Below are positions 1 to 64,000 of a DNA stretch of 64,000 nucleotides, one piece after another. The stretch lies in NCBI GenBank assembly GCA_963828605.1, contig CAWHER010000001.1, forward strand, positions 152,204 through 216,203, in the 5' to 3' direction. Numbering within the stretch: position 1 is the first letter of the stretch; each line of letters starts with the position of its first letter. The position numbers and the translations under genes were made by a program. Source of the stretch: an uncultured Actinomycetota bacterium (lineage in GTDB: Bacteria > Actinomycetota > Actinomycetes > Mycobacteriales > QHCD01). Below the pieces are notes generated by a model, which was not told where the DNA came from, did no database searches, and saw nothing but the letters and a program-made list of their open reading frames with translations.

Positions 1-1
1 G

Positions 2-2530
2 GTGGTGGACCGCTACCACACGACCGGGCTCGAGCGCGGCTACTTCGCCTCCGAGGCCGACGCGGAGATCTTCGCGCAGGAGCTCACCTGGATGCTGCTG
101 CATCAAGTGTTCAGCTTCAACTCGCCGGTCTGGTTCAACGTCGGGACCACAGCGCCGCAGCAGGTGTCGGCGTGCTTCATCCTCGCTGTCGACGACACGA
201 TGGACTCGATCCTCAACTGGTACCGGGAAGAGGGCCTGATCTTCAAGGGCGGGTCCGGGTCCGGGCTCAACCTCTCCCGCATCCGGTCCAGCAAGGAGCT
301 GCTGTCCTCCGGCGGCACCGCCTCTGGCCCGGTGAGTTTCATGCGCGGCGCGGACGCCTCGGCCGGCACGATCAAGTCCGGCGGCGCGACCCGGCGGGCG
401 GCGAAGATGGTCGTCCTCGACGTGGACCACCCCGACATCGAGGAGTTCATCGAGACCAAGTCGCGCGAGGAGGACAAGATCCGGGCGTTGCGCGACGCCG
501 GCTTCGACATGGACCTCGGTGGTCGCGACATCGCCAGCGTGCAGTACCAGAACGCCAACAACTCGGTGCGGGTCTCCGACGAGTTCATGCGCGCGGTGCA
601 GGACGGCACCGAATTCGGCCTGCGGGGCAGGCTGACCGGCGAGGTCCTGGAGACCATCGACGCACGCACGCTGTTCGGCAAGATGGCCACGGCGGCCTGG
701 GAATGCGCCGACCCCGGTATCCAGTACGACGACACGATCAACGACTGGCACACCAACCCCGAGACCGGCCGGATCACGGCCAGCAACCCGTGCTCGGAGT
801 ACATGAGCCTGGACAACTCATCGTGCAACCTGGCCTCGCTCAACCTGTTGAAGTTCCTGCGCGACGACGGGACGTTCGACTCGGCGACCTTCGTCAAGGC
901 CGTCGAGATCGTCATCACGGCGATGGACATCTCGATCTGCTTCGCCGACTTCCCGACCGAGGCGATCGGCGAGACGACCCGCGCCTACCGGCAGCTCGGC
1001 ATCGGTTACGCCAACCTCGGCGCGCTGCTGATGGCGACCGGGCACGCCTACGACTCCGACGGCGGCCGCTCGCTCGCCGGCGCGATCACGTCGTTGATGA
1101 CCGGCACCGCCTACCGCCGATCGGCCGAGCTCGCCGGCGTCGTCGGCTCCTACGACGGCTACCCGCGCAACGAGTCCGCGCACCGGCGGGTCATGCGCAA
1201 GCACGCCGCCGCCAACGACGAGATCCGGGCGATCGGCGCCGATGACGCGGCGGTGCTCAAGCAGGCGACCGCGGAGTGGCGGCAGTGCCTGAAGATCGGT
1301 GACAAGAACGGGTGGCGCAACGCCCAGGCCTCCGTCCTCGCCCCGACCGGCACCATCGGCCTGATGATGGACTGCGACACCACCGGGGTGGAGCCCGATC
1401 TCGCCCTGGTCAAGTTCAAGAAGCTCGTCGGCGGCGGCTCGATGCAGATCGTCAACCAGACCGTGCCGCGCGCGCTGCGCAGGATGGGCTACCCCGAGGA
1501 ACAGATCGAGGCGATCGTCGAATACATCGCCGAGCACGGGCACGTGGTCGACGCGCCGGGCCTGCGGCCCGAGCACTACGAGGTCTTCGACTGCGCGATG
1601 GGCGAGCGGTCGATCCCGCCGATGGGCCACGTGCGGATGATGGGCGCCGTCCAGCCGTTCATCTCCGGGGCCATCTCCAAGACGGTCAACATGCCCGAGA
1701 CGGCGACGGTGGCCGACATCGAGGGCATCTACGCCGAGGGGTGGCGGCTCGGCATCAAGGCCCTGGCGATCTACCGGGACAACTGCAAGGTCGGCCAGCC
1801 GCTGTCGGACGCGCGGGCGAAGAAGGCCAGTGCCGACCCGCAGATCGTCGAGGTGGCCCGCCCGACCCGGACACGGCTGCCGAAGTCCCGGCCGAGCAAC
1901 ACCACGTCGTTCGCAGTCGGGGGCGCCGAGGGTTACATGACGGCCGGGTCCTATCCCGACGACGGTCTCGGCGAGGTCTTCCTCAAGCTCGGCAAGCAGG
2001 GCTCGACCCTCGCCGGGGTGATGGATGCCTTCTCGATCGCGATCTCGATCGCGCTGCAGTACGGCGTGCCGCTGGAGAGCTACGTCCGCAAGTTCGTCAA
2101 CATGCGGTTCGAGCCGGCCGGGATGACCGACGACCCCGACATCCGCATCGCCCAGTCGGTGGTGGACTACATCTTCCGGCGCCTCGCGCTCGATCACCTG
2201 ACGCTGGAGCAGCGCACCGAGCTCGGCATCTTCACCGCGGCCGAGCGGTCCGCGCAGGTGGCCACGACCTACGGGTCCGGTGGCGACGAGGAGGAGTTCG
2301 ACCACGAGGGCGTCGCGGCGTCGGCGCCGGTGGAGCGGGCCCGCACGTCCGGGACCGACGGCGCGAGCGAGGTGACCGATCGGTCGGTGCACTCCTCGAC
2401 CGAGCTGATCGAGGCGGTCCAGGGCAAGGCCGCCGACGCCCCGCTGTGCCTCACCTGCGGGACGAAAATGCGTCCGGCCGGCTCCTGCTACGTCTGTGAG
2501 GGGTGCGGCTCGACCAGCGGCTGCAGCTGA
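2..2530 (+). CDS. nrdJ: Vitamin B12-dependent (class II) ribonucleotide reductase, 5'-truncated by window edge
   Basis: FNSPVWFN, SACFIL, ASNPCSE active-site motif, APTGTIG, C-terminal TSCPD region and CxxC...CxxC zinc ribbon. Confidence 0.95.
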   Translation: MVDRYHTTGLERGYFASEADAEIFAQELTWMLLHQVFSFNSPVWFNVGTTAPQQVSACFILAVDDTMDSILNWYREEGLIFKGGSGSGLNLSRIRSSKELLSSGGTASGPVSFMRGADASAGTIKSGGATRRAAKMVVLDVDHPDIEEFIETKSREEDKIRALRDAGFDMDLGGRDIASVQYQNANNSVRVSDEFMRAVQDGTEFGLRGRLTGEVLETIDARTLFGKMATAAWECADPGIQYDDTINDWHTNPETGRITASNPCSEYMSLDNSSCNLASLNLLKFLRDDGTFDSATFVKAVEIVITAMDISICFADFPTEAIGETTRAYRQLGIGYANLGALLMATGHAYDSDGGRSLAGAITSLMTGTAYRRSAELAGVVGSYDGYPRNESAHRRVMRKHAAANDEIRAIGADDAAVLKQATAEWRQCLKIGDKNGWRNAQASVLAPTGTIGLMMDCDTTGVEPDLALVKFKKLVGGGSMQIVNQTVPRALRRMGYPEEQIEAIVEYIAEHGHVVDAPGLRPEHYEVFDCAMGERSIPPMGHVRMMGAVQPFISGAISKTVNMPETATVADIEGIYAEGWRLGIKALAIYRDNCKVGQPLSDARAKKASADPQIVEVARPTRTRLPKSRPSNTTSFAVGGAEGYMTAGSYPDDGLGEVFLKLGKQGSTLAGVMDAFSIAISIALQYGVPLESYVRKFVNMRFEPAGMTDDPDIRIAQSVVDYIFRRLALDHLTLEQRTELGIFTAAERSAQVATTYGSGGDEEEFDHEGVAASAPVERARTSGTDGASEVTDRSVHSSTELIEAVQGKAADAPLCLTCGTKMRPAGSCYVCEGCGSTSGCS

Positions 2531-2543
2531 CAGCGCACGTCCA

Positions 2544-2577
2544 GAAGGGGGAACCGGTCCTGGCCGGTTCCCCCTTC
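2544..2577 (+). terminator. Stem-loop after nrdJ, probable intrinsic terminator
   Basis: Perfect 14-bp inverted repeat gaagggggaaccgg / ccggttcccccttc with a 6-nt loop, 13 nt after the stop. Confidence 0.75.
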
Positions 2578-2667
2578 GGCGTGAGTGGGACGGGTGGAGG
2601 GACGTACACCGCGGTACGGGTGTTGGGGCCACTGTGACAGGGGCCGCCAGACGACAGGATCGACCTC

Positions 2668-3813
2668 ATGATCGACATGAGGAGACAATTGATGCCCAAG
2701 GCCCGCACGATGTGCTACGCCCTGGCCGGGGCAACCGTCCTGGCCGCCACCTTCCCCACGGCGCCCGCTGACGCGCAACCGCCGGCGCCGCGGCAGGAGT
2801 CGGTGCAGACGGCGGTGAACACGCTGCTGGCCGACGGGCAGCCGGGCGTCATCGTCATGATGCGCCGCGGAAATCGGATCTCGCACGTCACGGCCGGTGT
2901 CGCCGATCGCGCGACCGGTGCGCCGATGAACGCGCGGCTGCAGATCCGGATCGCCAGCGTGACCAAGTCCTTCACCGCCACGGTGCTCTTGCAACTCGTC
3001 GCCGAGCACCGGGTATCGCTCGAGGACAGCGTGGACAAGTGGCTGCCGGGACTGGTGCACGGCAACGGAAACGACGGCTCGAGGATCACGATCCGGCAGC
3101 TGCTCCAGCACACCAGCGGCCTCAACGAATACGTCCAGGACCCGCGGCTACTCGTCGACCCGCGCCGCCAGTGGACGCCGGCGGAGTTGGTCGGCATCGC
3201 GATGGAGAAGCCTCCGCTGAGCGCTCCGGGCACGGAGTGGAACTACGCGGACACCAACTACCTCCTGGCCGGGATGGTCATCGAGCGGGTGACCCACCAC
3301 AGCCCGGCCGCGGAGATCGAGCGGCGGATCATCGGGCCGCTGCGGCTGCGGAACACCTCGTTCCCGCTCCGCAGCCGCGCCTTCCCCGGGCCCTACGTGC
3401 ACGGGTACTGGGGCGACTACGGCGACGTGAGTACCGCGATCAGCCCGTCCATCGCGTGGACCGCGGGCGCCATGATCTCCACGGTCGACGACGTCGCCCG
3501 CTTCCACCGGGCGCTGTTCACCGGGCGGCTGCTGCCCGCGGCCGAGCAGCGGATGCTGACCTCGACCCGGCCGGTGACCGACGACGGTCAGCAGGAGGAC
3601 TACGGCCTCGGCGTCTACCGGGTGCGCCTCTCCTGCGGGTACGCGTGGGGTCACGACGGCGGCTTCCCCGGTTACCGCACCTGGACCTACACCAGCGCCG
3701 ACGGCAGACGCCAGGCGGTGATCGCCTACAACCAGTCGTCGGCCGCCCTGGAGCACCAGCCGAAATTCCACTCCGACCTCGCCCGCACGGCCGACCTGAT
3801 CTTTTGCGGCTGA
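2668..3813 (+). CDS. Secreted serine hydrolase (D-Ala-D-Ala carboxypeptidase / beta-lactamase class C-like); start uncertain
   Basis: Signal peptide ending ADA, SxxK (SVTK), LLQHTSGL, YADTNY, WGHDGG motifs. Confidence 0.9.
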   Translation: MIDMRRQLMPKARTMCYALAGATVLAATFPTAPADAQPPAPRQESVQTAVNTLLADGQPGVIVMMRRGNRISHVTAGVADRATGAPMNARLQIRIASVTKSFTATVLLQLVAEHRVSLEDSVDKWLPGLVHGNGNDGSRITIRQLLQHTSGLNEYVQDPRLLVDPRRQWTPAELVGIAMEKPPLSAPGTEWNYADTNYLLAGMVIERVTHHSPAAEIERRIIGPLRLRNTSFPLRSRAFPGPYVHGYWGDYGDVSTAISPSIAWTAGAMISTVDDVARFHRALFTGRLLPAAEQRMLTSTRPVTDDGQQEDYGLGVYRVRLSCGYAWGHDGGFPGYRTWTYTSADGRRQAVIAYNQSSAALEHQPKFHSDLARTADLIFCG

Positions 3814-3843
3814 GGGTGCCTGCCGGGTCGGGCGGAGGATGCG

Positions 3844-3887
3844 GACCCCCCGCCCGACCGGGGGGTCACCGTGAGGTTTACCTCACG
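3844..3887. terminator. Two adjacent hairpins between convergent genes
   Basis: gaccccccg/cggggggtc (3844-3867) and cgtgaggt/acctcacg (3870-3887). Confidence 0.5.
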
Positions 3888-3922
3888 ACCTCGGCAACCT
3901 CGAGTAGAGGTTCACGGTCGCG

Positions 3923-4213
3923 CTACCGCTCGTCCACGATCTCGGCCGACTCCGACGTGAAGTCGCGGGTGAGGGCGAATGCCGCCGGTGCCTCGGCCAG
4001 GCCGTGGGCACCGGCGAGTGCCCGGTCCATGCTCGCCGCCGACTCCCAGCGCCAGACGTCGATCCAGGTGCCGTCGTCGACCCGGGTGAGGCGCGCCTCG
4101 GTGAGGCCCGGGTACGTCGCCCGGACCGCCGAGATCAGGGCGGCCCGGGTGCTCAGCATCTCTTCGGCGTCGGTGGGCTCGACCTGGAAGCGGGCGAATC
4201 TCGTGATGGCCAT
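3923..4213 (-). CDS. Small ABM-like (dimeric alpha+beta barrel) protein
   Basis: MAITRFARFQV...WIDVWRWES pattern; gaggt RBS upstream; divergent from TetR. Confidence 0.7.
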   Translation of the reverse strand: MAITRFARFQVEPTDAEEMLSTRAALISAVRATYPGLTEARLTRVDDGTWIDVWRWESAASMDRALAGAHGLAEAPAAFALTRDFTSESAEIVDER

Positions 4214-4229
4214 GTCGTCGTACCTCTCG

Positions 4230-4259
4230 CTAGAGTTACTCACTAGTGGACGACTCTAG
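4230..4259. promoter_or_regulatory. Probable TetR operator
   Basis: ctagagt-N4-cactagtg-N4-actctag: outer inverted repeat and inner palindrome share one centre, in the divergent intergenic region. Confidence 0.6.
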
Positions 4260-4274
4260 AGATAAACTAAAGCC

Positions 4275-4940
4275 ATGACGGATGTCAAGCAGACCGGGAA
4301 GCGGGCCCGGCGGGCGCAGGAGACGCGCCGGCGGATGGTGGACGCGGCCCACGCGTTGTTCGTCGAGCAGGGGTACGGCGCCACGTTGCTGCCGGAGGTC
4401 GCGGCCCGGGCCGGCGTAGCGGTCCAGACGATCTACTTCACGTTCGGGAACAAACGGTCCCTGCTGAAGGAGGTCGTCGACGTGGCGATCGCCGGCGACC
4501 TTGAGCCGGTGGCCACGATGGATCGCGCGTGGTTCCGCGCCGTGGTCGAGGCCGACACCGTCGAGACCGGCCTGCGCGCCCTGGTCGCGGGCACGAAGGA
4601 GGTGCTGGTCCGGGCCGCACCGATCACCAAGGTCCTCGAGGCGGCCGTCGCCGCCGATCCGGAGGTCGGCGAGATCTGGCCGCGCTCGGAGAATCCCCGG
4701 TTGACGGTGCAGACCGCCGCCGCGAAGGCCCTGGTGTCGATGTCCGGGCTCGCCGCGGGACTGACCCTGAGACAGACCACCGACGCGCTCTACGGGCTGC
4801 TGAGTCCCGAACTCTTCCTGGTCATGGTGCAGGAACGCCGATGGTCACCCGAGCGCTGGGAACGGTGGGTGTTCGCGCTGCTGCGCTCCCAGCTTTGCGC
4901 GCCGGCTGCGGCAGGCCACCGCGTCGGCTCGGTAGCGTGA
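4275..4940 (+). CDS. TetR/AcrR family transcriptional regulator
   Basis: N-terminal HTH (VAARAGVAVQTIYFTFGNK); TAAACT-N6-ATG leaderless architecture. Confidence 0.92.
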   Translation: MTDVKQTGKRARRAQETRRRMVDAAHALFVEQGYGATLLPEVAARAGVAVQTIYFTFGNKRSLLKEVVDVAIAGDLEPVATMDRAWFRAVVEADTVETGLRALVAGTKEVLVRAAPITKVLEAAVAADPEVGEIWPRSENPRLTVQTAAAKALVSMSGLAAGLTLRQTTDALYGLLSPELFLVMVQERRWSPERWERWVFALLRSQLCAPAAAGHRVGSVA

Positions 4941-4968
4941 CGGCCGATACCGACGCGAGGAGGAGCCG

Positions 4969-5988
4969 ATGGTCGACGACGAGGGCGGGGTGCCGATCCG
5001 GTGGGCGATCCTCGGCACGGCCAACATCGCCGCCCGGTCCTTCGTGCCCGGCCTCGCCGCCGCCGGTGGCGGAGCCGCCGAAATCGTCGCGGGCCGCGAT
5101 CCGGACCGGACCGACGCATTCGCGCGACGGCACGGGGTGCGGCGTACCGCCGCGGACTACCGCGCGGCGATCGACGATCCGGCCGTGGACGCGGTCTACA
5201 TCCCGCTGCCCAACGCGCTGCACGCTCAGTGGACGGTCGCGGCGTTGCAGGCGGGGAAGGCGGTGTTCTGCGAGAAGCCGATGTGCGACGACGCCGGGCA
5301 GACCGCGGAGGTGCTCGGCGTCGCCGCCGCTGCCGGGCGCCCACTGTGGGAGGCGTTCGTCTTTCCGTTCCAGGAGCAGACCGCCAGGGTGCGCGGGCTG
5401 CTCGCCGACGGCGCCATCGGGGAGGTTCGCGAGATCCACTCGACGTTCCATTTCGCGCTCAGCAACCCGAACGACATCCGGCTCTCCGCGCAGCTGTCCG
5501 GCGGCGCGCTCGCCGACATCGGGTGCTACCCGGTGCGCTGGGCCAGGTTGGTCTTCGACGCGGAGCCGGAATCCGCGCAGGCATCACAGGTGCTCACCGG
5601 CTCCGGTGTCGACGCCGAGACCTGGGGTTCGCTGGACTTCCCCGGCGGACGACGGCTGCTGTTCTCCTGCAGCATCACCAAGGCCCGCGACACGACGGCC
5701 AGGGTCCTCGGCACCACCGGAGAACTCCGCCTGAGCAGCCCGTTCCACGGCGGTGTCACCGACACCCTGCAGCTCCGCCGGCCCGACGGCACCATCGTCA
5801 TCGAGCGGTCCGGGAGCGCCGAACCACCTTTCACGGCGGCGATCCGGCACATTCATTCCGTGCTGCGCGGGCAGGAGGTGCCCCGCCACCTCGCCGTCGA
5901 CGACGCCTTCGGCAACGCCGCGGCACTCGATGCCATCCGCGCCAGCGCCGCGCGGGCGGGGGTGTCGGTCAGGTCACCCGGATCTTGA
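4969..5988 (+). CDS. Gfo/Idh/MocA family oxidoreductase
   Basis: WAILGTANIA, VYIPLPNALH, CEKP, GGALADIGCY motifs. Confidence 0.92.
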   Translation: MVDDEGGVPIRWAILGTANIAARSFVPGLAAAGGGAAEIVAGRDPDRTDAFARRHGVRRTAADYRAAIDDPAVDAVYIPLPNALHAQWTVAALQAGKAVFCEKPMCDDAGQTAEVLGVAAAAGRPLWEAFVFPFQEQTARVRGLLADGAIGEVREIHSTFHFALSNPNDIRLSAQLSGGALADIGCYPVRWARLVFDAEPESAQASQVLTGSGVDAETWGSLDFPGGRRLLFSCSITKARDTTARVLGTTGELRLSSPFHGGVTDTLQLRRPDGTIVIERSGSAEPPFTAAIRHIHSVLRGQEVPRHLAVDDAFGNAAALDAIRASAARAGVSVRSPGS

Positions 5989-6310
5989 GTTCGGGCAGGC
6001 CGACCGCGTCGCAGGTCTCGTTGACCACGCGGGCGTCGTCGGTGAATCCCTCGCGGCTGTCGAGGTCGGGCTGCTCGTCCCGGTTGAGCACGAAGTAGTC
6101 GACCGCGCCGCGGACCGCCACCCGGCCCCGGGCATCGAAGTCGTCCGCGGCCTCGATGAGGGACAGCAGCGCGTCGGCGATCCTCGCCGCGGCACCGAGA
6201 TCGAGCTGGTCGTTGTCCAGCGCCTCGCGGACCAGTTCCTCGAGATGGCGGATGACCTTCTGCCGGAGGTCGCGTACGCCGAGCGCCGGGACGGCGGAGG
6301 GATCGGTCAT
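5969..6310 (-). CDS. Small YkvA/DUF1232-like protein
   Basis: C-terminal part of ORF 5969..7288; AVDYFVLNRDEQPD...GFTDDARVV resembles the YkvA Y..P.D..PD...G..DD motif. Confidence 0.6.
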   Translation of the reverse strand: MTDPSAVPALGVRDLRQKVIRHLEELVREALDNDQLDLGAAARIADALLSLIEAADDFDARGRVAVRGAVDYFVLNRDEQPDLDSREGFTDDARVVNETCDAVGLPELKIRVT

Positions 6311-6502
6311 GGTCGCAGCATCGCACGTGCCCGCGCGGAGGCTGCCGGGCAGGTGCCGGCAGCGCACCGCTGCGGGGCGCAAACCTCCAGGCTGGCGTTC
6401 CGGGCACGTGATCGGCAACCGGCCGTCCACACCCGCAGGGCCGGTCCACAGGCGGCTCGGTGCCACTGGCCGGGCACCGTGGTACGGAGCAGCGTCACCG
6501 CC

Positions 6503-7549
6503 ATGACAGCTGCCGACACTCCGACGACGGATCCGCTCCGGATCCGGGTGACCGGGCCCCGCGACCTGATCGACCTCGTGCCCTACCTGGTCGGGTTCCG
6601 GCCGACCGAGAGCCTGGTGCTGGTGTCCATGACCGGGCGGCGGCGGCGGGTGGGCCTCACCCTCCGGGTCGACCTCGACGGCCTGCGGGCCGGGTCCGAG
6701 GTCCTCGGGACCTGTGTGAGCCATCTGATCCGGGCCGGTGCGGCCAGCGCGATGCTGCTCGTCTACCGCGATGTGACCGGCCCCGACGACCCCGGAGCAC
6801 CCCGGTCGTGCGCCACCGCGGCGGTGCTGCCGGAGCACGACCTGGTCGACCGCGCGGTGCAGGCGATCCATGCCCGCGGCGTCCACGTCGACGAGGCACT
6901 GCTCGTCACCGGCGATCGCTGGTGGTCCTACCTGTGCCGCAGTCCGGCGTGCTGCCCGCCGCAGGGCAGCCCGATCCCGCGGTCCGACCGACCCTCGGCG
7001 GTCGTCACCGCGGCGACCGTGGCCGGCCTGGTGGCGGCGCCGGACCGGCGGAGCCTTGAGCGGTCCGTCGATCCGGCACCGGCGGCTGACCGCGCGGCCG
7101 TCGCCCGGCTGGTCGCCGACGCGCAGGTCCGGGCCGACCGGAGCGGCCCGACCGCGGACGTCCGGATGCGCGTCGTCGCCGACGTGGCCGCCGCAGTCGC
7201 CGGCGGGCGACGTGGCCAGGCCCCGCCGGACGACGCCGCGGTGGCCGGTCTGCTCGTCGCGCTGCGCGACGTCGCGATCCGCGACCACTGCTGCCGCTAC
7301 GCGTCAGGACCCGACTCGGCGGCGATGCAGTCCCTGGCCGGACACATCGCCCGGCTGGCCACGGCCCCCTACGATGTCGCGCCCTACACGGTTCTCGCCT
7401 TCTGCGCCTGGCGGGAGGGCAACGGTGCGCTGTCCCGGATCGCCGTCGAGCGGGCGCTCCGCAGCGACCCGGGCTACTCCATGGGGCTGCTGCTGCAGCA
7501 GGCGTTGGACCACGGGATCGACCCCTCCACCTGGCGTGATCCGCGATGA
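6503..7549 (+). CDS. DUF4192 domain protein
   Basis: P.DL...VPYLVGFRPTESLVLV, RWWSYLC...CCP..G, AW..GNGAL..A..RAL..DPGYS motifs. Confidence 0.88.
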   Translation: MTAADTPTTDPLRIRVTGPRDLIDLVPYLVGFRPTESLVLVSMTGRRRRVGLTLRVDLDGLRAGSEVLGTCVSHLIRAGAASAMLLVYRDVTGPDDPGAPRSCATAAVLPEHDLVDRAVQAIHARGVHVDEALLVTGDRWWSYLCRSPACCPPQGSPIPRSDRPSAVVTAATVAGLVAAPDRRSLERSVDPAPAADRAAVARLVADAQVRADRSGPTADVRMRVVADVAAAVAGGRRGQAPPDDAAVAGLLVALRDVAIRDHCCRYASGPDSAAMQSLAGHIARLATAPYDVAPYTVLAFCAWREGNGALSRIAVERALRSDPGYSMGLLLQQALDHGIDPSTWRDPR

Positions 7550-7566
7550 ACCACCGCGGCGTCGCG

Positions 7567-9642
7567 TCAGACCAGGTCCGGCTGCCGCCACGGCTCACCG
7601 AGGACGTGCTGCGCCAGGAATGCCCGCACGGTCTCGTACCAGACCGTGGCGTTGCCGGGCGTCAGCACCCAGTGGTTCTCGTCCGGGAAGTAGAGGAACG
7701 ACGCGTCCACCTCGTGCCGGACGAGGTCGTACCAGAGCTTCAGTCCCTCGCCGATCGGCACCCGGTAGTCCTTGTCCCCATGGACGACGAGCATCGGCGT
7801 GCGCACGTCGCGCACGAACTGGTGCGGGGAGTTGGCGTCGTAGCGTTCCCGGGTCTCGAGAGGATCGCCGAACTCCCGTTGCCAGTACCACGACACGTCG
7901 GTGGTGCCGGAGAATCCCTCGAGATCCCAGAGGCTGGCATGGGTGACGATCGCCTTGAACCGGTCGGTATGCGTCGCGACCCAGTTGGCCATGTATCCGC
8001 CGAAGGAACCGCCCATCGCGGCGGTACGCGTGTCGTCGATGTCTTCGCGTTTGCAGGTGGCGTCGGTGATCGCCATCAGGTCGGTGAACGGCCGGTCGCC
8101 CCAGGCCCCCCAGCCGCGGCGGATGAAGTCTTGGCCGTAGCCGGTGGACAGGGCCGGGTCGGGAAGCAGGACGGCGTAGCCCTGCGAGGCCAGCAACCAC
8201 GGGTTCCACCGCCAGGACCAGGCGTTCCAGCTCGACAGCGGGCCGCCGTGTATCCAGAGGAGCAGCGGCGCCGGGTTGGCCGCGCCGGCGCCGTCGGGCA
8301 GCACCAACCAGGCCCGCAGGGGGGTGTCGTCGTCGGCCCGCGCGGTCACCTCGGTGACCGTGCCGGGCAGGGTGCCGACGGCGCCCGGGCTCGGCAGCAG
8401 GACGCCGTCCTGGTCGGGCGTTCCCGGCTCCAGCCGGACCGGGGTGGCCGGCAGGTCGTAGCGGGTGAGCATGGCGTAGAGGTGCGCCCCGTCCCGCGAG
8501 ACGACCAGATCGCTGTGCGCGCCCTGCGCGGTCAGCCGGGTGACGTCGCCGCCGGCCAGGTCGAGCCGGAAGACCGGGGCGTGGCCGGCCTCGTCGGCGA
8601 CGAAGAACACCGCCGACCCGTCCGCCGAGAACGTCGGGTGCGCGGGCCACCCCGGGAAGGACGGCGCGGGATCGTGACCCTCACCGGTCGCCACGTCGAC
8701 CAGCCACAACGAGGTCGTCGGCGCCTCGTCCCAAGTCGGCTGGGTGTCCCGGACGCAGATCAGGGTCGCGCCGTCCGGGCTGAAGGACGGCTGGCCGAGC
8801 TCGGCCGCCTCGTCGGCCACGACCGCGCGGCGTTCCCCGGTCGTCCGGTCCACGATCACGATCGTCGGGCGGCGCGTGGCCGCCCGGTCGTCGACCTCCC
8901 AGCCGTAGGCGACGAGGGTCCCGTCCGGGCTCACCGCGATTCCCCCGGTGACCCGACCCTCGGGCGTCGGCGTCAGGTCGCGCGCCTCACCGAGTCGTTC
9001 GTCGGTCCCCACTCCGGCGGGCGGGAGCGCGCCGGCGGCGAACACCCGGGTCTCGGCCGGGCCGAGGTCGTGGTCCCAGAAGCGGACCGGATAGCTGCGG
9101 TGCAGGATCGCCGACACACCGGCGTCCTTGCGGGCCGTGCGCTTTTTCTTGTCCTCGTCCTCGCTGGTGGCCCCGGGGAGGACCTCGGCGGTCAGCACGA
9201 TGTCGCCGGAGTCCCGGGCGACCGCGACCGAGCCGATCCCGCCGGGGCGGCCGGCGACCTGGCGGGCCTCACCCGCACTCTCGGGGAGCAGCCATAGGGC
9301 GGGGTGGTCGGTGTCGGGGTCGTCGGCCTGCGGGTCGGGGCGCTTGGAGGTGAAGAGCAGCCGGCCGTCCGGCAGGAACACCGGCTGCGACTCGCCGGGC
9401 GCGGACCGGGTCAGCCGGCGCGGCTGCCGCGTTCCCTGCGGGTCGATCTCCCACAGCGCCGTGACGTACTTCTTCTTCTCGGCGTTGAGGGTGGTCACGC
9501 TGGTCACCAGCCGGGTGCCGTCCGGTGAGAGCGCGAGCCCACCCAATCGGGGGAGCGCAACGTAGTCCGCGAGGTCGGTGAAGGCATGCGTGCCCCGGTC
9601 GGCGGAGGGGGCAGAGTCGGTCGGCTGCGCGGGCACGGTCAC
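7567..9642 (-). CDS. S9 family (prolyl oligopeptidase/acylaminoacyl) peptidase
   Basis: Beta-propeller SPDG repeats, IHGGP, GGSFGG nucleophile, HGDKDYRV, FPDENH. Confidence 0.93.
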   Translation of the reverse strand: MTVPAQPTDSAPSADRGTHAFTDLADYVALPRLGGLALSPDGTRLVTSVTTLNAEKKKYVTALWEIDPQGTRQPRRLTRSAPGESQPVFLPDGRLLFTSKRPDPQADDPDTDHPALWLLPESAGEARQVAGRPGGIGSVAVARDSGDIVLTAEVLPGATSEDEDKKKRTARKDAGVSAILHRSYPVRFWDHDLGPAETRVFAAGALPPAGVGTDERLGEARDLTPTPEGRVTGGIAVSPDGTLVAYGWEVDDRAATRRPTIVIVDRTTGERRAVVADEAAELGQPSFSPDGATLICVRDTQPTWDEAPTTSLWLVDVATGEGHDPAPSFPGWPAHPTFSADGSAVFFVADEAGHAPVFRLDLAGGDVTRLTAQGAHSDLVVSRDGAHLYAMLTRYDLPATPVRLEPGTPDQDGVLLPSPGAVGTLPGTVTEVTARADDDTPLRAWLVLPDGAGAANPAPLLLWIHGGPLSSWNAWSWRWNPWLLASQGYAVLLPDPALSTGYGQDFIRRGWGAWGDRPFTDLMAITDATCKREDIDDTRTAAMGGSFGGYMANWVATHTDRFKAIVTHASLWDLEGFSGTTDVSWYWQREFGDPLETRERYDANSPHQFVRDVRTPMLVVHGDKDYRVPIGEGLKLWYDLVRHEVDASFLYFPDENHWVLTPGNATVWYETVRAFLAQHVLGEPWRQPDLV

Positions 9643-9694
9643 TCCTCGGTTATGACGCCACTACGCGACACCGTACTGACCGGCGGCCCGCGGC

Positions 9695-9750
9695 CGCACC
9701 GGACATCCGCACCGGACATCCGCACCGGACATCCGCGACGGACATCCGCG
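9695..9750. repeat. 13-bp tandem repeat x4
   Basis: cgcaccggacatc x3 plus cgcgacggacatc, just downstream of the ideR stop. Confidence 0.9.
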
Positions 9751-9759
9751 CCGGGGGAG

Positions 9760-10449
9760 CTAGTCGGTGCTGACGAACACGTGGGTGGACACCAGTTCGT
9801 CGAAGGTCGCCTCGGGCCGGCCGTCGCCGTGCACCCGGACCCCGCCGTTGTCGGCCGGGTAGACCTTGACCGGCCGGCCGGGTTGCAGCCCGGCCTCCAG
9901 CAGCGCGTGCATGATGGCGGCGTCGGGCTGGATCTGCTCGCTGATCCGGCGTACGACGACCGACGTGCCACCCTCGCCGGCGGCGGCCCGGAGCGTCGTG
10001 AGCGACGGGGCGGATTCGGGGAGGACCCGCCCGCCGAGTTCGTCGAGGCCCGGGATCGGGTTGCCGTGCGGGCACTGGGTCGGGTTGTCCAGCAGCGAGT
10101 AGATCTTGCGCTCGACCTGCTCGGACATCACGTGCTCCCACCGGCACGCCTCGGTGTGCACGTCCTCCCAGTCCATCCCGATGATCCGGACCAGCAGCAG
10201 CTCGGCCAGCCGGTGCTTGCGCATCACCGCCACGGCGAGGCTGTGCCCGGTGGGGGACAGCACCAGGTGCCGGTCGCCCTCGACGGCGACCAGGCCGTCG
10301 CGCTCCATCCGCGCCACGGTCTGGCTCACAGTGGGACCACTCTGCTTGAGCCGTTCGGCGATGCGGGCGCGCAGGGGGACGACCCCCTCCTCCTCGAGCT
10401 CGTACACCGTGCGGAGGTACATCTCCGTGGTGTCGATGAGGTCGCTCAC
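9760..10449 (-). CDS. ideR: DtxR/IdeR family metal-dependent repressor
   Basis: DLIDTTEMYLRT, QSGPTVSQTVARMERDG, MRKHRLAE, EACRWEHV, GNPIPGL; GTG start with TACCAT-N7. Confidence 0.93.
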   Translation of the reverse strand: MSDLIDTTEMYLRTVYELEEEGVVPLRARIAERLKQSGPTVSQTVARMERDGLVAVEGDRHLVLSPTGHSLAVAVMRKHRLAELLLVRIIGMDWEDVHTEACRWEHVMSEQVERKIYSLLDNPTQCPHGNPIPGLDELGGRVLPESAPSLTTLRAAAGEGGTSVVVRRISEQIQPDAAIMHALLEAGLQPGRPVKVYPADNGGVRVHGDGRPEATFDELVSTHVFVSTD

Positions 10450-10499
10450 CCCTGCGATGGTACGGCGCGGCCCCGGCCGGTGCGGCACACTGGTCGACC

Positions 10500-11333
10500 G
10501 TGAGTGACCTCATCGAACCGGCCGAACTCGCGGCGGCCCTCGGCGCCCCGTCCCCTCCCGTGCTGCTCGACGTGCGATGGAGCCTCGGCGGTCCGTCCGG
10601 CGCGGAGCAGTACGCCGCCGGTCACCTGCCCGGCGCCGTCTTCGTCGACCTCGACACGGATCTCGCCGGCCGGCCGGGCGTCCGCGGGCGGCACCCGCTG
10701 CCCGACCCGGGCGCCCTGCAGCAGGCTATGCGCCGATGGGGCATCTCTCCCGGTGCCCCGGTGGTGGTCTACGACGCCGCCGACTCGACCAGCGCCGCCC
10801 GGGCCTGGTGGGTCCTCCGCTGGGCCGGGCACCACGAGGTACGGGTGCTCGACGGCGGGATCGCGGCCTGGCTCCGGGCCGGCCACCCGGTGGACGTCGA
10901 GACGCCGACGCCGGTGCCCGGCGACGTGAGCGTGCAGCCCGGGGACATGCCGACCCTCGACGCGGCCCAGGCGGCCGACGTCGCACGCGTGGGCCGCCTG
11001 CTCGACGCGCGGAGCCCGGAGCGCTATCGCGGCGAGCTGGAGCCGGTCGACCCGGTCGCCGGGCACGTGCCGGGTGCCCGCAGCGCCCCCACCACGGGCA
11101 ATGTCGACGCGGCCGGCAAGTTCCTGCCCGCCGATGAGCTCCGGGCCCGCTTCGCCGATCTCGGCGTCACCGACGCGACGTCGACCGGCGCCTACTGCGG
11201 CTCCGGGGTGACCGCCGCGCACGAGGTGCTCGCCCTGCGCCTCGCCGGCGTGCCGGCCGCGCTCTACGTCGGCTCCTGGAGCGAGTGGGTGCGCGATCCG
11301 GACCGACCGGTCGCCACCGGCGCCCAGCCCTGA
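10500..11333 (+). CDS. Thiosulfate/3-mercaptopyruvate sulfurtransferase (two rhodanese domains)
   Basis: GHLPGA, GRHPLP, LDGG, DAR..RY.G..EP.D..GH.PGA, YCGSGVTA, LYVGSWSEW. Confidence 0.93.
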   Translation: MSDLIEPAELAAALGAPSPPVLLDVRWSLGGPSGAEQYAAGHLPGAVFVDLDTDLAGRPGVRGRHPLPDPGALQQAMRRWGISPGAPVVVYDAADSTSAARAWWVLRWAGHHEVRVLDGGIAAWLRAGHPVDVETPTPVPGDVSVQPGDMPTLDAAQAADVARVGRLLDARSPERYRGELEPVDPVAGHVPGARSAPTTGNVDAAGKFLPADELRARFADLGVTDATSTGAYCGSGVTAAHEVLALRLAGVPAALYVGSWSEWVRDPDRPVATGAQP

Positions 11334-11357
11334 CCGGCGCCCAGCCCTGACCGGCGC
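11316..11357. repeat. 17-bp tandem duplication spanning the sulfurtransferase stop codon
   Basis: accggcgcccagccctg x2 plus partial accggcgc. Confidence 0.85.
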
Positions 11358-11996
11358 TCAGTTCGTCGCGAAGTGCGGGAGCACCTTGACCAGCAGCGCC
11401 CTGCCGATCCGCTGCGAGGCCGCATCGGTGTCGGTGTAGGCCTTCACCACTCCCTCTCCGGTGGCGCTCCGGCCCTCCGCGACGACGATGTCCCCGCCGT
11501 CGAGGATCGCGGCCGGGTGCCCGGCGAGCGTCGTGTCCCGTCCCCGGTTCTCCGCCTTCTGCTGCGCCACCGTGAAGGTGCTGAACTCGTCGACGATCAC
11601 GAAGACGCCGCCGGCGGAGAAGGTGCAGCCGGCCCCGAAGGTCGAGCGCTTGGTCTGCGGGGTCGTCCCGAAGATCTGCCGGAGATCCGCCGGACTCACC
11701 ATGGCGCAGATCGCCCCGTGGGACGTGCTGACGGCGGAGCCGCTGGGAGAGGGGGTGGGCGTCGACCCGCCCGAGGGCGTCGGAGAGGCCGTCGGGGACG
11801 GCGACGGGACGGTGCTGGCCGACGGATGGGAGGTGTCGATCCCGCCGCCGCTCGGCCCGACCGACGGGCTGGGTCCGGCGACGAAGGTGCCGGCGCCGGC
11901 CACCGCCGACCCGCAGCCGGTGGCGGCCGCGACCACGAGGAGGGCCGCGGCGCCGCGGAGCCTGTGTCGATGGGTCACGTCCGGTCCGATCGTCAT
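11358..11996 (-). CDS. Hypothetical lipoprotein with Ser/Pro/Thr-rich linker
   Basis: Lipobox ATGC after a hydrophobic stretch; low-complexity linker; small two-Cys C-terminal domain; gagga RBS. Confidence 0.7.
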   Translation of the reverse strand: MTIGPDVTHRHRLRGAAALLVVAAATGCGSAVAGAGTFVAGPSPSVGPSGGGIDTSHPSASTVPSPSPTASPTPSGGSTPTPSPSGSAVSTSHGAICAMVSPADLRQIFGTTPQTKRSTFGAGCTFSAGGVFVIVDEFSTFTVAQQKAENRGRDTTLAGHPAAILDGGDIVVAEGRSATGEGVVKAYTDTDAASQRIGRALLVKVLPHFATN

Positions 11997-12076
11997 CCCT
12001 ACGTCCTCAGATCGTAGGTGCCCGGTGCGGGGGATGAGGCGATTCGGGGGGTTCGGCACGGGTAGCGTCGACCCCC

Positions 12077-13258
12077 GTGAGCGACTCCGTGGCGATGTTC
12101 TGGGACGACGCGTATCTGGCCTACAACATGGGCCCGACCCATCCCCTGCATCCGGTGCGGGTCGCGCTGACGATGGACCTGGCCCGCTCCTACGGCGTCC
12201 TCGACCGGGCCCCGGTGCGCATGGTGACGCCCGAGGCCGCCACCGATCAGATGCTGGCACTGGTCCACGAACCCGGCTACATCGAGGCGGTGCGCAAGGC
12301 GAGCACCGACTCCGGTTATGTCGGGTACGGCCTCGGCACCCCGGACAACCCCGTCTTCGCCGACATGCACGACTCGGCGGCACTGATCGCCGGCGGCAGC
12401 ATGGGCGCGGCGGATCTGGTGTGGTCCCGGTCGGTCCAGCACGCGGTCAACATCGCCGGCGGCCTGCACCATGCGATGCCGGGTGCGGCGTCGGGCTTCT
12501 GTGTCTACAACGACGCGGCGCTCGCGATCGCCCGCCTGCTGGCGCAGGGGGCCGAGCGGGTCGCCTACGTCGACGTCGACGTGCACCACGGGGACGGTGT
12601 GCAGGAGGTCTTCGCCGACGACCCGCGGGTGCTGACGATCAGCCTGCACGAGAGCCCGCTCACCCTCTTCCCGGGCACCGGCTTCCCCGACGAGATCGGT
12701 CGCGGCGCGGCGGCCGGGACGGCGGTCAACGTCGCGCTGCCGGCCGGGACCGACGATCACGGCTGGCTGCGGGCGTTCCACGCCGTCGTGCCGAGCATGC
12801 TGCGCTCCTTCGCCCCCGAGGTGCTGGTGACCCAGGCCGGGTGCGACACCCACCGCGAGGATCCGCTCGCCAACCTGGCCCTCACCGTCGACGGGCAGCG
12901 GGCGTCCTACGCCGAGCTGCACCGGCTCGCGCACCAGCTCTGCGACGGACGCTGGGTGGCCCTGGGTGGCGGCGGCTACGGCCTGGTGCGCTGTGTGCCG
13001 CGGGCCTGGACCCACCTGCTGGCCGAGGTCACCGGCGAGCCGATCGACCCGGCAACCGACATCCCCGTCGAGTGGGCCGAGGGCGTACGCCGGCGGGGCC
13101 TGGACACCGCACCTCCGACCCGGATGACCGACGGCGTGGAGCCGACGTGGTCGCCCTGGCAGCCGGACGCGGTCGATCCGCTCGACCGCGCCATCACCGC
13201 GACCCGGCGTGCGGCCTTCCCACTGCACGGCCTCGACCCGGACGACCCCAGGGACTGA
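12077..13258 (+). CDS. acuC: Acetoin utilization protein AcuC (Zn-dependent lysine deacetylase family)
   Basis: HPLHPVR, GGLHHA, SGFCVYND, DVDVHHGDG, FPGTG, GGGGY. Confidence 0.92.
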   Translation: MSDSVAMFWDDAYLAYNMGPTHPLHPVRVALTMDLARSYGVLDRAPVRMVTPEAATDQMLALVHEPGYIEAVRKASTDSGYVGYGLGTPDNPVFADMHDSAALIAGGSMGAADLVWSRSVQHAVNIAGGLHHAMPGAASGFCVYNDAALAIARLLAQGAERVAYVDVDVHHGDGVQEVFADDPRVLTISLHESPLTLFPGTGFPDEIGRGAAAGTAVNVALPAGTDDHGWLRAFHAVVPSMLRSFAPEVLVTQAGCDTHREDPLANLALTVDGQRASYAELHRLAHQLCDGRWVALGGGGYGLVRCVPRAWTHLLAEVTGEPIDPATDIPVEWAEGVRRRGLDTAPPTRMTDGVEPTWSPWQPDAVDPLDRAITATRRAAFPLHGLDPDDPRD

Positions 13259-13261
13259 CCG

Positions 13262-15937
13262 GTGGCCGGGGGCGAGTTCCGCACCGCGGCGACGTCGGCG
13301 GCCCCGGCGTACCCCCCGGACTGGGAGGCGGACGTGGTCGCCTCGGACGGGGGCACCGTGCACGTGCGGCCGATCCGGCCGGACGACGGCGACCGCATCC
13401 TCGCGCTGCACGGGCGCCTCTCGGAACGGACCCGCTACCTGCGCTATTTCGGTGCCTACCCGCAGATCCCGGACAAAGACCTGCAGCGGTTCATCCATGT
13501 CGACCACACCGACCGGGTCGCCCTGGTGGCAGAACTCGGCTCCGAGCTGATCGCGGTGGCCCGGTACGAGCGGATCGACGACACCGCGGACGCCGAGGTC
13601 GCGTTCGTCGTCGAGGACGCCCATCAGGGCCGGGGGCTGGGCTCGGTGCTGCTCGAGCACCTCGCCGCGGCAGCCCGGGAACGCCGGGTGCGGCGGTTCG
13701 TCGCCGACGTCCTCGCGGAGAACCCGCGGATGGTCCGCATCTTCCTCGACGCCGGATACTCGGCGACCCGCTCCTACGACAGCGGCGTGATCCGCCTGAC
13801 CTTCCCGATCGAGCCGACCGACACCTCCGTCGCGGTCGCCTTCGAGCGTGAGCAGCGGTCGGAGGCGCGGTCGATCGAGCGGCTGCTCACGCCCCGCTCG
13901 GTCGCGGTCATCGGTGCCAGCGCCGACCCGGCCAAGGTCGGCCACCGGGTGCTCGCCAACCTGCTCGGGTACGAGTTCGGGGGGCCCGTCTACCCGGTCA
14001 ACGCCGAGGCGCGCCACGTCGGCGGGATCCCGGCCTACCCGAGCGTGCTGGCCATCCCCGACGACGTCGATCTCGCCGTGGTCGCCGTCCCGGCCACCGC
14101 GGTCGCCGAGGTCGTCGAGCAGTGCGCCCGCAAGCGGGTCCGCGCTCTGGTGGTGGTCTCGGCCGGGTTCGGCGAACGTGGCGCGGCCGGCCGGGCGGCC
14201 GAGCGTGCGCTGGTCGCCGCTGCGCGGGCCAACGGGATGCGGGTCGTGGGGCCCAACTGCCTCGGGGTGGTCAACACGGACCCGGAGGTCCGCCTCAACG
14301 CCAGCCTGGCGCCGGTCGCGCCGGCCGCCGGCTCGGTGGGCTTCTTCTGCCAGTCCGGTGCGCTGGGCATCGCCACCCTCGAGGCGGCGACCGAGCGCGG
14401 CCTCGGTTTGGCCACCTTCGTCTCGGCCGGCAACCGGGCCGACGTCAGCGGTAACGACCTGCTGCAGTACTGGGCCCGCGACCCGGCCACCGAAGTGGTG
14501 CTGCTGTGGCTGGAGAGCTTCGGCAATCCCCGTAAGTTCGCCCGGCTCGCGCGGCATCTCGCCCGGCAGAAGCCGGTGGCCGTCGTCCGGAGCGGCCGGT
14601 CCGGTGCCGGGCCCGGGCACCCCGACCGGGCCGGTGCGATGCCGGAGGCGAGCGTCGACGCGCTGTTCGCCGAGATCGGGGTGATCCAGGTGGACACCGT
14701 CGCGCAGCTGCTGGACGTCGCGCAGCTGGTCGCCTACCAGCCGCTTCCGACCGGGCGGCGGGTCGGCGTCGTCGGCAACTCCTCGGCGCTCGGGACGTTG
14801 GTGGCCGACGCGTGTCTCGGCGCGGGGCTGCAGATCGCTCCCGGGCACCCGGTCGATCTCGGGCCGGATCCGAGCCCGGAGCAGTTCGCTGCGGCGCTGG
14901 GGGCCACCGTCGACGACGAGGTGGTCGACGCTGTCGTGGTGGTCTTCGCGCCGGCCCTCGTCACCTCCGGTGCCGAGTTCGCGCACGTCATCCGGCAGGT
15001 GACCGACGGGTGCGCCAAACCGGTGGCGTCCACGTTCCTGGCCGCCGAGGGCGTGCCTGCCGAGCTCCGCCGGCCCGGCCCGACGGGAGCGCCGGTGCGC
15101 GGCTCGATCCCGTCCTACCCGTCACCGGAGCGGGCGGTCCTCGCCCTGGCCCGGGCTGTGCGCTACGCGCAGTGGCGCGACCGGCCGCCGGGTGCGGCGC
15201 CCGACCTCCCGGACGCCGACGCGGACGCGGCGCGGGCGGTGGTAGCCGCCGTACTGGCCGCCGACCCGGCCGGCCGGGAACTCACCCGGGAGGAGGTGGG
15301 CAACCTCCTCGCCGCGTACGGCATCCGGCTGTGGCCCGCCCGGGTTATGTCGACCGTGGAGGAGGCGGTCGCCGCGGCCGGTGCCGTCGGCTACCCGGTC
15401 GCCCTGAAATCGACGGCCGCCTGGCTACGGCACCGCCCCGATCTGGGCGGGGTGCGGATCGACCTCGGTGACGACGACGCCCTGCGGGCGGCGTACGCCG
15501 CGATCCCCGGCACCGTCCGTGAGGTCGAGGTGCAGGCGATGGCGCCGAACGGCGTCGCAATCGTGGTCGGTGTCGCGGACGACCCGACGTTCGGCGCGCT
15601 GGTGTCCTTCGGCGTGGGCGGGGTCGCGACGGAGCTGCTCGGCGACCGCGCCTACGCACCCACACCGGTGTCCGATCTGGATGCAGCGCGGCTGGTGCGC
15701 GCACCCCGCGCCGCGCCGATGTTGTCCGGCTACCGGGGCGCCGATCCGGTCGACCTGGACGCGGCGGAGGATCTGGTGCTCCGGGTCGGCCGGCTGGCCG
15801 ACGACCTGCCCGAGGTGCTCGCGCTGACGCTGGATCCGGTGCTGGTGGCGCGATCGGGTCTGACCGTCCTCGCCGCGACCGGACGGGTCGGCCCGGCGAC
15901 CGCGAGAGCGGACACCGGGCCGCGCCGGTTGCGGTGA
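13262..15937 (+). CDS. GNAT / NDP-forming acyl-CoA ligase-like fusion (Pat-type protein lysine acetyltransferase)
   Basis: N-terminal GNAT (HQGRGLG), CoA-binding (VAVIGAS, GPNCLG, QSGALG, SAGNRADVS), C-terminal ATP-grasp-like part. Confidence 0.9.
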   Translation: MAGGEFRTAATSAAPAYPPDWEADVVASDGGTVHVRPIRPDDGDRILALHGRLSERTRYLRYFGAYPQIPDKDLQRFIHVDHTDRVALVAELGSELIAVARYERIDDTADAEVAFVVEDAHQGRGLGSVLLEHLAAAARERRVRRFVADVLAENPRMVRIFLDAGYSATRSYDSGVIRLTFPIEPTDTSVAVAFEREQRSEARSIERLLTPRSVAVIGASADPAKVGHRVLANLLGYEFGGPVYPVNAEARHVGGIPAYPSVLAIPDDVDLAVVAVPATAVAEVVEQCARKRVRALVVVSAGFGERGAAGRAAERALVAAARANGMRVVGPNCLGVVNTDPEVRLNASLAPVAPAAGSVGFFCQSGALGIATLEAATERGLGLATFVSAGNRADVSGNDLLQYWARDPATEVVLLWLESFGNPRKFARLARHLARQKPVAVVRSGRSGAGPGHPDRAGAMPEASVDALFAEIGVIQVDTVAQLLDVAQLVAYQPLPTGRRVGVVGNSSALGTLVADACLGAGLQIAPGHPVDLGPDPSPEQFAAALGATVDDEVVDAVVVVFAPALVTSGAEFAHVIRQVTDGCAKPVASTFLAAEGVPAELRRPGPTGAPVRGSIPSYPSPERAVLALARAVRYAQWRDRPPGAAPDLPDADADAARAVVAAVLAADPAGRELTREEVGNLLAAYGIRLWPARVMSTVEEAVAAAGAVGYPVALKSTAAWLRHRPDLGGVRIDLGDDDALRAAYAAIPGTVREVEVQAMAPNGVAIVVGVADDPTFGALVSFGVGGVATELLGDRAYAPTPVSDLDAARLVRAPRAAPMLSGYRGADPVDLDAAEDLVLRVGRLADDLPEVLALTLDPVLVARSGLTVLAATGRVGPATARADTGPRRLR

Positions 15938-15942
15938 GGGCG

Positions 15943-15987
15943 CGACCTAGTCGACCCGGTCGACCTAGTCGACCTAGTCGACCTAGT
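15943..15987. repeat. 9-bp tandem repeat x5 between convergent genes
   Basis: cgacctagt, cgacccggt, cgacctagt x3. Confidence 0.9.
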
Positions 15988-15998
15988 CGCGGAGCGAC

Positions 15999-17072
15999 CT
16001 ACTCGACGTAGTCCCGCAGCGACCGGGACCGGGACGGGTGACGGAGCTTCGTCATCGTCTCGCGCTCGATCTGGCGGATCCGTTCGCGGCTCAGACCGAA
16101 GGTCCGGCCGATCTCGTCGAGGGTGCGCGGCTTGCCGTCGTCCAGCCCGTAGCGCAGCCGCAGCACCTGCTGCTCCCGCGCCTCGAGGGTGGACAGCACG
16201 TCGTTGAGCTGTTCGCGCATCAGCCGGAACGTCACCGCGTCCTCGGCGACGGGCGCCTCGGTGTCCTCGATGAAGTCCCCGAGCTGGCTCTCGCCGTCGT
16301 CGCCGACCGTCTGGTCCAGGCTCACCAGGTCGCGGGCGTGCGCAGTGAGCTCGGCGATCCGGCCGGGCTCGAGGTCGAGCTCGGCGGCCAGTTCCTCGTC
16401 GGTCGCGTCCCGGCCGAGCTGCTGGTGCAGCAGCCGCCGGGTGCGGGCGAGCTTGTTGACCTGCTCGACCATGTGGACGGGGAGCCGGATGGTGCGGCCC
16501 TGGTCGGCCATCGCCCGGGTGATCGCCTGCCGGATCCACCAGGTCGCGTAGGTGGAGAACTTGAAGCCCTTGGTGTAGTCGAACTTCTCGACGGCCCGGA
16601 TGAGGCCGACGTTGCCTTCCTGGATCAGGTCGAGGAACGGCATGCCGTGCCCGGTGTAGCGCTTGGCGAGCGAGACGACCAGCCGGAGGTTGGCCTCCAG
16701 CAGGTGGTTCTTGGCCCGTGACCCGTCGTTGACCAGGATCTGCAGGTCCCGGCGCTTGGCCCGGGTCTTGGCGGTCTCCTGGTCGGCGAGCAGATGCGCG
16801 GCGTAGAGGCCCGCCTCGATCCGCTTCGACAGGTCGACCTCCTGCTCGGCGGTGAGCAGGGTCACCTTGCCGATCTCGTTGAGGTAGACCCGGACCAGGT
16901 CGGCAGAGGCCGCCGGTGCGTCCTCCACCTCGGTCGAGGCGACTTCGGTGGTCTCATCGTTGACGCCGTTGGCGTTGAGCGGAGTGCCCCGCTGAGTGCG
17001 GTGGCGCCGCGAGGTGATCCGCGGCTCGACGGCCGCGGTACGACGCGGCGGCGAGATGTGTGTCTCGGCCAT
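15999..17072 (-). CDS. sigB: Group 2 sigma-70 factor (SigB-like)
   Basis: [39 protein letters not shown], region 4 RERIRQIE; near ideR as in mycobacterial gene order. Confidence 0.85.
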
Positions 17073-17124
17073 GACTGCCTCCCCTCGTGGTGCGATCTGG
17101 TGTGATCTGGTTGGTCACCTTGTC

Positions 17125-17151
17125 CAACGTCGACGCCTCCGCGATGTTCCC
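17125..17151 (-). promoter_or_regulatory. ECF sigma (SigH/SigE/SigR-type) promoter of sigB
   Basis: Minus strand GGGAAC-N17-GTTG upstream of sigB. Confidence 0.65.
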
Positions 17152-17240
17152 GGCGCAAGGGTGGCCCGGCTCGCCTGGTCCGGCGCTCCACGTGAGTTTG
17201 GTCACACGGTCTGTCCACCGGCCCGCCCACGCGGGCCGGG

Positions 17241-17663
17241 CTAGACCTCGAGCGGGATGGTGACCGGCCCGTCGTTGACCAGCGCCACGGCCATATCCGC
17301 CCCGAATCGGCCGGTCTGTACCGTCGCCCCGCGGCGCCGGAGCGCCGCCACGACGAGCGCCACCAGAGGCTCGGCCACTGCGGCGGGGGCGGCCTGTGTC
17401 CAGGACGGTCGGCGGCCCCTGCGGGTATCGGCGTACAGGGTGAACTGACTGACCACCAGGAGCCCGGCATCGACGTCGGCGGCCGAGCGGTCCCCGGCCA
17501 GGATCCGCATCTCGTGGACCTTGCGGGCCAGCGCCTCGGCCTGTTCTGGGGTGTCACCGTGGGTGACGCCGACGAAGACGACCAGGCCGGCGCCGATCCG
17601 CCCGACGACCTCTCCCGCGACCTCGACGCTGGCGGAGCTGACCCGCTGCACCACCGCCCTCAC
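17241..17663 (-). CDS. dtd: D-aminoacyl-tRNA deacylase
   Basis: [32 protein letters not shown]. Confidence 0.95.
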
Positions 17664-17744
17664 GGGGCCGTCCGGTGGGTTGCGCCGGGGAAATCTGTGG
17701 CAGGCACGGCAGCATTCTGCCGGTCGGCGTGCCAGGCTGGCCGC

Positions 17745-18332
17745 ATGACGTCGCGAACGATCGTGCTCGCCCGGTCGGCCCCGGCCGATGCCCTGCTGGC
17801 CAGTGACCCCCTGGCCCTCCTCATCGGCCTCGTGCTCGATCAACAGGTCCCGATGGAGAAGGCCTTCACCGGGCCCTACGAACTGGCGACGAGGCTGGGA
17901 CAGGACCTCGATGCCACCCGGCTGGCCGGCGCCGATCCCGACGAGCTGGCTGCCGTCTTCACCCGTCCGCCGGCCCTGCACCGGTTCCCGGGCTCGATGG
18001 CGGGGCGGGTGCAGGCCATGTGTCAGATGCTCGTCGACGACTACGGCGGGGACCCCGAGCGGGTCTGGTCCGATGTGCCCGACGGCGCGACCCTGCTCCG
18101 TCGGCTCCGGGCGCTTCCCGGGTTCGGGGAGGCCAAGGCGCGGATCACCGTGGCCCTGCTCGGCAAGCAGTACGGCGTGCAGCCGGAGGGCTGGCGGGAG
18201 GCCGCGGGCAGCTACGGCGAGAAGGACGTCTACCGGTCGGTCGCCGACATCACCGACGACGCCTCACTGGCGCGGGTGCGGGCCTACAAGAAGGAACAGA
18301 AGGCGGCGGCGAAGGCCGCGGCGAACCGCTGA
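17745..18332 (+). CDS. HhH-GPD-type base excision repair protein
   Basis: [43 protein letters not shown]. Confidence 0.88.
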
Positions 18333-18367
18333 ACCCGTGGGTGCTTTCGGAGCGGGCCGGTGGGACG

Positions 18368-18751
18368 ATGGAGAGGCCGGGCGCATCGACCGTCCGGCCG
18401 GGAGGGGCTGGTGACGTGACGCTGCGCAGGCATCACCGCGCCCCGCCGGTGCTCATCACCGAGGCCCCACCGAGCCCGCAGGCCGAACTGGACTACCGAC
18501 GTCGGCGCTACGCGTTCACGATGGGCCTGCGGGTGATCTGCCTGCTCCTGGCGGCGGCGTTCTACCACATCGTGTGGCTCTGGCCGATCTTCGCGGCCGG
18601 CGCGATCGTGCTGCCGTGGGTGGCGGTGGTGTTGGCCAACGACCGACTGCCCACCAAGCCATCCCGATTCCAGCGCTACGTCGGCCTGGCACCTGACCGG
18701 GGTATCGAGCCCGGGGCGGCGGAGACCGCCCGGGTCATCGACGACGAGTAG
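18368..18751 (+). CDS. DUF3099 membrane protein (start may be GTG 18416)
   Basis: LITEA...R.RRY..TM..R..C, GAIVLPWVAVVLAND. Confidence 0.85.
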   Translation: MERPGASTVRPGGAGDVTLRRHHRAPPVLITEAPPSPQAELDYRRRRYAFTMGLRVICLLLAAAFYHIVWLWPIFAAGAIVLPWVAVVLANDRLPTKPSRFQRYVGLAPDRGIEPGAAETARVIDDE

Positions 18752-19841
18752 GCGGCGCCGCCGACTCCGACCGGTCGTCCGCCTTGGGCGCGGCCTGCTC
18801 CGCCGCCGCCAGTTTCGCGCGGCGCCGGGCCCTCCGCTGCGCCCGGCCGGGCGGCTGCGACGGCCACATCTCCTCGACCGCAGCGTTGAACTCGGCCCCG
18901 AGCAGGACCGCGAGCGCGAGCAGGAAGAGGAACAGCAGGGCGGCGATCGGTGAGGCCAGTGCGCCGTACAGGTAGGCCCGGCGGACCACTGAGTCGATGT
19001 AGATCCGCAGCCCGTAGCTGCCGAGCAGGAAGATGCACCCGGCGAAGACCGCCCCGGGGATGCCACGGTGCCACGGCAGGCGCCGGGGGAGTGCCAGGTG
19101 GTAGAGGCTGGTCAGGCCGATCAGCAGGATGACCGCGACCACCGGCCAGTAGAGCGCGTTGACGAAGGTCGCGACGTCACCCTCGATGCGGTGCGGGGCG
19201 AAGTCGACGATCTTGGCCGGCCCGAGGACGAGGATCGGAAGCAGGACCACTCCCAGCAGCACGGACACCAGGTAGATCCACAACGCGATGAGCCGGCTGC
19301 GGATCGCGCCGCGCATGTCCCGCATCCCGTAGGCGATCGTGATCGTGTTGACGAAGGTCGCGGTGGCGGAGGACCCGGCCCACAGGGCCAGCAGGAAGCC
19401 GATGCTGATGACGTCGGCACGGCCGCGCTGCAGAACCCCGTGCACGGTCGGCACGACCAGTTGCTGGACGACGTTGGGGGTGAGCACGTGCTCGATCGAG
19501 GAGATCAGCCGGGCCTCGACGGATTCCACCGTGCTGGGCCCGAAGAGCCCGCCGATGTAGCCGAGGCTGCCCAGCAGGGCCAGGAACAGCGGCGGGATGG
19601 ACAGCAGCTGCCAGAACGCCGCCTCGGCGGAGAGACCCAGGACGCGGTCGCGCCACCCCTTGGCGATCGTCCGGCGCAGCAGCCGCACCGGCCGGTGCCG
19701 GACGACCGGCGCCACGGTGTCGGCGACGGTCTCTTTGACCGATTCGCGGATGCGGTGCTGCTCTGCGGTGGCCCGCTCTACAGCCCGACGGGCCGCCTGG
19801 GGGAAGTCCCGGCGAGACGCCGGATCGTGAGGAGCGGCCAC
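18735..19841 (-). CDS. YihY/virulence factor BrkB family membrane protein
   Basis: GLSAEAAFW.LLS.PP, ALW.GS, YGAL..PI..LL, LLGAEFN. Confidence 0.9.
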   Translation of the reverse strand: MAAPHDPASRRDFPQAARRAVERATAEQHRIRESVKETVADTVAPVVRHRPVRLLRRTIAKGWRDRVLGLSAEAAFWQLLSIPPLFLALLGSLGYIGGLFGPSTVESVEARLISSIEHVLTPNVVQQLVVPTVHGVLQRGRADVISIGFLLALWAGSSATATFVNTITIAYGMRDMRGAIRSRLIALWIYLVSVLLGVVLLPILVLGPAKIVDFAPHRIEGDVATFVNALYWPVVAVILLIGLTSLYHLALPRRLPWHRGIPGAVFAGCIFLLGSYGLRIYIDSVVRRAYLYGALASPIAALLFLFLLALAVLLGAEFNAAVEEMWPSQPPGRAQRRARRRAKLAAAEQAAPKADDRSESAAPPTRRR

Positions 19842-19943
19842 GATTAACCAGGATGCACCGTCGCCGGCGCGGAGGTCGTCAACGACCTCGCCGGCGCGGT
19901 CCCAATTCGGCGCGGACGGTCGCCCGGTTCGGGGCCGCCTCGC

Positions 19944-20129
19944 TCACTCGCCCACGATCTGGGTGGCCACTTCGCGAAGCTTGTCCTGATAGCTGCGGGC
20001 GTGGTGGCCACAGAAGACGAGATCGCCGCCACCGGGCAGAACCACCCGGATCTGGGCCTTCGCGCCACACCGGTCGCAGCGGTCGGCGGCCGATGGGGGT
20101 GCCGCTGTCGTAGTTGCGGTCGGAGTCAC
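19944..20129 (-). CDS. Small conserved zinc-binding protein (DUF7455-like)
   Basis: ADRCDRCGA.A...L..GG.L.FCGHH motif; gaagggaa RBS. Confidence 0.8.
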   Translation of the reverse strand: MTPTATTTAAPPSAADRCDRCGAKAQIRVVLPGGGDLVFCGHHARSYQDKLREVATQIVGE

Positions 20130-20178
20130 GGCGTTCCCTTCTTCGTGTGCATGAAGCAATGACGTTCGTACCCCTGCA

Positions 20179-20206
20179 CAACCGGGGCACACGCTCCGAC
20201 GTTCCC
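20179..20206 (-). promoter_or_regulatory. ECF sigma (SigR/SigH-type) promoter
   Basis: Minus strand GGGAAC-N18-GTTG about 50 nt upstream of the small Zn-protein gene. Confidence 0.6.
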
Positions 20207-20419
20207 AACTGCGATGCAGTCAACATCACATCCGGTCGTCGTCGGACCGTGCCGCGCCAGGCCGGCAGGAATCACCCGCCGGATTGGCCCACCCGGCCCT
20301 GTGCAGAGCCGTCGACCGGATCAGTGCGGGTGATTCGCGCCCATCCAGTGTTCACTGCCGGCGTAGCGGGCGTGTTTCGCAGGGATGACGATGACGAGTC
20401 CGCTGTCGGCTACCGGACC

Positions 20420-21838
<1,419 letters not shown>

Positions 21839-22029
21839 GAAGGCCCTTCCACGAAAGCGGTGCCTGTCACGGCAGGGTTCGACGCAGTTGCGACCCCACA
21901 GGCCCGGTCGGCCAGAAGGAGCATGTCCGGGGGATTGGTCCCGGCCGCCCGCGCCGTGTGTTCCAGTGTAACTTCGGATCGGCCGATTGCGCTTCCCGGC
22001 GGGGCGCAGGCGGGCATCCCGAGCCTGTT

Positions 22030-22803
22030 TCAGCCATCGCGGCGCTCCACCGAGGCGAGCGCGGCGCCGACGATCCCGGCGTTGTTGAGCAGTTCAGCCG
22101 GTTTGACCGGGGCGTGCAGCTGCAGGTGCGGCAGCCACTTCTCCGACTTCTTGCTCACCCCTCCTCCGACCACGAACAGGTCGGGGGAGAACAGGTGCTC
22201 GACGTGTTCCATGTAGCGCTGCACGTGATGCGCCCACTTCGACCACGACATCTTGTGGTGCTCCCGGGCGGAGGCGGCCGCCCGCTTCTCCGCGTCGTGC
22301 CCGTCCAGTTCGAGATGGCCGAGCTCGGAGTTGGGCACCAGCCGGCCGTCGACGAACAACCCGCTGCCGATGCCGGTCCCGAACGTCAGCACGATCACGA
22401 CACCTGCGACGCCCTTCGCGGCTCCGTAACGCACCTCGGCGAGTCCGGCGGCGTCGGCGTCGTTGAGGACCGTGATGTCGCGCCCGGTGGCGTCGGTGAG
22501 CGTCTTGTCGACGTCGGTGCCGATCCAGCTCGGGTCCACGTTGGCCGCCGACCGGGCCACCCCGTCCTTGATCACTGCCGGGAACGTCGCGCCGACCGCA
22601 CCGGTCCACTGCTGGGCCTCGACCAGTTCCGCCACGACGTCGGCCACCGCGAGCGGGGTCGACGGCGACGGTGTGGGGATGCGCTGGCGCGGCGTGGCCA
22701 GTTCGCCGGTGCTGAGGTCGACCACGGCGCCCTTGATGCCGCTCCCGCCGATGTCGACGCCGAAACCGCGCCCCGCCGCGCCGCCTGTCGTCCTGGTGGT
22801 CAC
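22030..22803 (-). CDS. ppgK: Polyphosphate glucokinase (ROK family)
   Basis: [52 protein letters not shown]. Confidence 0.95.
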
Positions 22804-22906
22804 CGTGCCTCCCGGGTCGATCACCGTGTCGACGGACGGACTTTACGCCCAGCAACCGGCCGGCGTCCGTCGGTTGATCGCCATCGGTATCTCCGTCTGC
22901 GGCCGC

Positions 22907-23473
22907 TCAACATCCGGCCGGCGTCGCCGTCGGCGTCGCGCGCAGCCGTTTCACCGCCTCGCGGATGTCACCGGGCGTGGCGAGGCTGTGGAATTTCGGG
23001 CCGAGGGCGATGTCGACGGCGGCCGAGGTCCGATGGTCGGAGGCCAGGGTCGCTCCCGGCACCACTGCGGCGATCAGGCGGGCCGCGGCGGCCCCCGCTG
23101 ACCCGTAGCGGATCTCGCCGATCCCGGTGACGGTGCGCCCGGTGGGGTCGTTGGCCGTGGCGATCACGTCGAACCCCCGCTGCCGGAGGCCGGTGGTGAC
23201 GTCTCCTGCCAAGCCGCTCCGGCTGGTGGCGTTGTAGACCCGGACCGGAATGTCGTGCGGACTGAGGTCGGCCGGGATCGACTGGCTGGCCGAACACGCC
23301 GCGCCCTGATGGGAGCGGGTGTCATCGGTGAATATCCGCCACCAGACGCCCGCGGCGGCGATCGCGAAGATCAGGATGAAGACCACCAGCGGCCACGCCC
23401 GCCGGCGTCGCCGGCGGCGGGGCGGCCGCCTCTGGGGCACCTGCCCCAGAGGGCTCATCATCGACACCGGCAT
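22907..23473 (-). CDS. Membrane-anchored LytR_C domain protein (Cei-like)
   Basis: Single TM after poly-Arg; VRVYNAT...GLA, RGF.V...AND, VD.ALG..F. Confidence 0.82.
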   Translation of the reverse strand: MPVSMMSPLGQVPQRRPPRRRRRRRAWPLVVFILIFAIAAAGVWWRIFTDDTRSHQGAACSASQSIPADLSPHDIPVRVYNATSRSGLAGDVTTGLRQRGFDVIATANDPTGRTVTGIGEIRYGSAGAAAARLIAAVVPGATLASDHRTSAAVDIALGPKFHSLATPGDIREAVKRLRATPTATPAGC

Positions 23474-23754
23474 CTCCCGGACACAGCGGGACTCTAGCCA
23501 CCAAGCAGACACCAGGCGACAACCGGTCGCGTGGCGCCCCGCCCGCCGACGGTGCAGATCTCGGGAAACGGGGAGTCGTGCGGGCGCCTGGCATACACTC
23601 CTGTAGCCTTCTGCGCCCCCGGTCGGTGAACTGACACGAGGGCGTCGGACGGCAATGTGGGGGACGTCACTAAGAACCTACGCCGATCGGGCACATATGG
23701 GCGGGGCGGCGCGTTACCCACGCGCCATATTTTGACGGCAGGAGTGACGAATAG

Positions 23755-24057
23755 ATGGCAACCGACTACGACGCCCCTCGGCGTAACGAGGCCGACGAGC
23801 TGGGCGAGGACTCCCTCGAGCAGCTCAAGGCACGCCGTGCCGAGGCGCAATCCGCAACGGTCGACACCGACGAGGCCGAGCTGAACGAGTCGTTCGAGCT
23901 GCCCGGTGCCGATCTGTCCACCGAAGAACTCACGGTCAAGGTGCTTCCGAAGCAGGCCGACGAGTTCACCTGTGTGAGCTGTTTCCTGGTTCATCACCGC
24001 AGTCAGCTCGCCGGCCAGAAGAACGGCCGGCCGATCTGCCGCGACTGCGCCGCCTGA
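23755..24057 (+). CDS. DUF4193 domain protein
   Basis: MATDYDAPR, ELPGADLS.EEL.V.V.P.QADEFTC..CFLVHHRSQ...CRDC. Confidence 0.93.
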   Translation: MATDYDAPRRNEADELGEDSLEQLKARRAEAQSATVDTDEAELNESFELPGADLSTEELTVKVLPKQADEFTCVSCFLVHHRSQLAGQKNGRPICRDCAA

Positions 24058-24082
24058 GCGGCCGGCCGGTGTTCCCGCAGGT

Positions 24083-24109
24083 CGCCGGCCGCGGTCCCCG
24101 CGGCCGGCG
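24083..24109 (+). terminator. GC-rich hairpin after DUF4193
   Basis: cgccggccgcgg-tcc-ccgcggccggcg. Confidence 0.5.
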
Positions 24110-24135
24110 CGGGTGACGGGGGGCCGAGGGTAGCC

Positions 24136-24660
24136 TTGCGCGCTGTGTCCCCGACCTCGCAGCCTTCGCCCGACGGCACGGTCGACGTGCTCGTCACCCG
24201 GCTGGATCCCGACCTACCGCTTCCCGCCTACGCGCGCCCGGCCGACGCCGGAGCCGACCTGGTGGCCGCGACGTCCGTCGAGCTGCAGCCCGGCGAACGG
24301 GCGGTGATCCCCACCGGGATCGCGATCGCCCTGCCGGACGGCTACGCCGGATTCGTGCATCCGCGCTCCGGCCTGGCCGCGCGCTGCGGGCTGACGCTGG
24401 TCAACGCGCCGGGGACGATCGACGCGGGTTACCGCGGCGAGATCCGCGTCATTCTCATCAACCTCGACCCCCGCGAGCCGGTCCAGGTGGCCCGCGGCGA
24501 CCGGATCGCGCAGCTGGTGGTGCAGCGGGTGGAGCGGGCCGTCTTCGAGGTGGTCGATGCGCTTCCCCCGTCCGAGCGCGGCACCGGCGGGCACGGCTCG
24601 ACCGGCGGTCATCGCGTGCTCGCCGCGCCGGAGATGCTCACCGTGCCGGATGGCAGCTGA
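24136..24660 (+). CDS. dut: dUTP diphosphatase (start uncertain)
   Basis: [42 protein letters not shown]. Confidence 0.96.
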
Positions 24661-25307
24661 TGGCGTTCGGACGCCGGCACCGCAACCGCAACAAACTCGA
24701 TGCGACGGTGCCCGGCCAGGAACATCGCCAACACGAGCAGGAGCCGACCAGCGGCCCCTGGGACGTCACCGATGCGCCGGACGACGACGTCGAGCGGCTG
24801 GATCTTGGCGCCCTCCTCGTGCCGCTGGTCCCCGGCTGCGACATCCAGCTCGGGATGAGCCCGGAGGGGGTCGCGGTCGCGGCGACGCTCACCTCGCGGG
24901 CCGGGTCCATGGAGCTCGCGGTCTACGCCGCACCCCGGTCCGGTGGCATCTGGGACCCCGTCCGCCGCGAGATCCTGGCCGAGGTCTCGGCCCACGGAGG
25001 CACCGGCCAGGAACAGGACGGCCCGTGGGGGCGGGAGCTGCTCGCCCGGGTCCGGGCCCAGAACGGACACCAACCCGCCCGCTTCGTCGGTATCGACGGC
25101 CCGCGGTGGTTCCTGCGCGCCGTACTGAGTGGACCGGCCGTCGGCGATGGCGGCGACGCGACCCAGTTCGAGGAGGCGCTCCGGCAGGTCGTGGTCGCCC
25201 GCGGGCAGGATCCGATGCCGGTGCGCGAGCCGTTGCCGCTGCAGCTGCCCCGCGACGTGGCCGACCAGATCGAGCAGGCGCAGGCGCAGCAGTCGCCGCC
25301 CGCCTGA
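24660..25307 (+). CDS. DUF3710 domain protein
   Basis: GPWD, RLDLG.L, AAPRS.GIW, GPWG.EL, RFVGIDGPRWFLR; typical position after dut. Confidence 0.9.
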   Translation: MAFGRRHRNRNKLDATVPGQEHRQHEQEPTSGPWDVTDAPDDDVERLDLGALLVPLVPGCDIQLGMSPEGVAVAATLTSRAGSMELAVYAAPRSGGIWDPVRREILAEVSAHGGTGQEQDGPWGRELLARVRAQNGHQPARFVGIDGPRWFLRAVLSGPAVGDGGDATQFEEALRQVVVARGQDPMPVREPLPLQLPRDVADQIEQAQAQQSPPA

Positions 25308-25318
25308 GTCGCGCACCG

Positions 25319-26107
25319 ATGACGCGGCGGGCGGACGATCGGCCCGTGACGAACGCCCGCTACGGCGCCCACCCGAGCCAGGTCGGCGACCTGTGGGTGC
25401 CGGAGGGGCCCGGTCCCCATCCGGTGGTCGTCGTGCTGCACGGCGGCTTCTGGCGGGCGGCGTACGACCGCGGTCTCGGCGAGCCGCTCGCCCGGGACCT
25501 GGTCCGGCACGGTTTCGCTGCCTGGAACCTCGAATACCGCCGGCTCGGCGGCGGTGGAGGCTGGCCGGCGACGCTGGCCGACGTCGCGGCCGGGATCGAT
25601 CACCTCGGGGGACTCGCCGATCCCCACAGCCTGGATCTCGGGCGGGTCAGCGCGGTAGGGCACTCGGCGGGCGGTCAGCTCGCCGTCTGGGCCTCGGCGC
25701 GGCCCACTCTCGCGCGTGGCCTGCCCGGCGCCGGGCCCGCCGTCCGCCTGGTCGGTGTGGTGTCCCAGGCCGGCGTCCTGGACCTGGAGGACGCCGCGCG
25801 GCACGGACTGGGCGGCGGCGCCGTCGCCGACCTGCTCGGTGGTCCGCCCGATGCGGTCCCGGACAGATACGCCGCCGCCTCTCCGACCCGCCGACTCCCG
25901 ACCGGTGTGCCCGTGCTGTGCGTGCACGGCCGGACCGACGACACGGTGCCGGTCCGGCAGAGCGAGCGCTATGCGCGGGCCGCCGCCGCGGTGGGGGACC
26001 GGTGCGAGGTACGGATCGTCGACGGTGATCACTTCGCGCCCATATCGCCGGGTTCCCCCGGCTGGGCGGGCGCCCTGGCCCAGCTATGCCGCTGGACGCC
26101 GCCGTGA
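25319..26107 (+). CDS. Alpha/beta hydrolase (HSL-like esterase)
   Basis: YG.HP.Q, HGGFW, EYRRLG, GHSAGG, HG..D..VP. Confidence 0.88.
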   Translation: MTRRADDRPVTNARYGAHPSQVGDLWVPEGPGPHPVVVVLHGGFWRAAYDRGLGEPLARDLVRHGFAAWNLEYRRLGGGGGWPATLADVAAGIDHLGGLADPHSLDLGRVSAVGHSAGGQLAVWASARPTLARGLPGAGPAVRLVGVVSQAGVLDLEDAARHGLGGGAVADLLGGPPDAVPDRYAAASPTRRLPTGVPVLCVHGRTDDTVPVRQSERYARAAAAVGDRCEVRIVDGDHFAPISPGSPGWAGALAQLCRWTPP

Positions 26108-26236
26108 TCCGTCGGCCGTGCGGGGAACCGGAGGCCGGGGACCGCCCGCTACCCTGGGAGGAAGTCGAGACCGAGGATGGCCCGCTCGGCATGATCGTCG
26201 CCGAGTGTGCCGGTCGAGCAAGGGAGTGTTACCCCG

Positions 26237-26632
26237 ATGGCCGACCAGACACGGGCGGCGCATGAGCGGAGCTGGATCTCCCGCGCGATGCGCCGGCTAG
26301 TCGCGGACGACGCCGAGCTCGACGCCGAGGAGCTGCAGAGCGACGTCGCCCAGGCCGGAGCCATTTCGGTGTCCCGGTGCTGCCGCGGCGAAGAGGTCAC
26401 CATCACCGGCCGGCTGAAGTCGGTGATGTTCAAGCCGCACGAGACCGTCCCGACCCTCGAGGCCGAGCTCTTCGACGGCTCCGGCACGGTGACCCTGATC
26501 TGGCTGGGGCGTCGGCAGATCGTCGGAATCGAACCGGGTCGCGCTCTGGTCGCCCGGGGCCGGCTCGCCGAGAAGAACGGTTCCCGCTTCCTATTCAACC
26601 CGTGGTACGAGCTGAAGCCGACCACTCCGTGA
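26237..26632 (+). CDS. OB-fold nucleic-acid-binding protein
   Basis: LEAELFDGSG.V.L.WLGRR.I.GI.PG...NP.YEL. Confidence 0.88.
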   Translation: MADQTRAAHERSWISRAMRRLVADDAELDAEELQSDVAQAGAISVSRCCRGEEVTITGRLKSVMFKPHETVPTLEAELFDGSGTVTLIWLGRRQIVGIEPGRALVARGRLAEKNGSRFLFNPWYELKPTTP

Positions 26633-27333
26633 GTCATCACCGGCCCGCGGACGCCGCCACCAAGACGCCTGCCGGCCAGGGTCAGGGCCATCAGCTGATC
26701 ATGCAGGCGATCGGCGGCTGGCGCGGGCTGCTCGACTCGGGGCTGCCGGTCATCGTCTTCGTCGTCGCCAACGCCCTCGGTGGTCTGCGGGTGGCTATCT
26801 GGTCGGCGATCGGAGCCGGCGCCGTGCTGTTCGTCGTCCGGCTGGCCCGACGCGAGCCGGTCCAGCAGGCGATCGGCGGGTTCGTGGCGGTGGCAGTCGC
26901 CGCCTTCATCGCGGCCCGGACGGGGCAGGCGCGCGGGTACTTCCTCTTCGGAATCTGGCGCAACCTGGCCTACGGCGCGGTGTTCCTCGGCTCGGTCCTG
27001 GTGCGTCGACCGCTGCTGGGTGTCGCGTGGGAATACCTCGAGGGCCGCGGGCAGGCCTGGCGGCACAACCGGACGTTGCTGCGGGTCTATACCTGGACCA
27101 CGCTGCTGTGGGCCGCGGTCTTCTTCGCCCGCACCCTGGTGCAGCACTTTTTCTACCAGCGCAACGCCACCGGGTGGCTGGCGGCGACGTCGCTGGCGAT
27201 GGGGTACCCGCTCTTCGCTCTGGTCGGCGTGGTGACGGTGTGGGCCATCCGGCGGGCCCGCCGGACGACCCAGCCGGCGACGGCGGAGCCCAGCGAGCAC
27301 CCGGAGCACCCGGACGAGCCCGTCGAAGAATGA
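26629..27333 (+). CDS. DUF3159 membrane protein
   Basis: GGWRGL.DS.LP..VF, TG.A..YFL.GI, GWLA....MG.PL; GTGA overlap with the previous gene. Confidence 0.88.
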   Translation: MSHHRPADAATKTPAGQGQGHQLIMQAIGGWRGLLDSGLPVIVFVVANALGGLRVAIWSAIGAGAVLFVVRLARREPVQQAIGGFVAVAVAAFIAARTGQARGYFLFGIWRNLAYGAVFLGSVLVRRPLLGVAWEYLEGRGQAWRHNRTLLRVYTWTTLLWAAVFFARTLVQHFFYQRNATGWLAATSLAMGYPLFALVGVVTVWAIRRARRTTQPATAEPSEHPEHPDEPVEE

Positions 27334-27342
27334 CCTGCGACG

Positions 27343-28018
27343 TCAGCCGGCCGGCAGGTGTGAGCCGCCGAGGGTGTGCCGAATCTCCTGTTCGACGTTC
27401 TGCGTGGCGACGAAGAGCAGTTCGTCACCGGACTCGAGCGGCTCGTCCTGACTCGGAACGATCACCCGCCCGCCCCGGAGGATGACGACGAGCGCCGCAT
27501 CACGAGGCAGCCTCAGGTCGCGGACGGGATGCCCGGAGTACGGCGAATCCTCGGCCAGGGTCAGTTCGACGAGGTTGGCCTGACCCTGCCGGAACGTCAT
27601 CAGCCGGACCAGGTCACCGACCGAGACGGCCTCCTCGACGAGCGCCGCGATCACCCGAGGCGACGAGACGGCGACGTCGACCCCCCACGATTCGTTGAAC
27701 AGCCACTCGTTGCGCGGATCGTTGACCCGGCCCACGACCCGGTTGACCGCGAACTCGGTCTTGGCGAGCAAGGAGACGACCAGGTTGACCTTGTCGTCGC
27801 CGGTCGAGGCGATCACGACGTCGCACCGCTGCAGCCCGGCCTCCTCGAGCGAGGCCAGCTCGCAGGCGTCGGCGAGGACCCACTCGGCGCCGGGCACCGA
27901 GTCCGGGTCGGATCGCCTTCGGGTTCCGCTCGATCAGCATCACCTGATGGCCGTTGTCGACCAGTTCGCTGGCGATGGAGCAGCCGACGTTGCCGGCTCC
28001 GGCGATGGCGACGCGCAT
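27343..28018 (-). pseudogene. trkA: TrkA family potassium uptake protein (CeoC-like), split by a +1 indel near 27905, probably an assembly error
   Basis: MRVAIAGAGNVG in ORF 27614..28018 continues as VPGAEWVLADACE... in ORF 27343..27897; removing one base restores IRPDSVPGAEW. Confidence 0.85.
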
Positions 28019-28683
28019 CAGTGCCCCTCCTCGGGCTGCGCGGCGGCGACCTCGGTCATCGCGGGCAGGATGTCGTCGGTCGCGAGCATGTGCACCAGGT
28101 CGCCATGCTGGATCACCGTCGAGTGGGTCGGGAGGGTTCCCTCACCGAACCGGGTCACGAAGGCGACCCGGGCACCGGTCGCCACCTCCAGGTCGCCCAC
28201 CGATCGCCCGATCCAGCCCTCGTGCAGCGTGAGCTGCACGAGGGCCACCGCGCCGGACGGGTCGCGCCAGTCCTCGGCCGCACCCTCGGCCAGCAGGGCC
28301 CGGAGCAGCCGGTCGGTGGTCCACGGCACGGTCGCGATGGTCGGGATGCCCAGGCGCTCGTAGACCGCCGCCCGCTTCGGGTCGTAGATCCGGGCCACCA
28401 CGTGGCCCACGCCGAAGGTCTCCCGGGCGACCCGGGCGGAGATGATGTTGGAGTTGTCGCCGCTGCTCACCGCGGCGAACGCCCCGGCCTCCTCGATGCC
28501 GGCCTCGACCAGCGTCTTCTGCTCGAACCCGACGCCGGTCACCTGGCGGCCGGAGAACTCCGAGCCGAGCCGCCGGAAGGCGGTCGGATTCTGGTCGATG
28601 ATCGCGACCGAATGGCCGAGCTGTTCGAGTCGGCGGGCGACGCCAGACCCGACCCGTCCGCAGCCCATCACAACGATGTGCAC
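28018..28683 (-). CDS. trkA: TrkA family potassium uptake protein (CeoB-like)
   Basis: HIVVMGCGRVG, AAVSSGDNSNII.ARVARE.F, ARIYDP.RA.VY.RLGIPT.ATV.WT. Confidence 0.92.
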   Translation of the reverse strand: MHIVVMGCGRVGSGVARRLEQLGHSVAIIDQNPTAFRRLGSEFSGRQVTGVGFEQKTLVEAGIEEAGAFAAVSSGDNSNIISARVARETFGVGHVVARIYDPKRAAVYERLGIPTIATVPWTTDRLLRALLAEGAAEDWRDPSGAVALVQLTLHEGWIGRSVGDLEVATGARVAFVTRFGEGTLPTHSTVIQHGDLVHMLATDDILPAMTEVAAAQPEEGH

Positions 28684-28779
28684 CCTCGCCCCTCCTGAGG
28701 CCATCCTGCCGCGTCCCTCGCGGGACGGTACACGCCCCGCCGTGCTTCAGCGGGCGTGCCGTCGCCCTACGCTTACGCC

Positions 28780-30855
28780 GTGTCCTGGTTCACCCAACTG
28801 ACCAAACGGCTCGTCGTCGGCCGCCCGCTGCGCAGCGACCGGCTCGGCGAGACGTTGATCCCCAAGCGCGTTGCGTTGCCGGTGTTCGCCAGCGACGCGC
28901 TGTCCTCGGTGGCCTACGCCCCTGAGGAGATCATTCTCACCCTGAGCGTCGCCGGACTGTCGGCTTATGCGTTTTCCCCGTGGATCGGGCTCGTGGTGGC
29001 GGGCGTGATGCTCACGGTCGTCGCGTCCTACCGCCAGACCGTGCACGCCTATCCCAGCGGTGGCGGCGACTACGAGGTGGCCACGACCAACCTCGGCCGG
29101 CGATTCGGGATGGTTGTCGCGAGTGCCCTGATGGTCGACTACGTACTGACCGTCGCGGTGTCGGTCTCGTCCGGCGTCGCCAACGTGACCTCGGCCGTGC
29201 CCGCGCTCACCGGGCATGAGGTGGAGATCTCCCTCGGCGTGATCATCATCCTCACCGCACTGAACCTGCGGGGGGTGCGGGAGTCGGGGACCTGGTTCGC
29301 CATTCCCGTCTACTGCTTCATCGTCGGTGTTCTCGGAATGGTGATCTACGGCGCGATCAGGATCGCGACCGGCACCCACCTGCAGGCCGAGACCGCCCAC
29401 TTCGGGCTCCGTCCCGTCGGGCACTTCACCGGCCTGGCGCTGGCCTTCCTCGTCCTGCGCGCCTTCTCTTCGGGGTCGGCGGCGCTGACCGGTGTCGAGG
29501 CCATCAGCAACGGCGTGCCGGCCTTCCGCAAACCGAAGAGCAGGAACGCCGCGAGCACGCTGCTGATGATGGGCCTGATCGCCGTCACGATGCTGATGGG
29601 CATCATCCTGCTGGCGCAATCGACCGGGGTGAAGATCGCGGAGAGCTCGTCCGACCTGATCGGCGCGCCGCCCGGCTACGAACAGAAGACGGTCATCGCG
29701 CAGATCGCCCAGGCGGTCTTCAACCACTTCCAGTTCGGCTTCTACTTCGTCACCGCCGCGACCGGCGTCATTCTGGTGCTGGCGGCCAACACGGCGTTCA
29801 ACGGCTTTCCCGTGCTCGGGTCGATCCTCGCCCAGCACCGCTACCTGCCCCGGCAGCTGCACACCCGTGGCGACAAGCTCGCCTTCAGCAACGGCATCCT
29901 CATGCTGGCGCTCTTCGCCAGCATCCTGATCATCGGCTTCGACGCCAGCGTGACCCGGCTGATCCAGCTCTACATCGTGGGCGTCTTCGTCTCCTTCAAC
30001 TGCAGCCAGGCCGGGATGATCCGGCACTGGAACCGGCTGCTGCGCACCGAACGCGACCCCGCGGCCCGGCGGAGGATGCGCCGATCCCAGGCGATCAACA
30101 CGTTCGGTCTGTGCATGACCGCGATCGTGCTGGTCATCGTGCTGATCACGAAGTTCACCCACGGCGCCTGGATCGCGATCCTGGCGATGGCGGTGATCTT
30201 CATGACCATGCGCGGGATCCGGTCCCACTACGACCGGGTGGCGCGTGAGCTCGAGCCGACGGACGAGATGGCCGTGCTGCCGTCCCGCAACCACGTCGTG
30301 GTGCTGGTGTCCAAGGTGCACAAGCCGACCCTGCGCGCGCTGTCCTTCGCCCGCGCCACGAGGCCGGACACCCTGACCGCCCTGACGGTCAACGTCGACG
30401 ACGCGGACACCCGCGCCCTGCAGGCGGAGTGGGAACGGCGCCGGCTGCCCGTTCCGCTGACCGTGATCGACTCGCCGTACCGCGAGGTCACCCGCCCGGT
30501 GCTCGATTACGTCCGGTCGATCCGTCGGGAGAGCCCGCGCGAACTGGTGACCGTGTTCATCCCGGAGTACGTCGTCGGGAAATGGTGGGAGAACCTGCTG
30601 CACAACCAGAGCGCGCTCCGGCTGAAGAGCCGGCTGCTCTTCGAGCCCGGCGTGATGGTCACCAACGTGCCGTGGCAACTGGAGTCGACCGGCCAGAAAC
30701 TCGCCAGCCGGGAACGGGTCTACCGCCGGGACCGGTGGCGGCGCGCGATGCGCGCGGAATTCCGCGACGCCTCCGCGGCGCCCGAGGAGAGCCCGCCGGA
30801 CGGCGACAAGCCGGCCCCGACCGGCACCCGCGGTGGTCGACCGGACCAGCCGTGA
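28780..30855 (+). CDS. APC family permease (KimA/YdaO-like)
   Basis: FASDALSSVAYA, YPSGGGDY, ALTGVEAISNGVP.F; C-terminal cytoplasmic SPYR / LHNQ domain; TACGCT-N6-GTG. Confidence 0.9.
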   Translation: MSWFTQLTKRLVVGRPLRSDRLGETLIPKRVALPVFASDALSSVAYAPEEIILTLSVAGLSAYAFSPWIGLVVAGVMLTVVASYRQTVHAYPSGGGDYEVATTNLGRRFGMVVASALMVDYVLTVAVSVSSGVANVTSAVPALTGHEVEISLGVIIILTALNLRGVRESGTWFAIPVYCFIVGVLGMVIYGAIRIATGTHLQAETAHFGLRPVGHFTGLALAFLVLRAFSSGSAALTGVEAISNGVPAFRKPKSRNAASTLLMMGLIAVTMLMGIILLAQSTGVKIAESSSDLIGAPPGYEQKTVIAQIAQAVFNHFQFGFYFVTAATGVILVLAANTAFNGFPVLGSILAQHRYLPRQLHTRGDKLAFSNGILMLALFASILIIGFDASVTRLIQLYIVGVFVSFNCSQAGMIRHWNRLLRTERDPAARRRMRRSQAINTFGLCMTAIVLVIVLITKFTHGAWIAILAMAVIFMTMRGIRSHYDRVARELEPTDEMAVLPSRNHVVVLVSKVHKPTLRALSFARATRPDTLTALTVNVDDADTRALQAEWERRRLPVPLTVIDSPYREVTRPVLDYVRSIRRESPRELVTVFIPEYVVGKWWENLLHNQSALRLKSRLLFEPGVMVTNVPWQLESTGQKLASRERVYRRDRWRRAMRAEFRDASAAPEESPPDGDKPAPTGTRGGRPDQP

Positions 30856-32120
30856 CTCCCCGCCGGCGCGCCGCGAAACCCCGGCCGAACGGCCCGCTGG
30901 CCGACCGGGAGATCGCGCTCACCGTCGGACCGCCCGCGCACGGAGGGCACTGCGTCGGGCGCTACGAAGGGCGGGTCGTCTTCGTCCGGCACGCGTTGCC
31001 GGGGGAGGAGGTGATCGCCCGGGTCACCGAGGACCACGGCGGATCGTTCTGCCGGGCCGACGCGGTGCGGATCCTGACACGCTCGCCGGACCGGGTGCCC
31101 GCGCCGTGCCCGGCGGCCGGCCCCGGCCGGTGCGGCGGCTGCGACTGGCAGCACGCGACGCCCGAGGCACAGCGGCGCCTGAAGGCCGACGTGATCCGCG
31201 ACGCGCTGCGTCGCATCGGCGGGTGTCCGGACGTTGACGTGATCGTCGAGGAATTGCCGGGTGGCCCGCTGGGCTGGCGTACCCGCGCCCAGTTCGCGGT
31301 CGACGGCGCGGGACGGGTCGGACTGCGCCGGCACCGGTCCCACGAGATCTATCCGGTCGAGCACTGTCCACTCGTCACGCCGCCGGTCGATTCCGCGGCC
31401 CGATCGGCGTCGTGGCCGCCGCGCTCGGTCGTCGACGTCGCCGTGTCCGGCGCCGGCGAGGTCGCGGTCGACGTGCGGGCGTCCCGCCGGCGGTCGGTCG
31501 GCCACGACGACAGACCGGTGCTGCATGAGCGGGCCGCCGGACGCGGGTGGCGGGTCTCTCCCGGCGCGTTCTGGCAGGTGCACCCGGCCGCCGCCGACAC
31601 GCTTTCCGGCGCCGTCCTCGACCTGCTCGCGCCGCGCGCCGGCGACATGGTCCTCGACCTCTACGCCGGCGTCGGGTTGTTCGCCGGCGTCCTGGGCGCT
31701 GCCGTCGGCCCCGGGGGAAGCGTCGCCGCGCTGGAGTCCGACCCGGCCGCCGCCTCCGACGCCGTCGCCAACCTCGCCGACCTGCCGCAGGTGACGGTGC
31801 GTGCCGAGGCGGTCACGCCGGGCGCTTTGGCCGGCCACAGGGCGGATCTCGTGGTGCTCGACCCGCCGCGGACCGGAGCGGGAGCGGACGTGATCGAGGC
31901 GATTCTGGCGACCCGTCCGCGGGCCGTCGCCTACGTCGCCTGCGATCCCGCGGCGCTGGCCCGGGACGTGCGTGCGGCCGGTGCCGGCGGCTTCCACCTG
32001 GCCGCCCTGCGGGCGTTCGATCTCTTCCCGCAGACCCACCACGTGGAGTGCCTCGCGCTGCTGCTGCCGATCGCGCCGGCCGGGCCGCACACCGCAGCCG
32101 ACCGCCATCAAGGCAAGTAG
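30852..32120 (+). CDS. TRAM-domain SAM-dependent RNA m5U methyltransferase (RlmD/TrmA family)
   Basis: FVRHALPGE, CGGCDWQH, FWQVH, DLYAGVGLF, LDPPRTG, YVACDP, DLFPQTHHVE. Confidence 0.92.
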   Translation: MTPRRRAAKPRPNGPLADREIALTVGPPAHGGHCVGRYEGRVVFVRHALPGEEVIARVTEDHGGSFCRADAVRILTRSPDRVPAPCPAAGPGRCGGCDWQHATPEAQRRLKADVIRDALRRIGGCPDVDVIVEELPGGPLGWRTRAQFAVDGAGRVGLRRHRSHEIYPVEHCPLVTPPVDSAARSASWPPRSVVDVAVSGAGEVAVDVRASRRRSVGHDDRPVLHERAAGRGWRVSPGAFWQVHPAAADTLSGAVLDLLAPRAGDMVLDLYAGVGLFAGVLGAAVGPGGSVAALESDPAAASDAVANLADLPQVTVRAEAVTPGALAGHRADLVVLDPPRTGAGADVIEAILATRPRAVAYVACDPAALARDVRAAGAGGFHLAALRAFDLFPQTHHVECLALLLPIAPAGPHTAADRHQGK

Positions 32121-32291
32121 GGTCTCCGCGCCCCAGCATGGGGGGACCGAGGCGCGGAGACACCCATCAGTGTTGCCGAAATTGCGCCCGCATGCCGACA
32201 AACCAGTGTGACTCGCGGGGAAATCGGGTCGATCTGGTGGTGATATCGGGTACGACGGCATCGAGACCGCGCCGACGACTCCGGGCCGGAA

Positions 32292-33764
32292 TCAGTCGGG
32301 CACGGTGTGTGCGATTCGGTCGGCGATCCCGAGCAGCCGCGCGGTCAGGCCGGCCGCCGCCAGAAGCGCCAGTCCGGCCACCCAGAGCGCATGGTGCAGG
32401 CCATCGACGAAGAGGGCCTGGCGGGCCGGGGCGAGCCGCGCTCCGATGCCGCCCGCGGGCAACGCGGCGTACACCAGGGCGCCGAGTACGGCGACACCGA
32501 ACACCTGGCCGACCTGCCGCGCCGCGTTGAGAACGGCAGCGGCCATGCCGGCACGGGCGGGGTCGACCGCCGACATCGCCATGGTGCTCATCGGAGTGCC
32601 GCACAGTCCGATGCCGCCACCCAGCAGCACGAGGTCCCACCAGATCGCTCCCATGCCGGTGGCCGGCACGAGCCGCAGCAGACCGAGCGTCGCCACTCCG
32701 CTGACGACCAGCCCGCAGAGCAGCGGCCACCGCTCGCCGACGTGGGCGACGAGCCGGCCCGAGGCGGTCGAGGCGAGGGCACAGGCGATTCCCACGGCGG
32801 CGACGTCGAGTCCGGCCGATATGGCCGAGCGCCCCTGTACCTGCTGGAAATACGCGCTGAAGTAGACGATCGCCCCGACGAAGGCGAAGAACACGACGAA
32901 GGCGGCGACGGTGGCCGCAGCGAACGCCGGCCGGGAGAAGAGGGACACGTCGACGAGCGGATCGGGGCTGCGGCGTTCGGCGACGACGAACCCGGCGATC
33001 GCGGCGGAGCCGAGGGTGGACGCCGTGAGCACCGTCGGCGACGTCCAGCCCAGGTTCTGGCCTTCGATGACGGCGAGCGCGAGCACCGCTATTCCGCCGG
33101 TGGCGAGGAGCGCGCCGGACCAGTCGAACCGCCCGGTCGCCGGACTCCGGTCCAGTCGGGGGATCGTCGGCCCGGCCACGGCCAGCAGAGCCGCTGCGAG
33201 CGGGACGTTGATCAGGAACACCCAGCGCCAGCCGAGTCCGGCGACGAGGGCGCCGCCCAGGGGAGGGCCCGCGGCGAGAGCCAGGCCGGAACTGGTGGAC
33301 CACAGCCCGATCGCGGTGGCGCGCTGCCGCCGGTCGCGGAAGACCGCTCTGATGATCGCCAGGCTGCCCGGCACCAGCAGGGCGGGCCCGAGGCCCTGCA
33401 CGACCCGGCCGACCAGAAGCATCCCGATCGACGGTGCCGCACCGGCCAGCAGCGACCCGAGCCCGAAGAGGGCGACGCCGGTCAGGAACACGCCCTTGCG
33501 GCCGCGCCGGTCCCCGAGCACCCCGCCCGCCACGAGCAGACTGGCGTAGACGATCACATAGGCGTCGACGATCCATTCCAGGCCGGTCGCGGAGGCGTGC
33601 AGTTCGCGGCCGATCGTGGGCAGCGCGACGCTGACCACCGTCGTGGAGACCACGGCGAGGAAGAGACCCACCGAGACGACCGCGAGGCTCCACCACGTGG
33701 CTGCGGGGGTCCGGGTCGTCGCGGGTGCCGTGGGTGCTCGTTCCGTCCTCCGTGTGGTGGTCAT
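32292..33764 (-). CDS. MFS drug:H+ antiporter, DHA2/EmrB family
   Basis: 14-TM pattern; GDRRGRK motif A, GRVVQGLG, WRWVFLINVP. Confidence 0.9.
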   Translation of the reverse strand: MTTTRRTERAPTAPATTRTPAATWWSLAVVSVGLFLAVVSTTVVSVALPTIGRELHASATGLEWIVDAYVIVYASLLVAGGVLGDRRGRKGVFLTGVALFGLGSLLAGAAPSIGMLLVGRVVQGLGPALLVPGSLAIIRAVFRDRRQRATAIGLWSTSSGLALAAGPPLGGALVAGLGWRWVFLINVPLAAALLAVAGPTIPRLDRSPATGRFDWSGALLATGGIAVLALAVIEGQNLGWTSPTVLTASTLGSAAIAGFVVAERRSPDPLVDVSLFSRPAFAAATVAAFVVFFAFVGAIVYFSAYFQQVQGRSAISAGLDVAAVGIACALASTASGRLVAHVGERWPLLCGLVVSGVATLGLLRLVPATGMGAIWWDLVLLGGGIGLCGTPMSTMAMSAVDPARAGMAAAVLNAARQVGQVFGVAVLGALVYAALPAGGIGARLAPARQALFVDGLHHALWVAGLALLAAAGLTARLLGIADRIAHTVPD

Positions 33765-33785
33765 AGGCCCACCGTGCGGACCGAT

Positions 33786-33831
33786 CGATGATAAGTCCAA
33801 GAGCTAGTTCTTGCGACAACTAGAATCATCG
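33786..33831. promoter_or_regulatory. AT-rich divergent promoter with probable LysR operator
   Basis: ctagtt-N8-aactag (33804-33823) flanked by cgatgat/atcatcg; TAGAAT -10 before the LysR ATG. Confidence 0.5.
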
Positions 33832-33834
33832 CTT

Positions 33835-34740
33835 ATGGAACTTCGTCAACTGGAGTACTTCGTCGCCGTGGCGGAAGAGGCCAACTTCACCCGGGCCGCG
33901 GCCAGGGTGCACGTCGCGCAGCCCGGTGTGAGCGCGCAGATCCGCCGGCTCGAGCGGGAGCTCGGGCAGGAACTGCTGGACCGCTCGAGCCGCGGCGTCC
34001 GGCTTACGGCGAGCGGCGCCGCCGTCCTGCCCCATGCCCGGACCGCGCTCGCCGCCGTCTCCGCGGCGCGGCTCGCCGTCGACGAGCTGACCGGGCTGCT
34101 GCGCGGCCACGTCACCATCGGCACGGTGACGTCGATCTCCTCCGACGACGTCGACCTGCCCGCACTCCTGGCCGACTTCCACCGCGACCACCCGGCCGTC
34201 GAGATCACTCTCGCGGTCGGCGACTCCGACGGCCTTGTCGAGGCGTTGCGATCCGGCCGGTACGACGTGGCGTTTCTCGGTCTCGGCTCGGTGGCGCCGC
34301 CGGGCATCGCGACCCACGTGGTCACCGACGAGCCATTGGCCGCGGTGGTGGGCCGGGCCGACCCGCTCGCCCGAGCGGCCTCGGTCCGGGTGACCGCGCT
34401 CGCCGAGCGCGCATTGATCAGTCTTCCCCGCGGAACGGGGCTGCGGGCCAGCCTCGACGCCGCCTGCGCCGAGGTCGGGGTCACCCCGCACGTCGCGTTC
34501 GAGGCCGGTGACCCGCGGGTCGTCGCGCAGCTCGCCGCCCGCGGGCTCGGGGTGGGTGTCGTTCCCCGGTCCGTCGCCCTCGCCGCGGGCGACGACCTGA
34601 GGGGAGTGGCGATCACGGCGCCGGAGGTCCGGGGCCGGATCGCGCTCGGCTGGCGGGCCGGCGGGCCGATGAGCCCGGCGGCGCGCGCCCTGGTGGGTCG
34701 CGCCCGGGCCGTCCTGCCGGACCGGTCCGAGCACGGGTGA
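33835..34740 (+). CDS. LysR family transcriptional regulator
   Basis: MELRQLEYFVAVAEE.NFTRAA...AQP.VS.QIRRLERELG. Confidence 0.95.
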   Translation: MELRQLEYFVAVAEEANFTRAAARVHVAQPGVSAQIRRLERELGQELLDRSSRGVRLTASGAAVLPHARTALAAVSAARLAVDELTGLLRGHVTIGTVTSISSDDVDLPALLADFHRDHPAVEITLAVGDSDGLVEALRSGRYDVAFLGLGSVAPPGIATHVVTDEPLAAVVGRADPLARAASVRVTALAERALISLPRGTGLRASLDAACAEVGVTPHVAFEAGDPRVVAQLAARGLGVGVVPRSVALAAGDDLRGVAITAPEVRGRIALGWRAGGPMSPAARALVGRARAVLPDRSEHG

Positions 34741-34824
34741 GGCGCAGATCACCGCCCGGCACACCCGGGCAATGTGGAGCGTCCGTACCACGGTTGTGTC
34801 CGTTGCGCGGCTAGAGTGGCGTCC

Positions 34825-36831
34825 GTGGCAGACCAGCGAGAAGATCCAGACCAGCGCGGCCCTGGTGCGGAGCCGGGACTCCTCGCCGCGATCCGTTCGC
34901 CGCGCGACGTTCGGGCGCTCGATCCTGAGCAGCTGCCCGCTCTCGCCGCGGAGATCCGGGGCTTTCTGGTGGCCAAGGTGTCCCGCACCGGCGGACACCT
35001 CGGTCCCAACCTGGGGGCCGTGGAGCTGACGCTGGCCATCCACCGGGTGTTCGACTCGCCGCACGACCGCATCCTGTTCGACACCGGTCACCAGGCCTAC
35101 GTCCACAAGATGCTGACCGGGCGGCAGGACGGGTTCGACACGCTGCGGCAGACCGGCGGTCTGTCCGGCTACCCGAGCCGGGCCGAGTCCGAGCACGACA
35201 TCATCGAGAATTCGCACGCCTCGACGGCGCTCTCCTACGCCGACGGTCTCGCGAAGGCCTCGGCGCTGCGCGGGGAAAACCGGGCCGTCGTCGCCGTCGT
35301 TGGTGACGGGGCGCTGACCGGGGGAATGTGCTGGGAGGCGTTGAACAACATCGCCGTGGCGCAGGACCGGCCGGTGGTGATCGTGGTCAACGACAACGGC
35401 CGCTCCTACTCGCCCACGATCGGCGGCCTGGCCGACTATCTGGCCGCCCTGCGGCTGCGTCCGGGCTACGAGCGGGCGCTGTCCATGGTCAAGGAGGCGC
35501 TTGGCCGGACGCCGGTCTTCGGCGCCCCGCTGTACGACGCGCTGCACGGGGCCAAGGTCGGCCTCAAGGACCTGCTGGCACCGCAGGGCATGTTCGAGGA
35601 CCTGGGCCTGAAGTACGTCGGACCCGTCGACGGGCACGACGTCGAGGCGGTCGAGTCGGCGCTGCGCCGGGCACACGAATTCGGCAGCCCGGTGATCGTG
35701 CACTGCCTGACCCGCAAGGGATACGGCTACGAGGCGGCCGAGAACGACCAGACCGACTGCCTGCACGCGCCGGGTTCCTTCGACCCGCTCACCGGCCAGG
35801 TCCTGGCCAGCGGCGGCCGCAAGTGGACGTCGGTCTTCTCCGACGAGATGGTCCGCATCGGTGCCGACCGGCCGGACGTCGTGGCGATCACGGCCGCGAT
35901 GCTGCACCCCACCGGGCTGGCCGCGTTCGCCGAGGCCTACCCCGACCGGCTCTACGACGTCGGCATCGCCGAGCAGCACGCCGTGACGTCGGCCGCCGGC
36001 CTGGCGACCGGGGGACTGCATCCGGTGGTCGCGGTCTACGCGACGTTCCTCAACCGGGCCTTCGATCAGGTCCTGATGGACGTCGCGCTGCACCGGTTGC
36101 CGGTAACCTTCGCCCTCGACCGGGCCGGGCTCACCGGCGACGACGGGGCCTCGCACAACGGCATGTGGGACCTGTCGATCCTCGGCGTCGTGCCCGGGAT
36201 CCGGGTCGCCGCCCCGCGGGACGAGCCGACGCTGCGCGCGGAGCTGCGTGAGGCGGTCGACTGGTCCGCCGGGCCGACGGTGCTGCGCTACGCCAAGACG
36301 GCGCTCCCCGACGACATCCCGGCCGTCCGCACGGTGGGCGGGGTGGACGTCCTGCGCGACGCGCATCCCGATGCCGCGGCGCAGAACGGGTCGAGCCGCG
36401 GCGACGTTCTCATCATCGCCGTCGGGTCCACCGTGCCGACCGCCCTGGAGGTGGCCGACCGGGTCGCGGACCAGGGAATCGCCGCGACCGTCGTCGACCC
36501 GCGGTGGGTCATCCCGGTCGCCCCGGAGCTCGTCGACCTGGCGGGGCGGCACCGGCTGGTGGTCACCGTCGAGGACAGCGGCCGATCCGGCGGGGTGGGC
36601 GTGCAGGTCTCGCAGGCGCTGCGTGACGCGGATGTCGACGTGCCCTCGCGCGACGTGGGGATTCCGCGCCGGTTCCTGCCGCACGGCAAGGTCACCGACG
36701 TGCGCGCCGACGTCGGCCTGACAGCTCAGGACATCGCCCGGCGGGTCGTCGAGTGGGTGTCCCGGATTGACGGAGGACGGTCGTCGACGGTCGACGACGA
36801 ACTGCGCTCGCACGACTCCGCCGAATCCTGA
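34825..36831 (+). CDS. dxs: 1-deoxy-D-xylulose-5-phosphate synthase
   Basis: [31 protein letters not shown]...[21 protein letters not shown]; TAGAGT-N7-GTG. Confidence 0.96.
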
Positions 36832-36878
36832 CCCGGCCGCACCGGCGGGGCCGTACGGCGGCGGTCTCCGCTGCCGCC

Positions 36879-37835
36879 ATGGCGGCGGCGGTCGCGGCCG
36901 CCGTGGCGATCGGCCAGCCCCCCGCGGCGGCTCCGGGCGGCGGGCGGACGGTTCCGGTGCGCTCCGGCGGAATACGGGCGACCGGAGGTGGCCGGGCGCT
37001 GGCCGTCATCGGGTCCGGGCTGCGGGTGATCGACCTCGGGGCCGGCACCGCCCGGGCGGTGCACCTTCCGGCGGGAATCCGGGCCCGGCAGGTCGTCGCC
37101 CTGGCCGGCGGAGCCGGATCGACCGTCATCGTCGACCCGGCCCGGGGGATCGCCTATCTGCTGCGGGCGGGCGTGGTCCGCCGGCTCGGTAGGGCGACCG
37201 CGGCGCTGCCCGGGACGGACGGCGGCGCCTGGCTGATCGACGTCCGGACGGCCCGAGAGGTGGGCGGGCCTGCCGGGTCGGCCGTCGGCCGTATCGGACT
37301 CCCGCCGGGCGGCACCGTCGTCGGCGCGACCGCGGGCGGTCTCGTCGTCGACACTGGCCGACCGGGAGCCGCCGGCGCGATCTCGGTGGTGACCGCGACC
37401 GGCCTCCGTCGGGTCGGTTCCGGCCGGGCGCTGGCCGTCGCCGGTCACCGGGTGCTTCTCCGCCGCTCGGGCCGGCTCGGTTACGTCGACCTCCCAAATC
37501 CGATCGTGCACTGGCTGCCCCGTCTTCTCGCGGTGCGCCAGACCGGTCTCGCTGCGCTGTCGGCGGACGGCCGGATGGTCGCGGTCCTCGGCCGGTCCGG
37601 CCATCGGCAGCGCCTGATCGCCGGCCCGGCGGACGCCGCGGCTGGTCGTGACCTGACAGTGCTGCCGCTCGACGGCGGATCCCGGCCGCCCACGCCCGCG
37701 CCGGTCTGGGTGTCGGCGGACACCGTGCTCGGCGTTCGGCCGGACGGCCGGCTCGTCCGGTACCGCGTCGGTGCACCGGCCGGTGTCCTCCTGGCGCCCG
37801 CCCCGATGCCCGTCCGGGCCCTCTCGGCCGGCTGA
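36879..37835 (+). CDS. Hypothetical secreted/membrane-anchored protein, beta-rich (start may be CTG 36828)
   Basis: Fills the gap after dxs; hydrophobic N-terminus; repeated short beta-strand motifs, LSADG. Confidence 0.55.
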   Translation: MAAAVAAAVAIGQPPAAAPGGGRTVPVRSGGIRATGGGRALAVIGSGLRVIDLGAGTARAVHLPAGIRARQVVALAGGAGSTVIVDPARGIAYLLRAGVVRRLGRATAALPGTDGGAWLIDVRTAREVGGPAGSAVGRIGLPPGGTVVGATAGGLVVDTGRPGAAGAISVVTATGLRRVGSGRALAVAGHRVLLRRSGRLGYVDLPNPIVHWLPRLLAVRQTGLAALSADGRMVAVLGRSGHRQRLIAGPADAAAGRDLTVLPLDGGSRPPTPAPVWVSADTVLGVRPDGRLVRYRVGAPAGVLLAPAPMPVRALSAG

Positions 37836-37869
37836 ACCCGACGGAGCAGCCGCGGGTACAGTCGGATCC

Positions 37870-37980
37870 GCAGATGACGCCGGGGAGCTCGGGCAGCCGG
37901 GCTGAGAGGGTGGACGGCCCGCCGTGGGCAGCGCCACCGACCCGCACGACCTGACCTGGGTAATGCCAGCGGAGGCATGC
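37870..37980 (+). ncRNA. TPP riboswitch (THI element)
   Basis: gggagc...gctgagag...gaccc.cacgacctga.ctgggtaatgccagcggagg consensus, directly upstream of thiamine genes; TACAGT -10 at 37857. Confidence 0.92.
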
Positions 37981-37982
37981 GA

Positions 37983-38675
37983 ATGGAGATGGCGCACAGA
38001 TCGTCGACGCGCCCACCGACCGCCGTGGTGATCACCGGCGGCGATCCGCCCGACCCTGACGTCCGGCGGCGGCTGCCCGTCCCCGCCTACGTGATCGCCG
38101 CGGACAGCGGGCTGGATCACGCCGCCGAACTGGGTCTGTCGGTCGACCGTGCGGTCGGGGACTTCGATTCGGTCACGCCCGGTGCGCGGGCGGCGGCCGA
38201 GGCGGCCGGTGTGGCGCTCGAGCAGCACCCGGTGGCCAAGGACGCCACCGACCTCGAACTGGCCATGGAGGCGGCGATCGGCACCGGCACCGACCGGATC
38301 GTGGTCGTCGGCGGGTCCGGCGGTCGGCTGGACCACCTGCTCGCGACCGCCCTTCTGCTCGCCGCGCCGGCGTTCGCCCCGGTTCATGTCACCGCCCACC
38401 TCGGGCCGGCCGTCGTCGACGTCGTCCGCGACACGTTCACCATGACCGGCCGGCCCGGCGACCTGGTCAGCCTCCTCCCCGTCCACGGCGGCGCCACCGG
38501 TGTCGTCACCCGGGGTCTGCGCTACCCGCTCGGCGGCGAAGACCTGCTCCCCGGCCGCACCCGCGGGGTCAGCAACGAGTTCACCGACACCCGCGCGGAG
38601 GTCCGGTTGACCGGCGGCGTCCTCATCGTCGTACGGCCGGGCGCGACCGCCCCGTTCACCCAGGAGGCCCGATGA
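37983..38675 (+). CDS. thiN: Thiamine diphosphokinase
   Basis: IAADSG, VGDFDS, KDATDLELA, GGRLDH, GLRYPL...GVSNE. Confidence 0.9.
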   Translation: MEMAHRSSTRPPTAVVITGGDPPDPDVRRRLPVPAYVIAADSGLDHAAELGLSVDRAVGDFDSVTPGARAAAEAAGVALEQHPVAKDATDLELAMEAAIGTGTDRIVVVGGSGGRLDHLLATALLLAAPAFAPVHVTAHLGPAVVDVVRDTFTMTGRPGDLVSLLPVHGGATGVVTRGLRYPLGGEDLLPGRTRGVSNEFTDTRAEVRLTGGVLIVVRPGATAPFTQEAR

Positions 38676-38956
38676 TCGTCGAACTGCAGTGCCTGCCCAG
38701 CCCGGCCGGCCGACCGGACGATCCGCATGCGCACGTCGAGGCCGCGATCGCAGTCATCCAGCGGTCGGGTCTGCACTACGAGGTCGGCCCGCTCGGCACG
38801 ACCCTCGAGGGTGAGCCGAACGAGGTCTGGCCGGTGCTGCGGGAGGCGCACGAGGCATGCCTGGCGGCCGGTGCGCAGAGCTCGATATCGGTGGTCAAGA
38901 TCGCGCAGGGTGTCGCCAAGGGCATGGACGACCTGACCCGCAAGTTCCGACCATGA
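38672..38956 (+). CDS. Thiamine-binding protein (MTH1187/DUF77 family)
   Basis: SGL.YEVGP.GT.LEG motif; in the TPP-riboswitch operon. Confidence 0.85.
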   Translation: MIVELQCLPSPAGRPDDPHAHVEAAIAVIQRSGLHYEVGPLGTTLEGEPNEVWPVLREAHEACLAAGAQSSISVVKIAQGVAKGMDDLTRKFRP

Positions 38957-39768
38957 CCCGCCCGTCCGTGTCGCTCCATCACCCGGCGGTACGCCGCGCC
39001 CGCGGCCTGCTCCCGCCGCTGGTTCTGCTTGCCGTGCTGATCGGCGGCTGGCAGGCGGTCGTCAGTGCCCGCGGAATCGCCCCGTACCTGCTGCCCGCGC
39101 CGTCGCGGATCGCCGACGCGTTCGTCAGCGCGCGGGCGCTGCTCGCGACGCCCGTGCTCACCACGACGCAGGAGGCCGTTGCGGGGCTGCTGATCGGCGC
39201 CGCCGTCGGCGCGGTCATCGCGGTCGTGCTCGCCGCGGCGCCGGTGGTGCGCCGGGCCGTCTACCCGCTCCTGGTGGCCAGCCAGACCGTGCCAATGATC
39301 GTACTCGCCCCGCTGCTGGTGCTGTGGTTCGGCTACGGCCTGGCGCCGAAGATCGTCGTCGTCGCCCTCATCGTCTTCTTCCCGGTGGTGGTGAGCACCG
39401 TCGCCGGACTGACCAGCGTCGACAGGGAGATGGTCGATCTGGTGCGCGGCATGGGCGCCGGCCGCCTGCAGGTGCTGCGGATCGTGCTCGTCCCGGCCGC
39501 GGTTCCCGCGTTCTTCTCCGGCCTGCACATCTCCGCCGCCTACGCCGTCGCCGGCGCGGTGGTCGGCGAGTGGGTCGGCGCGAGCAGCGGGCTGGGGATC
39601 TTCATCGACCGGTCGAAGGCGTCCTTCCGGGTGGACCGGGTCTTCGTCGCGGTGGTGATCATCGCGCTGCTGTCCATGGCACTGTTCGCCCTCGTCGGGC
39701 TGGGCGCCCGGCTGGCGTCCCCCTGGCGGTACGCCGGGGACTCCGCGCACCGCGAGGTGGCGCCATGA
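38953..39768 (+). CDS. ABC transporter permease, ThiX/SsuC-like
   Basis: LLPAPS, SQTVP...APL..WFG.G, AV.GAVVGEW.G. Confidence 0.9.
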   Translation: MTRPSVSLHHPAVRRARGLLPPLVLLAVLIGGWQAVVSARGIAPYLLPAPSRIADAFVSARALLATPVLTTTQEAVAGLLIGAAVGAVIAVVLAAAPVVRRAVYPLLVASQTVPMIVLAPLLVLWFGYGLAPKIVVVALIVFFPVVVSTVAGLTSVDREMVDLVRGMGAGRLQVLRIVLVPAAVPAFFSGLHISAAYAVAGAVVGEWVGASSGLGIFIDRSKASFRVDRVFVAVVIIALLSMALFALVGLGARLASPWRYAGDSAHREVAP

Positions 39769-40769
39769 GGCGCCGATCGGTGCTCGCGCTGCTGGCCGCC
39801 GCGACCGTCCTCGTCGCCGGCTGCGCCAACGCCGCCGGGGCGAAGCGCGACGCGACGGGCAGACGTCAGATCACGATCGTGCTCGACTGGACCCCCAACA
39901 CCAACCACAGCGGCATCTACCTCGCCCAGCAGAACGGCTGGTACCGCAAGGCCGGGCTCGACGTGAAGATCGTCGAGCCGGGCCAGAACAGCAACGTTCT
40001 GCAGATGCTGGCGACCGGCAAGGCCGACTTCGCGATCAGCACCGAGGAGGATCTCACCCCGGCCGTCGCGCAGGGACTGCCGGTCGTGTCGGTGGCGGCG
40101 ATCCTCCAGCACAACACGTCCAGCCTCGTCGCGCTGCGCTCCTCGGGGGTGCGCCGCCCGCGCGACTTCGCGACGAAGACCTACGGCGGCTTCGGCGGCC
40201 AGTTGGAGAAGGCACTGGTCCAGAAGATGGTCCGGTGCGACGGGGGAGATGCTTCGCGGATCAAGTATGTGCAGGTCGGCGACGCCGACTACCGGGTCGG
40301 CCTGACGAAGCATTTCTACGATTTCGTGTGGACCTTCGACGGGTGGGAGGGCTTGCAGTTCGGCCACATCGACCATCTGAAAACGGTCAGCTTCCCGTTC
40401 ATCCGCTACCAGCGCTGCATTCCCGACTGGTACACGCCGCTCATCGCGGCTCGCCGGTCGCTGATCGACGCGGATCCCGGCGCGGTGTCGGCGTTCATGC
40501 ACGCGACCCGCCGCGGCTACCAGACCGCGATGGCCCATCCGGACCAGGCCGCCGCCGCGCTGCTCAAGGCGGCTCCGGACCTCGACCCGACGTTGGTACG
40601 GCTCTCCGCCCGCTACCTCGCCTCCCGGTACGCCGACCACCCGGCCCGGTGGGGCTGGCAGGACACCGCGGTCTGGACCCGGATGACGGCGTTCCTGCAC
40701 AAGGCAGGGATGGTCGACGGGCACGTCGACGTGGACAAGGCCTTCACGAACCGCTTTCTCGGCGAATGA
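39765..40769 (+). CDS. ABC substrate-binding lipoprotein, ThiY/NMT1-like
   Basis: Lipobox VAGC; LDWTPNTNHSGIY motif. Confidence 0.9.
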   Translation: MRRRSVLALLAAATVLVAGCANAAGAKRDATGRRQITIVLDWTPNTNHSGIYLAQQNGWYRKAGLDVKIVEPGQNSNVLQMLATGKADFAISTEEDLTPAVAQGLPVVSVAAILQHNTSSLVALRSSGVRRPRDFATKTYGGFGGQLEKALVQKMVRCDGGDASRIKYVQVGDADYRVGLTKHFYDFVWTFDGWEGLQFGHIDHLKTVSFPFIRYQRCIPDWYTPLIAARRSLIDADPGAVSAFMHATRRGYQTAMAHPDQAAAALLKAAPDLDPTLVRLSARYLASRYADHPARWGWQDTAVWTRMTAFLHKAGMVDGHVDVDKAFTNRFLGE

Positions 40770-41566
40770 CCACGACCGTCGAGATCGCCGGATTGCGGCA
40801 CAGCTACGACGGGAACCCACCCCTGCTGGTCCTGGACCGGATCGATCTCGCCATCGAGCAGGGTGAGTTCGTCAGCCTGGTCGGGCCCAGCGGCTGCGGC
40901 AAGAGCACCCTGCTGCGGGTGCTGGCCGGACTCATGGTGCCGTCCGAGGGCGACGTCCGCGTGCACGACCGGTCGGTGGCCGACGAGAGCGGCCTGGTCG
41001 CCTACATGCCGCAGCGTGATCTCCTGCTGCCGTGGCGGCGGGCACTGGACAACGCCGTCCTTGGCGCGGAGGTGGCCGGCGCGCCGCGCGGGCAGGCCCG
41101 CGATCGGGCCAGGGCACTGTTCGAGCGATTCGGGTTGAGCGGCTTCGAAGCGGCCTGGCCCGGAGAACTTTCCGGCGGGATGCGCCAACGGCTCGCGTTA
41201 TTGCGGACCTTCCTCCTCGATCGCGATGTTCTTCTTTTGGACGAGCCTTTCGGTGCTCTCGACGCGATCACCCGCCGGGAAATGTACGCGTGGCTGCAGG
41301 ACGTGTGGCTCGCGGACCGGCGGACGGCGGTCTTCGTGACGCACGACGTCGAGGAGGCGATCTACCTCTCCGACCGGGTGGTGGTGCTGTCCCGGCGGCC
41401 GGGGGAGATCCGGGCCGACATCGAAGTGCCGCTGGTGCGGCCGCGGGAGAGCTGGGTCGTCACCGACCCGTCGTTCGTCGCCATCAAGGCGCAGGTGCTC
41501 GCGGCGCTCGAGGACCGCCCGCGCGGCCCGTCCGGCCAAGGTTCGCCCTCGGCAGCCGTTACCTAA
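40766..41566 (+). CDS. ABC ATP-binding protein, ThiZ/TauB-like
   Basis: GPSGCGKST, LSGGMRQR, LLDEPFGALD, VTHD. Confidence 0.92.
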   Translation: MTTTVEIAGLRHSYDGNPPLLVLDRIDLAIEQGEFVSLVGPSGCGKSTLLRVLAGLMVPSEGDVRVHDRSVADESGLVAYMPQRDLLLPWRRALDNAVLGAEVAGAPRGQARDRARALFERFGLSGFEAAWPGELSGGMRQRLALLRTFLLDRDVLLLDEPFGALDAITRREMYAWLQDVWLADRRTAVFVTHDVEEAIYLSDRVVVLSRRPGEIRADIEVPLVRPRESWVVTDPSFVAIKAQVLAALEDRPRGPSGQGSPSAAVT

Positions 41567-41582
41567 TTTTGTCTTCCGGATG

Positions 41583-41635
41583 TTGACGCGGTATGGACAG
41601 GCTGCGTAATCTCGCCCGCACCCTGAAACGTTTTC
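41583..41635 (+). promoter_or_regulatory. Housekeeping-sigma promoter followed by a LacI-type operator
   Basis: TTGACG-N18-TAATCT, then tgaaacgttttc (palindromic core aaacgttt, 41626-41633). Confidence 0.55.
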
Positions 41636-41733
41636 GCGCGACGGGTCACAAGCTTTCGCGGCGACGGCGCCCCGTCGCCGCTTGCGCGTGCGCACATGAG
41701 GTTGACACTCCGGCAGTGAGGTGACGGATCGTA

Positions 41734-43566
41734 ATGGACAGTTTCGACGACCCCGGCGACGGATCCAACCGTTCTGGTGTCCAGCGCAGGCAGGTACTGA
41801 AGGCCGGATTCTCCCTCGGCGTAGGCGCAGTGAGCATCGCCGGGCTGTCCGCGTGCTCCAGCAGCGGGAAGAGCTTCACCGGCGCGGGAAACAAGGGCGG
41901 CAACACGGCCCCGCAGGGAAACGGCGGCGGCATCTCCCCGACGCCGCGCCACGAGACGGTCATCGTCGACCAGAGCGAGTTCACCGTCTTTGATCAGTTC
42001 AATCCGTTCATCCCCAACGGCGAGACCTACCAGGGCGGCCTGGGCCAGGTCGTGAAGGAGTACCTGTGGTACTTCAACATGGCGACCGGCGAGATCAAGC
42101 CGTGGCTGGCGGAGAAGTACACCTACGCCAACGACTTCCGCGAGTTCACGATCAAGCTGAACCCGAAGGCGCACTGGAACGACGGCAAGCCCTTCACGTC
42201 GCGCGACGTGAAGTTCACCATGATGATGATCAAGGGCAACAAGGCACTTCTCGGCGGGGGCCCGGCCACCGACGAGGCCGCGTCGATCGACACCCCGGAT
42301 GCCCAGACCATCGTCATCAAGCTCAACACCCGTGACCCCCGCTACCACTACAACTTCATCTGCGGCATCGTGAGCGCTGCGTTCCCGGTGGTGCCCGAGC
42401 ATGTCTGGTCCAAGCATGACCCGACGAAGTTCGCGAACAAGCCGCCGGTCTACACCGGCCCCTACAAGCTCCAGCGGGCCATTCCCGACCACAAGATGTT
42501 CGTCTGGGAGAAGGACCCCAACTACTGGAACAAGGCGGAGATGGACCCCGCGCCGAAATACGTGGTCTACCGCACCGCTCCGTCCGCCGACGCCGACATC
42601 CAGCAGTTCAAGCAGGGCCAGACCGACGTCGCCGGCGCGGCGGGCGCCTATCAACTCGTCGACGCGGCCATCAAGAGCGGCTACAAGAACGCGATGATCA
42701 CGAAGATGGTCGACCCGTGCGAGCGGGCGATCTACGTCAACTGCGACAAGTCTCGCGGAATTCTCGCCGACCCGAGGATGCGATCGGTCATCTCGGCCAT
42801 GGTGGACCGGAAGAAGATCGGCACCAGCATCTGGCCGGTCGACGTCCCTGCCGCGGTTTACCCGTGGCCGGACTACCCGAACAACAAGAAATGGGAGGTC
42901 CCGTCGGTCGCCGCCAACTACGACCTGAGCTACAACCCCGGCCGGGCGGCGAAGCTGCTGGACCAGATGGGCACAAAGGTCGGCTCCAACGGCATGCGGA
43001 CGTACCAGGGCAAGCCGCTCAGCTACGAGATCATCACCCCGGTCACCACCTCGGACCCGGAGTACTTCATCGCGCAGCTGCTCGCCGCCGACCTGAAGAA
43101 GGTCGGCATCGACGCGAGCGCCAAGACGCTGTCCGGCTCGGTATACAGCGAGCGCGTCGACAAGGGCCAGTACGACATCCGCTCGGAATGGCTCTGCGGC
43201 GAGGTCTACGACCCCTGGGAGCTCTACAACCAGTACAAGAGCGCCTACTACGTCCCGGTCGGCAAGGTCGCCACCAAGGGGGACAACATTCGACTGAAGG
43301 ACCCCGCCCTCGACCAGGATGTCGCCAAGCTGGGCACCTTGGACCCGACGGACCCGAAGGCGAAGCCAGTCTTCACCACGGCGCTCAACGACTGGTACAA
43401 GGCGATGCCGTCCATCCCGTCGGTCCAGACGACCTACACCCACCAGTTCAACACCTCGTACTGGAAGGGCTGGCCCTCGGACGACAACCTCTACATGGTG
43501 CCCAACAACTGGTGGGGCCAGTTCCTCTTCGTCATCGGTAGCCTCAAGGCAACCGGGAGGACGTGA
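41734..43566 (+). CDS. Family 5 ABC substrate-binding lipoprotein with Tat signal (oligosaccharide/oligopeptide)
   Basis: QRRQVLK twin-Arg, LSAC lipobox, PWLAE, W.DG.PFTS.DV.FT, PVYTGPY, YW.GWPS..N.Y. Confidence 0.88.
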   Translation: MDSFDDPGDGSNRSGVQRRQVLKAGFSLGVGAVSIAGLSACSSSGKSFTGAGNKGGNTAPQGNGGGISPTPRHETVIVDQSEFTVFDQFNPFIPNGETYQGGLGQVVKEYLWYFNMATGEIKPWLAEKYTYANDFREFTIKLNPKAHWNDGKPFTSRDVKFTMMMIKGNKALLGGGPATDEAASIDTPDAQTIVIKLNTRDPRYHYNFICGIVSAAFPVVPEHVWSKHDPTKFANKPPVYTGPYKLQRAIPDHKMFVWEKDPNYWNKAEMDPAPKYVVYRTAPSADADIQQFKQGQTDVAGAAGAYQLVDAAIKSGYKNAMITKMVDPCERAIYVNCDKSRGILADPRMRSVISAMVDRKKIGTSIWPVDVPAAVYPWPDYPNNKKWEVPSVAANYDLSYNPGRAAKLLDQMGTKVGSNGMRTYQGKPLSYEIITPVTTSDPEYFIAQLLAADLKKVGIDASAKTLSGSVYSERVDKGQYDIRSEWLCGEVYDPWELYNQYKSAYYVPVGKVATKGDNIRLKDPALDQDVAKLGTLDPTDPKAKPVFTTALNDWYKAMPSIPSVQTTYTHQFNTSYWKGWPSDDNLYMVPNNWWGQFLFVIGSLKATGRT

Positions 43567-43567
43567 G

Positions 43568-44677
43568 GTGGTTTCCGAGCCCATCGTCGACATCGAAGCT
43601 GTCGGGGCGGCGACCACCGAGACACCGGAGATCCTGGTCCAGGGAGGGGTGCGCGGCTGGCTGGCCGCGCACCCCACCCTGGCCTACGCGCTCCGCCGGT
43701 TTGCGTTGTACATCTTCACGCTGTGGGCCGCGGTCTCGGCCACGTTCGTCTTCTTCCGGCTCATCCCCGGCGACCCGATCGGGGCGTTCATCCAGAACCT
43801 GCAGCAGAACCACATCTACAACGTGCACGCAGGTCAGGCCGTCGTCGACCACTACCGCAAGGTGTTCGGCCTGAACGGAAGCCTGCTGCAGCAGTACTGG
43901 CACTACATGTACCAACTCGTGGTCGCCCACGACCTCGGCCCGTCGCTGATCAACTATCCCGACCATGCCCAGAACGTGATCGGCCGCGCGCTGCCATGGA
44001 CGATCGGGCTTCTCCTGGTGGCCTCGATCATCGCGTGGGTGCTCGGAGTGGTCCTCGGCGCGTTGGCCGGCTGGCGGCGCGAGAGCAAGGTCTCCGAACT
44101 TGCGACGTACGTGTCCGTTGCGGTGTCGCACATCCCGTTCTTCTTCGTCGGCCTGATCCTGCTGTTCTTCCTGTCCTTCCGGCTCGGCCTCCTGCCCTCC
44201 GGCTACGCCTACGACGCGAACATCGCGGCCGGGTTCAGCCCACGGTTCATCGGGAGCGTGCTGGAACACGCAATCCTGCCCGCGATATCGATCGTGTTGG
44301 TCGGCGCGATGGGAAATCTGCTCGGCATGCGCCAGCAGATGATCACGGTGCTCGGGGAGGACTACCTCAACTTCGCCCAGGCGAAGGGGCTGCGACCCTG
44401 GCACATCCTGCGCCGGTACGCGATGCCGAACTGCTATCTGCCCCAGGTCACCGGGCTGCTGATCTCCTTCGGCTTCATCTTCAACGGCAACGTGCTGATC
44501 GAGCAGCTCTTCAACTACCCCGGGGTGGGCCACCTGCTCGTGGCGGCCATCGGCCAGCTCGACTACAACACGGTCCTGGGTATCACCAACATGTCGATCT
44601 TCATGGTGCTCACCGCGGTCTTCCTTGTCGACCTGCTGCTACCGGTGCTTGATCCGCGGATCAAGTACCAGAAGTGA
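43568..44677 (+). CDS. ABC permease, OppB/DppB-like
   Basis: RLIPGDP, ALPWT.GL, EDY..FA.AKGL, E..FNYPG.G, DPRI. Confidence 0.9.
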   Translation: MVSEPIVDIEAVGAATTETPEILVQGGVRGWLAAHPTLAYALRRFALYIFTLWAAVSATFVFFRLIPGDPIGAFIQNLQQNHIYNVHAGQAVVDHYRKVFGLNGSLLQQYWHYMYQLVVAHDLGPSLINYPDHAQNVIGRALPWTIGLLLVASIIAWVLGVVLGALAGWRRESKVSELATYVSVAVSHIPFFFVGLILLFFLSFRLGLLPSGYAYDANIAAGFSPRFIGSVLEHAILPAISIVLVGAMGNLLGMRQQMITVLGEDYLNFAQAKGLRPWHILRRYAMPNCYLPQVTGLLISFGFIFNGNVLIEQLFNYPGVGHLLVAAIGQLDYNTVLGITNMSIFMVLTAVFLVDLLLPVLDPRIKYQK

Positions 44678-45564
44678 AGGGCCTGCCCATGGGGCGTCTC
44701 AGAGGTTTCGGCACGATCCTTCGGCGCAACCGGAAGCTGTCGATCGGACTGGTGCTGCTGCTCCTGGTCGTGGTCTTCGGTGCCTTGCATGGGCCGATCG
44801 TCAGCATGTTGGGCGGCGGCCAGGACCCGATGGCGATCGGCTTCGCGGGGCGCTGGATGACCCCGAGCGCCGACCACCCGCTCGGCACCGATGCGGTGGG
44901 CCGTGATGTGTTGGCGTTGACGGTGACCGGGCTGTGGACGTCGCTGAAGATCGGCGCGCTGGCCGGGGTGCTGTCCACGATCATCGGAGTGATCATCGCC
45001 TTCTTCGCGGCGTACAAGGGCGGCTGGCTCGATTCCGTCCTGGCGTCGGTGACCGACCTGTTCCTGGTCATCCCGACCTTCCCGCTGCTGATCGCCTTCT
45101 CCGGCTTCGCGAAGAAGGTCAGTCTGTTGGAGATCGGGATCATCCTGGCCGTCTTCAGCTGGGCCGGTGCGGCCCGCGCGATCCGGTCACAGGTGCTGAG
45201 CCTGCGCAGCCGTCCCTACATCGACCTGGCCAAGGTCACGAAGGCCCGGGACATGGAGGTGATCGTCTTCGAGCTGCTGCCGAACATGCTCCCCTACATC
45301 GCCCTCGGCCTGGCACTGGCGGCGATCGGCTCGATCTTCGGCCTGGTCGGCCTGGAGATCATCGGGCTCGGCCCCAGCGGTCTCGTCGACCTCGGACTGC
45401 TCATCAACACCGCGGTGACGAGCGGGGCGCTGAGCCTCGGCGCCTGGCCGATCTTCGTGGCTCCGATCCTGCTCATCACTATCCTGTTCTTCGCTCTGAA
45501 CCTGATCAACGTCGGGCTCGACGAGGCCTACAACCCCCGTCTGCGGAAGGTCGCCGGTGTTTGA
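44674..45564 (+). CDS. ABC permease, OppC/DppC-like
   Basis: PS.DHPLGTD..GRD, WA..AR.IRSQ.LSL, NPRLR. Confidence 0.9.
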   Translation: MKGLPMGRLRGFGTILRRNRKLSIGLVLLLLVVVFGALHGPIVSMLGGGQDPMAIGFAGRWMTPSADHPLGTDAVGRDVLALTVTGLWTSLKIGALAGVLSTIIGVIIAFFAAYKGGWLDSVLASVTDLFLVIPTFPLLIAFSGFAKKVSLLEIGIILAVFSWAGAARAIRSQVLSLRSRPYIDLAKVTKARDMEVIVFELLPNMLPYIALGLALAAIGSIFGLVGLEIIGLGPSGLVDLGLLINTAVTSGALSLGAWPIFVAPILLITILFFALNLINVGLDEAYNPRLRKVAGV

Positions 45565-46411
45565 GACATCCCCCGTTCTGGAGATCCGGGACCTCGTCGT
45601 CCACTACCGGACGACCCGAGGCGAGGTCGCGGCCGTGGACGGTGTGGACCTGACCATCAACCGGGGCGAGATCCTCGGCATCGCCGGCGAGTCCGGCTGC
45701 GGGAAGAGCACGATGGCCGTCGCCATCCTCGGGCTGATCCGTGCGCCGGGCTACATCGTCCGGGGCGAGGTGATCTTCCATCCCGACGGCGGCGAACCGG
45801 TCGACCTGCTGAAGCTGCCCGAGCGGGAGCTGCGGGCGGTCCGCTGGGGCAAGCTGTCCTACCTCCCGCAGGCCTCGATGAACTCCCTCAACCCCGTGGC
45901 CCGAGTCCGGGACCAGTTCATGGACGTGATGCGCGAGCACGGCGAGACCGACAACGCGCAGATGCGGGACCGGATCGTCGAACTGCTCGGCGAGGTCGGG
46001 TTGGAGCCGGCCGTGGCGGAGATGTATCCGCATGAGCTGTCCGGCGGCATGCGGCAACGGACGTTGATGGCGATGGCGGTGTCGCTGAGCCCCGATCTGG
46101 TGATCGCCGACGAGCCGACGACCGCCCTCGACGTCACCATCCAGCGGGTGATCATCCAGAACCTCGCCGACCTGTCCGCCCGGCACGGCGTGACGTTGCT
46201 CGTCATCACCCACGACATGGGCGTGCACGCGCAGCTCGACGACCGGGTCGCGGTGATGTACGACGGCAAGGTGGTGGAGGTCGGGGAGGTACGGCAGGTG
46301 TTCAAGGAACCGGCGCACGACTACACGCGCGGCCTGATCGGGTCGATCCCGACCCTCGAGGTGCGCCAGCAGCCGACACCGGCCGGCCAGATCGAGGTGG
46401 TGACCCAATGA
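45557..46411 (+). CDS. ABC ATP-binding protein, OppD-like
   Basis: GESGCGKST, YPHELSGGMRQR, ADEPTTALDV. Confidence 0.92.
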   Translation: MFETSPVLEIRDLVVHYRTTRGEVAAVDGVDLTINRGEILGIAGESGCGKSTMAVAILGLIRAPGYIVRGEVIFHPDGGEPVDLLKLPERELRAVRWGKLSYLPQASMNSLNPVARVRDQFMDVMREHGETDNAQMRDRIVELLGEVGLEPAVAEMYPHELSGGMRQRTLMAMAVSLSPDLVIADEPTTALDVTIQRVIIQNLADLSARHGVTLLVITHDMGVHAQLDDRVAVMYDGKVVEVGEVRQVFKEPAHDYTRGLIGSIPTLEVRQQPTPAGQIEVVTQ

Positions 46412-47319
46412 GCGGGGACGCGGCGCCCAAGAAGATCGCGGTCGAGAACGTCACCCAGCTCTTTCCGGGGCGGCTCGGCGTCAAGGTGCGGGCGGTGGAC
46501 AACGTCTCCTTCGCCCTGTCCTCGGAGCCGGCGACCATCAGCAGCCTGGTCGGGGCGAGCGGCAGCGGCAAGAGCACGCTGGCCAGAATGATCCTCGGCC
46601 TGCGACGGCCGACGTCCGGGCGGGTGACCTACTGCGGCAAGGACATCTTCAAGCTCTCCCGCCGCGAGCGTGACCAGTTCCGGCGCGACGTGCAGCCGGT
46701 GTTCCAGGACCCGTACTCGATTTTCAATCCCTACTACCGGGTCGATCGGGTGCTGTGGAAGGCGATCAAGAAGTTCCACCTCGCCGACGGTAAGTCCGAC
46801 GCCGAGGCGATGATCGAGCGGTCCCTGACGGCGGTCCGGCTGAGGCCGGGCGACGTCCTGGGCCGCTATGCCCACCAGCTGTCCGGCGGCCAGCGCCAGC
46901 GGCTGATGCTGGCCCGGCTGCACATGTTGCAGCCGTCGTTCGTCATCGCCGACGAGCCGGTGTCGATGCTCGATGCCCAGGTGCGCAAGCACTTCCTCGA
47001 CATCATGGTCGAGTTCCAGCAGACCTACGGCATGACGACGCTCTTCATCACCCATGACCTCTCGACCGTCGCCTACGTCGGCGGCGACATGACGACGATC
47101 TTCAAGGGCCGGCTCGTCGAGCACGGCCCGGTCGCGCAGGTGATGACCCGACCCAGCCACGCCTACACCAAGCTGCTGCTCGCCTCGGTGCCGCCGCCGG
47201 ATCCCGACCAGCGGTGGACCGATCGGATCGACCTGTCCACCGGGGAACCGCGCGTGGTGCCCGCGGAGGCTCCTCCGCCCACCGTTCCGGGGGACGAGGA
47301 GCGCGCTCGCGTGCGGTAA
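46408..47319 (+). CDS. ABC ATP-binding protein, OppF-like
   Basis: GASGSGKST, HQLSGGQRQR, ADEPVSMLD, P.H.YT..LL. Confidence 0.92.
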   Translation: MSGDAAPKKIAVENVTQLFPGRLGVKVRAVDNVSFALSSEPATISSLVGASGSGKSTLARMILGLRRPTSGRVTYCGKDIFKLSRRERDQFRRDVQPVFQDPYSIFNPYYRVDRVLWKAIKKFHLADGKSDAEAMIERSLTAVRLRPGDVLGRYAHQLSGGQRQRLMLARLHMLQPSFVIADEPVSMLDAQVRKHFLDIMVEFQQTYGMTTLFITHDLSTVAYVGGDMTTIFKGRLVEHGPVAQVMTRPSHAYTKLLLASVPPPDPDQRWTDRIDLSTGEPRVVPAEAPPPTVPGDEERARVR

Positions 47320-47331
47320 CGGAGCCGGGTC

Positions 47332-48225
47332 TCACCCGAAGAACTCCAGCAGGCTGCGGTTCAACGGTGCCGGGTCCACGCCCGGGATCGAGTGGTGCGA
47401 GGCGCCGGGCAGCGTTGCGGTGACCACATCCGGCAGGAGGCGCTCCGCGTTGGCGGCCACCTTGTCGACGTCATGGGTCCTGCTCCGCCCGGCCAGCAGG
47501 ACCAGCGTGGGCACCGTCGACGCTTGCAGCAGCTCGGCCGGAGGCCGCCGCGCGATGACGACCTTGGAGCGCGGGAAGTCGGCCGCCCCGAGTGCCGCGA
47601 GGGTCAGCCAGGCCGGATCGACGGGCAGACCGCCGGTCTCCCACCGGACGAACGATCGCTCCCGCGCGGCGGTCGGCCGCAGCACCAGGGGCAGCGCGCG
47701 CAGGAGGTATCGGCGGCTGGTCGCGGCGAAGCACTGGTTGGGGTCGAGCAGCGCCAGCCGGTCCACCCGGCCCCGGGAGTGCAGGGCGAAGTTGAGCGCG
47801 ATCCACCCGCCGTAGGAGTGGCCGCAGAGGTGGGCCCGATCGATGCCGAGCTGATCGAAGAGCCCGCAGAGCCAGTGCATCAGGTCCGCGAGCCGGCGGA
47901 TCGGCCGGCCGTCGTGGACGCTGCGGCCGACGTCCCCGATCGTGTCGACGGCGTAGATCCGGTACGACCGGCTCAGGTCGGCGACGTTGCCGAACCAGAC
48001 GGTCGACGTCGCGCCGGCTCCGGAGAGCAGGACCAGCGGCGTCCCGTCCGCCGGGCCGCAGACCTGGACATGGGTTGTGCCGTACGGCGACGGCAGATCG
48101 ATCGGGTCCACCGGGACCGGCCAGCGCGCCAGTACGGCGTCGTAGGCAGCGAAGAACTCGGCCCCGTCCGGTGTGGCGGGAAAGGCGCGTTGCGCGGCCG
48201 GACTCGGTGGCGTGTCGTGGACCAT
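47332..48225 (-). CDS. Alpha/beta hydrolase (carboxylesterase)
   Basis: YDAVL..WP, GTTHV, GHSYGG nucleophile. Confidence 0.85.
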   Translation of the reverse strand: MVHDTPPSPAAQRAFPATPDGAEFFAAYDAVLARWPVPVDPIDLPSPYGTTHVQVCGPADGTPLVLLSGAGATSTVWFGNVADLSRSYRIYAVDTIGDVGRSVHDGRPIRRLADLMHWLCGLFDQLGIDRAHLCGHSYGGWIALNFALHSRGRVDRLALLDPNQCFAATSRRYLLRALPLVLRPTAARERSFVRWETGGLPVDPAWLTLAALGAADFPRSKVVIARRPPAELLQASTVPTLVLLAGRSRTHDVDKVAANAERLLPDVVTATLPGASHHSIPGVDPAPLNRSLLEFFG

Positions 48226-48270
48226 GGTCTCCCCGTCTCGACGGCGGCGTATCATCACGACGATCGATAG

Positions 48271-48285
48271 TCTCGATGATCGAGA
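48271..48285. promoter_or_regulatory. Probable MarR operator
   Basis: Perfect 7-1-7 inverted repeat tctcgat-g-atcgaga between the divergent hydrolase and MarR genes. Confidence 0.6.
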
Positions 48286-48312
48286 TATTAGCGCAGGAAT
48301 GAGGAGAACGCC

Positions 48313-48798
48313 GTGGTGGACCCCCGGGACCCGGAGCAGAACCCGGTGGCGACGGGGCTGGTCCACCTGTTGCGCGGTCTCACGGTCGAGCTCGACCAGT
48401 TCGGTGCCGAGTTCGCCCGGCTGCACCACCTGCACCCCACCGACCTTCGGGCGCTGATCCACCTGCTCGACGCGGGCCGCTCCGGTGTCGCCGCGACGCC
48501 GGGTCGGCTCGGCGAGCAGCTCGGCCTGAACTCGGCCTCGGTCACCGCCCTCGTCGACCGGCTGGAGGGCTTCGGCCACGTCCGCCGGGTGCGGGACACC
48601 GGCGACCGGCGCCGGGTGTTCCTCGTCGTGGAGGATCAGGCCGTCACCCTGGGCTGGTCATTCTTCGGCCCGCTCATCACGGCGATGGTCGACGCGATGG
48701 GGTCCTTCGGCGAGGCCGAACTCGAGACGGTGCGTCGCTTCCTGATCAGCATGACCGAGGTGGTCGCCACCGTCCGCGCGGGCGACGGACCGAACTGA
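48313..48798 (+). CDS. MarR family transcriptional regulator
   Basis: LHPTDLRAL, TPG.L...L.L.S..VT..VDRLE..G.V.R..D..DRR. Confidence 0.92.
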   Translation: MVDPRDPEQNPVATGLVHLLRGLTVELDQFGAEFARLHHLHPTDLRALIHLLDAGRSGVAATPGRLGEQLGLNSASVTALVDRLEGFGHVRRVRDTGDRRRVFLVVEDQAVTLGWSFFGPLITAMVDAMGSFGEAELETVRRFLISMTEVVATVRAGDGPN

Positions 48799-49004
48799 GC
48801 CAAACGGCAAGAACGCGGACCAGTCACAGGCACCTATGTGTCAAGGACGCCAAATTGGGTAAGCGCTCGCCCGCTGCCCGCCTGAATGGTCAAGTCCCTG
48901 AAGCAGGCAGGTCGCTCAAGATGCCGGCGCGCGGACAAGTGGGCATACTTCGCGGTCGCGGGCGTGACCACGCTCGCAGATCGCCCGCGACGGAAGGAGC
49001 GTTC

Positions 49005-50336
49005 ATGACGACCAACCTCGAGTCCGGTACACACGACGCCCCCGCGGGGCGCACCCGATGGACGCGACTCATTCCGATCGCGATCGTCGTCTACATCATT
49101 TCCTTCATGGACCGCACGAACATCGGTTTCGCATTCGACGGAATCGGTCACGACCTGCATGTTTCCGCGTCGGCCGAAGGGCTCGCGGGAGGCATCTTCT
49201 TCATCGGCTACCTGGTGATGCAACTGCCCGGCGGACATCTCGCCGAGCATTGGTCAGCGAAGAAGTTCGTCGGAATCATGATCCTGATCTGGGGAGTTTT
49301 CGCAGTGCTCTCCGGACTGGTGCAGAACTACACCGAATTACTCGTGGTCCGATTCCTGCTCGGCGTCGCCGAGGGCGGAATTTGGCCGGCAATCCTGGTG
49401 CTGATCAGCCACTGGTTCCCGGCCCGCGAGCGGGCCCGCGCCTACGCGTTCTGGATCATGAACATCGCAATCGCCTCGATCATCACCGCACCGCTGTCCG
49501 GCTGGATCCTGTCCTGGGGCGACTGGCGCGCTCTGTTCATCATCGAGGGCATCTTCCCGTTCTTCGTCGCGGCGCCGTTGTGGTACTGGCTCGCCGCGGA
49601 CCGGCCGGATGACGCCCCGTGGTGCAGCCGCGGGGAACGCGACTACATCGAGCAGTCCCTCGCCGCGGACAACGCCGACCAGCCGACGCACGCCGGCTAC
49701 CGCGACATCGTCCGCAGCAGCGTGGTCTGGAAGCTCGTCGGTGTCTACTTCCTCATCCAGATCGGCTTCTACGGCCTCAACCTCTGGCTGCCGCACGAGG
49801 TCGAGCAGGTCACCGGAGGGGGATCGGTGGCCGTCGGGTTCCTGACCGCCGTGCCCTACGTCTTCGCGATCGTCGGGCTGTGGATCAACGGTCGGGCCGC
49901 CGACCGCAACGGGCGGTACCGGCGGCACGTGTTCGTCTCGATGGTGGTCGGCTCCGTCGCGCTCGTGCTCTCGGTGGGCGTCGGGAGCATCGCCGTGCTG
50001 TCCGTGCTGCTGCTGAGCTTGGCCATGATGGGAGCCCTCGCCTACGACGGCCCGTTCTGGGCGAGTGCGTCCCGCGCCGTCCCGGCCGCGCTGGCCGGTG
50101 GGGCGATGGGCCTGATCAATGCGCTGGGCAACCTCGGCGGCTTCGCCGGCCCGTACCTCGGCGGCTGGTTGCAGGATCAGACCGGCGGCAGCTTCCTCGC
50201 GACGTCCCTGGTGCTCGCCGTCGCGCTCTTCCTCGCCGGGCTCGTCATGCTCTGGGTGGGGCGCAGCGGAGACCGGGACGGCGGGGTCGTCGGTGCGGCC
50301 GCCGAGCACGAGGATGCCGCGGTGAGCAACCGTTAG
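49005..50336 (+). CDS. MFS transporter, anion:cation symporter (ACS) type
   Basis: SFMDRTNIGFA, GIFFIGY...Q.P, RFLLG.AEG, WFP..ERARA, G.IN..GNLGGF.GP; aaggag RBS. Confidence 0.9.
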   Translation: MTTNLESGTHDAPAGRTRWTRLIPIAIVVYIISFMDRTNIGFAFDGIGHDLHVSASAEGLAGGIFFIGYLVMQLPGGHLAEHWSAKKFVGIMILIWGVFAVLSGLVQNYTELLVVRFLLGVAEGGIWPAILVLISHWFPARERARAYAFWIMNIAIASIITAPLSGWILSWGDWRALFIIEGIFPFFVAAPLWYWLAADRPDDAPWCSRGERDYIEQSLAADNADQPTHAGYRDIVRSSVVWKLVGVYFLIQIGFYGLNLWLPHEVEQVTGGGSVAVGFLTAVPYVFAIVGLWINGRAADRNGRYRRHVFVSMVVGSVALVLSVGVGSIAVLSVLLLSLAMMGALAYDGPFWASASRAVPAALAGGAMGLINALGNLGGFAGPYLGGWLQDQTGGSFLATSLVLAVALFLAGLVMLWVGRSGDRDGGVVGAAAEHEDAAVSNR

Positions 50337-52460
50337 GTCGGGACGCTCGCCACTCCGGGCCGCTGGAAACGCCTGCCGCGCACCCGTTCTGCGACGCCGG
50401 CCCGGTCGAGGTACGGCGTGATGCCGCCGAGGTGGAACGGCCAGCCTGCGCCGAGGATCAGGCAGAGGTCGATGTCGGCCGGGGCGACGACCACGCCCTC
50501 GTCGAGCATCAGGCCGACCTCCTCGGCGAGGGCGTCCAGCGCCCGGGTGCGCACCTGCTCGGCGGTGCTGGGCGTGTGTCCCTGCTCGAGGAGAGCAGCG
50601 ACCTCCGGGTCGACCGTGGGCACGCCGCCGTCCCAGACGTAGACGCCGCTCTTCCCGGCGGCGACCAGCCGGGTGAGGTTGTCGCTCACGGCGTAGCGGT
50701 CCGGGAATGCGTCGTGCAGCGTCGCGGCGACGTGCAGTGCAACGCGCGGCCCGACGAGGGCGAGCAGCACGAACGGCGTCATCGGCAGGCCGAGCGGGGT
50801 GAGCGCCTGGTCGGCGACCTCGATCGGGGTGCCCTCGTCGACGCTGGCGATCACCTCGCCCAGGAAGCGGGTCAGCAGCCGGTTGACCACGAACGCTGGA
50901 GCGTCGGCGACCAGCACGCACGACTTCTTCACCTCGCGCCCCACGGCCAGCGCCGTGGCGAGCGACGGGTCGTCGGTGGCCTCGGTGCGTACGACCTCGA
51001 TCAGCGGGAGGACCGCGACCGGGTTGAAGAAGTGCAGTCCGACCAGGCGCTCCGGGTGCTCGAGCCCGGCGCCCATCGCCGTGACCGACAGGCTCGAGGT
51101 GTTGGTCGCCAGCAGGCAGGTCGGGGACACGACGGCCTCGACCTCGGCGAACACCCGCCGCTTGACCTCGAGCTCCTCGAACACCGCCTCGATCACGAGG
51201 TCGGCGTCGGCGAAGGACGGCCGCAGGTCCGGGGATCCGCTGACCAGGGCCGTCAGCCGGGCGGCTTCCTCGGGCCGGATCCGGCCGCGCTCCCGGAGCT
51301 TGTCGATTTCGGCATGCACCGCGCCGACCCCGCGTCGACCCGCGCGGCGTCGACGTCGGTGAGCACGACCGGCACCCGCAGCCGCCGGACGAAGAGCAGC
51401 GCGAGCTGGCTGGCCATCAGCCCGGCGCCGACGATCCCGACCTTTGTCACCGGCCGGGCGAGCGACCGGTCCGGAGCGCCGGCCGGTCGTCGGGCCCGCT
51501 TCTGCACCAGGTCGAAGGAATAGCCGCCGGCCCGGAACTCCTCGCTCATGAGCAGGTCGGCCAGAGCGGCGTCCTCGGCCGCGAAGCCCTCGTCGAGGGT
51601 CGCCGTCCGGGCCGCGGCGATCAGGTCGAGCGCGCGGTACGGCGCGGGCGCGGCCCCGTGCACCCTGGCGTCGACGGTGCTCCGTCCGCGCCGGACGGCC
51701 TCGTCCCAGGCCGGCCCGCGATCGACGGCCGGTCGTTCGGCGGCCGGATCGGTCCGCAGGGTGTCGGCCGCCCACTCCAGCGACCGTTCCAGGAAGTCGG
51801 CCGGCGCGAAGAGCTCGTCGGCGATCCCGAGGTCGAGTGCCTGCGCGGGCCGCAGCATCCGGTTGTTCGCGAGCGCGTTGTCGATGATGACGCGCACCGC
51901 GCCGTCGGCCCCGATGAGGTTAGGGAGCAGCCAGCAGCCGCCCCAGCCGGGCACGATGCCGAGGAAGCACTCGGGGAAGGCGAGCGCGCCCGCCCCGGAC
52001 GAGAGCGTGCGGTGGTGACAGCGCGAGAGCGAGTTCGAGGCCGCCGCCGACCGCCACGCCGTTGACGAAGGCGAACGTCGGCACCGTGCTCTCGCGGAGG
52101 CGCCGGAAGACCCGGTGCCCGAGGCGGGCGACGGCCAGCGCCTGGTCGCGGCCGGTGATGCGGGCCGCCCCGGTGAGGTCGGCACCGGCGCAGAAGATGA
52201 ACGGGGTGCCGGTCACGCCGATCGCGGCCACGGCGGGGGAGTGCGCCTCGGCCTCGTCGAGCGCGGCCTCGAGCGCGGCCAGGCCGGCCGGGCCCGAACG
52301 TGGCGGGGCGGGTGTGGTCGTGGCCGTTGTCCAGCGTGATCAGCGCGAACGGCGCGGGAATCCCGGGCACGTCGAGGTAGCGGACCCGGGCCTCGGTGAC
52401 CACCTCGTCCGGCCAGGACCCGGCGAGGGAGGCCCCGGCGGTGGATGCCGTCGTCGTCAC
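50333..52460 (-). pseudogene. fadB: Fatty acid oxidation complex alpha subunit (enoyl-CoA hydratase/3-hydroxyacyl-CoA dehydrogenase), with three indels near 52292, 52020 and 51328, probably assembly errors
   Basis: Consecutive fragments in different frames: ITLDNG.D..RP.TFG / FCAGADL, GGGLEL / PE.FLG.VPGWGG, GAGLMA / IEAVFEE, NTSSLS, HFFNPV; no internal stops after repair. Confidence 0.85.
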
Positions 52461-53659
52461 TGCTGCCCCTTCCAGTGCGGGTTCTCCCAGATGACGCTGC
52501 CGCCCATGCCGATGCCGATGCACATCGCGGTCAGGCCGTAGCGCACCTCGGGGTGGTCGCCGAACTGACGCGCGAGCTGGGTCATCAGCCGGACGCCGGA
52601 GGAGGCGAGCGGGTGGCCCACCGCGATGGCGCCGCCGTAGAGGTTGACCCGCGGGTCGTCGTCGGCGATGCCGAAGTGGTCGAGGAAGGCGAGCACCTGG
52701 ACGGCGAAGGCCTCGTTGAGCTCGAACAGTCCGATGTCCTCGAGCGACAGGCCGGAGCGGGCCAGCACGCGCTCGGTGGCGGGAATCGGCCCGATCCCCA
52801 TCACCTCGGGCTCGACTCCGGTGAAGCCGAAGCCGACCATGCGCATCGCGACCGGAAGCCCGAGTTCCCGCGCGGTGTCCTCGCCGGCGACGAGGCACCC
52901 GGCGGCTCCGTCGTTGAGCCCGGCCGAATTTCCCGCGGTCACCCGGCCGTGCGGCCGGAACGGCGTCGGGAGCCCGGCCAGATCGTCGACCGTCGTCCCG
53001 GGCCGGGGCGGTTCGTCGACGGTCGCGAGGCCCCAGCCGAGCGCGGCCGAGCGGACGGCGACCGGCACCAGGTCGGGCTGGATCCTGCCGTCGGCGTAGG
53101 CCTTGGCGAGCTTCGCCTGACTCGCGGCGGCGAACCGGTCCGCCCGCTCCCGGGTGATCCCGGGCGCCCGGTCGTGCAGGTTCTCCGCGGTCTGGCCCAT
53201 CACCAACGCCGACGGGTCGACCAGCCGCTCGGCGAGGAACCGCGGATTGGGGTCGACGCCGTCGCCCATCGGGTGGTGGCCCATGTGCTCGACCCCGCCG
53301 GCGATCGCGACGTCGTAGGCTCCGGCCGCGATTCCGCTCGCCACCGTCGTGACCGCCGTCATCGCGCCGGCGCACATCCGGTCGATCGCATACCCCGGGA
53401 CCGACGCCGGCAGCCCGGCGAGCAGCGCCGCGGTGCGGCCGATCGTGAGGCCCTGGTCGCCGGTCTGGGTCGTCGCGGCGACCGCCACCTCGTCGACCCG
53501 GTCGGGCGGGAGCTCGGGGTGCCGGCGGAGCAGTTCGCGGATGACCCGGACGATCATGTCGTCGGCCCTGGTCTCGGCGTAGAGCCCGGCCGGGCCGGCC
53601 TTGCCGAACGGGGTGCGGGCACCGTCGACGAAGACGACCTCACGCCTGCTGGCGAGCAT
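52457..53659 (-). CDS. fadA: Acetyl-CoA C-acyltransferase (thiolase)
   Basis: RTPFG, DRMCAG, TAGNS.GLNDGA, NEAFA, GHPL..SG, MCIG.GMG. Confidence 0.93.
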   Translation of the reverse strand: MLASRREVVFVDGARTPFGKAGPAGLYAETRADDMIVRVIRELLRRHPELPPDRVDEVAVAATTQTGDQGLTIGRTAALLAGLPASVPGYAIDRMCAGAMTAVTTVASGIAAGAYDVAIAGGVEHMGHHPMGDGVDPNPRFLAERLVDPSALVMGQTAENLHDRAPGITRERADRFAAASQAKLAKAYADGRIQPDLVPVAVRSAALGWGLATVDEPPRPGTTVDDLAGLPTPFRPHGRVTAGNSAGLNDGAAGCLVAGEDTARELGLPVAMRMVGFGFTGVEPEVMGIGPIPATERVLARSGLSLEDIGLFELNEAFAVQVLAFLDHFGIADDDPRVNLYGGAIAVGHPLASSGVRLMTQLARQFGDHPEVRYGLTAMCIGIGMGGSVIWENPHWKGQQ

Positions 53660-53697
53660 GGACCCTCCCGGATGGACAGCCGGTTGCTGGGCCGATG

Positions 53698-54971
53698 TTA
53701 CCGACCGGTAACCGCGTCGTCGTCACCCTGGACCGATCGCAGGGCGGTGGCGAGCGGGGCGGCGGTGAGCTCGACCTGCCACGGCCGGGCCAGGCGCCCC
53801 CGGAGCTCCCCGGCGACCGTGTCCGTGGTGACCGGCTCGGGCGGTCGCCAGGCCAGTCGGCGTACGGCGTCGGGCGCGACGAGGTTCTCGGTCGGTATTT
53901 CGATCCGTTCGGCCAGACCGGTCATGGCGGTCCGCACGGCCGTCAGCCGCGCAGCGGCCTCCGGGTCGCGGCTGGCCCACCGATTGCTCGGCGGCGGGCC
54001 GTCGGAGTCGCCGGCAGGGGTGGTCGGCGGCAGCTCCGCCGGCGGCCGGGATCGGGCGTCGGCCACCGCCCGCCACCAGCGGCCGAGCAGCCGGCGGTTG
54101 CCCCGTCCGGCGAAGACCGGCAGCGCCCGCAACTCCTCGGCCGAGGTCGGGTCGGCCACCGCGGCACCGATGATCGCCGCGTCGGGGAGCACCCGGCCCG
54201 GCGCGATGTCGCGTTGGCGGGCGATCTCGTCCCGGGCGGTCCACAACGCGCGGACGGTGGCGAGCTGGCGGGCGGACCGGACCTTGTGGATCCCCGAGGT
54301 GCGGCGCCATGGATCCACCCGGGGCGGGGGCGGGGGCGCGGCCACGAGGGCGGCGAACTCCTGGTGGGCCCACTCCAGTCTCCCGGCGGCCTCGAGCGCC
54401 GCGTGCAGCCCGTCCCGGAGCTCGACCAGGAGCTCGACGTCGAGGGCGGCGTAGACCAGCCAGTCGTGCGGGAGCGGGCGGGTGCTCCAGTCCGCCGAAC
54501 CGTGTCCCTTCACCAGGCTGATCCCGAGCACTCGCTCGAGGATCGACGCCAACCCGACCCGCGGGATAGTTCAGGAGCCGCCCGGCCAGTTCGGTGTCGA
54601 AGAGCCGGCGCGGGCGCGTGCCGAGCTCGGCGAGGCACGGCAGATCCTGGCTGGCCGCGTGGATGACCCACTCGGCGTCGGCGAGCGCCCGGTCGAGGGC
54701 GCTCAGGTCCGGGACACCCGACCGGGTCGATGAGCACCGTTCCGGCGCCGGCCCGGCGCAGCTGGACCAGGTAGGCGCGTTGGCCGTAGCGGTAGCCGGA
54801 GGCCCGCTCGGCGTCGACGGCGACCGGTCCCTCGCCCGCGGCGAGGCGCTCGCACACGGCGACCAGCGCGGGTTCGGTCGTCACCGGCTCGGGCACACCG
54901 TCCCGTGGCGCACGCAACACCGGTACGGGGGGAGCGGGCGGACCGTCCGTCGGGATGGGCTCGGCAGCCAC
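53698..54971 (-). pseudogene. rnd: Ribonuclease D (3'-5' exonuclease + HRDC), with two +1 indels near 54712 and 54565, probably assembly errors
   Basis: AVDAERASGYRY..RAYLVQLRR, then HAA.QDLPCL, FDTELAG, then K.H..ADWS.RPLP..WL.YAALDVE and HRDC WRRTSG. Confidence 0.85.
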
Positions 54972-54973
54972 CG

Positions 54974-55681
54974 TCAGCGGATGACCCCCGCGCGCATGAC
55001 GAGGGCGACCATCTCCGCGCGGTCGCCGGTGCCGAGCTTGCGCGCGATCCGAGCCAGGTGGCTCTTGACGGTCAGCGCGGACAGGCTCAGCGCGTCACCG
55101 ATCTCCTTGTTGGACTTCCCGTCGGCGACCAGCCGGAGAACTTCGACCTCGCGGGCGGACAGGTCGGAGACTCCCGAGTCGCTGCGCCCGCCCCGCAGCC
55201 CGGCGGCGAGCAGCGAGGCGACCGACGGGTCGGCGTAGACCCCGCCGTCGAGCACCCGACGGACGCCGTCGGCGACGACCGACGGCGATGCGGACTTGAG
55301 CAGATAGCCCTGGGCGCCTGCGACGAACGCCGCGCGGACGGAGTAGGGGTCGTCGGCGGCGGACAGCACGACCAGGCGGGTCCATCCTGCCTCCCGCAGC
55401 TCGCCGAGCAGGTCCAGACCGTTGCCGTCGGGAAGGCCGAGGTCGAGGACGCACAGGTCGAGTGGGCCGCTGGAGTGGGCGCGGGCACGGGCCTCGGAGA
55501 TGCTCGCCGCCTCATAGACCTGGGACGCCCCCATGGTCTGCAGGCGCGTGATGATCGACTCCCGGAGGAGCGGGTGGTCGTCGACCACCAGCGCGGTGAA
55601 CTGGTCGCCGGTGAACGGCGCCGACGTCACGGGCATCGGGGTCGCCTCGGCCATCTGACCGCTGGCGTTCTCTACTACCAC
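54974..55681 (-). CDS. NarL/LuxR family response regulator
   Basis: VVDDHPL, LDLGLPDG (phospho-Asp), GYLLKS, LS.RE.EVL.LVA.G.SNKEI...TVKSHL; ggagg RBS 7 nt before GTG. Confidence 0.93.
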   Translation of the reverse strand: MVVENASGQMAEATPMPVTSAPFTGDQFTALVVDDHPLLRESIITRLQTMGASQVYEAASISEARARAHSSGPLDLCVLDLGLPDGNGLDLLGELREAGWTRLVVLSAADDPYSVRAAFVAGAQGYLLKSASPSVVADGVRRVLDGGVYADPSVASLLAAGLRGGRSDSGVSDLSAREVEVLRLVADGKSNKEIGDALSLSALTVKSHLARIARKLGTGDRAEMVALVMRAGVIR

Positions 55682-55933
55682 CCTGGGTCCTCCCTGTCCG
55701 CCCCGTGCTCCGGCGGCGTCGTCGATCGTCGGCTCGTGTCAAACGCCGTACGATCGGTCCATATGGAACGGCCACGATGATCCCGTTGCCCACTAGGAAT
55801 GCTACTCCGTTCGGGGTATTTTGTGCTGGGGTTGCGTGGGGATGAGAACGGCACACGCAGCGTCATGGACGACACCGGCTCACCGTGCTCGATCGGCGTG
55901 ACGCGGGAGCCGCGGGAGAAAAGAGGTGCCTGG

Positions 55934-56119
55934 ATGCGGCGACTGGTAGCGAGAATTGCGGCCACTCTGGCGGGACTCGCGCTCGCGGTAGGCATCGCGG
56001 CGACCGGGGGGCACACCGTACGACCCGCTGACGGCTCGTCCTGGAGTCTCGCCGGCTCGTCGTGGAGCTTCTCGGCGGTTCAGCAGCCAGACGTCTGGGG
56101 ACACGCGGACCGGCGGTGA
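55934..56119 (+). CDS. Small secreted peptide (61 aa) with two GSSWS repeats; candidate signalling-peptide precursor
   Basis: aagaggtg RBS, Sec-type signal MRRLVARIAATLAGLALAVGIAA, ADGSSWS-LAGSSWS, GTGA overlap with the next gene. Confidence 0.7.
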   Translation: MRRLVARIAATLAGLALAVGIAATGGHTVRPADGSSWSLAGSSWSFSAVQQPDVWGHADRR

Positions 56120-57537
56120 ACCCTCGGGGGAAGATCCTGCTGACGGCCGGACTGCTCGGGGCGGTCGCGGCCGCCCTGTGCGTCCGCCTCGGCTGGGGCT
56201 CGCCCGCCTGGTGGGCATTGCCCGCCTTTGTCGTTGCCGTCACGGTCGCCGAGTTCGCCACGGTCCGGATGGTGATCGGGCGGCAGGGCTACTCGGTCGC
56301 CCTGACCGACGCGTTCGTCGCGATCGGCTTCGTGCTCGCGCCGGGCGCCTGGATCCCGCTCGGCGTGCTGCTGGCGTTCCTGTTGGCCAACGCCCGCCGG
56401 TCGCCGTGGATCAAGCTCGTCTTCAACCTCACCCAGTACCCCTGCGCCATCGCCGCCGGACTGCTGGTCGCTCAGGCCCTCGGCCAGGGAATTCCGGCTG
56501 CGGCGGTCGGCCTCATCGTCTTCGCGTGCCTGAACTACCTGCTGGTGGCCATCCCCATCGCGATCACCGCGCACCGGCGCTACGCCGCGGTGGTCGCCGA
56601 GACCAGCGGCCTGGGCATGGTCCACGTCGCCGGCAACATCTCCCTCGGCCTGCTGGCCGCCTGGCTGGCCGAGAATGCCCCGCTCGGCCTGCTCGGGCTG
56701 GTCGTCCCGCTGGTCCTCCTGTGGTGGTCCTACCGGCAGCAGACCGAACGCACGGCCGAGGCCAGGCTCTTCGCCGAACTCGCCCGCGGCCGCGAGCAGA
56801 TCGCCGCCACATCGGTCGACACCTCGGCGCACGTGCTGCTCACCGCGGCCGCCCGGCTCTTCGGTGGCGCCGAGATCGAGATGCTGCTGCGCCACCCCGA
56901 CGGACCGGTGCGCTACGTCGGTGACGAGCACGGGGTCATCCGCCGGGAGCGGGTGGACAGCGGCGCCTTCGCCGCCCCCTGGGTGCTGCGCACGATGGGC
57001 GCCCGCGGCGTCCTGACCGGCGTCGACGCCGACCGGCCGTTCTGCTCGGCCGTCCTCGGCGACCCCGGTCGCCCGCTGGCCGTGCTCATCGCGCGGCGGC
57101 CGAGGCGGGCCGGGGGCTTCGAGCGGCTCGACGCCCGGCTCGCGCAGGTGCTGGTCGGTCAGGCCGAGGCGTGGCTCTCGGTCGCGGATCTGGCCGCCCG
57201 GCACGACGTGGCGGTCGGACAGATCGAGGCCTACGGCGACGCCACCCGGGCCCTCGGGGACCTCGGGGCCTACACCGCGCCCGCACTCGTCGTACTCCGG
57301 GAATCGGCGGAGCGGCTGTCCCGCCTCGCCTTCTCCTTCACCGGACCCGATCCGGTGCGGGACATCGTCGACGAACTGCATGCGGTCGAGCGTGCCGTCG
57401 CGTCTCTGCTCGGTGCGGTGGCCCTGACCAGCGAACCCGAGCTGGTCGGCCCTGCCGATGATCGCCGGGCCCCCAGCGTGGGCTCCGACTCCGAGTGGAC
57501 CACGACGGGACGGCTCGACGCAGTCGAGACCCGGTGA
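56116..57537 (+). CDS. Multi-TM membrane sensor (MASE9-like N-terminus, inferred) with a GAF-like cytoplasmic region and no evident catalytic output
   Basis: About 7-8 hydrophobic segments in the first ~210 aa with a KLVFN motif; cytoplasmic region ending in GF...D..L..VL..QA..WL; GTGA overlaps at both ends. Confidence 0.75.
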   Translation: MNPRGKILLTAGLLGAVAAALCVRLGWGSPAWWALPAFVVAVTVAEFATVRMVIGRQGYSVALTDAFVAIGFVLAPGAWIPLGVLLAFLLANARRSPWIKLVFNLTQYPCAIAAGLLVAQALGQGIPAAAVGLIVFACLNYLLVAIPIAITAHRRYAAVVAETSGLGMVHVAGNISLGLLAAWLAENAPLGLLGLVVPLVLLWWSYRQQTERTAEARLFAELARGREQIAATSVDTSAHVLLTAAARLFGGAEIEMLLRHPDGPVRYVGDEHGVIRRERVDSGAFAAPWVLRTMGARGVLTGVDADRPFCSAVLGDPGRPLAVLIARRPRRAGGFERLDARLAQVLVGQAEAWLSVADLAARHDVAVGQIEAYGDATRALGDLGAYTAPALVVLRESAERLSRLAFSFTGPDPVRDIVDELHAVERAVASLLGAVALTSEPELVGPADDRRAPSVGSDSEWTTTGRLDAVETR

Positions 57538-58619
57538 TCCGGGGGCGCCGACAGCGTCTTCTGCCGCTGCCCGCGTGGGTGGCAGTGGTCCTGGGCTCGA
57601 CGACCATCGCGGTGCTCGCGGTGGTCGGCATCATCCTCCGCCTGGGCGGCAACGGGTCCCTCACCGCGGCGCTCATCGCCGGGCTGGGCGTCGGCCTGCT
57701 GATGACCGCCGCCGGGACCGTGGTGGCGCATCGGCTCGGTACCGACATCCGCCGGCTGGCCGCCGCCGCCCTGCACCGGGGTCCCAACCCGGCCGACCCG
57801 CGCGGGCTGTCCGCGGCCGCCGAGCGGATCAGCGAGCTGCAGGAGATGGGCCGGCTGCTCGATGCCCTGCAGTTGCGGGCCCGGGTGGCCGAGGAGATGG
57901 CCGAGCAGGCGCAGCGCTCGGCGCACACGGCCGGCGCCGGGATGTTCGAGCTGCTCTCCGGCCTGGTCGCGGCCGAGGAGGCCACCCGGGGCCAGCTCTC
58001 GGCGGACCTGCACGACACCGTCGCCCAGACGCTGATGGCCGCCCGCTCCCTGCTGGGGGCCCCGGAGGGACAACAGGGCGCGTGGGAGCGGGTCCGGGAA
58101 TTCGTCGAGGACGCCGAGGAACAGCTGCGCGCCGCGATGGCCCGGACCAGGCCCCCCGAGCTGCGGGACGGCGACCTGGCGTCAGCGGTCGCGGGACTGC
58201 GGCGGGAGATGGCGGCCCGATACCTGCTCGACGTGTCTCTCGACTGGCCGACCGAGCCCTACCCGCTGCCCCTGGTCTCGGCCGTGACGATCTACCGGTT
58301 CTTCCAGGAAGGTCTGCTCAACGTCGTCAAGCACGCCGACGTCGACGAGGCGCGCGCCTCGCTGTCGATCGAGGGTGACTATCTCGTCGCACGGGTGGCC
58401 GACGACGGGCCTGGATTCGACCCCGGTGCGGTGCAGTCCACGGGCGGACGGCACGTCGGGCTCGGGCTGCTCCGCGAGCGCGCCCGGCTCGCGGGCGGGA
58501 GCCTCGGGGTCACGTCGGCGCTGGGCAAGGGGACGGTGCTGACGCTCCGGCTGTCGCTCACCCCGCAGTCGCCGGCCCGGGACCCGGGACGGGCCACCAC
58601 CGCGAGCGACCTGGCCTAG
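57534..58619 (+). CDS. Sensor histidine kinase, HisKA_3 (NarX/DesK/ComP-type)
   Basis: Two TMs with almost no loop; H-box ADLHDTVAQ, N-box QEGLLNVVKHA, G1 DDGPGFD, G2 GLGLLRER. Confidence 0.92.
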   Translation: MIRGRRQRLLPLPAWVAVVLGSTTIAVLAVVGIILRLGGNGSLTAALIAGLGVGLLMTAAGTVVAHRLGTDIRRLAAAALHRGPNPADPRGLSAAAERISELQEMGRLLDALQLRARVAEEMAEQAQRSAHTAGAGMFELLSGLVAAEEATRGQLSADLHDTVAQTLMAARSLLGAPEGQQGAWERVREFVEDAEEQLRAAMARTRPPELRDGDLASAVAGLRREMAARYLLDVSLDWPTEPYPLPLVSAVTIYRFFQEGLLNVVKHADVDEARASLSIEGDYLVARVADDGPGFDPGAVQSTGGRHVGLGLLRERARLAGGSLGVTSALGKGTVLTLRLSLTPQSPARDPGRATTASDLA

Positions 58620-59200
58620 GGCTGGCGGACGGTCCCGGCCCGGCTGGGCAGGCTCACGACCCCGGACGGGGGAAGCCCGGCGGCGGTGCAGAGCAGGTCC
58701 GCCCAGGCCGACAGGTGCGGCCGCAGGTCGGGGTCCAGCGGGGTCCAGGAGGCCCGGATCTCCACACCGACCGTGTGGGCCGGACCGGCGAGGTCGCCGA
58801 ACCGCTCGGACGCGGTCTGCGTCACGGTCCCGCCCGCCGCGGTGTAACGCGCGCCCTTCTCGGTGAGCGACTCCACGAGCCAGCTCCAGGCCACCTCGGC
58901 CAGCAGCGGATCGTGGGCCATGTCCGCGTCGAGCTCGGTGCTGGCGTAGGTCACCAGGCGCAGCGTGCCGCCCCAGGCGCCGATGCTGTCCGGGTCGCCG
59001 AGCAGCACCAGCCGGCCGGTGGCCGGGACGTCGGCGCCGACCTCGATCTCGGCGCTGAGGGCGTGCGACCAGGGGGCGAGCCGCTGCGGGGGACTGATCT
59101 GCTCGAGGGTGATCTCAGGACGCAGCGCACACGAGGAGAGACTGGCGACCGCTCGCGCGAAATCGATGGGCGCCGCAGCACTCCGATGAGACCCGGCCAC
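58616..59200 (-). CDS. DUF3000 domain protein
   Basis: LRPEI.L...P.RLAP, ATGRLVLL.DP...W.G..R, EVAWSWL, EIRASWTP; TAGGCT-N6-GTG. Confidence 0.9.
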   Translation of the reverse strand: MAGSHRSAAAPIDFARAVASLSSCALRPEITLEQISPPQRLAPWSHALSAEIEVGADVPATGRLVLLGDPDSIGAWGGTLRLVTYASTELDADMAHDPLLAEVAWSWLVESLTEKGARYTAAGGTVTQTASERFGDLAGPAHTVGVEIRASWTPLDPDLRPHLSAWADLLCTAAGLPPSGVVSLPSRAGTVRQP

Positions 59201-59256
59201 GGCCCGAGCCTACGACCGCGTGCGGGTCCGGAGGGCCCGGCGCGCCGGATGAATGC

Positions 59257-59448
59257 TCACGCGGCGACGTCGATGCTGATCTCGGCCGTCGGAACGAGCA
59301 CGATGCCCATGGTGATCACGGAGCCGCACTCCGTGCAGACGTAGTCGGGGCACTCCGCACCGTGACCATCGCGGCACGGCGGTGCCTCGAACGCCTCCTC
59401 CTGATCGCAGATCCCGCAGTGACGCCAGGTCAGCGACGCCGTCGACAT
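59257..59448 (-). CDS. Small Cys-rich, probably Zn-binding protein (63 aa)
   Basis: C-terminal part of ORF 59257..60042: HCGIC...[23 protein letters not shown]; gaggg RBS. Confidence 0.7.
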
Positions 59449-59557
59449 GCTGCCCTCACCGTCCTCACGTGTCTCGTTCGTGACGGTGCCACGACGCGGT
59501 GACCGTGTCCCGGAGGCGGCGCGGCGTGTCGGAGCCTGCGTGGGACGATGGGTCGTG

Positions 59558-60634
59558 ATGATCTCCCCCTCCCGTACCAGCACGGTCGGCCCGACCGGCA
59601 CCGGCGGCGCGGTCCAGGAATCGGCCCTGGTCCGGGCCGCGAACGGGCTGCCGACGACCCGGACCCCGGTCTGGTTCATGCGGCAGGCCGGCCGCTCCCT
59701 GCCGGAGTACCACGCCGTCCGGGCCGGCGTACCGATGCTCGAGGCGTGCCGGCGTCCGGAGCTGATCGCGACCATCACCCTGCAGCCGGTCCATCGGCAC
59801 CAGGTGGACGCGGCCGTGCTGTTCTCCGACATCGTGGTGCCGCTCGTCGCCAGCGGTCTGGCGATCGACATCGCGCCCGGCGTCGGGCCCGTGCTGGCCG
59901 ACCCGATCCGCAGCCGGGCCGACCTCGACCGGGTCCGGCCGCCCGACCCGGAGGAGATCGGCTTCGTCGCCGACGCCGTGCGTCTGGTCGTGGGCGAGCT
60001 CGGCGACGTCCCGCTGGTGGGATTCGCGGGGGCGCCGTTCACCCTGGCGAGCTACCTCATCGAGGGCGGCCCGTCCCGGTCGCACGCCCGGACGAAGGCG
60101 CTGATGCACGGCGACCCGGAGCTGTGGAGCGCGCTGCTCGATCGGCTCGCCGACACCGCCCTGGTGACGCTGCGGTCCCAGATCACGGCCGGCGCCTCCG
60201 TGGTGCAGCTCTTCGACTCCTGGGCCGGGGCGCTCTCCGACGCGGACTACCGGCGCTTCGTGCTGCCGCACAGCCGCAAGGTGCTCGCCGGGGTGGCGGA
60301 TCTGTCTGTGCCGCGGATCCATTTCGGCGTCGGCGCGGGAGAACTGCTGCCCGCCATGGCGGAGGCCGGGGCGGACGTCGTCGGCGTCGACTGGCGGATC
60401 CCGCTCGACGAGGCGGCCCGGCGCGTCCCTGGCCGGGCCCTGCAGGGCAATCTCGACCCGGCCCTGCTGCTGGCCGACTGGGCGGTCATCGAGCCCGAGG
60501 TGCGCCGGATCCTCAGCGAAGGCCGGGCCGCACCCGGGCACATCTTCAACCTCGGCCACGGAGTGCTGCCGGAGACCGAACCGGACGTGCTGACCCGGGT
60601 CGTCGAGCTGGTGCACGAGGTCTCGACCAGCTGA
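59558..60634 (+). CDS. hemE: Uroporphyrinogen decarboxylase (start approximate)
   Basis: [48 protein letters not shown]. Confidence 0.96.
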
Positions 60635-62031
60635 TGGCCCATGTCGTCGTCGTCGGCGCCGGGATTGCCGGGCTCTCGGCCGCATACGCCATCGCGCAGG
60701 CGGATCCGGCCGTCGCCGTGACCGTGGTCGAGGGTGCCCGCCGGATCGGCGGCAAGCTGTCTTCGGGCGAGATCGGCGGGGTGGTCGTCGACGCCGGCGC
60801 CGAGGCGATCCTGGCCCGCGCCCCCGAGGGCCTCGACCTCGTCGGCGAGATCGGGCTCGGCGAACAGATCGTGCACCCGGCGACGGGCGCGGCGTCGCTC
60901 GCGGTGGACGGCCGGCTGCGACCGGTTCCCGGAGGGACCCTGATGGGCGTGCCGGCCGACGTCGACGCGGTCGCCGCCGCCGGGGTGCTCACCGACGCCG
61001 CCCTGCATGCCGTGGCCGCCGAGCCGGACCGCCCGGGGAAGCCGGTGGTCGACGACGTGTCCGTCGGCTCGATCGTGGGGTCGCGGCTGGGCCCGGAGGT
61101 CGTGGACCGGCTGGTCGACCCGTTGCTCGGCGGGGTCTACGCCGGGCGGGCCGCCGAACTCTCGCTGCAGGCCACCATCCCGGCCCTCGCGGACGCGCTG
61201 CGCACGCAGGGGTCCGTCGTCGCGGCGGCCCGTGCCGCGGTGGCCGCCGCGCCGCGCCGGACCGGCCCGGTCTTCGCCACCCTGGCGCGGGGCCTGGGCA
61301 CCCTCCCGCAGGCGGTGGCCGACGCCTCCGGGGCCCGGGTGCTGCTGGGGACGCCGGTACGGGCGATCCGGGCGTCCACCGGCGGGTTCCAGATCGAGGC
61401 CGGACCGGTGCCGGCGCCGACGCTGCTGGAGGCCGACGCGGTGATCGTCGCGGTCCCTGCGCACAAGGCGTCCGTGCTGCTCGGCGCGCTGACCCCGTGG
61501 GCCGCGCACGAGCTGGGTCGCATCGACTACGCCAGCACGGCGCTGGTCACCCTGGCCTACCCGCCGGTCGCGGGGACCTGGCCGGCCGGAAGCGGGATCC
61601 TGGTGGCTGCATCGGAGCAGCGCCCGGTCAAGGCACTCACCTTCAGCTCGCAGAAGTGGGCGCACCTGGCCGGCGGGCCGACGATCGTCCGGGCCTCGGT
61701 CGCCCGGCACGGCGAGGAGCGGCTGCTGCAGCGCTCCGACGAGGAACTCGCCGAACTCGTGGTCGACGATGTCGCGGGCCTGACCGGCGTACGCGCGCGG
61801 CCGATCGAGACGCGGGTCACCCGCTGGGGCGGGGCCCTCCCGCAGTACGCCGTCGGCCACCTGGACCGGGTGCGCCGGATCCGGGCCGAGGTCGACGCGA
61901 CGCCGGGGCTGGCGGTCTGCGGTGCGGCGTACGACGGGGTGGGGGTGCCGGCCTGCATCCGCACCGGGCGGCAGGCCGCCGCCCGGGTGCTCGCGCACCT
62001 CGCCGCCGAGCGACAATCAGAGCATGGTTGA
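60634..62031 (+). CDS. hemG: Protoporphyrinogen/coproporphyrinogen oxidase (HemY/CgoX)
   Basis: [29 protein letters not shown]...LPQY.VGH, G.G.PACI. Confidence 0.93.
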
Positions 62032-62728
62032 CGGCAAGAAGGCGCGCGAGCTCAACGACCAGGTCCGCTACACGATGTGGTCGGTCTTCCGGGCGTGTAC
62101 CGACACCCGGCGGCTGGCCGACGACGACCGCCAGCAGGCCGCCGCCGAGGTCGGCGAATTGTTCGCGCAGATCGGCGCGAAGGACGTCGTGGTGCGGGGC
62201 ACCTACGACGTCTCCGGGCTGCGCGCCGACGCCGACTACCTGGTCTGGTGGCACGCGCCGCGGGCGGAGGATCTGCAGGAGTCCTACGCGCGGTTGCGCC
62301 GGACCCGGCTCGGGCGGGCCAGCGAACCGGTGTGGTCCGCGCTCGCCCTGCACCGCCCGGCGGAGTTCAACAAGAGCCACCTGCCGGCGTTCCTCGCCGG
62401 CGAGGAACCGAAGCGGTTCGTCTGCGTCTACCCGTTCGTGCGCTCCTACGAGTGGTACCTGCTGCCGGACCAGGAGCGGCGCTCGATGCTCGCCGAGCAC
62501 GGCGTGATGGCGCGGGAGTTCCCCGACGTGCGGGCCAACACCGTCGCGTCGTTCGCGCTCGGCGACTACGAGTGGGTGCTGGCCTTCGAGGCCGACGAGC
62601 TGCACCGGATCGTCGACCTGATGCGGCACCTGCGCGGCGCGGCCGCCCGCCGGCACACCCGCGAGGAGACGCCGTTCTTCACCGGCACCCGCAAGCCGCT
62701 GAGCGAGCTGCTCACGGCCCTGCCGTAG
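62024..62728 (+). CDS. hemQ: Coproheme decarboxylase (hydrogen peroxide-dependent heme synthase)
   Basis: [45 protein letters not shown]. Confidence 0.95.
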
Positions 62729-62734
62729 GGCGGG

Positions 62735-62838
62735 CCGGCTCAGTCTCGACCGGGCCAGCCCCTCGGCCGGCTCAGCCCTGACCGGCTCAGCCCCTGACCG
62801 GCTCAGCCCCTGACCGGCTCAGCCCCTGACCGGCTCAG
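62735..62838. repeat. 15-17-bp tandem repeat (about 6.5 units) between convergent hemQ and msrB
   Basis: ccggctcagcccctga x3 perfect (62782-62829) plus degenerate flanking copies. Confidence 0.9.
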
Positions 62839-63236
62839 GCTTCGGCCGGCTCCAGCGTCAGGCTGACGGAGTTGATGCAGTAGCGGTCGCCCGTCGGCGT
62901 CTGCGGTGCGTCGTCGAAGACGTGCCCCAGGTGCGAGTCGCACGCGGCGCAGCGCACCTCGGTGCGGGCCATGCCGAGGCTGCGGTCCTGCACGAGGGTG
63001 ACCCGGTCCTCGGCCAGCGGCGAGAAGAAGGACGGCCACCCGCAGTGGGAGTCGAACTTCGTGTCACTGCGGAACAGCTCGGCGCCGCAGGCCCGGCACC
63101 GGTAGACGCCGACGGTCTTGGTGTCGACGTATTCACCGGTGAACGGGCGCTCGGTGTCGGCCTCCCGCAGGACGGCGTACTGCTCCGGAGTGAGCTGCGC
63201 GCGCCACTCCTCGTCGGTCTTCTGCACGGTTGCCAT
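62835..63236 (-). CDS. msrB: Peptide-methionine (R)-S-oxide reductase
   Basis: [42 protein letters not shown]. Confidence 0.96.
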
Positions 63237-63281
63237 GCCACCACGGTACGACGGCGCCCATCAGTGTCCCGAGGAAGAGGG

Positions 63282-63545
63282 TCAGTGTCCGAGCAGCAGG
63301 CTCAGCAGGGTGAACACACCCTCGACGACCGCGATCGCGAGTGGCAGCAGCAGAGCGACCACCAGTCCCTTGGCGACGAGCCGCCGCCAGCCGCGGGCCC
63401 GCGCCGCGCCGACCGCGAAGTCGCCGACCCCGGAGATGTAACCCTCGACGCTGTACGGCGACGGCCGTCGCTCCTGCCCCGGCTCGACGAAGCGCACGTA
63501 GGCCTCCGTCGCTGCCCGGGGCCGGTCCTCGCTCGCGGTACCCAT
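63282..63545 (-). CDS. Small hypothetical membrane protein
   Basis: PYSVEG.I.G.G.FA motif followed by a C-terminal TM helix; gggag RBS. Confidence 0.55.
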   Translation of the reverse strand: MGTASEDRPRAATEAYVRFVEPGQERRPSPYSVEGYISGVGDFAVGAARARGWRRLVAKGLVVALLLPLAIAVVEGVFTLLSLLLGH

Positions 63546-63708
63546 CGCTGCTCCCGTAGCGGTCACCCGCGGCGCGGCCTGCGCCCGCTCGCGGTGCCCA
63601 TCCGTCGAGTGTGACGCAGCCGGCCGTCCTGGACCAGCGACGCCGGAAATGCCGGACCGCGCCGCCTGATTTCGCCCGGGTTGGCGGGTGATCGCCTACC
63701 GTGGCGGC

Positions 63709-64000
63709 ATGCCAGCAGCAGCCGAGGAGATCGAGGTCGGGCCCCGGGTGGTCCGTGTCTCCCACCCGGACAAGCTCTACTTCCCGGAGCGCGGGATCAC
63801 CAAGCTCGACGTCGTCCGCTACTTCGTCGCCGTGGGTGACGGCATCCTCTCCGCCCTGCGGGACCGCCCGACGACCCTCGAGCGCTGGCCGGGCGGCGTC
63901 TTCGAGGGGGCGAAACTGTCCACCCGGCAGGACAACAAGGGCGACGCCTTCTTCCAGAAGCGCATCCCCAAGGGCGCGCCCGAGTGGGTGGAGACCGCGC
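63709..64000 (+). CDS. Stand-alone LigD-type primase-polymerase (PolDom / Prim-PolC-like), 3'-truncated by window edge
   Basis: Translated by hand: VRVSHPDKLYFPERGITKLDVVRYF...RPTTLERWPGG...FFQKR.P.GAP.W. Confidence 0.88.
   Translation, partial: MPAAAEEIEVGPRVVRVSHPDKLYFPERGITKLDVVRYFVAVGDGILSALRDRPTTLERWPGGVFEGAKLSTRQDNKGDAFFQKRIPKGAPEWVETA

Follow-up and report, generated by a model that had tools for sequence, protein, structure and literature searches.

In this study, we describe a gene for a short, tryptophan-bearing pre-peptide (P0001) in a stretch of 64,000 nucleotides from an uncultured Actinomycetota bacterium, hereafter called the window. Comparison of gene order and sequence between genomes shows that the peptide gene is genetically coupled to the genes for a membrane sensor (P0002), a histidine kinase (P0003) and a response regulator (P0004) across several actinobacterial families (Table 1), and this co-inheritance points to an undescribed peptide-signalling system. 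On balance, we favour a model in which the peptide, or fragments of it, would act as the ligand of P0002 in an autoregulated peptide-signalling circuit, whose export, cleavage, binding, relay and autoregulation steps we infer. Peptide pheromones that are read by membrane kinases are textbook knowledge for Bacillota. In the main texts of the openly accessible literature searched, we found no description of the peptide family, of the pairing between Trp tails and the sensor, or of such pheromones in Actinomycetota.

Table 1. Features of the peptide-sensor locus, with positions counted from the first nucleotide of the window.
Feature	Position	Strand	Remarks
NarL/LuxR-family response regulator P0004	54974..55681	-	Pfam Response_reg 5.8e-19, GerE 8.5e-19
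Imperfect palindrome TACTCC-N4-GGGGTA, 16 bp	55803..55818	.	divergent intergenic region
Shine-Dalgarno site aagaggtg	55921..55928	+	5 nt ahead of ATG
Pre-peptide gene P0001, 61 aa	55934..56119	+	ATG 55934, TGA 56117-56119
Predicted leader, MRR + hydrophobic core of ~16 residues	55934..56011	+	heuristic scan
Trp motif 1, ADGSSWS (W37)	56027..56047	+	aligns with ADGLTWT / NDGLTWI of sister genera
Trp motif 2, LAGSSWS (W44)	56048..56068	+	genus-specific extra copy
Trp motif 3, QPDVWG (W55)	56084..56101	+	aligns with PDGLTWT / PSGLTWT
Membrane sensor P0002, 473 aa	56116..57537	+	start overlaps peptide stop
HisKA_3 histidine kinase P0003	57495..58619	+	Pfam HisKA_3 1.3e-5, HATPase_c 1.2e-11

P0001 is enclosed, in the same frame, by a longer open reading frame of the ORF listing (55799..56119). 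The preliminary description of the window had singled out the shorter frame inside it on account of its ribosome binding site, and the coordinates and the length of the product given there are exact. We place the start at the inner ATG because the frame upstream of it is lost in locus L002. The gene is present in all four genomes of the genus, the Shine-Dalgarno region (gagaaaagagg) is conserved in all of them, and in each its TGA overlaps the GTG of the next gene (GTG 56116 in the window) in the sequence GTGA. Pairwise dN/dS values among the four species of the genus are 0.08-0.18 for P0001 compared to 0.04-0.07 for the neighbouring sensor gene. The segment VRPADGSSWSLAGSSWSFS is invariant as protein in the genus genomes, with many synonymous changes, and the two GSSWS copies (56033-56047 and 56054-56068) differ by TCC/TCG and AGT/AGC only, both of them synonymous, as had been pointed out before. 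The GC3 content is a weak point as a coding test, with 0.77 in P0001 versus 0.92 in its neighbours; the P0001 frame has the highest GC3 of the three frames by a small margin. P0001 is confirmed as a real gene under purifying selection. It has no Pfam match at E ≤ 1e-1 (0.1) and belongs to no NCBIfam family, and none of 29 upstream peptides scored above the cutoffs of Pfam or NCBIfam, the single sub-threshold matches among them being to PDGLE, MctB and an Rv1419-type lectin. A word-indexed protein search with P0001 returned just two matches, both 85% identical and annotated as 'hypothetical protein', one of which is the 106-aa long frame, and more distant relatives therefore had to come from synteny.

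The N-terminus of P0001 is Sec-like by rule of thumb, as it combines a basic start and a hydrophobic core of ~16 residues with small residues at positions -3 and -1, and a heuristic scan places candidate cleavage sites after residue 23, 25 or 26. Secretion of the peptide is a prediction, made by rule of thumb from the likeness of its leader to a Sec leader. By the same kind of heuristic, each of the 33 upstream peptides combines a basic N-terminus with a hydrophobic window, AxA-like sites are common among them, and none carries a Trp in its leader or within the first 22 residues. In the mature part, D33, G34 and W37 of the first motif are invariant in six of six aligned sequences, as are P52 and W55 of the third. 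QPDVWG aligns with the second motif of the sister genera and LAGSSWS has no counterpart in L005 or L006 in the alignment, so that LAGSSWS is the lineage-specific extra copy. QPDVWG had not been listed among the Trp motifs in the preliminary description. The last Trp of P0001 stands six residues from the end, and peptides with tails beyond W-x, P0001 included, would need trimming.

Among the 401 genomes of the order, 80 carry an orthologue of the sensor (E ≤ 1e-30), and 76 loci were readable. Upstream of the sensor, 32 of these encode a leader-bearing peptide of 42-87 aa with one to three Trp motifs, two (L068 and L093) encode a leader followed by 5-7 copies of ANSWS with variable spacers, and 26 encode an S8 protease that ends in an xxxWx tail with a Trp at every fifth residue; the S8 domain is confirmed by Pfam in 24 of the 26, the other two being cut by contig ends. 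Nothing recognisable lies upstream of the sensor in 16 of the 76 loci, and a search of these partnerless loci for a W-x-stop mini-ORF adjoining the sensor start found none, indicating that the sensor can exist without an adjacent partner. The stop codon follows exactly one residue after a Trp in 21 of 33 upstream peptides, whereas the same criteria, applied as a control to the regions that precede 1528 long, high-GC3 ORFs in the genome of the window itself, yielded none (0/1528). The 52 Trp units taken from the 33 peptides have D at position -4 (24/52), G at -3 (26/52), S or T at -1 (35/52) and S, G, T, D or E at +1 (48/52), and the expectation that homologues would retain the Trp motif holds across five families. 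In some homologues, the predicted mature part is 14-17 residues long and has one motif at its extreme end. The proposal of a multi-copy precursor fared less uniformly: it agrees with the forms in which variable spacers separate 5-7 copies of ANSWS, but a single Trp motif is present in 22 of the 33 upstream peptides, so that multiple copies mark particular lineages and are not general.

The preliminary description had also mentioned similar repeats at the C-termini of secreted S8 peptidases encoded beside comparable membrane sensors. Such peptidases do exist: the 24 Pfam-confirmed S8 proteases with xxxWx tails lie upstream of sensor orthologues, beside a membrane domain with the K-x-x-[FY]-N motif, and the same pairing recurs in 15 of 15 further paralogues from five genomes, all of which have Trp tails and are followed by an ORF that matches the HMM of the sensor domain (E 2e-35 to 1e-10). 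The proteases of L031, L032 and L034 display the catalytic Asp, His and Ser motifs. The Trp-tail unit varies between paralogues of one genome and is identical between orthologues of two genomes, and up to five pairs per genome occur with differing units (STSWS, ARQWA, SGAWT, TTNWG and GQSWY). In one genus, 5-7 tandem genes of seven codons, each coding for M-R-G-A-T-W-G, precede the gene for a GGDEF-EAL protein with the sensor membrane domain. These arrays are present in seven of seven genomes of that genus and in none of five genomes from the family's other three genera, and a control with the reversed pattern gave no hit in any of the 12 genomes. Both the M-R-G-A-T-W-G mini-genes and the repeat protein of L036 are devoid of a leader and of a membrane segment, and their products would need another export route or act inside the cell. 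The Trp element was not seen in four of seven distant paralogue loci (L037-L040). By these comparisons, it is the Trp unit and not its carrier that travels with the sensor domain. The carrier in the window is a 61-aa leader peptide without a protease domain, which speaks for the Trp unit, as opposed to the protease, as the partner of the sensor. In a tree of the sensors, the S8-type family forms one starred clade, which is sister to a peptide-type family. Since the base of the orthologue clade is unresolved and the tree has a midpoint root only, we claim no direction, be it protease tail first or peptide first. In the representative library, P0008 and P0133 look like fusions of an S8 protease with a sensor, but they were rejected as artefacts of gene calls that follow a wrong frame through the repeats (QLGRSQLG...). 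A search of the window's own genome, which is 65% complete, for other Trp-repeat proteins gave no clear one, only repeats of ambiguous frame. Among sequencing runs, a search brought up DNA runs from soil and rhizosphere with small shares and no RNA run.

P0002 has no Pfam match at E ≤ 0.1, PF07694 included, and no NCBIfam match. In an AF2 model with a mean pLDDT of 79.6, it consists of an N-terminal helix and an S-component-like helix bundle (residues about 26-210), a GAF-like domain (234-336) and long helices (337-439), followed by a disordered tail with the invariant residues W461, T462, T464 and G465; the topology of the model is ambiguous between seven and eight membrane spans. In comparisons with VIA-align, nine PDB entries of S-components match P0002 residues 26-190 at Z 10.7-14.1, each over nearly the whole chain, among them the ECF S-components 4hzu_S (Z 14.1, rmsd 3.3, 159/164 aligned), 5kbw_A (Z 13.7) and 4m5c_A (Z 13.7), although helix bundles can reach Z ~13-14 by common architecture alone. 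The GAF part matches 3jab_B (Z 14.2) and 2vks_A (Z 13.8). A Foldseek search of the model against the PDB gave no match at E ≤ 1e-3, and the fold assignment is therefore based on VIA-align. Within the K-x-x-[FY]-N motif, K100 is invariant and F103 and N104 are nearly so. The representative proteins retrieved by the profile of the sensor domain number 4389 at E ≤ 1e-3, a figure that falls to 1469 at E ≤ 1e-10, and the membrane domain is paired with varied outputs, namely GGDEF-EAL, HisKA kinases, SpoIIE phosphatase or none. We argue that the membrane domain of P0002 probably has a receptor role rather than that of a transporter S-component, because it is fused to a GAF domain and is used on GGDEF-EAL, kinase and phosphatase proteins. 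Judged from the model, P0002 looks like a ligand binder. A complex prediction with P0002 residues 1-232 and the mature peptide (residues 25-61) scored 0.01 against a mark of 0.32, which we count as evidence neither way.

An orthologue of the kinase P0003 lies directly downstream of the sensor in 23 of 23 loci. P0003 has two N-terminal helices with a very short loop between them, as in kinases of the intramembrane-sensing type, and possesses no sensing loop of its own. The gene for P0004 is divergent from the peptide operon, and an orthologue with 74-99% identity is found divergently upstream in 21 of the 23 loci within a 1.5-kb flank. The palindrome between them lies 116 nt ahead of the peptide ATG in the window. 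Its strict pattern recurs in 25 of the 76 loci, where it precedes the estimated start of the sensor by 265-363 nt; all 25 are of the small-peptide type (25/32) and they come from four families. The palindrome may resemble the NarL 7-2-7 site and is a candidate operator of the NarL-type regulator; a terminator scan flags it as a short hairpin with a T run. Further neighbours of the locus are genes for a thiolase, RNase D, a DUF3000 protein, hemE (URO-D) and a hemY-like gene of the amine-oxidase type.

For the circuit that we favour, P0001 would be exported as a pre-peptide by the Sec pathway, and removal of the leader would yield a peptide of ~35-38 residues with three motifs of the form [D/x]-G-x-[S/T]-W-[S/G]. 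The mature peptide, or shorter fragments that end one residue past a Trp, would then be the cognate extracellular ligand of the co-translated P0002 and be bound by its S-component-like bundle. In the next step, the GAF and helical part of P0002 would relay the signal to the HisKA_3 kinase P0003, which lacks a sensor, and from there it would pass to P0004, which probably feeds back, via the conserved palindrome, on the divergent promoter region. The result would be an autocrine circuit that is possibly dependent on cell density. Strain-specific pheromones such as ComX and AIP are usually variable, whereas the mature core of the peptide is invariant in the genus and similar across families, a pattern better suited to a fixed ligand or structural partner than to a signal of the pherotype kind.

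We further speculate, with a good deal less assurance, that this locus belongs to a large, so far undescribed family of peptide-receptor pairs in Actinomycetota, in which a Trp-bearing unit of 5-7 residues serves as the address and a protein with an S-component fold as the receptor. The Trp would stand next to the unit's C-terminal end, and each unit would be conserved between orthologues and differ from others within a genome. Delivery of the unit might be interchangeable between a Sec-exported mini-precursor, a multi-copy precursor, a subtilase tail and arrays of seven-codon genes, and a Trp-tailed secreted subtilase may cut out its own signals. The receptors of the family would feed kinases, c-di-GMP enzymes and PP2C phosphatases, and the locus described here could be its minimal form, showing the peptide unit as ligand. 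If the reading of the locus as a peptide-ligand circuit is right, it would supply an orphan sensor family of thousands of members with a defined candidate ligand that can be synthesised, explain the Trp-repeat tails on secreted subtilases of related bacteria, and offer naturally orthogonal peptide-receptor pairs usable as signalling parts. It would also add a ligand class for receptors with an S-component fold outside Bacillota, beyond the small-molecule sensors covered in PMC11109136.

Alternatively, the small protein could be a non-diffusible accessory subunit, either an uncleaved anchor or surface-bound, whose Trp tail would occupy the sensor at all times and set or gate its activity while the real stimulus lies elsewhere. 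Small partners act in this way in other intramembrane-sensing systems. Translational coupling through GTGA suggests a fixed proportion between peptide and sensor, the motif is conserved and not diversified, and the protease-tail forms would keep the Trp repeats on a large protein. PDGLE is a small membrane partner of S-components of the CbiM/NikM type; the sensor bundle matches NikM and CbiM (Z 13.7 and 11.7, values subject to the same caveat on helix bundles), and the L005 peptide has a PDGLE match of 19.5 bits, below the cutoff of 27 and the only one among 29 peptides. Against an anchor speak the short hydrophobic cores, which are followed by AxA-like sites (AQA, AGA, ASA) in most homologues, as in cleaved leaders, and the M-R-G-A-T-W-G genes and the L036 protein with no membrane segment at all. 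We consider an accessory subunit unlikely, though it deserves to be kept in mind.

The peptide might also serve as a bait for extracellular proteolysis, or for stress in the envelope and in secretion. In that case, the state of the Trp units (intact, trimmed or absent) would be what the sensor reads, and the circuit would tune protease or envelope genes instead of counting cells. Intramembrane-sensing HisKA_3 kinases, the type to which P0003 belongs, are typically envelope-stress sensors, and the best NCBIfam matches of the kinase include LiaS-type kinases at low scores. LiaS and BceS rely on accessory membrane proteins (LiaF and BceAB) for their input, and the locus resembles LiaF-LiaS and BceAB-BceS in having a two-helix HisKA_3 kinase with hardly any loop on the outside and a separate membrane protein for input. 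It differs from them in that P0002 is an S-component-like bundle with a GAF domain, has no Pfam match to LiaF or an ABC transporter, and comes with a peptide gene of its own. One family has a catalytically equipped S8 protease in the same slot, and the trimming of tails like that of P0001 would suit a bait, but a protease gene is absent from the locus in the window, and the paralogue-specific unit sequences suggest specific recognition and not a generic bait. All in all, such a bait seems rather improbable to us.

Compared with these, a ComX-like pheromone, whose Trp would receive a modification such as prenylation from an enzyme with its gene elsewhere in the genome, appears very improbable, in spite of a likeness to the ComQXPA system. 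Both comprise a small precursor (42-87 aa here) whose key Trp lies close to the C-terminus, along with a polytopic membrane receptor, a kinase with HisKA_3 and HATPase domains and a NarL-type regulator, the type of ComA. ComX precursors have 52-73 aa with the Trp third or fourth from the end, and ComP is composed of HisKA_3 (PF07730) and HATPase domains, according to the reports (PMC5331326 and PMC4008528 for the precursor, PMC4008528 for the kinase). Here, in contrast, the Trp is second from the end in 21 of 33 peptides, no ComQ isoprenyl transferase gene adjoins the peptide gene, neither the locus nor the 23 flanks examined contain a ComQ-like or other modifying gene, and no polyprenyl-synthase-like domain was found among the neighbours in the window. 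Pfam ComX (PF05952) is matched neither by P0001 (E ≤ 0.1) nor by the 29 peptides (E ≤ 0.01). The polytopic domain, with its S-component-like fold and GAF domain, is encoded separately as P0002 and not fused to the kinase, and the carriers are varied, comprising multi-copy peptides and mini-genes as well as protease tails, whose tandem units are hard to square with a single modified Trp. The peptides have a Sec-type leader, a feature not described in the ComX papers cited, and the host belongs to Actinomycetota, whereas the main text of the census does not contain the term 'Actinobacteria' (PMC4008528).

Trp-rich repeats anchor some surface proteins of Gram-positive bacteria, and protease forms would gain from surface retention, but we give next to no credence to a cell-wall or membrane attachment module whose link with the sensor is shared regulation only, as there is nothing to anchor in a mature peptide that has 14-17 residues and one motif at its extreme end, and the pairing with one membrane domain holds whatever the output (GGDEF-EAL, HisKA, SpoIIE or none).

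The peptide-ligand circuit can also be set beside other known systems. The Trp-tailed S8 subtilases and their sensors have the same sensor membrane domain, the same xxxWx unit and the same upstream slot; the carrier P0001 differs by its 61 aa without an S8 domain. The agr system consists of the AgrD peptide, the processing protein AgrB, the kinase AgrC and the LytTR-type regulator AgrA. Similar to agr, a small precursor gene here neighbours those for a polytopic membrane protein, for a kinase and for a regulator, and the system is probably subject to positive autoregulation. However, the Sec-type leader, the absence of a Cys for a thiolactone and the NarL-type regulator with its GerE/LuxR domain set the locus apart from agr. 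In addition, there is no AgrB-like match in Pfam and nothing suggests that P0002 is a peptidase or cyclase; we do not read it as such because its membrane domain is the input of GGDEF-EAL, kinase and phosphatase proteins. Yeast alpha-factor is a multi-copy pheromone precursor that is cut by the subtilisin-like protease Kex2. The tandem units with spacers (5-7 ANSWS in L068 and L093) and the S8 protease tied to repeats in sister lineages are reminiscent of it, whereas here the repeats are fused to the protease or free-standing, dibasic cleavage sites were not seen, and both the prokaryotic host and the unrelated receptor set the locus apart.

LytS-type kinases also carry a GAF domain, and the predicted input domain of P0002, an S-component fold with an extra N-terminal helix that precedes a cytoplasmic GAF domain, resembles the 5TMR-LYT receptors, with the reservation that helix bundles may reach such Z scores by architecture. 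For these, an S-component fold has been reported in pyruvate and LytS-type receptor kinases (LytS, BtsS/YpdA and KinB; PMC11109136). P0002 differs from them by the K-x-x-[FY]-N motif in place of the NXR motif reported there (PMC11109136), by the kinase being split off as a separate gene, and by the proposed ligand, which would be a peptide and not pyruvate. A protein-atlas cluster of the LytS-type/GAF kind came up as a low-scoring lead for P0002.

We are highly confident that the 61-residue pre-peptide P0001 is the product of a real small gene that has a functional connection with the membrane sensor P0002 encoded next to it. The preliminary description had reported its Shine-Dalgarno sequence, its reading frame and two GSSWS copies, all of which hold up (see table), as does its remark that a mechanical ORF list has the longer frame 55799-56119 as the only entry there; the two copies indeed differ at TCC/TCG and AGT/AGC, and both differences are synonymous. 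Absent from that description were a third Trp motif, QPDVWG, and the overlap of the peptide stop codon with the GTG that starts the sensor gene (GTGA). The window's own assembly, which is 65% complete, was compared with three congeners, and the ORF was found at the same position in all four genomes with the same stop-start overlap. The site gagaaaagagg is conserved in all four, and VRPADGSSWSLAGSSWSFS is invariant within the genus at the protein level, with varying codons. Pairwise pS of the ORF reaches 0.45, and the dN/dS comparison that had been suggested gave pairwise values of 0.08-0.18, which lie in the purifying range; the sensor gene has values of 0.04-0.07 in the same genomes. As an indel in one congener (L002) shifts the sequence 5' of the ATG into another frame, the start of translation is placed at 55934, and the alternatives 55799 and 55898 are ruled out. 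The GC3 of the ORF (0.77, compared to 0.92 in the flanking genes) counts against coding; nevertheless, judged on the evolutionary evidence, we regard the ORF as a real gene.

The kinase gene lies 3' of the sensor gene in all 23 orthologous loci analysed, and the regulator gene is divergent in 21 of them. Further neighbours in the window are all housekeeping genes, coding for a thiolase, RNase D, a DUF3000 protein, uroporphyrinogen decarboxylase and a hemY-like oxidase. Two overlapping ORFs make up the RNase D gene, and the 3'-5' exonuclease domain is divided between them, reflecting a frameshift or an assembly error. Midway between the regulator and peptide genes lies an imperfect palindrome, and its strict pattern recurs in 25 of the 32 loci of small-peptide type, in four families, within a diverged spacer. 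NarL binds 7-2-7 inverted heptamers, a consensus that we take the palindrome to resemble. We propose that it is a candidate operator of P0004, in which case autoregulation would result. As a terminator scan scored the palindrome as a short hairpin followed by a T run (TTTT), it could also function at the RNA level instead of as an operator.

Features of the peptide-sensor locus (window coordinates)
Feature	Position	Remarks
RNase D gene	53701-54971 (minus)	ORFs 53701-54552 and 54513-54971
P0004, NarL-type regulator	54974-55681	divergent, upstream of peptide gene; Response_reg and GerE domain matches
Palindrome TACTCC-N4-GGGGTA	55803-55818	16 bp
Shine-Dalgarno sequence aagaggtg	55921-55928	5 nt 5' of the ATG
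P0001, pre-peptide	55934-56119	61 residues; ATG 55934, TGA 56117-56119
GSSWS, first copy	56033-56047	
GSSWS, second copy	56054-56068	
QPDVWG	56084-56101	third Trp motif
P0002, multi-helix membrane protein	56116-57537	downstream gene 1; GTG start at 56116; 473 aa; no Pfam/NCBIfam family
P0003, HisKA_3/HATPase_c kinase	57495-58619	downstream gene 2; N-terminus consists of two helices only, joined by few residues
W-T-x-T-G of P0002	57496-57510	residues 461-465

An AlphaFold2 model of P0002, built on 23 orthologues (mean pLDDT 79.6), contains an N-terminal helix, a helix bundle and a small beta hairpin (residues 50-61), followed by a GAF-like alpha/beta domain (residues 234-336), a pair of long helices and a disordered tail. 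No PDB entry matched this model in Foldseek at E<=1e-3. In an exhaustive VIA-align search, residues 26-190 aligned to S-components of ECF transporters, namely 4hzu_S (Z 14.1, rmsd 3.3, 159/164 residues aligned), 5kbw_A (TmRibU) and 4m5c_A (NikM) (Z 13.7 each) and RibU, BioY, CbiM, FolT and ThiT (Z 10.7-12.6), and GAF domains (3jab_B, Z 14.2; DevS GAF-B, 2vks_A, Z 13.8) were matched to residues 209-377, whereby a Z of 13-14 can be attained by helical bundles from architecture alone. We trust the S-component match, as it involves nine different entries of this kind, with almost the full chain of each being covered. Partipilo and Slotboom showed that 5TMR-LYT receptor kinases (LytS, BtsS/YpdA, KinB) have this S-component fold with an extra N-terminal helix, and state that such kinases occur among Gram-positives almost only in Bacillota (PMC11109136). 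This group is the closest analogue in receptor fold; P0002 fails sequence membership, as it does not match PF07694, and the model therefore points to a separate family with a 5TMR-LYT-type fold that is split from its kinase, which is encoded by a separate gene. The disordered cytoplasmic tail of P0002 carries a W-T-x-T-G motif that is invariant in 23/23 orthologues, in the context (D/E)-W-T-[TS]-T-G, and is reminiscent of the peptide Trp motif.

From the anatomy of the locus and its co-inheritance, we infer that the pre-peptide would be exported and its leader removed, and that either the mature peptide or fragments trimmed to end in W-x would bind the S-component-like pocket of P0002. The sensor would then modulate P0003, the sensor-less kinase, and P0004 would act on the divergent promoter. 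We lean slightly towards the peptide being the ligand of P0002. The main alternative is that the peptide is a permanently associated accessory subunit, as suggested by the translational coupling of peptide and sensor, a motif that is conserved and not diversified, and one PDGLE match, which is single and below threshold.

In a sample of 401 genomes from the order, 80 have orthologues of P0002 (E<=1e-30). These orthologues occur in six families (8/8, 3/3, 45/47, 2/3, 15/16 and 6/7 genomes) and were not found in six others (46-47 genomes each); public records label the relatives as uncultured Mycobacteriales, Frankiales, Acidothermaceae, Frankiaceae or Pseudonocardiales MAGs. Upstream regions were analysed for 76 loci, leaving out a partial match and three loci situated at the end of a contig. 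At 32 loci, a small ORF of 42-87 aa with a basic N-terminus, a hydrophobic core and one to three Trp motifs precedes the sensor gene, and at two more (L068, L093) such a leader is followed by five or seven ANSWS copies with variable spacers. A Peptidase_S8 gene with a C-terminal xxxWx run (ASSWS, ANAWA, ASSWA, GAWGA and others) takes this position at 26 loci, confirmed by Pfam in 24, the other two being cut by contig ends, and nothing recognisable was found at the remaining 16. Five families have the small-peptide form. The S8 form is confined to a single family, to which 15 of the 16 loci with nothing recognisable also belong. A lesser alternative to a role as ligand is that the peptide might serve as bait, reporting proteolysis or envelope stress.

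Across 33 peptides we counted 52 Trp units, and no leader contains Trp. Asp occupies position -4 in 24/52 units, Gly position -3 in 26/52, Ser or Thr position -1 in 35/52, and Ser, Gly, Thr, Asp or Glu position +1 in 48/52. The stop codon directly follows W-x in 21 of the 33 peptides, spanning five families whose members are relatives and not independent; in a control that applied the same search to the window's own genome, none of 92 leader-like small ORFs with Trp, found upstream of 1528 long high-GC3 ORFs, ends in this way. AxA-like cleavage, predicted with our own heuristic and not SignalP, would leave mature peptides of 14-17 residues in many homologues. The peptide is longer in the window's genus: sister genera have two motifs, which correspond in the alignment to motif 1 (W37) and motif 3 (W55), and the additional copy LAGSSWS (W44) is an insertion. 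Elsewhere in the window's own genome, contig C1 (around 2,007,819, minus strand) has a tandem 15-bp repeat that reads GSTVW seven times or GLDGV depending on frame, with no S8 or sensor context seen.

Systems in which a peptide signals via a membrane receptor and a two-component system are already known in general, and ComQXPA, whose ComA is a NarL-type regulator, comes closest to the present one in its logic. Papers on ComQXPA describe a precursor of 52-73 aa with Trp third or fourth from the C-terminus and a polytopic HisKA_3 kinase acting with ComA (PMC5331326, PMC4008528). In contrast, the window's system has no ComQ, no ComX family match and no fused receptor kinase. A ComX-like modified pheromone is a further alternative; no peptide-modifying enzyme is encoded among the genes around the locus. 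New here are the receptor family and the ligand motif, and the alternative carriers are unusual; our literature search, with most subscription journals outside its coverage, found no description of the peptide family or the peptide-sensor pairing. The window's locus adds a protease-free peptide form beside the module of S8 tail and sensor.

The least favoured proposal is that the Trp motifs are a wall anchor. The Trp unit goes with the membrane domain whatever its carrier. A profile of this domain retrieved 4389 representative proteins at E<=1e-3, of which 1469 passed E<=1e-10. Among 23 of these scanned with Pfam, the output was GGDEF-EAL in six, a (GAF-)PAS-HisKA kinase in eleven, a SpoIIE phosphatase in one and no output domain in three. 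The other two, P0008 and P0133, are public gene calls that appeared to be S8-sensor fusions and were rejected as likely gene-calling or assembly artefacts, the Trp-repeat region being in the wrong frame (QLGRSQLG...). Seven distant paralogue loci were analysed: one has an S8 gene with an ARSWA tail, one (L036, 4497-4813) an ORF that lacks a leader and consists of nine GAQWGQ[LF]DR units in tandem, directly 5' of a GGDEF-EAL sensor-domain protein, one (L035, approximately 4245-4715, oriented) a row of seven 7-codon genes, all reading M-R-G-A-T-W-G-stop and all preceded by an SD site of their own, and four nothing obvious upstream. The mini-gene array is found once per genome in 7/7 genomes of one genus (L035, L113-L118; ~9 Mb each), with 5-7 copies that vary at third codon positions, directly 5' of a GGDEF-EAL protein with the sensor membrane domain. 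It was unmatched in five genomes that represent the three remaining genera of the family, and a reversed-pattern control gave no hits in all 12 genomes.

Five genomes from the S8-type family (L119-L133) contain 15 S8 paralogues. All 15 have tails with Trp at every fifth residue, and the next ORF after each of them matches the domain HMM (E 2e-35 to 1e-10), giving one to five protease-sensor pairs per genome. Within a genome the unit is specific to the paralogue (STSWS, ARQWA, SGAWT, TTNWG, GQSWY), and the same five units are found again in the orthologues of a second genome, a pattern that one would expect of specific ligand-receptor pairs.
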